This document shows positions 1 to 4,451 of a stretch of 4,451 bases of DNA, one piece after another (position 1 is the first letter of the stretch; the number at the start of each line of letters is the position of its first letter). The position numbers and the translations under genes are program-made. The notes beneath the pieces were generated by a model, which had not been told where the DNA came from, searched no databases, and was given only the letters and a program-made list of their open reading frames with translations. Origin of the DNA: a virus (taxonomy: Duplodnaviria; Heunggongvirae; Uroviricota; Caudoviricetes); the IMG/VR virus record IMGVR_UViG_2529292832_000008. The stretch is one strand, 5' to 3'.

Positions 1-505
1 GGAGAAATAGGTGTTCTGTTTGCCGTTATCCGTTGTCTGTGTACGGGGAGTTCTGGCTTTCGGTGCCAGCATCTGCGCCACACCACCGAGGATCATACTG
101 GCCCCTGCCGCATACATGCCCGATACAGCCGCGCACCCAGCCAGCCCACAGGGTTCCACCATGCCACCGCAATAACGCCGCCCCCAGCACCACCTGAAAC
201 ACACCGCCACTTTTAGCTCCCGCCAGACGCGGCACGATATGGATCACGGCACCATTTGCCAGCGGCTCATTAAGACGGGCAGATAATTCGGTTTCACCTG
301 CATCACGCCCGGCAATGCGCACCTGATACCAGCCGTCATTCAGTTTCTGACGAAACGCCGGGAGCTGTGTGGCCAGCGCCCGGATGGCTTCGGCCCCCGT
401 TTTCACACGAAGGTCGATGCGGCGGCCAAATCGTTGCAAATCCCCGTAAAGGCAGATGCGTGCCATTCCCGGTGACGCCAGAGGGAGTGTGTGCGTCGCT
501 GCCAT
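1..505 (-). CDS. I: Tail assembly protein (lambda gpI-like), N-terminal ubiquitin-like domain; 3'-partial, with an apparent reading-frame discontinuity around positions 95-185 (possible pseudogene or indel error)
   Basis: Start ATG at 503-505, embedded in the 3' end of K (103-nt overlap), with a weak GAGG at 517-520. The N-terminal ~110 residues (MAATHTLPLASPGMARICLYGDLQRFGRRIDLRVKTGAEAIRAL...AKSGGVFQVVLGAA) look like a real beta-grasp/ubiquitin-like protein. The same frame then gives 49 codons rich in W/R/C/G (LLRWHGGTLWAGWVRGCIGHVCGRGQYDPRWCG...) and stops at 26-28. A different frame, open from 243 down to position 1, encodes ...GASMILGGVAQMLAPKARTPRTQTTDNGKQNTYFS, which looks like genuine conserved protein and continues off the window. 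The gene therefore probably extends past position 1 in that second frame. Confidence 0.7.
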
Positions 506-1146
506 TTGTCGGTATACCTCTCTCGTTTACTCAGTTGTTCAGGAATATGGTGCAGCAGCTCACCGTCGCCGCAGTAAATGGCGGCATGATTCGGCACCGA
601 TGAACCAAAGCAGCACAGCAGCACATCGCCAGGCTGCGCCTCTGTCAGTGGGACACGGTAAAAACCAGTCGCCTCCATATTGTCAAGATAGAGATTCTGA
701 CCGTGACGCCACCAGTCATCCCCGCGATAAAAATCCGGCATCTCAATCCCCGCCAGATGATAAGCATCCCGGAACAGTGTGTAACAGTCCGTCACACCGT
801 GCTCAAAGCGCCGCCCGGTGAGATGCGGCACACAGCGGAACTTATGAATCGTCCCCCGGCAGACCAGCCACCACGGCAAATCACTCTGCACCTGCAGCCG
901 CCGGTCGGCCTCACTCAGCCAGGGCAGACCACCGGGGTGGCTGTGGACCAGCGCCACAATCTCACCCTGCATTTCTGCCTGCAGCCAGTCTTCCGGCGAC
1001 ATACGGAAATACGCCTCCGGCTCACCGGAGATATTCGCGCAGGGGAAATATCTTTCCCCCTCCGGCGTGCTTACCACGAAGCCGCACGACTCCGCTGGCG
1101 CACATCGCCGGGCGTGCGCCAGAATCGCTGATTCTGTCTGTGTCAT
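403..1146 (-). CDS. K: Tail tip assembly protein (lambda gpK-like), two-domain JAMM/MPN metalloprotease + NlpC/P60 peptidase, 247 aa from the first ATG
   Basis: Minus-strand ORF beginning 5 nt after the L stop. Read from the translation: JAMM motif H-S-H-P-G-G-L-P-W-L-S-E-A-D (HxHx7Sx2D, residues 68-81) with an upstream glutamate in A-E-S-C-G (E20); NlpC/P60-like Cys in GVTDCYTLF (C121), His in PNHAAIY (H187), and a third polar residue in LLHHIP (H199/H200). An alternative internal start at Met49 (ATG at 1000-1002) would give a 199-aa product lacking E20. The last 103 nt overlap the start of gene I in another frame. Confidence 0.85.
   Translation of the reverse strand: MTQTESAILAHARRCAPAESCGFVVSTPEGERYFPCANISGEPEAYFRMSPEDWLQAEMQGEIVALVHSHPGGLPWLSEADRRLQVQSDLPWWLVCRGTIHKFRCVPHLTGRRFEHGVTDCYTLFRDAYHLAGIEMPDFYRGDDWWRHGQNLYLDNMEATGFYRVPLTEAQPGDVLLCCFGSSVPNHAAIYCGDGELLHHIPEQLSKRERYTDKWQRRTHSLWRHREWHASAFTGICNDLAAASTFV
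517..520 (-). promoter_or_regulatory. Weak candidate Shine-Dalgarno (GAGG) for gene I, within the K coding region
   Basis: Minus-strand sequence reads GAGGTATACCGACAAATG: GAGG is 11 nt upstream of the I ATG, which is longer than optimal spacing, so this is only a weak call. Confidence 0.3.
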
Positions 1147-1151
1147 GGGAT

Positions 1152-1850
1152 TTACTGCGAAAGTTTGTTAATGGAAAGGAAGCCGCCAAAGTTGCCGACG
1201 TTATTGCGGAACTTACAACCGCTCAGGCATTTGCTGCATTTATCCTTCGTGATATCGGACGTTGGCTGGTCATATTCATCCGCGACAGCCGGACCGCTAT
1301 AACCGCACTCGTCACCGCGATAGGTCCAGGTGCAGGTGTTGGCCAGCATGATACGTCCCGGAAAAACAGCGCCATCCGTTTCCGTCGGCGTGGACAGTAC
1401 AAAGGAGGCACTCACCGCGCTCAGTTCGCTGCACTGCTCAATGCGCCAGCGGCTGATCACCTCCTGCTCCGGATCGGCATAACTGTTTCCGTTGACGAAG
1501 TTCACCGCATCCAGAAAACGGGCGTAAACCTTACGCCGGACCACCGTTCCGCCGACCAGACTCTGCATATCTTCCGCCATCCCGGTGACCATACCGTACA
1601 GGTTAGAAACCGTCAGCGTGGGGCGCGTACTGGTGCCTTTGCCATTCAGTTCAAAACCGCTCCCCTGAATGGGATACGGCTGATACTGTCGCCCCTGCCA
1701 GGTGACCGGCTCACCTTTTTCGTTCTGCTCATTACAGAAAAAATAACGTTCTCCACCGACCTCTGTCAGGTCGATTTCCCAGAGCACCACGCTGGCCGAC
1801 TGCTCCGCACGGGTGCATTCATTCAGTGTTTCCTGCCGGATATCCTGCAT
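1152..1850 (-). CDS. L: Tail tip protein (lambda gpL-like), 232 aa, with C-terminal cysteine cluster
   Basis: 232-aa minus-strand ORF, the same length as lambda gpL. Start ATG at 1848-1850 is preceded by AGGTGGTGA (1855-1863). The C-terminal region carries clustered cysteines (C173, C182, and C-S-K-C-L-S-G-C at residues 205-212), consistent with the Fe-S-binding C-terminal domain reported for gpL-family proteins. Stop TAA at 1152-1154, 5 nt before the K start. Confidence 0.9.
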   Translation of the reverse strand: MQDIRQETLNECTRAEQSASVVLWEIDLTEVGGERYFFCNEQNEKGEPVTWQGRQYQPYPIQGSGFELNGKGTSTRPTLTVSNLYGMVTGMAEDMQSLVGGTVVRRKVYARFLDAVNFVNGNSYADPEQEVISRWRIEQCSELSAVSASFVLSTPTETDGAVFPGRIMLANTCTWTYRGDECGYSGPAVADEYDQPTSDITKDKCSKCLSGCKFRNNVGNFGGFLSINKLSQ

Positions 1851-2179
1851 CAGTTCACCACCTGTTCAAACTCTGCGCTGAACTCAACACGCAGCATACT
1901 GACCCGCGACGACCATTTTGCGCAGGTCACCTTTATCTGCCGCCACTCATAAGGCGGCGTCCACAGAAAGGATTTCCAGCCCCCGTGCTCTTCCAGAAAC
2001 GACTCCAGTACCGTGGCCTCCTCACGGGGGACAGAAAGCGTCACGCTGTACGTTTTCAGGTTGGCATTCAGCCCGGCAGGCGCTCGCTGGGAATAGCCAT
2101 CACCAAAGCGCACCTTTCTTACAGAAGGGACCGAAGCCACATCCATACCGGGTTTCACTTTCCAGCGGAAGGTCTTCAT
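1850..2179 (-). CDS. M: Minor tail / tail tip assembly protein (lambda gpM-like), 109 aa
   Basis: 109-aa minus-strand ORF (MKTFRWKVKPGMDVASVPSVRKVRFGDGYSQRAP...), the same length as lambda gpM. Start ATG at 2177-2179 overlaps the H stop (ATGA) and is preceded by a strong Shine-Dalgarno GGAGGTG at 2184-2190. Stop TGA at 1850-1852 overlaps the L start by 1 nt. Gene order matches lambda. Confidence 0.9.
   Translation of the reverse strand: MKTFRWKVKPGMDVASVPSVRKVRFGDGYSQRAPAGLNANLKTYSVTLSVPREEATVLESFLEEHGGWKSFLWTPPYEWRQIKVTCAKWSSRVSMLRVEFSAEFEQVVN
1855..1863 (-). promoter_or_regulatory. Shine-Dalgarno sequence for L (AGGTGGTGA), inside the 3' end of M
   Basis: Minus-strand sequence reads AACAGGTGGTGAACTGATG: a purine-rich SD-like element 4-8 nt upstream of the L ATG, with the M stop TGA overlapping the L ATG (TGATG). 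Confidence 0.6.
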
Positions 2180-4451
2180 CGTCCACCTCCGGAGAACAGG
2201 CCACCATCACGCATCTGTGTCTGAATTTCATCACGGGCACCCTTGCGGGCCATGTCATACACCGCCTTCAGAGCAGCCGGACCTATCTGCCCGTTCGTGC
2301 CGTCGTTGTTAATCACCACATGGTTATTCTGCTCAAACGTCCCGGACGCCTGCGACCGGCTGTCTGCCATGCCGCCCGGTGTACCGACATAACCGCCGGT
2401 GGCATAGCCGCGCATCAGCCGGTAAAGATTCCCCACGCCAATCCGGCTGGTTGCCTCCTTCGTGAAGACAAACTCACCACGGTGAACAATCCCCGCTGGC
2501 TCATATTTGCCGCCGGTTCCCGTAAATCCTCCGGTCGCAAAATGGAATTTCGCCGCAGCGGCCTGAATGGCTGTACCGCCTGACGCGGATGCTCCACCAC
2601 TGGCAGCACCGCCAATGGCGCTGCCGATACTCCCGACAATCCCCACCATTGCCTGCTTAAGCAGAATTTCTGTCATCATGGACAGCACGGAACGGGTGAA
2701 GCTGCGCCAGTTCTGCTCACTGCCGGTCAGCATCGCCGCCATATTCTGTGCAATACCATCAAAGGTCTGCGTGGCTGCACTTTTTACCTGCGACATACTG
2801 TCCGTGGCGCTCTCTTCCCACTCACTCCAGCCGGACTTCAGGCCTGCCATCCAGTTCCCGCGAAGCTGGTCTTCAGCCGCCCAGGTCTTTTTCTGCTCTG
2901 ACATGACGTTATTCAGCGCCAGCGGATTATCGCCATACTGTTCCTTCAGGCGCTGTTCCGTGGCTTCCCGTTCTGCCTGCCGGTCAGTCAGCCCCCGGCT
3001 TTTCGCATCAATGGCGGCCCGTTTTGCCCGTTGCTGCTGTGCGAATTTATCCGCCTGCTGCGCCAGCGCGTTCAGGCGCTCCTGATACGTAACCTTGTCG
3101 CCAAGTGCAGCCAGCTGGCGTTTGTACTCCAGCGTCTCATCTTTATGCGCCAGCAGGGATTTCTCCTGTGCAGACAGCTGGCGACGTTGTGCCGCCTCCT
3201 CCAGTACCGCGAACTGATTTTCAGCCTTCCACAAATCCCGGCGCTGCTGGCTGATTTTCTCATTTGCTCCGGCATGCTTCTCCAGCGTCCGGAGTTCTGC
3301 CTGAAGCGTCAGCAGGGCAGCATGAGCACTGTCTTCCTGACGATCGCCCGCAGACACCTTCACGCCGGACTGTTTCGGCTTTTTCAGCGTCGCTTCATAA
3401 TCCTTTTTCGCCGCCGCCATCAGCGTGTTGTAATCTGCCTGCAGGATTCTCCCGTCTTTCAGTGCCTTGTTCAGTTCTTCCTGACGGGCGGTATATTTCT
3501 CCAGCGGCGTCTGCAGCCGTTCGTAAGCCTTCTGCGCCTCTTCGGTATATTTCAGCCGTGATGCCTCAGACTCGGCCCAGTCCTTTGCTGCCATCTCTCT
3601 GGCCTTTTCAAGATCGGCCTGCAACGTGGCGGCTGAAAGCCCAAGTTGCGCATTCGCTCTGTCCTCCCATGCTCCCCGGAGATTGGCAAGAAATGCTGAG
3701 GTTTTACCGCGCCGGTGGCTCCGGCTCTGATACCACTGCCATTTTTTGTCCGCCTCATCAAAAGCCTTTTCTGCTTTCTCCAGCATTCCCTGGGCAGTGT
3801 CCGGGCGACCAATATCCAGCACCGAATCCCACATGGATTTGAATGCCCGTGCTGTCCTGTCTGCCCAGGTCTCCAGCGTGCCCATGTTCTCTTTCAGGCG
3901 GCGGGTCTGGTCATCAAACCCTTTCGTTGCGGCCTCGTTCGCCGCCTGCAATGCCCCGGCTTCATCTCCGGAACGCTGCAACTGAGCAACATACGCAATC
4001 TGCTCCGCCGTCACGTTATGGAACTGACGTGCCATCGCTGTCAGTCCCGACGTCGGGTCTGTGGTCAGCTTCCCGAAGGCTTCAGCGACCTTGTCCACCT
4101 CCACGCCGGATGCAGAGGAGAAACGCGCCACACTCTGGCTGATCGCCTCAAACTGCTCACCACCACGCACACCGGCATTCACCAGCGCCGTCAGTGACTC
4201 GCTGGTCTGGTTAAACGTCAGCCCTGCCGCCTGCCCGGCTCTGGACAGGACCAGCATACGATCTGCCGTCAGTCCCGCCTGATTGCCGGAAAGGACCAGC
4301 GTTTTGTTGAAATCGGACAGGGTTGAGTTGCCCTGATACCAGGCATACGCCAGCGCCCCGGTCGCCACCGCCAGCGAGGTGGCCCCCACCATCGGCAGGG
4401 TGATCGCACCGGCAAGCCCCCGGAACATGGGGATCATCCCGCCGAAGGAGT
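2176..4451 (-). CDS. H: Tail tape measure protein (lambda gpH-like), 5'-partial; N-terminus lies beyond the window end
   Basis: Single long minus-strand ORF. The track starts it at Met 4437, but the frame is open to position 4451 (codons upstream read ...S-F-G-G before MIPMFRG), so the real start is outside the window. The translation has a charged, coiled-coil-like central region (e.g. RLKYTEEAQKAYERLQTPLEKYTARQEELNKALKDG, QQRRDLWKAENQFAVLEEAAQRRQL) and a Gly-rich hydrophobic segment near the C-terminus (AMVGIVGSIGSAIGGAASGGASASGG, about 2560-2652), as expected for a lambda-type tape measure. Its TGA stop (2176-2178) overlaps the ATG of the next gene (ATGA). Position directly upstream of M-L-K-I matches lambda gene order. 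Confidence 0.9.
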   Translation of the reverse strand, partial: SFGGMIPMFRGLAGAITLPMVGATSLAVATGALAYAWYQGNSTLSDFNKTLVLSGNQAGLTADRMLVLSRAGQAAGLTFNQTSESLTALVNAGVRGGEQFEAISQSVARFSSASGVEVDKVAEAFGKLTTDPTSGLTAMARQFHNVTAEQIAYVAQLQRSGDEAGALQAANEAATKGFDDQTRRLKENMGTLETWADRTARAFKSMWDSVLDIGRPDTAQGMLEKAEKAFDEADKKWQWYQSRSHRRGKTSAFLANLRGAWEDRANAQLGLSAATLQADLEKAREMAAKDWAESEASRLKYTEEAQKAYERLQTPLEKYTARQEELNKALKDGRILQADYNTLMAAAKKDYEATLKKPKQSGVKVSAGDRQEDSAHAALLTLQAELRTLEKHAGANEKISQQRRDLWKAENQFAVLEEAAQRRQLSAQEKSLLAHKDETLEYKRQLAALGDKVTYQERLNALAQQADKFAQQQRAKRAAIDAKSRGLTDRQAEREATEQRLKEQYGDNPLALNNVMSEQKKTWAAEDQLRGNWMAGLKSGWSEWEESATDSMSQVKSAATQTFDGIAQNMAAMLTGSEQNWRSFTRSVLSMMTEILLKQAMVGIVGSIGSAIGGAASGGASASGGTAIQAAAAKFHFATGGFTGTGGKYEPAGIVHRGEFVFTKEATSRIGVGNLYRLMRGYATGGYVGTPGGMADSRSQASGTFEQNNHVVINNDGTNGQIGPAALKAVYDMARKGARDEIQTQMRDGGLFSGGGR
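2184..2190 (-). promoter_or_regulatory. Shine-Dalgarno sequence for M (GGAGGTG), inside the 3' end of H
   Basis: Minus-strand sequence reads TCTCCGGAGGTGGACGATGA: GGAGGTG sits 4 nt upstream of the M ATG, which overlaps the H TGA stop. Classic translational coupling. Confidence 0.7.

Follow-up and report, generated by a model that had tools for sequence, protein, structure and literature searches.

Two Single-Base Deletions Spread a Lambda-Type Prophage Gene I over Three Reading Frames and Are Probably a Draft-Sequence Error

Introduction

How should a prophage gene be understood whose similarity to intact homologs passes through three reading frames: as a gene inactivated by mutation, as a gene expressed in an unusual way, or as an ordinary gene with bases missing from its deposited sequence? 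The question is raised by gene I of a prophage in Escherichia coli 2749250, which lies at one end of contig AQDZ01000136.1 (4,451 nt; draft assembly GCA_000354875.1). The whole contig was analyzed and is referred to as the window.

The gene I product (gpI) begins with a ubiquitin-like (Ub-like) domain that ends in a conserved glycine, and a Gly-rich linker then leads to a small domain at the C-terminus (Iyer et al. 2006, PMC1779556). The JAB domain of the K protein is predicted to cleave gpI at the C-terminal glycine of the Ub-like domain (PMC1779556). In cryo-EM structures of phage lambda, gpI is resolved from residue 134/135 to residue 223. It forms a trimeric plug in the lumen of the tail tip, which pairs with gpJ through beta-sheet augmentation and on which the C-terminal helices of gpH rest, and the hydrophobic N-terminal stretch of the plug may enter the outer membrane (PMC10721106; PMC12617516).

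Results

The Window Carries a Distal Lambda-Type Tail Module

According to the ORF list, all large ORFs of the window lie on the minus strand and their order, H-M-L-K-I, is that of a distal lambda-type tail module. The genes that precede I are as follows:

2176-4451, minus strand: H, tape measure gene, open up to the contig end and partial
1850-2179, minus strand: M, 109 aa, ORF open
1152-1850, minus strand: L, 232 aa, ORF open
403-1146, minus strand: K (JAB/MPN plus NlpC/P60 peptidase), 247 aa, intact, with PF14464 and PF00877 found on the identical product

K is the upstream neighbor of I, and the contig stops inside I before any J gene is reached. In the 13 related loci for which a downstream gene is listed (L001-L003, L005-L009, L011-L014, and L018), J is the next gene after I. 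The tail module is multi-copy in E. coli: the median genome has 2-3 places that match it, and the maximum is 13.

Gene I Belongs to the Lambda gpI Family

The affected region is the 5' three-quarters of a lambda-type prophage gene I, encoding the tail tip assembly protein I (TAPI, gpI family). The gene starts with an ATG at 505 on the minus strand, 103 nt inside the 3' end of K (K stop codon at 403-405). In lambda, I likewise follows K with the same 103-nt overlap (K 14276-14875, I 14773-15444). An hmmscan search placed the N-terminal part of the product in PF06805 with 87.5 bits (gathering cut-off, 23.8), and the alignment spans positions 2-83 of the 83-position profile. Lambda gpI itself (NP_040599, 223 aa; PDB 8IYK, 8IYL, 8K35, 8XCG, 9E7M) is identical to the window product over residues 1-54 and shares with it the PF06805 domain, the KSGG motif at the end of that domain, and the C-terminal sequence ...LGGVAQMLAPKARTPR(I/T)QTTDNGKQNTYFS. 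The family assignment made in the original prediction thus held on three counts: the domain score, the gene order and the matches to lambda gpI.

The intact I protein of E. coli MS20654, introduced below as a near-identical relative, matches the lambda gpI chains in 8IYK, 8IYL, 8K35, and 8XCG (PDB) with E=1e-109, and the last readable segment of the window's gene aligns to lambda gpI residues that are resolved in 8IYK and 9E7M. On sequence comparison, the near-identical intact homologs and the solved structures settle the identity of the gene.

Related records annotate I from three different starts, which correspond to ATG 505, TTG 439, and GTG 406 of the window, so that I products of 215-216, 191, and 180-182 aa coexist in the databases. 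Furthermore, four entries of the protein collection (P0005, P0016, P0029, and P0087; 234-281 aa) are I homologs fused to NlpC/P60 (K) or Phage_tail_L domains; real fusions, of which Iyer et al. (2006) noted examples, are one explanation, and copies of the module with a frameshift or a misassembly are the other.

Gene I Is Read in Three Successive Frames

Translation of positions 1-520 of the minus strand reproduced the three open frames, with all their coordinates, on which the original prediction was built. The frames and the segments of the protein that they encode are listed below together with the two positions at which the frame changes:

505 to 26, minus strand: frame A, ORF of 159 aa, with protein-like sequence as far as about residue 111 and W/R/C/G-rich sequence beyond it
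174-505, minus strand: N-terminal part of I, frame A, with residues 1-110 and the first two bases of codon 111
215-466, minus strand: Ub-like domain (PF06805, Lambda_tail_I), residues 14-97, intact
203-208, minus strand: Gly100-Gly101 of the KSGG motif (residues 98-101), frame A, at the C-terminal end of the Ub-like domain and upstream of both deletions
174/173, minus strand: deletion 1, a G is missing (GCGTT/ATTGCG vs GCGTTGATTGCG or GCGCTGATTGCG in relatives), frame A to frame B
212-96, minus strand: open extent of frame B, which contains IAVAWWNPVGWLGA
135-173, minus strand: residues 112-124 (IAVAWWNPVGWLG), readable in frame B only, hydrophobic Gly/Ala/Trp-rich linker
134/133, minus strand: deletion 2, a CC pair is reduced to a single C (GGGTG/CGCGG vs GGGTGCCGCGG in relatives), frame B to frame C
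243 to 1, minus strand: open extent of frame C, which leaves the contig and contains GASMILGGVAQMLAPKARTPRTQTTDNGKQNTYFS
1-132, minus strand: residues 126-169 (AAVSGMYAAGASMILGGVAQMLAPKARTPRTQTTDNGKQNTYFS), frame C only, start of the C-terminal plug domain, cut by the contig end
26-28, minus strand: TAA stop codon that ends the 159-aa product, whose first 111 residues are native and whose last 48 are out of frame

On the minus strand, the gene matches intact homologs from 505 to 174 in frame A, from 173 to 134 in frame B and from 132 to 1 in frame C. The frame A protein equals that of intact I alleles up to residue 111, the frame B peptide of residues 112-124 is identical to that of intact alleles, and codon 125 (GCC in intact alleles) is the codon that has lost its C. 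As deposited, no single frame encodes a full-length gpI: an ORF of about 213-223 aa that joins the Ub-like domain, the linker and the plug is absent and is obtained only when two bases are restored. With both bases in place, 169 out of 169 residues equal those of the MS20654 I protein. The restored sequence, used as a protein query, found hundreds of clusters of single-frame proteins of 213-216 aa named "tail assembly protein".

The intact I genes of PhiR47_1, mEp460, cdtI, E. coli GE3, and E. coli MS20654 were aligned to the window. Relative to these five alleles the window shows exactly two 1-nt gaps, in agreement with the proposal that 1-nt indels cause the frame switching. The gaps lie 40 nt apart inside the linker, and both are less than 175 nt from the contig end. 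Given this position, the Ub-like domain keeps its frame and the plug domain loses it. Gly100-Gly101, the predicted cleavage point of the K JAB peptidase, is encoded ahead of both.

The original prediction had also located the indels, at the homopolymer runs 181-185 and 102-105, and here the alignment disagrees. The base lost in deletion 1 is the lone G of TTGATT (GTTGATT to GTTATT), and the G5 run at 185-181 ends 7-8 nt before it; deletion 2 removes one base of a CC pair, and about 29 nt separate it from the C4/G4 run farther on (105-102). Both gaps fall outside the runs, so slippage or miscalling at homopolymers, the cause that had been suggested, is ruled out.

Lambda differs from the window in that its I gene is read in one frame, where the window needs two frame changes. 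Its Gly/Ala linker is also 8 codons longer than that of the 215-aa allele carried by the five relatives and differs in sequence (AIAGSFFTAGATLAAWGAAIGAGGMTGILFSL in lambda vs IAVAWWNPVGWLGAAAVSGMYAA). These 24 nt together with the two missing bases account for the difference of about 26 nt that had been given in the original prediction, along with the correct length of 223 aa for lambda gpI.

An arrangement in which each frame change restores the native protein could in principle be read through by programmed ribosomal frameshifting, with two -1 shifts inside the linker. A -1 shift at each site does regenerate the native protein; this follows automatically from a 1-nt deletion, so it is not independent evidence. 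Two efficient shifts would be required in succession, no slippery heptamer of the form X XXY YYZ is present in any of the three frames within positions 1-260 of the window, and all other copies of the window's I allele encode the protein in one frame. With neither a slippery heptamer nor conservation of the two-frame arrangement in relatives, programmed frameshifting is effectively refuted.

The I Allele Is a Mosaic with Close and Intact Relatives

The 215-aa I genes of MS20654, GE3, PhiR47_1, mEp460, and cdtI are intact single ORFs annotated as "tail assembly protein", and the window lacks the G and the C that they contain. MS20654 (region of WP_302365027.1) differs from window positions 505-1 by five substitutions, all of them synonymous, and by the two bases. 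No substitution separates GE3 (WP_000741576.1) from window positions 89-466 (0 in 378 nt), and the two lost bases are the sole difference there.

Overall, the contig is most similar (97.8%) to the prophage of the enterotoxigenic strain ETEC 120899 (CP025916), and the two sequences do not differ at positions 1-90 and 370-2372. The I gene of this prophage encodes 213 aa and differs from the window in the linker, over 91-369, being 6 nt shorter there than the 215-aa allele. No other gap in the contig relative to ETEC 120899 was found outside the divergent linker region of I (117-176). In H, tight clusters of substitutions relative to ETEC 120899 occur at 2419-2437 and 4144-4192, without indels, and look like further short recombination patches on sequence comparison.

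Between 91 and 369 the window carries the GE3/MS20654-type allele, which it follows at about 35 variable sites, and the right-hand crossover is confined to positions 89-90. The window's I gene therefore looks, from its sequence, like a natural mosaic of the 215-aa and 213-aa allele types. The same recombinant is found intact in MS20654, which argues against an assembly chimera. A chimera of two prophage copies is also unneeded as an explanation, as the combination of a GE3-type linker with a TPRTQTT C-terminus is intact in MS20654, YF-1, FJ_Ec_21, and others.

The Pair of Deletions Is Found on No Other Sequence Searched

Window positions 1-700 were compared with 5,426 complete E. coli genomes. 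The best match was 96.6% and, among the matches listed, all were 2 nt longer than the query, that is, the double deletion was found in 0 out of 5,426 genomes among the matches listed. Over positions 86-400, 60 records are at least 99% identical to the window, and those listed all measure 317 nt compared with 315 nt in the window. A megablast search against phage records found 29 with a query coverage of 80% or more, and each of the full-length matches listed exceeds the query by 2 nt. GTDB species representatives and metagenome contigs were screened with a sequence pattern that accepted either state at both deletion sites; it matched 2 GTDB-representative and 70 metagenome contigs, and both bases were present in all of them.

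Among the other loci that were fetched, 77 match the window's allele at site 1 and 73 match it at site 2, in each case with the base present. Both deletions together occur only in the window among all loci fetched, and deletion 2 is absent from every other locus fetched and from the viral contigs searched. The one exception at site 1 is an IMG/VR contig (L004, IMGVR_UViG_2531839332_000012) that has deletion 1 and lacks deletion 2. In the same tail module of this contig (positions 700-1700) a base is missing every ~27 nt relative to the window, with about 54 gap openings in 1.4 kb. As a sign of inheritance its deletion 1 was rejected, the contig being riddled with errors, free of deletion 2 and equipped with a different C-terminal allele; on sequence grounds the match is regarded as a coincidence or a shared error.

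At the protein level, the product annotated by NCBI is EMW62113.1, a "lambda tail assembly I family protein" of 126 aa that starts at GTG 406. This 126-aa product is found on 1 contig among ~15 billion proteins, and an exact look-up of the 159-aa (ATG 505) and 137-aa (TTG 439) products gave no match. The 159-aa product is thus not a conserved natural variant; had it been one, the original prediction would have been refuted on its own terms.

A separate observation concerns an exact 70-nt match to the window's I allele at positions 1112-1181 of a 19.9-kb contig labeled "MAG: Bacillota bacterium" (L020, JAEWTL010000010.1), which is probably a mis-binned Enterobacteriaceae prophage.

Discussion

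Draft Error or Private Mutation

From the pattern of the two lesions we infer, with a probability of about 0.65, that the missing bases are an error of the draft sequence or its assembly and not a change in the bacterial DNA. A draft or consensus error near the contig end would have dropped two single bases from the linker of I, and the actual I gene of the strain would be a normal, unbroken one of 215 aa whose protein is identical to that of MS20654. The alternative is that the deletions are real and represent a private and very recent inactivation of I, either in one clustered event, such as an error-prone synthesis patch, or in two hits; we consider this the less likely account. If the lesions are real, a single clustered event is probably how they arose.

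The lesions consist of indels only, lie outside base runs, are clustered and are close to the contig end, a combination that favors an error over a genuine private mutation. The two deletions outside runs, 40 nt apart, are accompanied by 0 substitutions in the surrounding 378 nt relative to GE3 and by 0 in a further 2 kb relative to ETEC 120899. Spontaneous 1-nt indels in E. coli mutation spectra are ~10-fold rarer than substitutions and are concentrated in runs. The position of both lesions within 175 nt of the contig end is unexpected for real mutations; if positions were uniform, it would have a probability of about 0.006, calculated as (2x174/4451)^2. Consensus quality is typically worst at the ends of short contigs in multi-copy prophage modules.

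The lesion pair is private to this contig, and an inherited lesion was not found in the 5,426 complete E. coli genomes (among the matches listed), the GTDB representatives or the metagenome and viral contigs, which also weighs against a genuine mutation. So does the state of the rest of the contig. The original prediction had raised the possibility of a decaying prophage; M, L, K, and the visible part of H are open and free of decay, and the three frame segments of I show no non-synonymous drift. The window's differences from MS20654 downstream of the lesions (at 88 and 85) are synonymous in frame C, and with 0 non-synonymous differences from MS20654 in I there is no sign of drift after inactivation. 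The idea of a decaying prophage is thus not borne out by the remainder of the module.

Several points speak for real deletions. The deposited sequence does contain both of them, and NCBI annotated the truncated product EMW62113.1 from it. Frameshifted prophage genes are truly common in E. coli, and deposited Illumina-type drafts have few indel errors overall. As lambdoid tail modules are multi-copy in E. coli, a cell might tolerate a defect in one of them or have it complemented by another. The protein collection also contains further I entries that are annotated as fused or shortened (P0005, P0016, and P0029). Residues 135-223 of gpI form the plug that contacts gpJ and the C-terminus of gpH (PMC10721106; PMC12617516), so that loss of the frame ahead of this domain would inactivate gpI.

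Two further points count against an error. Deletion 2 is followed by 133 clean bases, and the lesions are therefore not simply the ragged tip of a contig. Furthermore, a consensus of mixed alleles would not obviously delete just two bases from a sequence that follows one allele at about 35 sites; as a source of the gaps it was rejected, the window following one allele at all substitution sites within 91-369. A literature search for E. coli 2749250 returned only irrelevant matches, with nothing on platform or assembler.

A Possible but Improbable Split Functional gpI

If the deletions are real, I might still function as a split gene, with the Ub-like domain made from frame A and the plug re-initiated in frame C at ATG 117 or ATG 96. 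We regard this as highly improbable. The idea draws on the cleavage predicted by Iyer et al. (PMC1779556), in which the K JAB domain would cut the Ub-like domain free at its terminal glycine, the deletions being downstream of KSGG, and on the two frame C ATGs, which lie close to the first residue resolved in the virion (lambda 134-135). Neither ATG is preceded by a convincing Shine-Dalgarno sequence, however, the hydrophobic segment would be incomplete, the arrangement occurs on one contig only and is not conserved, and the proposal is entirely speculative. The chance that the deletions are real and that the prophage also still makes working tails from separate Ub-like and plug polypeptides is smaller again. 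Were it true, the locus would be a natural demonstration that the domains of gpI need no covalent link, which would fit the predicted cleavage by the K JAB domain.

Consequences for the Annotation and the Prophage

Overall, the locus contains a known gene for which an ordinary draft-assembly error is the more likely account and an ordinary defect the other, and it has little importance beyond annotation hygiene. In the case of an error, EMW62113.1 would be a mis-translated fragment and the strain would have a normal I gene. In the case of a real lesion, the cell would make a Ub-like domain followed by 48 junk residues and no in-frame plug, and the prophage would be tail-defective unless another lambdoid prophage in the cell supplies gpI, a routine step in prophage domestication. 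The break just past the Gly-Gly of the Ub-like domain cleanly parts the two domains of gpI, and its position would be relevant only to whether these domains must be linked.

Follow-up and report, generated by a model that had tools for sequence, protein, structure and literature searches.

Gene K of a lambda-like Escherichia coli prophage very probably starts at its first ATG and encodes an assembly factor of 247 residues that has two peptidase domains; the 199-residue K on record for phage lambda is most likely an artefact. The DNA analyzed here (the window, 4,451 nucleotides) carries the tail-tip genes of such a prophage on the minus strand in the order H, M, L, K, I. Sequence comparison and structural modeling strongly support the first ATG as the true start of K, as the initial annotation had proposed: domain coverage, a match to PDB entry 2kks, residue conservation, homolog N-termini, intact reading frames, selection, and an AlphaFold2 model all point to it.

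According to the list of open reading frames, the full K coding sequence spans positions 403..1146 of the minus strand (247 codons plus stop). Its ATG (1144-1146) follows the L stop codon (TAA, 1152-1154) after a 5-nt spacer, ATCCC (1147-1151), the same arrangement that had been read from the sequence at the outset. The disputed N-terminal extension comprises codons 1 to 48 (1003..1146, minus strand), reads MTQTESAILAHARRCAPAESCGFVVSTPEGERYFPCANISGEPEAYFR, and includes the segment A-E-S-C-G-F-V-V listed in the initial annotation. The 247-residue form thus has the N-terminal stretch MTQTESAILAHAR, while the 199-residue form, starting at Met49 (ATG at 1000-1002, as originally located), opens with MSPEDW. 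The initial annotation placed the catalytic glutamate of a JAMM metalloprotease in this extension, which holds, although the residue is E19 (codon GAG, 1090..1092, minus strand) and not E20. E19 is the predicted general acid-base glutamate, a residue whose role in JAMM proteins has been described (PMC300881). The zinc-binding part of the motif, H68-S-H70-x7-S78-x2-D81, was correctly assigned to residues 68 to 81 (904..945, minus strand). The JAMM motif of lambda K has been in the literature since 2003; the full E...HxH-x7-S-x2-D motif is present in K, with E19 included only if translation begins at the first ATG.

Residues 3 to 104 (835..1140, minus strand) form a JAB/MPN+ domain according to Pfam and Foldseek. 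The Prok-JAB family (PF14464) matches the 247-residue K with 53 bits (cut-off, 25) over profile positions 3 to 112 of 114, while the 199-residue form covers only profile positions 63 to 112 and fails the cut-off at 23.3 bits, which bears out the earlier expectation that a start at Met49 leaves an incomplete protease domain. The extension accounts for profile positions 3 to 41. On its own, it matches Prok-JAB (E=3.4e-5) and phage protein families (E=1e-21 to 4e-31), which is far beyond chance. PDB 2kks aligns with K residues 7 to 105, with E19 opposite the E of P-N-E-A-C-G, and the NCBIfam desampylase model aligns with residues 3 to 103, albeit with 30.8 bits, far under its curated cut-off of 130. 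The C-terminal part of K is an NlpC/P60 (C40) papain-like peptidase domain (residues 111 to 224; 475..816, minus strand), which PF00877 matches with 48 bits (cut-off, 23) over profile positions 1 to 105 of 105. C121, H187, and H199 of this domain show 95% conservation each across a set of 110 divergent homologs.

The structural check suggested in the initial annotation gave a concordant picture. The AlphaFold2 model of the 247-residue product has a mean pLDDT of 80, with values of 89 to 94 for residues 1 to 40, and the extension is modeled as a helix (residues 3 to 15) and two strands (21 to 27 and 30 to 36) of the JAB domain. Foldseek searches with this model retrieved Pyrococcus furiosus PfJAMM1 (5ld9_A; TM 0.64, rmsd 2.7 over 109 columns) as well as Rpn11 and CSN5, which have the MPN fold; on the NlpC/P60 side, MepS and Acd33800 were found. 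Profile matches and model together support the view that the JAMM domain is complete only with the N-terminal 48 residues, to which its predicted catalytic glutamate belongs.

A set of 2853 homologs was collected, and conservation was scored in 110 divergent ones. As the proposed homolog alignment was expected to reveal if codons 1 to 48 are coding, protein-level conservation extends through the extension, with E19 present in 95%, C21 in 91%, G22 in 96%, N38 in 95%, and F47 in 92% of these homologs; with P17 included, the range is 88 to 96%, and for H11, E19, C21, and G22, it is 82 to 96%. The zinc-binding residues H68-S-H70-x7-S78-x2-D81 are conserved at 91 to 96%. At position 49, the start of the 199-residue form, 61% of the homologs have Ile and 14% have Met. 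Almost all N-termini (101 of 110) lie within 8 residues of Met1, with one at +48, and with full-length homologs of 35 to 50% identity, the alignments begin at residues 4 to 10 of the query and at residues 3 to 15 of the homolog. Stops or frameshifts upstream of Met49, which would have spoken for the shorter protein, were looked for and found in none of 105 related viral loci; all 105 have an intact ATG-started frame of 243 to 247 codons that opens 4 to 9 nt after the L stop. For homolog P0169 (62% identical), no usable related viral loci were retrieved. At the synonymous level, dN/dS for codons 2 to 48 was 0.24, 0.11, and 0.10 in three comparisons, similar to the 0.12 to 0.25 seen elsewhere in the gene, indicating that the extension is under purifying selection.

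Upstream of codon 24, as far back as the preceding in-frame stop, the first ATG is the only start codon. Because this ATG lacks a Shine-Dalgarno sequence (anti-SD duplex, +0.7 kcal/mol) and lies 5 nt past the L stop, K initiation is most likely coupled to L termination. ATG49 is preceded, at a distance of 11 nt, by a strong Shine-Dalgarno sequence, GGAGG (1014-1018; 1000..1018 with the ATG, minus strand), with an anti-SD duplex of -9.5 kcal/mol, and a weak match resembling a Shine-Dalgarno sequence (-6.1 kcal/mol) precedes GTG24. The GGAGG-ATG49 signal misleads gene callers into a 199-residue K. One contig (L011) was called at 199 residues despite an intact 247-codon frame, and the lambda imm21 record labels the GGAGG site before ATG49 as an RBS.

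These signals bear on other possible starts. Two GenBank records use internal codons, PV340573 with GTG codon 24 (224 residues) and KT232076 with a 211-residue call, and GTG24 has its Shine-Dalgarno-like match; we nonetheless find a start at GTG24 or another internal codon scarcely credible, as it would delete the confidently modeled helix 3-15 as well as the conserved E19, C21, and G22. That K starts at Met49, with the upstream 149 nt untranslated, agrees with the historic annotation, the strong Shine-Dalgarno sequence ahead of ATG49, and the 199 residues returned by some automatic gene calls. This reading is highly improbable in view of the purifying selection on the upstream 48 codons, their lack of interruption in 105 of 105 loci, the conservation of their catalytic positions down to 35% identity, the need for them in a complete JAB domain, and the non-Met residue at position 49 of most homologs; moreover, a missing base had dictated the historic call (see below). 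A third reading has both proteins made, the 247-residue K through coupling to L and a 199-residue K, without a working JAB domain, from GGAGG-ATG49. The lambda genes C and Nu3 are nested genes and offer a likeness. Since the ATG49 signal is strong and invariant in the lambda-like clade while ATG1 lacks a Shine-Dalgarno sequence, some internal initiation may occur. Among 70 distinct lambda-like sequences, GGAGG is invariant and Met49 is found in 68, and synonymous divergence in this clade is 0.080 for codons 2 to 48 versus 0.116 to 0.173 downstream. However, GGAGG is encoded by E-P-E-A/D/E/G and may just follow the protein sequence, the 11-nt spacing is above the optimum, codon 49 is CTG or ATA in two lambda-like sequences, GGAGG is missing from a Salmonella-like clade, which has Ile at position 49, and Ile prevails at this position among the 110 homologs. 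The half-JAB fragment would also be without evident function. We consider two products unlikely, and a nested K in lambda and its close relatives, in which the 199-residue form plays a part of its own, or a regulatory one, in assembling the tail tip, quite doubtful.

Translation from the first ATG, which we favor, raises the question of lambda itself. As stated in the initial annotation, lambda K is annotated with 199 residues (14276-14875 in J02459.1 and NC_001416.1), leaving a 148-nt gap after L. The suspicion that the problem extends to lambda was justified, but it is more than a choice of start codon: J02459/NC_001416 is one G short after position 14266, which puts the extension out of frame with K. 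The missing base corresponds to position 1012..1012 of the window (minus strand), the third base of codon A45 (GCG). Within 14240-14290, the site reads GGAGGCGTATTTCC with the G and GGAGGCTATTTCC without it. In J02459, the frame opened by the first ATG does not run into K and closes after 76 codons. As the missing G places codons 1 to 45 out of frame, Met49 was the sole start open to the J02459 annotators. Once the G is put back, which all independent lambda sequences contain, K of lambda has 247 residues as well and differs from K of the window at only a few of them.

We did not find the G-less allele in viral, metagenome, and genome contig collections, in plasmids, or in 20,395 E. coli records, and wherever collections were scanned for the G-containing allele, it proved abundant. 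Fourteen contaminating lambda contigs from unrelated bacterial assemblies differ from J02459 only by this G over stretches of up to 8,000 nt; two of them span positions at which an Ur-lambda-like record differs, and these also contain the G. The G is likewise present in the lambda imm21, imm434, and DE3 sequences, the last of which we take to be PaPa-derived. The G-less GenBank records are the reference pair J02459/NC_001416, an unverified engineered strain, and OR974322. As no independent G-less assembly was found and the J02459-identical contaminant contigs all have the G, the 199-residue lambda K is most likely a reference-sequence error that was carried onward by annotation.

Several sequences that could have informed this point proved less useful. 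OR974322 follows the reference coordinates exactly, has noisy ends, and shows the Sam7 change but not the cI857 and ind1 changes; presumably all of these mark the commercial cI857 ind1 Sam7 strain, of which OR974322 thus has only one. It was rejected as independent G-less support and is probably reference-guided, since the reference-coordinate start and the absence of the cI857 and ind1 changes make fill-in from the reference likely. LC730321 (48,503 bp) was considered as a resequenced reference strain, but 15 differences, one of them an additional C at 20836 (presumably the stf repair site of Ur-lambda), place it in another lineage, so that it is not decisive alone. Contigs with the exact 199-residue lambda K were expected to be G-less, but the G is present in 8 of 10, those with a matchable site; their 199-residue calls are explained by the start chosen or by other indels upstream. 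The frameshifted 76-residue product of J02459 was absent from a collection of 15 billion proteins, a weak observation given that gene callers suppress frames overlapping K so heavily.

The missing G might, alternatively, be real, in that the cI857 ind1 Sam7 stock sequenced in 1982 had a true 1-nt deletion and lived on a 199-residue K or on a K split into 76- and 199-residue parts. Under laboratory conditions, K could then do without its first 48 residues. OR974322, a G-less record with the Sam7 change, could be taken in this sense, all the more because its consensus includes another indel. Against such a deletion stand the probable reference fill-in of OR974322, the G in all 14 de novo contaminant contigs that match J02459 over up to 8 kb and in lambda imm21, imm434, and DE3, the zero G-less matches in five other collections, and the essentiality of K (PMC10695390). 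We regard a true deletion as very unlikely. With a sequence error in the 1982 reference, the 199-residue model would have arisen from the lost G and then have been transferred to genomes with an intact frame, helped by GGAGG-ATG49.

The 247-residue start as such is already known. The RefSeq protein WP_001725868.1 ("C40 family peptidase," 247 residues) comes from DNA 100% identical to window K and starts at the first ATG, and PGAP annotation in RefSeq gives a 247-residue K, WP_000194780.1, in the lysogens BL21(DE3) and NBRC 3301. The annotation of the window is therefore unchanged. What is added here is the most likely origin of the 199-residue K, the G missing from the lambda reference; full-text literature searches returned no mention of this base or of the 247-residue start. 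Records of DE3, HK630, and lambda imm21 have taken over the 199-residue model. K as given in J02459/NC_001416, UniProt TIPK_LAMBD, and NP_040598.1 is short by 48 residues, among them the catalytic glutamate of a deubiquitinase-like domain. A corrected reference record would halt the spread of the truncated model, and studies of gpI processing by gpK need the 247-residue protein. A 2025 screen gives NP_040598.1 for its gpK clone, and a lambda two-hybrid map shows no tail partners for K.

The window shares with lambda the gene order H-M-L-K-I, with K between the minor tail protein gene L and the gene for the ubiquitin-like tail assembly protein I. A 798-nt query from the end of L through K is 95.5 to 95.6% identical to lambda at the nucleotide level (gpK entries TIPK_LAMBD, NP_040598.1, and AAA96551.1); the lambda entries have 199 residues because of the missing G, whereas the window gene is intact. 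A 2006 study predicted both the combination of JAB and NlpC/P60 domains in K and that ubiquitin-like gpI is cleaved (PMC1779556). K is an essential lambda gene needed for tail assembly, virions lack gpK (PMC10721106), and gpI is resolved only from residue 101 onward, directly past the S-G-G that belongs to its ubiquitin-like domain (PMC11101478). A 2025 meeting summary states, second-hand, that gpK cleavage of gpI has been experimentally shown (PMC12908700).

In the proposed course of events, termination of L would lead to coupled initiation at the K ATG (1144-1146) and to a 247-residue assembly factor. In its N-terminal JAB/JAMM zinc metalloprotease (residues ~3 to 104), E19 would position the catalytic water and H68, H70, and D81 would bind zinc; the C-terminal NlpC/P60 domain (residues 111 to 224) would act as a cysteine peptidase through C121, H187, and H199. 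Since K is homologous to lambda gpK, its JAB domain is predicted from the literature to cleave gpI, removing its ubiquitin-like N-terminal domain during tail-tip assembly, after which K would not be retained in the virion, as the lambda literature suggests.

K shares the fold and the full motif with JAMM/MPN+ isopeptidases acting on ubiquitin-like proteins, such as PfJAMM1 (5ld9/5lda), haloarchaeal desampylase, Rpn11, and CSN5, and a ubiquitin-like substrate encoded next to it has been predicted (PMC1779556). Unlike these isopeptidases, which remove conjugates, K has its JAB domain fused to an NlpC/P60 peptidase, and its predicted reaction is a peptide-bond cut by which a structural protein would lose its N-terminal ubiquitin-like domain. 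With E. coli MepS (NlpC/P60, C40), K has in common the Pfam match, the Cys-His-His residues, and the fold; in contrast to MepS, it is a phage assembly factor of the cytoplasm, for which no signal peptide is reported, and its substrate may be gpI and not peptidoglycan. The RefSeq name "C40 family peptidase" covers the NlpC/P60 part only and omits the JAB domain. Gene I, beside K in the window, is frameshifted, so that this prophage may make no tails.

The ORFs on the minus strand of the window are lambda-type tail genes: H, which runs off the end of the window, M (1850-2179), L (1152-1850), K (403-1146, 247 codons) and I, which starts at 505. Over a 798-nt query from the end of L through K, prophages of several human E. 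coli isolates are 100% identical to the window and lambda records are 95.5 to 95.6% identical to it; window K is an ordinary family member. Base for base, the sequence bears out the initial annotation in placing the first ATG of K (1144-1146) five bases (ATCCC) past the L stop (TAA, 1152-1154), Met49 at 1000-1002, and the metal-binding residues 68-81 (H68-S-H70-x7-S78-x2-D81) at 904-945. The catalytic glutamate of A-E-S-C-G (1090-1092) does lie in the extension ahead of Met49, as residue 19 and not 20.

This 48-residue extension is coding, and the K start at the first ATG proposed earlier is supported by domain coverage, conservation, ORF integrity, selection and an AlphaFold2 model, all five in agreement. 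The 247-aa K matches Prok-JAB (Pfam) over profile positions 3-112 of 114 with 53 bits, and NlpC/P60 downstream over residues 111-224; the 199-aa form aligns with Prok-JAB positions 63-112 only, at 23.3 bits, which is under the Pfam cut-off of 25 bits. The extension by itself matches Prok-JAB (E=3.4e-5), and 2kks, a solved JAMM-family structure, aligns with K residues 7-105, the glutamate of its P-N-E-A-C-G standing opposite E19. Scanning 1.84 billion representative proteins yielded 2853 K homologs, in which full-length proteins at 35-50% identity align from their own residues 3-15 with a query start at residues 4-10. Across codons 1-48, catalytic positions are conserved in the 110 homologs that were aligned, and the extension residues H11 (82%), A12 (78%), P17 (88%), E19 (95%), C21 (91%), G22 (96%), N38 (95%) and F47 (92%) are comparable to the zinc ligands of K (91-96%). 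Selection on codons 2-48 is likewise evident, with dN/dS of 0.24 in the lambda-like clade, 0.11 between clades and 0.10 in the Salmonella-like clade (0.12-0.25 for the remainder of K) and variable sites mostly at third codon positions. Residues 1-40 are the best-modelled part of the protein (pLDDT 89-94), forming a helix (3-15) and two strands (21-27 and 30-36). The model matches the JAMM folds of Pyrococcus JAMM1 (5ld9_A; TM 0.64, rmsd 2.7 Å over 109 columns), Rpn11 and CSN5 and, in its C-terminal half, those of NlpC/P60 peptidases such as MepS. As had been anticipated for the glutamate and the first strand, a start at Met49 would, by this model, strip the helix, both strands and E19 from the JAMM domain; the JAMM glutamate holds the catalytic water, and its mutation abolishes activity (PMC300881).

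The comparative data contradict Met49 or GTG24 as the sole K start. An intact, ATG-started ORF of 243-247 codons lies 4-9 nt past the L stop in 105/105 related viral loci of the E. coli and Salmonella-type clades, no frame being broken upstream of Met49. N-termini fall within 8 residues of the window's Met1 in 101 of the 110 homologs and at +48 in one, and codon 49 encodes Ile in 61% and Met in just 14%. In window K, the stretch from the upstream in-frame stop to codon 24 holds no alternative start codon. No Shine-Dalgarno precedes the first ATG (anti-SD duplex +0.7 kcal/mol), whose use presumably depends on translational coupling to L termination. A second, 199-aa product from ATG49 in the lambda-like clade is improbable: a GGAGG 11 nt ahead of ATG49 (duplex -9.5 kcal/mol) is invariant in this clade, where Met49 is found in 68 of 70 sequences, but the motif is dictated by the E-P-E residues, codon 49 is CTG or ATA in two lambda-like sequences, and GGAGG is missing from the Salmonella-type clade, where residue 49 is Ile.

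Lambda gpK is, as had been stated, annotated at 199 aa (J02459, NC_001416). The start-site question does extend to lambda, whose entry is short; its cause, however, is a missing base and not start choice alone. In J02459 and in NC_001416, which is its RefSeq copy, the sequence is GGAGGC-TATTTCC, against GGAGGCGTATTTCC in the window and other lambda sequences. The absent G falls after reference position 14266 (14266/14267); in the window it is the base at 1012, the last of codon 45. Without it the first-ATG ORF of J02459 reads in the wrong frame and ends at 76 codons, and Met49 is the earliest start giving the conserved K protein. The G is present in every independent lambda sequence examined and absent from the reference. 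A 34-mer with the G has at least 120 matches each in IMG/VR viral contigs and metagenome contigs and 23 loci in species-representative genomes; the G-less 34-mer has no match in any of these three collections. Among 50,697 phage records, a 54-mer probe seedable by the G-less allele only matched four, namely J02459, NC_001416, OR974322 and an engineered lambda whose record is unverified; it had no match in 72,556 plasmids or in 20,395 complete E. coli records. The extra base is found in all 40 of the best listed E. coli hits for the K region of the reference, among them the lysogens J53, NCM3722, BL21(DE3), C41/C43(DE3), BW2952 and NBRC 3301.

The most telling result on the G comes from 14 low-coverage contigs in unrelated bacterial assemblies (Neobacillus, Psychrobacter, Pseudomonas, Shewanella, Paenibacillus, Bradyrhizobium, Kitasatospora and others), which have the appearance of laboratory lambda contamination. 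Over 367-8,000 nt these contigs match J02459 without a mismatch, their single gap being the G. Two of them cover 17183 and 18835, where the Ur-lambda-like LC730321 departs from the reference, and their agreement with the reference there places them in its lineage. A real deletion in the sequenced lambda stock is very unlikely, and the G was very probably missed in the 1982 sequencing; at 48,502 bp the reference is probably too short by one base, and NP_040598.1, AAA96551.1 and UniProt TIPK_LAMBD, the 199-aa form, lack 48 residues. OR974322 was rejected as independent support for the G-less allele; it starts at exact reference coordinates, has noisy stretches and looks like a reference-guided consensus. 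Of the strain markers, it has Sam7 and lacks cI857 and ind1. Low-coverage contaminant contigs of laboratory lambda (L389-L411 in our comparison), some of full length at ~48.4-48.5 kb, occur in many unrelated published assemblies, among them Shewanella canadensis, Pseudomonas spp., Neobacillus, Bradyrhizobium and Kitasatospora.

The domain architecture, function and 247-aa start of K are already known, the start from RefSeq bacterial annotation; what is added here is a documented account of why the lambda entry has 199 aa. No paper stating its origin was found in the literature searched, most subscription journals lying outside it. The matter is one of curation with practical consequences, gpK constructs still being referenced to NP_040598.1. 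K is annotated at 199 aa where the G is absent (J02459, NC_001416, OR974322) and also where the ORF is intact (DE3, HK630, lambda imm21 and one Logan contig), at 211 aa in KT232076, at 224 aa in PV340573, and at 247 aa in ON470598, PV340536 and the PGAP proteins WP_001725868.1 (the window protein) and WP_000194780.1 (lambda K in lysogens). The stronger internal signal ahead of ATG49 probably helps the 199-aa model to persist. In a large protein collection, the extended form of exact lambda K occurs on 1000 contigs or more, compared with 194 for the 199-aa form. Several bacterial contigs with a 199-aa call (L012, L015, L017, L019-L021) have K N-terminal regions interrupted by indels in or near the GGAGGGGGAAAG run of codons 29-32, which look like long-read homopolymer errors and push gene callers to the Met49 start. 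The PHROG family phrog_7305 ("unknown function"), a 76-position profile, matches K residues 1-76 (E=7e-51; the extension is window 1003-1146). Its length equals that of the 76-codon frameshifted ORF of J02459, and it may derive from K gene calls that were split or truncated.

By sequence and model, K has a complete JAMM site (E19, H68, H70, S78, D81) and an NlpC/P60 triad (C121, H187, H199), and is most likely an assembly factor carrying two peptidases. The JAB domain was predicted to cut gpI at the C-terminal glycine of its ubiquitin-like N-terminal domain and so free that domain (Iyer et al. 2006, PMC1779556), and gpK is reported, second-hand from a talk by A. Davidson in October 2025, to cleave this domain once gpI is in the tail-tip complex (PMC12908700). 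Virions are without gpK (PMC10721106), and gpI is resolved from residue 101 on (PMC11101478), by our residue count directly past the S-G-G ending the ubiquitin-like domain, where we infer cleavage by K.

Window gene I (26-505, minus strand) has two separate 1-nt deletions near ~175 and ~133 relative to its closest relative, CP015912 (97.4% identical), both within a glycine-rich/hydrophobic linker. The ubiquitin-like N-terminal domain is in frame and the conserved C-terminal domain (ASMILGGVAQMLAPKARTP...) is shifted, the ORF ending at 26-28 after 159 codons. Gene I is broken either by prophage decay or by assembly error; if the break is real, the presumed substrate of K is defective in this prophage. 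Records disagree on where gene I begins (K/I overlap at 403-505 in the window; 995, 4262 and 1495 in the compared records L383, L379 and L001). In lambda and some PGAP records it opens at the ATG 103 nt within K, for a product of 223 or 215 aa; further PGAP records take a GTG that overlaps the stop of K, for 190 aa, or a TTG 37 nt within K, for 191 aa. A start at the upstream ATG or at Met14 seems more plausible, since the short forms would lose MARICLYGDL, the first strand of the ubiquitin-like domain. In the tape-measure gene H, ~200 nt at ~3568-3769 (minus strand) are without blastn-level alignment to lambda H and are flanked by sequence 94-95% identical to it, and this block is a mosaic or divergent segment.

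What the first reader, a model, noticed from the sequence alone, without database searches (positions are those of the whole stretch)
203..1146. K-I pair as a ubiquitin-like + JAMM + NlpC/P60 module in tail tip assembly, with a di-glycine after the Ubl domain of I
Seen in sequence: I begins with a ~100-residue domain ending in A-K-S-G-G (residues 97-101, codons about 203-217), followed by a Gly/Ala-rich hydrophobic segment. K carries a complete JAMM motif plus an NlpC/P60-type Cys/His/His arrangement. Established knowledge: JAMM/MPN enzymes are the deubiquitinase/processing class that cleaves after Gly-Gly, and comparative genomics has proposed lambda I/K as a prokaryotic Ubl/JAB pair. Inference: K may process I at the GG, or act on host peptidoglycan via the NlpC/P60 domain, during tail tip assembly or infection. 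As far as I know this has not been demonstrated biochemically, so it is a testable, under-characterised system rather than a new one.
Basis: partly seen in the sequence, partly recalled or inferred. Interest (0 to 1): 0.5.

Follow-up and report, generated by a model that had tools for sequence, protein, structure and literature searches.

The report
Lambda tail-tip K protease and I substrate
This is the well-known phage lambda-type tail-tip gene pair in which protein K (a deubiquitinase-like protease) trims a ubiquitin-like cap off protein I during tail assembly; the idea dates from 2006 and has since been reported as shown, so it is ordinary, and this copy of gene I is also broken by two one-base deletions.

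Summary
The window is a whole 4,451-bp draft contig of E. coli 2749250 (AQDZ01000136.1). It carries lambda-like tail genes H-M-L-K-I on the minus strand.

**What checks out**
- K (403-1146, 247 aa) is Prok-JAB plus NlpC/P60. It has a full JAMM motif (E19, H68, H70, S78, D81) and C121/H187/H199.
- I starts at 505. Its N-terminus models as a MoaD/SAMP-type beta-grasp, and AKSGG sits at 203-217 as stated.

**What needs correcting**
- The catalytic Glu is E19, not E20.
- Two 1-nt deletions (at 173/174 and about 133-135) break I's frame after residue 111. The hydrophobic segment and plug domain are therefore out of frame here.
- G100-G101 is not the conserved feature. The near-invariant motif is P92-x3-G96-[A/S/G]97, which aligns with ubiquitin G75-G76. 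The likely cut is A97|K98.
- A peptidoglycan role during infection is unsupported, because gpK is absent from virions.

**Novelty**
- Iyer, Burroughs and Aravind predicted this mechanism in 2006.
- A 2025 talk from the Davidson lab reports that gpK cleaves gpI's ubiquitin-like domain.
- F-pyocin data agree.

Verdict: already known, low interest. The open points are the exact cleavage site and the role of the conserved NlpC/P60 triad.

The parts
403..1146 (-). Gene K, 247 aa plus stop: tail tip assembly protease (JAB/MPN+ domain followed by NlpC/P60 domain). ATG at 1144-1146, 5 nt after the stop of L.
   Evidence: ORF list; Pfam PF14464 and PF00877; 92-96% identical 247-aa 'C40 family peptidase' clusters; AF2 model pLDDT 79.
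835..1140 (-). JAB/MPN+ (JAMM) metalloprotease domain of K, residues 3-104. Catalytic residues: E19 (1090-1092), H68 (943-945), H70 (937-939), S78 (913-915), D81 (904-906).
   Evidence: Pfam Prok-JAB E 3.7e-14; motif positions; PDB sequence hit 2KKS; best structural matches are P. furiosus JAMM1 5LD9/5LDA, Rpn11, CSN5 and AMSH; E/H/H/S/D invariant in 11/11 divergent K proteins.
475..816 (-). NlpC/P60 (C40) papain-like domain of K, residues 111-224. Putative triad: C121 (784-786), H187 (586-588), H199 (550-552).
   Evidence: Pfam NLPC_P60 E 1.3e-12; structural matches to MepS 8XUP and bacterial peptidase 7V6S; D-C-[YW], [ND]-H and L-H-H invariant in 11/11 divergent K proteins.
403..505 (-). K/I overlap: the first 34 codons of the long I reading frame lie inside the 3' end of K in another frame. 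The conserved I N-terminus corresponds to M14 (464-466). The GTG at 404-406 (V34), used by PGAP and by the deposit, would delete strands beta1-beta2 of the Ubl fold.
   Evidence: ORF coordinates; distant homologues start at query residue 14-16; Pfam domain spans residues 14-97; model residues 1-12 disordered and beta1 at 13-19; P0076 starts at V34.
227..469 (-). Ubiquitin-like beta-grasp domain of I (residues 13-93), MoaD/ThiS/SAMP type.
   Evidence: AF2 model, pLDDT about 80-92 over residues 11-90; Foldseek PDB top hits SAMP1 2L52/3PO0, MoaD, CysO and Urm1, then ubiquitin/SUMO, TMt about 0.7; Pfam PF06805.
215..220 (-). G96-A97: near-invariant Gly-[Ala/Ser/Gly] at a fixed distance (P92-x3-G-A) after the last beta strand. 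It is the positional equivalent of ubiquitin G75-G76 and the MoaD C-terminal GG. Predicted JAMM scissile bond A97|K98.
203..208 (-). It is part of a variable Lys/Arg/Gly spacer between the Ubl tail and the first hydrophobic helix. It is common but not conserved.
   Evidence: Position confirmed; G100 56%, G101 80%, 'GG' in 65% of 225 junctions; absent in the Halomonas, Pride, mEp234 and Sphaerotilus homologues.
173..174 (-). First frameshift in I: one base (G on the coding strand, GCGTT[G]ATTGCG) is missing relative to intact relatives. The reading frame is correct only up to L111.
   Evidence: Alignment with E. coli MS20654 prophage and phage PhiR47_1; three-frame translation; repaired translation matches the intact protein.
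133..135 (-). Second frameshift in I: one C of GGGTG[C]CGCGG is missing, 41 nt downstream of the first. After it the conserved sequence continues in the third frame.
   Evidence: The double-deletion allele was not found in genome, viral or metagenome collections.
1..172 (-). Remainder of I held in the window: hydrophobic helices H1/H2 and the start of the C-terminal plug domain. It is out of frame with the start codon and cut by the contig end at about codon 168 of 215.
   Evidence: 8IYK/9E7M sequence matches for the intact relative.
1152..1850 (-). Context: gene L (minor tail protein L, 232 aa).
   Evidence: Pfam Phage_tail_L E 1.6e-101.
1850..2179 (-). Context: gene M (distal tail protein, 109 aa).
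   Evidence: Pfam Phage_min_tail E 1.2e-39.
2176..4451 (-). Context: gene H (tape measure protein), with its 5' end cut by the contig end.
   Evidence: ORF list; Pfam TMP_2 and Tape_meas_lam_C on the deposited gene.

Best explanation
Window 203-1146 holds the lambda-type tail-tip maturation pair.

Protein I is made as a precursor with four parts: an N-terminal MoaD/SAMP-like ubiquitin fold (residues about 14-93); a short tail ending in the conserved G96-A97; a Lys/Gly spacer followed by two hydrophobic helices; and a C-terminal domain that becomes the trimeric plug inside the tail-tip cone, holding the C-terminus of the tape measure protein.

Protein K is a cytoplasmic, non-structural enzyme with a JAMM zinc-protease domain and an NlpC/P60 cysteine-peptidase domain. 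Its JAMM domain recognises the ubiquitin fold of I and cuts it off once I has been built into the J-I-L tip intermediate. This acts as an assembly checkpoint. The Ubl domain and K then leave, and only the C-terminal part of I stays in the virion.

I place the scissile bond at A97|K98, the equivalent of ubiquitin G76, and not after G101.

Shown here: domains, folds, catalytic residues, their conservation and the synteny. Taken from the literature: the cleavage itself, its timing, the fate of I and the absence of K from virions. Inferred: the exact bond, and that the NlpC/P60 triad is catalytically used.

In this particular contig, I carries two 1-nt deletions just after the Ubl domain. As written, the substrate's structural half cannot be made. 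This is either an error in a short collapsed-repeat contig of a draft assembly or a recently inactivated prophage.
For: Domains and motifs:
- Pfam domains for K and I.
- Full JAMM motif and Cys/His/His arrangement.
- These residues are invariant in 26/27 close K proteins and 11/11 distant ones at 36-39% identity or less.

Folds:
- The K model's best PDB match is PfJAMM1, an enzyme solved in complex with the Ubl SAMP2.
- The I N-terminal model matches SAMP1, MoaD, CysO, Urm1 and ubiquitin.

Synteny:
- M-L-K(JAB+NlpC)-I-J is kept in 10/10 diverse loci from Halomonas, Sphaerotilus, Moraxella, Acinetobacter, Dhillonvirus, HK97-like and other phages.

Cleavage-site motif:
- P-x3-G-[ASG] is near-invariant.
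- It is in register with the MoaD and ubiquitin C-termini.

Literature:
- Prediction of exactly this mechanism (PMC1779556).
- gpI is in the virion but only its C-terminal part is seen: from residue 101 (PMC11101478), 135-223 (PMC10721106) or 134-222 (PMC12617516; PDB 9E7M chains of 90 aa).
- gpK is not detected in virions (PMC10721106).
- Meeting report that gpK cleaves the Ubl domain of gpI only after gpI has joined other tip proteins (PMC12908700).
- In F-pyocin, the PA0640 N-terminus is present in stalled precursors and absent from mature particles, and deleting the gpK homologue PA0639 gives tip-less tubes (10.64898/2026.02.24.707460).

Frameshifts. Provenance.
Against: - The experimental demonstration is available to me only as a conference summary. 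It gives no cleavage site and no data.
- The F-pyocin preprint reports that PA0640 expressed alone in E. coli loses its N-terminus to unknown host proteases, so K-independent trimming is possible.
- My site assignment rests on conservation and on weak profile alignments (hhalign probabilities 16% and under 1%; hmmsearch E 1.7). G101 is still 80% conserved.
- No role is established for the NlpC/P60 domain.
- No K:I complex model could be inspected, because the tools give no multimer prediction and no coordinates.
Confidence: 0.85

Rival explanations
1. K cuts I after G100-G101, the first reader's site, and G96-A97 is conserved for another reason such as packing of the Ubl tail.
For: G101 is Gly in 80% and G100 in 56% of 225 junctions. 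JAMM enzymes classically cut after Gly-Gly (established knowledge). The region 98-102 is the least confident, most flexible part of the model.
Against: Several lineages with intact JAMM K proteins have no GG there at all (PAVEGA-GEVFNV, PVMTGA-KRGLGQ, PVVIGS-KKAGLL). The spacer length varies, whereas a JAMM groove needs a fixed tail length from the Ubl body. G96-A97 is about 99% conserved and in register with Ub G75-G76. Residue 101 is reported as still present in the virion model (PMC11101478).
Confidence: 0.25
2. The NlpC/P60 domain of K is a virion-delivered peptidoglycan hydrolase that opens the cell wall during infection.
For: The domain is a bona fide NlpC/P60 with a conserved Cys/His/His, and its nearest solved folds include the murein endopeptidase MepS. 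The enzyme that breaches peptidoglycan for lambda is unidentified (PMC11101478).
Against: gpK was not detected in virions by mass spectrometry and was not resolved in three cryo-EM studies (PMC10721106, PMC12617516). Lambda virions are stated not to contain a peptidoglycan hydrolase (PMC12617516). The F-pyocin homologue PA0639 is absent from mature particles (10.64898/2026.02.24.707460). K is made in the cytoplasm; I did not run a signal-peptide predictor.
Confidence: 0.06
3. K is mainly a chaperone or scaffold. The Ubl domain of I is removed by host proteases or simply stays attached but disordered, and the catalytic motifs are relics.
For: PA0640 expressed alone loses its N-terminus to host proteases (10.64898/2026.02.24.707460). 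Cryo-EM cannot distinguish cleaved from disordered. [quoted passage not shown]
Against: All five JAMM residues and the NlpC/P60 triad are invariant across 11 lineages down to about 36% identity, which relics would not be. The meeting report states that K does the cleavage (PMC12908700). The N-terminus is missing from mature F-pyocin by MS but present in stalled precursors.
Confidence: 0.05
4. For this window only: the two deletions are real, so this prophage copy has a dead I gene and cannot make infectious tails.
For: The deletions are in the deposited contig and its annotation. Other frameshifted I genes exist in complete E. coli chromosomes, for example P0007 on a 4.7-Mb contig with a shift near the same site, and P0006. 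H, M, L and K remain intact, as expected for recent decay.
Against: The contig is a 4.45-kb fragment that ends inside H and I, typical of collapsed lambdoid repeats in a draft assembly where consensus errors are common. Both deletions lie within 175 nt of the contig end. No other sequence in the genome, viral or metagenome collections shares the double deletion. Downstream codons show no further decay.
Confidence: 0.45

Closest known systems
Bacteriophage lambda gpK / gpI (tail tip assembly proteins K and I; TAPK/TAPI of Iyer, Burroughs and Aravind 2006)
   Same: Same genes. Gene order is H-M-L-K-I, with 94-98% DNA identity to lambda-like phages over most of the window. K is 247 aa with JAB plus NlpC/P60. 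I has the same Ubl domain, AKSGG, hydrophobic helices and plug domain.
   Different: The segment of I from about residue 68 to 140 is a different allele (mEp460/PhiR47_1 type) from lambda's. In this contig I carries two frameshifts. Lambda's classical annotations (K 199 aa, I variants of 190 aa) hide the catalytic Glu of the JAB domain and strands beta1-beta2 of the Ubl (PMC7291167).
F-type pyocin PA0639 (gpK homologue) / PA0640 (tip plug protein, gpI homologue) of Pseudomonas aeruginosa
   Same: Same module in a tailocin. [quoted passage not shown] The K homologue is required for tip formation and is absent from particles (10.64898/2026.02.24.707460). PDB chains 9L9P_A and 25VF_9 ('putative tail assembly protein') match the I profile and carry the same P-x3-G-S-K junction.
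   Different: It is a bacteriocin, not a phage. The sequence is distant, and the protease responsible was left open in that preprint.
Archaeal SAMP / JAMM1 pairs (H. volcanii and P. furiosus JAMM1 with SAMP1/SAMP2) and bacterial MoaD/ThiS/CysO with Mec+/QbsD-type JAB peptidases
   Same: They are the best structural matches of both halves: K's N-domain to PfJAMM1 (5LD9, and 5LDA with SAMP2), and I's N-domain to SAMP1, MoaD and CysO. A JAMM enzyme cuts at the C-terminal small-residue pair of a beta-grasp protein.
   Different: There is no E1/E2 or sulfur-transfer partner in the operon. The Ubl here is a cis-fused, single-use leader on a structural protein, not a recyclable modifier. The tail ends G-A instead of G-G. 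The protease carries an extra NlpC/P60 domain.
Bil (bacterial ISG15-like) and related Ubl-conjugating anti-phage systems
   Same: They also combine a Ubl with a JAB deubiquitinase and also act on the siphophage tail tip, conjugating Ubl to the central tail fibre (10.1101/2023.09.04.556158).
   Different: They are host-encoded defence systems with E1 and E2 that conjugate the Ubl to a target. The K/I pair is phage-encoded, has no conjugation enzymes and only removes a Ubl.

Membership tests
JAB/MPN+ (JAMM) metalloproteases (Pfam PF14464 Prok-JAB) | Profile match above the curated threshold | tested here: met
   53 bits against a cut-off of 25, E 3.7e-14, residues 3-104; PDB sequence hit 2KKS, E 9e-6.
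JAB/MPN+ (JAMM) metalloproteases (Pfam PF14464 Prok-JAB) | Catalytic signature E ... H-x-H-x7-S-x2-D | tested here: met
   E19, H68, H70, S78 and D81; invariant in 11/11 divergent homologues.
JAB/MPN+ (JAMM) metalloproteases (Pfam PF14464 Prok-JAB) | MPN fold | tested here: met
   AF2 model (N-domain pLDDT mostly 90 or more). Foldseek top hits are PfJAMM1, Rpn11, CSN5 and AMSH, with TMt 0.64 to 5LD9.
JAB/MPN+ (JAMM) metalloproteases (Pfam PF14464 Prok-JAB) | Zn-dependent cleavage at the C-terminus of a Ubl | not testable with these tools
   Only a literature report exists (PMC12908700, meeting summary).
NlpC/P60 (MEROPS C40) papain-like peptidases | Profile match above the curated threshold | tested here: met
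   48 bits against a cut-off of 23, E 1.3e-12, residues 111-224.
NlpC/P60 (MEROPS C40) papain-like peptidases | Cys-His-His/polar catalytic triad | tested here: met
   C121, H187 and H199 lie in conserved D-C-[YW], [ND]-H and L-H-H motifs, 11/11. The geometry could not be checked because no coordinates are returned.
NlpC/P60 (MEROPS C40) papain-like peptidases | Activity on peptidoglycan stem peptides | not testable with these tools
   The literature argues against a virion-borne role (PMC10721106, PMC12617516).
Ubiquitin-like beta-grasp proteins (ThiS/MoaD/SAMP/Urm1 branch) | Beta-grasp fold | tested here: met
   Model elements are beta13-19, beta29-34, alpha37-57, beta59-64, alpha71-78 and beta87-93. 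Foldseek hits are SAMP1, MoaD, CysO, Urm1, ubiquitin and SUMO.
Ubiquitin-like beta-grasp proteins (ThiS/MoaD/SAMP/Urm1 branch) | Flexible C-terminal tail ending in Gly-Gly at a fixed distance after the last strand | tested here: inconclusive
The equivalent position holds G96-A97 (G-[A/S/G] in about 99%), so the pair is small-residue but not Gly-Gly.
Ubiquitin-like beta-grasp proteins (ThiS/MoaD/SAMP/Urm1 branch) | Activation or conjugation partner (E1-like adenylase) in the system | tested here: not met
   None is present in the window or in 10 related loci, where the neighbours are always M, L, K and J. It therefore works as a cleavable Ubl leader, not as a modifier or sulfur carrier.
Lambda tail tip assembly protein I (Pfam PF06805 plus C-terminal plug domain) | Lambda_tail_I profile match | tested here: met
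   87 bits against a cut-off of 23.8, residues 14-97.
Lambda tail tip assembly protein I (Pfam PF06805 plus C-terminal plug domain) | One continuous ORF: Ubl, two hydrophobic helices, plug domain | tested here: not met
   Two 1-nt deletions break the frame after residue 111. The sequence of the later parts is present but out of frame, and it is truncated by the contig end.
Lambda tail tip assembly protein I (Pfam PF06805 plus C-terminal plug domain) | Position between K and J in the tail-tip operon | tested here: met
   K lies immediately upstream and overlapping. J follows in all intact relatives but lies beyond this contig.

The most novel reading that the evidence does not exclude
K may be a two-headed maturation protease. 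The JAMM head removes I's ubiquitin-like cap at G96-A97. The equally conserved NlpC/P60 head would make a second, still unassigned cut in a tail-tip protein. The obvious candidate is the gpH to gpH* cleavage in the Gly-rich C-terminal region of the tape measure protein, whose protease and exact site are stated to be unknown (PMC12617516).

My evidence does not exclude this. The Cys/His/His triad is invariant in 11 divergent lineages. K is not a virion component, which argues against a cell-wall role. No substrate has been assigned to this domain.
Probability: 0.08. Interest if true: 0.6.

Novelty: already known. Interest (0 to 1): 0.15.

Why it matters
The K/I pair is a clean bacterial-virus example of a ubiquitin fold and a JAMM 'deubiquitinase' working together without any conjugation machinery. 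That bears on the origin of ubiquitin signalling and on how phage tails and tailocins are assembled in the right order. This significance has been in print since 2006, and the mechanism is now reported as demonstrated, so the window adds nothing new in kind.

The practical value of this re-examination is threefold:
- It gives a better-founded cleavage-site prediction (G96-A97|K98 rather than G100-G101) for anyone designing non-cleavable I mutants.
- It is a reminder that common annotations truncate both proteins (K 199 aa; I started at V34) and so hide the JAB catalytic Glu and half of the Ubl fold.
- It flags that I is frameshifted in this deposited contig.

Tried and rejected
1. I looked for the source and for other copies of the double-deletion I allele with exact-pattern scans. 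Nothing turned up in genome contigs, viral contigs or metagenome contigs. A gapped pattern found only one intact copy, in a MAG labelled Bacillota. Provenance came instead from the protein database (P0076, contig length 4451).
2. The search for related loci with the diverse I alignment failed because it found no sufficiently conserved 7-10 column stretch. I replaced it with the look-up of encoding contigs on distant hits and with tblastn of the I C-terminal domain against phages.
3. Two odd hits of the representative search, P0242 (2,783 aa, 24 stretches) and P0300 (1,346 aa, 10 stretches), turned out to be repeat or low-complexity false positives.
4. The mass-spectrometry supplement of PMC10721106 lists only one gpI peptide (9.9% coverage) without its sequence, so it cannot locate the mature N-terminus.
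5. Programmed frameshifting as an explanation of the broken I frame was rejected. Intact relatives encode the protein in one frame, and two separate +1 corrections 41 nt apart would be needed.
6. A sulfur-carrier or conjugation role for the Ubl was rejected, because no E1-like gene is present in any of the loci.
7. Rfam and the promoter/terminator scan found nothing on either strand. The plus-strand ORFs are antisense shadows of the tail genes.
8. A K:I complex prediction was not possible. The tools give no multimer mode and return no coordinates. Natural K-I fusion ORFs (P0134, P0143, P0214) were considered as a workaround but dropped, because contacts could not be read out.
Full report
**What the window is.**
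- All real genes lie on the minus strand: the 3' three-quarters of tape-measure gene H (2176-4451), M (1850-2179), L (1152-1850), K (403-1146) and the first two-thirds of I, from 505 to the window end.
- Megablast finds 122 phage records that cover at least 80% of the window. The closest are lambda-like phages at 94-98% identity. About 3,700 E. coli genome records also carry it, the best at 97.8%.
- The protein P0076 ('bacteriophage lambda tail assembly I family protein [Escherichia coli 2749250]') sits on a contig of exactly 4,451 bp. The look-up returns that contig, AQDZ01000136.1 of GCA_000354875.1, as identical to the window in reverse.
- The window is therefore one complete short contig of a draft assembly. 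It ends inside H and inside I, as expected for a collapsed lambdoid-prophage repeat.

**Checking the observation: K.**
- K is a 247-aa ORF whose ATG (1144-1146) lies 5 nt after the stop of L.
- Pfam gives Prok-JAB over residues 3-104 (E 3.7e-14) and NLPC_P60 over residues 111-224 (E 1.3e-12). Both are well above the curated cut-offs.
- The JAMM signature is complete: E19-S-C-G, then H68-S-H70-P-G-G-L-P-W-L-S78-E-A-D81.
C121 is right, and its partners are H187 and H199/H200.

**Checking the observation: I.**
- Pfam Lambda_tail_I covers residues 14-97.

- The I frame does not continue into a hydrophobic Gly/Ala-rich segment in this sequence.
- I aligned the window with the closest intact alleles, an E. 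coli MS20654 prophage and phage PhiR47_1. One base is missing between 173 and 174 (GCGTT[G]ATT) and another at 133-135 (GGGTG[C]CGCGG).
- The frame from 505 is correct up to L111. It then reads junk to a stop at 26-28 (159 aa), while the conserved sequence continues first in the second frame and then in the third.
- The deposited annotation translates this junk.
- No other sequence in the genome, viral or metagenome collections carries both deletions.
- Other frameshifted I genes exist. One sits in a 4.7-Mb chromosome, with a shift close to the second site (P0007, P0006).
- I cannot decide between an assembly error near a contig end and a recently inactivated prophage. I put it at roughly even odds.

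**Folds.**
- The AlphaFold2 model of K (pLDDT 79, with a disordered linker at 108-119) matches P. furiosus JAMM1 best. This includes the entry where JAMM1 is bound to the ubiquitin-like SAMP2. The next matches are Rpn11, CSN5 and AMSH. The C-terminal half matches the murein endopeptidase MepS and a 'bacterial peptidase'.
- In the model of I residues 1-111 (pLDDT 78), residues 1-12 are disordered, a beta-grasp spans residues 13-93, and a floppy stretch spans 94-106.
- The best PDB matches of the I model are SAMP1, MoaD, CysO and Urm1, followed by ubiquitin and SUMO, with TM about 0.7 on the target.
- Both halves of 'Ubl plus JAMM' are therefore confirmed at the fold level.

**Conservation and synteny.**
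- Among 27 close K homologues, the five JAMM residues and C121/H187/H199 are conserved in all but one evidently frameshifted entry.
- I collected ten distant loci: Halomonas, Sphaerotilus, two metagenome contigs, Dhillonvirus Pride, the HK97-like phage mEp234, the 108-kb phage Cyrano, Moraxella Mcat13 and two Acinetobacter phages.
- In all ten, the gene before I is a JAB-bearing K homologue. Nine give both Pfam domains; L008 gives only Prok-JAB on record but keeps the NlpC/P60 residues. The order M-L-K-I-J is kept.
- E/H/H/S/D, D-C-[YW], [ND]-H and L-H-H are invariant in 11/11. Both catalytic centres are under selection.

**Where the cut is likely to be.**
- In 56 diverse I homologues (30-56% identity), the invariant or near-invariant junction residues are P92, G96 and G108, not G100/G101.
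- Over 225 distinct junctions, P92+4 is Gly in 222 and P92+5 is Ala/Ser/Gly in 223. By contrast, G100 is Gly in 56%, G101 in 80%, and any 'GG' is present in 65%.
- Several lineages with perfect JAMM K proteins have no GG at all after the G-A: PAVEGA-GEVFNV, PVMTGA-KRGLGQ, PVVIGS-KKAGLL and PVVEGA-KRQGLG.
- The last beta strand ends at P92/R93, so L94-A-G-A97 is a four-residue tail like ubiquitin's L73-R-G-G76.
- A profile of the domain weakly hits H. pylori MoaD, with its penultimate residue on G96 (E 1.7).
- hhalign places E. coli MoaD G80 and ubiquitin G75 on G96.
- The three registers agree: A97 corresponds to the C-terminal Gly of ubiquitin and MoaD. I therefore predict A97|K98 as the scissile bond.
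- This fits the statement that gpI is resolved 'from position 101 onward' in the closed tail tip (PMC11101478). That could not hold if cleavage followed G101.
- This step is inference, at about 60% confidence.

**Start codons.**
- Distant homologues begin at the residue equivalent to M14 (MARICLYGDL; ATG 464-466), and the model's first 12 residues are disordered.
- The GTG at 404-406 (V34), used by PGAP and by this deposit, would remove strands beta1 and beta2 of the Ubl fold.
- Lambda's classical 199-aa K starts at M49 and would remove the catalytic E19.
- Papers that used those truncated forms saw only 'a peptidase domain' in K and an 'alpha-beta-alpha-beta motif' in I (PMC7291167).

**What is already known.**
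- Iyer, Burroughs and Aravind (2006; PMC1779556) described TAPI as a ThiS/MoaD-like Ubl with a conserved C-terminal glycine, a Gly-rich linker and a C-terminal domain. They described TAPK as JAB plus NlpC/P60. They wrote that TAPI is probably processed by TAPK, with the JAB releasing the Ubl at its C-terminal-most glycine.
- Cryo-EM and mass spectrometry have since shown that gpI is a virion protein. Its C-terminal part forms the trimeric plug that holds the C-terminus of gpH. The N-terminal domain is never seen, and gpK is not in the virion.
[quoted passage not shown] It adds that this happens only after gpI has bound other tip proteins, which enforces stepwise assembly.
- An F-pyocin preprint shows the N-terminus of the gpI homologue PA0640 present in stalled precursors and gone from mature particles. 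Deleting the gpK homologue PA0639 gives tip-less tubes.
I did not find a full paper with the data.

**Mechanism I commit to.**
- I is synthesised with a Ubl leader. The leader keeps the hydrophobic helices and plug domain in an assembly-competent but docking-incompetent state.
- I joins J and L. K's JAMM domain then binds the Ubl body, threads the L-A-G-A tail into the zinc site and cuts at A97|K98.
- K and the Ubl leave. The tip can now take up the C-terminus of H and the M ring and nucleate the tube.
- Shown here: the parts, their folds, their catalytic residues, conservation and linkage.
- From the literature: the cleavage, its dependence on K, its timing, and the final location of I.
- Inferred: the exact bond and the 'steric shield' role.

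**The NlpC/P60 domain.**
- A role as a virion-borne cell-wall hydrolase is unlikely (about 6%), because K is not in particles.
- Its invariant triad nevertheless argues for a real enzymatic job. The most novel reading I cannot exclude is a second proteolytic step in tail maturation, for example gpH to gpH*, whose protease is unknown (PMC12617516). I give this about 8%.

**Verdict.**
It has one numbering slip and one important omission, the frameshifts.
- Its specific cleavage site and its peptidoglycan alternative are probably wrong.
- Novelty: already known. Interest: low.

Noticed in passing
window 133-135 and 173/174 (minus strand, gene I): Two single-base deletions 41 nt apart break the I reading frame just after the Ubl domain. 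The deposited annotation (126 aa, from GTG V34) translates the resulting junk.
   Followed up: yes
window 1-4451: The window is an entire 4,451-bp contig (AQDZ01000136.1, E. coli 2749250, GCA_000354875.1) that ends inside H and inside I. It is probably a collapsed repeat of several lambdoid prophages, so local consensus errors are plausible.
   Followed up: partly
window about 80-305 (I codons about 68-140): Mosaic joint inside gene I. The flanks are nearly identical to lambda-like phages, but this segment (second half of the Ubl plus the hydrophobic helices) is a different allele, shared with mEp460/PhiR47_1-type phages. It is 24 nt shorter than lambda's once the two deletions are allowed for.
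   Followed up: partly
window 404-406, 464-466, 503-505 (I starts); 1000-1002 (K M49): Public annotations disagree on starts: I at M1, at V34 (PGAP and the deposit) or as a 190-aa form; K as 199 aa from M49 (classical lambda, and PhiR47_1 in L004) or as 247 aa. The short forms delete the JAB catalytic Glu and strands beta1-beta2 of the Ubl. Distant homologues point to M14 for I and to the 247-aa form for K.
   Followed up: yes
P0006, P0007; P0187: Other database copies of I and K from E. coli assemblies are also frameshifted. P0007, on a 4.7-Mb chromosome, shifts within a few bases of the window's second deletion. That GC-rich stretch may be a hot spot for mutation or sequencing error.
   Followed up: no
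P0368 (1,198 aa), P0382 (567 aa); P0134, P0143, P0214: Natural I-J fusion proteins (Ubl, helices, plug, then central fibre) exist in distant lineages. K-I fusion ORFs also occur in E. coli assemblies, and some of those may be frameshift artefacts of the K/I overlap.
   Followed up: partly
L005 (JAEWTL010000010.1, 'MAG: Bacillota bacterium'), positions 1123-1178: A 19.9-kb contig binned as Bacillota carries an exact 56-nt E. coli-type I gene segment. It is probably a mis-binned enterobacterial prophage contig.
   Followed up: no
H91, MW057783.1 'Campylobacter phage CJLB-4': A 48-kb record labelled as a Campylobacter phage encodes an I C-terminal domain 96% identical to this lambda-type one. It looks like a lambda-like genome under an unexpected host label.
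   Followed up: no
window 2560-2640 (gene H, minus strand): The Gly/Ala/Ser-rich stretch of the tape measure protein (GSIGSAIGGAASGGASASGG) lies in the C-terminal part of gpH. The literature reports that gpH is cut to gpH* in a glycine-rich region near its C-terminus, by an unknown protease at an unknown site.
   Followed up: no

What the first reader, a model, noticed from the sequence alone, without database searches (positions are those of the whole stretch)
403..505. 103-nt dual-coding overlap between the K C-terminus and the I N-terminus
Seen in sequence: the I start codon (503-505) lies 103 nt upstream of the K stop (403-405), in a different frame. This stretch therefore encodes both the last 34 residues of K (...WQRRTHSLWRHREWHASAFTGICNDLAAASTFV) and the first 34 residues of the ubiquitin-like domain of I. 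Such a long overlap constrains both proteins and suggests coupled or ratio-controlled translation of the pair. The overlap length matches what I recall for lambda, which would imply it is conserved, but that is from memory.
Basis: partly seen in the sequence, partly recalled or inferred. Interest (0 to 1): 0.35.

Follow-up and report, generated by a model that had tools for sequence, protein, structure and literature searches.

The report
Lambda K/I tail-gene overlap, re-found
The 103-base overlap between tail genes K and I is real and kept by selection on both proteins, but it is already part of the standard phage lambda annotation and is not needed in more distant relatives, so it is an ordinary, known feature.

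Summary
On the minus strand K (403-1146) ends at TGA 405-403 and an I-frame ATG lies at 505-503, two bases out of phase. The phage lambda reference has the same 103-nt overlap (K 14276..14875, I 14773..15444).

Public annotations disagree on the I start: ATG505, ATG466, TTG439 and GTG406 are all used, and this contig's own record uses GTG406. TTG and GTG are ruled out because they would delete strands beta1 and beta2 of the MoaD-like beta-grasp. ATG505 is favoured because it has the only strong Shine-Dalgarno site, and sister clades carry CTG or TTG Leu at position 14.

Selection changes hands inside the overlap:
- I residues 1-12 ride on the conserved last NlpC/P60 strand of K.
- From about residue 13, common variants are silent in I and alter K.
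- A core (I YGDLQRFG / K FTGIxNDL) has frozen silent sites in both frames.

The K tail is also kept in two lineages that lack the overlap. Distant relatives overlap by 4-26 nt or not at all, so the overlap is dispensable. Termination-reinitiation coupling and frameshift fusion are not supported. K cleaving I is already reported. Low novelty.

The parts
403..1146 (-). Gene K, tail-tip assembly peptidase, 247 aa. Prok-JAB domain at residues 3-104, NlpC/P60 at 111-224, then a C-terminal tail at 226-247.
   Evidence: ORF. Pfam: PF14464 E=3.7e-14, PF00877 E=1.3e-12. The AF2 model matches Rpn11, CSN5 and PfJAMM1, and cell-wall hydrolases. The JAMM motif HSHPGGLPWLSEAD and the NlpC Cys121/His187 are visible in the sequence.
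26..505 (-). Gene I as an open frame, 159 aa here. MoaD-like beta-grasp at residues 14-97. The frame is lost after about residue 111 because of two 1-nt deletions, so the C-terminal plug domain is not encoded in frame.
   Evidence: Pfam PF06805 E=8e-25. The AF2 model's best PDB matches are MoaD and SAMP1. Deletions relative to nearest relatives.
403..505 (-). The 103-nt K/I dual-coding stretch reported in the finding.
   Evidence: Same length as in lambda NC_001416.
517..524 (-). Shine-Dalgarno site GAGAGAGG for I, embedded in K codons Arg-Glu-Arg. By the duplex model the paired stretch ends 9 nt before ATG505; the GAGG core ends at 517, 11 nt before it.
   Evidence: Anti-SD duplex -9.3 kcal/mol, within the top ~6% of positions in the window. 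Present in all clades that keep ATG1 and absent in clades that start at the Met14 equivalent.
467..505 (-). Region A: I residues 1-13 (MAATHTLPLASPG, variable, predicted disordered) over K residues 215-227, which include the last NlpC/P60 strand (THSLWRH).
   Evidence: Over I residues 1-12: 0 of 11 K2/I3 sites vary, against 9 of 12 K3/I1 sites. 11 alleles are silent in K and change I, against 1 of the reverse kind. pLDDT is below 50 for I residues 1-11. K strand 219-225 has pLDDT about 80-85.
406..466 (-). Region B: I residues 14-34 (beta1 at 14-19, beta2 at 29-33) over the K tail, residues 228-247 (predicted helix 230-245).
   Evidence: The common polymorphisms are silent in I and change K: 13 alleles carried by 103 sequence counts. 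12 of 22 K2/I3 sites vary. Secondary structure.
425..448 (-). Doubly constrained core: I Y20-G27 (YGDLQRFG) read together with K F233-L240 (FTGICNDL).
   Evidence: In 13 deep representatives the I codons D22 GAT, Q24 CAA and R25 CGA, and the K codons T234 ACG, N238 AAC and D239 GAT, never vary. Single-codon columns: 3 of 10 against 0 of 30 outside for I (p=0.012); 3 of 6 against 1 of 85 upstream for K (p=0.0006).
464..466 (-). Alternative I start, ATG (Met14). It gives a 64-nt overlap and is the start position typical of distant I homologues.
   Evidence: It has no SD here (-1.5 kcal/mol). It is the only possible start in L038, L040, L133 and mEp515, which have an in-frame stop upstream and a GGAGG/GGAGA site before it.
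404..439 (-). Downstream starts used by public annotation: TTG 439-437 (PGAP, 37-nt overlap) and GTG 406-404 (this contig's own record and SPF_0923, 4-nt overlap). Rejected here.
   Evidence: Both would remove beta1, and GTG would also remove beta2. Neither is conserved in diverged relatives. Both have weak or absent SD sites.

Best explanation
This is the known out-of-phase overlap of the lambda tail-tip genes K and I, carried here by a lambda-like prophage contig.

K is a non-structural JAB + NlpC/P60 peptidase. I is its substrate: an N-terminal MoaD/ubiquitin-like beta-grasp joined by a Gly-rich linker to the plug domain that stays in the virion.

In lambda's clade K carries a C-terminal tail of about 20 residues (predicted helix, motif F-x-G-I-x-N-D-L). 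Its codons are read in the +2 frame as strands beta1-beta2 of I.

Inferred: I is translated by independent internal initiation at ATG 505-503, from a strong Shine-Dalgarno site (GAGAGAGG, 524-517) that is itself written in K codons Arg-Glu-Arg. It is not made by reinitiation after K terminates.

Shown by comparison, selection is partitioned along the overlap:
- The first ~36 nt are governed by K (last strand of the NlpC/P60 core), and I merely gains a variable, disordered 13-residue leader.
- The rest is governed mainly by I.
- A central core of ~24 nt is constrained in both frames.

The I start has moved during evolution between two sites (ATG1 and the Met14 equivalent). Each site has an SD created by synonymous Arg codon choice in K.

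The long overlap is a lineage feature that packs an enzyme-substrate pair tightly. It is not required for function, because relatives have 4-26 nt overlaps or separated genes.
For: Geometry and lambda identity.

Domains and folds.

Start site:
- SD energies are ATG505 -9.3, ATG466 -1.5, TTG439 -4.5 (spacing 2) and GTG406 +0.4 kcal/mol.
- Clades with CTG or TTG Leu at position 14 keep ATG1 plus GAGAGG or GAGGAG. Clades with a stop between the two sites have TGG-AGG/AGA (GGAGG) 9-10 nt before the Met14 ATG and no ATG1.
- beta1 (14-19) and beta2 (29-33) lie upstream of TTG/GTG.

Dual constraint:
- Variable wobble sites are 35/46 in K-only sequence and 63/70 in I-only sequence, against 19/34 (K3) and 12/33 (I3) in the overlap. 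For I3, p=3e-8.
- The handover is significant at p=0.002.
- Frozen codons in the core.

The K tail is a real protein element:
- The motif persists in K homologues of 36-50% identity.
- It persists in the L224-L233 clade, where I overlaps K by only 4 nt and the I frame over the tail is closed by stops.
- It persists in Mannheimia phage 535AP2, where I lies 268 nt downstream.

Dispensability of the overlap.

The region is not structured (z +1.1). No Rfam family, promoter or terminator signal was found there.

Function of the pair: predicted by Iyer et al. 2006 (PMC1779556). Cleavage of the gpI ubiquitin-like domain by gpK was reported by the Davidson laboratory (PMC12908700). Only gpI residues 134/135-223 are seen in virions and gpK is absent from them (PMC10721106, PMC12617516).
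Against: - There is no direct evidence here or in the papers read for the N-terminus of gpI. The virion mass spectrometry found one gpI peptide, 9.9% coverage.
- Distant I proteins start 5-10 residues before the (L/F)YG motif, which corresponds to Met14. The 13-residue leader from ATG505 is variable and predicted disordered, so it could be untranslated in lambda-type phages.
- The SD before ATG505 is partly a by-product of the conserved K peptide K-R-E-R-Y.
- In this contig I is frameshifted downstream, so the gene may not be functional here.
- The sample is dominated by enterobacterial prophages. The polymorphism counts treat sites rather than independent events, and the deep test rests on only 6-10 columns.
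- Both AF2 models have modest confidence (pLDDT 72 and 63). The K tail helix scores 62, falling to 40.
Confidence: 0.7

Rival explanations
1. I starts at ATG 466-464 (Met14), the position typical of the family. The true overlap is then 64 nt, and the upstream 39 nt of open frame with its ATG are a by-product of K's conserved sequence (AAA-TGG for Lys-Trp).
For: All distant I homologues begin 5-10 residues before the (L/F)YG motif. L038, L040, L133 and mEp515 must start there, because an in-frame stop lies upstream. Residues 1-11 are disordered in the model and evolve as K-synonymous changes. 13 of the 120 public clusters are annotated this way.
Against: In lambda-type sequences the Met14 ATG has no SD (-1.5 kcal/mol): K uses TGG-CGT where Met14-users have TGG-AGG/AGA. 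The Stx-type, L134 and L047 clades have CTG, and L145 has TTG, at this codon, yet all keep ATG1 with an SD, often with a stop just before it. ATG1 is invariant in all lambda-clade junctions sampled.
Confidence: 0.2
2. I starts at TTG 439-437 or GTG 406-404, as in PGAP and in this contig's own record. K and I would then overlap by only 37 or 4 nt, and the '103-nt overlap' would be an annotation artefact.
For: GTGA at the K stop is a classic 4-nt junction. 30 (GTG) and 15 (TTG) of the 120 public clusters use these starts.
Against: These starts would delete beta1, and GTG also beta2, of a beta-grasp that is conserved in every homologue and covered by Pfam from residue 14. Upstream of them the common variants are I-synonymous, so the I frame is under selection there. 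Neither codon is conserved in diverged relatives, and SD sites are absent or misplaced.
Confidence: 0.03
3. The overlap serves a programmed -1 ribosomal frameshift that makes a K-I fusion, as with lambda G/GT, setting a fixed K:K-I ratio.
For: The I frame is the -1 frame of K. K-I fusion proteins (PF00877 + PF06805) exist in databases, and Iyer et al. mention fused forms.
Against: I read the K-frame codons of the overlap (sequence) and found no X_XXY_YYZ slippery heptamer. There is no stable downstream structure. The fusion proteins are clusters of one to a few member sequences whose K-to-I junctions fall at different places (T219, W223, N238/D239, S244 and others), as expected from sporadic indels or deletions.
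Confidence: 0.02
4. The overlap couples I translation to K translation: ribosomes translating or terminating K are needed to start I.
For: In distant relatives the I ATG sits 4-10 nt from the K stop, a geometry compatible with reinitiation. K and I are an enzyme-substrate pair.
Against: Here the start is 103 nt (or 64 nt) upstream of the K stop. I has a strong SD of its own, whereas K has none and follows the L stop by 5 nt, so K is probably the weakly translated partner. The RBS region is not sequestered in structure.
Confidence: 0.07

Closest known systems
Phage lambda genes K and I (NC_001416: K 14276..14875, I 14773..15444)
   Same: Same gene order (H-M-L-K-I), same frame relation and the same 103-nt overlap. 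DNA identity across the junction is about 96%, and I residues 1-34 are identical.
   Different: The window's K is annotated full length (247 aa); the lambda reference lacks one G and calls only 199 aa. The window's I carries two 1-nt deletions and is truncated. K-tail residues 227, 229, 237 and 241 differ (E/A, H/R, C/Y, A/V).
TAPK/TAPI system of Iyer, Burroughs and Aravind 2006: a JAB + NlpC/P60 peptidase next to a MoaD-like ubiquitin-fold tail assembly protein. gpK cleavage of gpI was reported by the Davidson laboratory in 2025.
   Same: Same domain architectures and adjacency. A Gly-Gly pair (KSGG, residues 99-102) lies at the end of the beta-grasp.
   Different: In the passages I read (term searches), neither source mentions the coding overlap. 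Many members of the system have only 4-26 nt overlaps or separated genes.
Classical long out-of-phase overlaps in phage genomes. From general knowledge, not tested here: phiX174 A/B and D/E, and MS2 lysis/coat.
   Same: Two proteins are read from one stretch in different frames, silent-site variation is depressed, and selection is divided between the frames.
   Different: Here only the termini overlap (33-34 codons). Both partners are old, widely conserved families, and the overlap has been lost or was never gained in related lineages.
Short 4-10 nt start/stop overlaps (ATGA-type) of K and I in Dhillonvirus, Tlsvirus, mEp043, SBP2phi2 and the L224 clade
   Same: Same two genes in the same order.
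   Different: Those geometries allow termination-reinitiation. In the window the I start is 103 nt inside K and has its own SD.

Membership tests
Lambda gpK-type tail-tip assembly peptidase (Prok-JAB + NlpC/P60) | N-terminal JAB/MPN+ domain with the JAMM motif (E ... HxH x7 S xx D) | tested here: met
   PF14464 E=3.7e-14 over residues 3-104. AESCG and HSHPGGLPWLSEAD are visible in the translation. The model matches Rpn11, CSN5 and PfJAMM1.
Lambda gpK-type tail-tip assembly peptidase (Prok-JAB + NlpC/P60) | C-terminal NlpC/P60 papain-like domain with catalytic Cys and His | tested here: met
   PF00877 E=1.3e-12 over residues 111-224, covering the full profile. D120-C121 and N186-H187 are invariant in alignments.
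Lambda gpK-type tail-tip assembly peptidase (Prok-JAB + NlpC/P60) | Encoded between L and I in a lambda-type tail module | tested here: met
   ORF order H, M, L, K, I on the minus strand. The same order is annotated in lambda and relatives.
Lambda gpK-type tail-tip assembly peptidase (Prok-JAB + NlpC/P60) | Cleaves the ubiquitin-like domain off gpI during tip assembly | not testable with these tools
   Known only from a conference report for lambda (PMC12908700) and from the 2006 prediction.
Lambda gpI (PF06805 Lambda_tail_I; MoaD/ThiS-like beta-grasp + plug domain) | N-terminal beta-grasp domain | tested here: met
   PF06805 E=8e-25 over residues 14-97. The top PDB matches of the AF2 model are MoaD, SAMP1 and CysO (TM 0.62-0.72 normalised to target).
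Lambda gpI (PF06805 Lambda_tail_I; MoaD/ThiS-like beta-grasp + plug domain) | Conserved Gly at the C-terminal end of the beta-grasp, followed by a Gly/Ala-rich linker | tested here: met
   AGAKSGGVFQVVLGAA at residues 94-110. G96, A97 and G101 are invariant.
Lambda gpI (PF06805 Lambda_tail_I; MoaD/ThiS-like beta-grasp + plug domain) | Intact C-terminal plug domain (lambda residues 134-223, the part seen in virions) | tested here: not met
   Two 1-nt deletions shift the frame after about residue 111, and the ORF ends at 159 aa with an unrelated tail. The window also ends before the gene would.
Functional out-of-phase overlapping gene pair | Both frames open, and the frame relation conserved across diverged relatives | tested here: met
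   I = K+2 in all 72 unique long-tail junctions that have a domain overlap of at least 40 nt, down to about 45-55% K identity.
Functional out-of-phase overlapping gene pair | Reduced synonymous variation in both frames compared with flanking single-coding sequence | tested here: met
   The K3 reduction alone is weak (p=0.09). The I3 reduction is strong (p=3e-8). Frozen codons in the core: p=0.012 and p=0.0006.
Functional out-of-phase overlapping gene pair | Both products actually translated through the shared stretch | not testable with these tools
   The N-terminus of gpI is not determined in the papers read.
Termination-reinitiation (translationally coupled) gene pair | Downstream start codon within a few nucleotides of the upstream stop | tested here: not met
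   The start is 103 nt (or 64 nt) upstream of the K stop. I has an independent strong SD.
Programmed -1 frameshift pair (lambda G/GT type) | Slippery heptamer X_XXY_YYZ in the upstream frame inside the overlap, usually with a downstream structure | tested here: not met
   No heptamer found when I read the K-frame codons by eye (sequence). Folding z-score +1.1. Fusion junctions are scattered.

The most novel reading that the evidence does not exclude
The C-terminal helix of K may have been born by overprinting: an ancestral K lost its stop and read into the 5' end of I in the +1 frame. The new tail acquired a function (motif F-x-G-I-x-N-D-L), creating the doubly constrained core. In at least two lineages (Mannheimia 535AP2 and the L224 clade) the conflict was later resolved by duplicating the shared segment, so each copy kept one frame. 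The Mannheimia K tail still reads 'VRF*RHIE*Y' in the old I frame, against 'VRFYGDLQRY' in the overlapping relative L038. In parallel, the I start hopped between two sites whose SDs are toggled by synonymous Arg codons in K. Lambda-type phages, which keep both ATGs, might make two gpI isoforms.
Probability: 0.3. Interest if true: 0.4.

Novelty: already known. Interest (0 to 1): 0.15.

Why it matters
It matters little for discovery. The overlap is part of lambda's reference annotation, and the K-I enzyme-substrate relation is already predicted and reported.

The practical value lies in annotation:
- Public records use at least six different starts for I. At least 45 of the 120 clusters examined (the TTG and GTG classes) begin at codons that would delete part of the ubiquitin-like fold.
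- The lambda reference appears to lack one base, which hides most of K's JAB domain.

The locus is also a clean small example of how selection is divided along an overlap, and of start-codon migration controlled by synonymous codons in the other frame. It could be used to plan silent mutations for studies of gpK/gpI.

Tried and rejected
- -1 frameshift K-I fusion: no slippery site, no structure, and database fusions have scattered junctions.
- RNA element in the overlap: the fold is no better than shuffles (z +1.1), and Rfam gives no hit in the window.
- Promoter or terminator inside the overlap: none found. Counts over 1-1300 are at the shuffle expectation.
- Downstream starts TTG439 and GTG406: rejected on fold, conservation and SD grounds.
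- Strict invariant-column test of silent sites: too few columns. Replaced by a test on columns where one residue is held by at least 70% of sequences.
The single-protein scan with P0168 found nothing.
- Literature search for a determined gpI N-terminus, or for lambda ribosome-profiling data on K and I: nothing usable.
- Using the decayed I-like frame in the Mannheimia and L224 K tails to decide the direction of evolution: inconclusive. The K motif N-D-[LF] (AAC GAT TTN) automatically yields [QE]-R-F in the other frame.

Full report
WHAT IS THERE. The window is the minus-strand tail module of a lambda-like prophage. It holds H (2176-4437, cut by the window end), M (1850-2179), L (1152-1850), K (403-1146) and the first part of I (26-505). 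It is 95-96% identical to lambda and to many lambdoid phages, and 4422 of 5426 complete E. coli genomes have a match to the window. Protein P0344 is exactly the window's I ORF read from GTG406, and it comes from a 4451-nt contig of E. coli 2749250. The window is therefore very probably that contig.

THE OBSERVATION. K stops at TGA 405-403 and an I-frame ATG lies at 505-503, so the shared stretch is 403-505, 103 nt. I is read in the K frame +2, which makes K codon position 3 equal to I position 1 and K position 2 equal to I position 3. Lambda's reference record has K 14276..14875 and I 14773..15444, the same 103 nt. Two details need correcting. The stretch holds 33 K codons plus the stop, not 34 residues. 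I residues 1-13 precede the Pfam domain (14-97).

WHICH START? Four in-frame candidates exist: ATG505 (residue 1), ATG466 (residue 14), TTG439 (residue 23) and GTG406 (residue 34). Annotators use all of them. Lambda uses ATG1. PGAP and PhiR47_1 use TTG, giving a 37-nt overlap. SPF_0923 and this contig's own record use GTG, giving a 4-nt overlap. Among the best 120 public clusters, 49 start at ATG1, 30 at GTG, 15 at TTG, 13 at Met14, and a few at other codons.

The AF2 model of I(1-110) has mean pLDDT 63. Residues 1-11 are disordered, beta1 lies at 14-19, beta2 at 29-33 and helix alpha1 at 37-47. Its best PDB matches are MoaD and SAMP1. TTG or GTG starts would therefore delete beta1, and GTG also beta2. 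Neither codon is conserved in diverged relatives.

Anti-SD duplex energies are -9.3 kcal/mol for ATG505 (GAGAGAGG at 524-517), -1.5 for ATG466, -4.5 for TTG439 (spacing 2) and +0.4 for GTG406.

Comparison settles most of the rest:
- The Stx-type, L134 and L047 clades have CTG Leu, and L145 has TTG Leu, at position 14. All keep ATG1 with GAGAGG or GAGGAG 10-12 nt upstream, often with a stop just before the ATG.
- L038, L040, L133 and mEp515 have a stop between the two sites. They have no ATG1 and no SD there, and instead carry TGG-AGG/AGA (GGAGG or GGAGA) 9-10 nt before the Met14 ATG.
- Lambda-type sequences write that Trp-Arg as TGG-CGT, which gives no SD.

The start has thus migrated between two positions, and the SD of each is set by synonymous Arg codons in K. 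In this window ATG505 is favoured. Met14 cannot be excluded without protein data, because distant I proteins all begin 5-10 residues before the (L/F)YG motif.

IS THE OVERLAP UNDER DUAL CONSTRAINT? I compared 74 unique lambda-clade junctions. In K-only sequence, wobble sites vary at 35/46 (K1 12/47, K2 1/47). In I-only sequence, I3 varies at 63/70. Inside the overlap, K3/I1 varies at 19/34, K2/I3 at 12/33 and K1/I2 at 10/33. The reduction for I3 has p=3e-8; for K3 it is only p=0.09.

The pattern is not uniform:
- Over I residues 1-12 (K 215-225, i.e. helix 213-218 and the last NlpC/P60 strand 219-225, pLDDT about 80-85), 0/11 K2/I3 sites vary against 9/12 K3/I1 sites. Eleven alleles are silent in K and change I, against one of the reverse kind.
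- Over I residues 13-34 (the K tail 226-247), 12/22 K2/I3 sites vary. The common polymorphisms (13 alleles, 103 sequence counts) are silent in I and change K: E/A227, H/R229, C/Y237, A/V241.
- The handover has p=0.002.

I then took 13 deep representatives, with K identity down to about 54%. Among columns where one residue is held by at least 70% of sequences, none of 30 I columns outside the overlap uses a single codon, against 3 of 10 inside (D22 GAT, Q24 CAA, R25 CGA; p=0.012). For K, 1 of 85 upstream columns uses a single codon, against 3 of 6 in the tail (T234 ACG, N238 AAC, D239 GAT; p=0.0006). The core at 425-448 (I YGDLQRFG over K FTGICNDL) is therefore constrained in both frames.

IS THE K TAIL A REAL PROTEIN ELEMENT? 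Yes, with moderate confidence.
- Distant K homologues fall into two types. Short-tail proteins end 4-12 residues after the R-H motif. Long-tail proteins (HS[IV]WRH plus about 20 residues, with [AG]-[IL]-x-N-D-[LFM]) reach 36-43% identity to the window's K.
- In the L224-L233 clade the long tail (…AMMQALENDFIHMEQA*) is present, yet I (MITVCLYGG…) overlaps K by only 4 nt, and the I frame over the tail is closed by stops.
- In Mannheimia phage 535AP2 (K 52% identical) a terminator and a small ORF separate K from I by 268 nt. The tail is still kept (…LDFDGILNDIAVNN*). Its +2 frame reads GG*VRF*RHIE*Y, which resembles a decayed I N-terminus.
- AF2 predicts the tail as a helix at 230-245, but with low confidence.

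IS THE LONG OVERLAP NECESSARY? No. Annotated K/I overlaps are 8-10 nt in SBP2phi2, Pappous, SO-1, mEp043, Tls and EP23; 26 nt in KP1801; and 58 nt in mEp515. The genes are separated in Mcat8 (65 nt), mEpX1 (321 nt, with an inserted ORF and a terminator), CF183a (about 750 nt) and 535AP2. In my sample of unique junctions, 72 long-tail K genes overlap the conserved I domain by at least 40 nt, 4 by about 4 nt, and 2 are separated. Most short-tail K genes overlap it by 0-14 nt or are separated. The sample is biased towards enterobacterial prophages.

MECHANISM. Shown: two conserved proteins share 64-103 nt out of phase, with selection partitioned along the stretch. Inferred: I is initiated independently at an SD inside K. 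K itself has no SD (+0.7 kcal/mol) and starts 5 nt after the L stop, which suggests low-level reinitiation, in keeping with a non-structural enzyme (gpK is absent from virions). The RBS region is not structured (z +1.1). Termination-reinitiation coupling is geometrically impossible at 103 nt. A -1 frameshift fusion is not supported: I found no slippery heptamer on reading the K-frame codons (sequence), and the database K-I fusions are clusters of one to a few sequences with junctions at different places.

WHAT IS KNOWN. Iyer, Burroughs and Aravind (2006) identified TAPI as a MoaD-like ubiquitin fold and TAPK as JAB + NlpC/P60, and predicted cleavage at the C-terminal Gly. Cryo-EM shows only gpI residues 134/135-223 in virions. 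[quoted passage not shown] PDB holds gpI in 8iyk and related entries, and has no K structure beyond a JAB-like match.

VERDICT. The finding rediscovers a documented lambda feature. The suggested translational coupling is unsupported, and the overlap is dispensable in relatives. Novelty: already known. Interest is low. The by-products (annotation errors, start migration, possible overprinting origin) are of modest interest.

Noticed in passing
window 26-505 (-), deletions at about 173/174 and 133/134: Gene I carries two single-base deletions relative to its nearest relatives ('GCGTT-ATTGC' and 'GGGTG-CGCGG'). The frame is lost after about residue 111 and the ORF ends at 159 aa with an unrelated tail, so the plug domain found in virions is not encoded. 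This is either a pseudogene or a draft-assembly error.
   Followed up: partly
L001 (NC_001416) about 1268 of the locus, record about 14267; window equivalent about 858: The lambda reference lacks one G (GGAGGC-TATTTCC). That G is present in six independent lambda-identical contigs and in 107 loci. This explains why lambda K is annotated as 199 aa without most of its JAB domain. The real K is probably 247 aa.
   Followed up: partly
window 1144-1154 (-): The K ATG (1146-1144) has no Shine-Dalgarno site (+0.7 kcal/mol) and lies 5 nt after the L stop TAA (1154-1152). K is probably made at a low level by reinitiation, unlike I, M and L, which have strong sites.
   Followed up: no
public protein clusters P0269-P0388: Annotated starts of I are inconsistent: ATG1 49, GTG34 30, TTG23 15, Met14 13, plus 'MCLYG' and 'MDLRV' forms. 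At least 45 of the 120 clusters (the TTG and GTG classes) begin inside the beta-grasp.
   Followed up: yes
L007-L020, L027-L031, L035, L042-L046, L050-L051: Many GTDB 'species representative' assemblies of unrelated taxa hold lambda-like sequence, in several cases on ~48-kb low-coverage contigs. Examples are Pseudomonas, Shewanella, Bradyrhizobium, Paenibacillus, Streptomyces and Collinsella. It looks like laboratory lambda DNA contamination.
   Followed up: no
L210 1930-2197; L217 1903-2223; L216 1954-2703: In Mannheimia 535AP2, mEpX1 and Pseudomonas CF183a, small ORFs are inserted between K and I. In 535AP2 and mEpX1 they come with annotated rho-independent terminators. These are moron-like insertions at exactly the junction that overlaps in lambda.
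   Followed up: no
P0014, P0023, P0065, P0075, P0094, P0110, P0115, P0280: K-I fusion proteins occur in databases as clusters of one to a few sequences. Each has a different junction inside or near the overlap. They are consistent with sporadic indels or deletions in prophages or with sequencing errors.
   Followed up: yes
window 425-448 (-): The doubly constrained core holds the hexamer GATTTG twice, 9 nt apart (GGGGATTTGCAACGATTTGG). It encodes I Asp-Leu and then part of Arg-Phe-Gly, and in K Ile-Cys and then Asp-Leu. Its significance is unknown.
   Followed up: no
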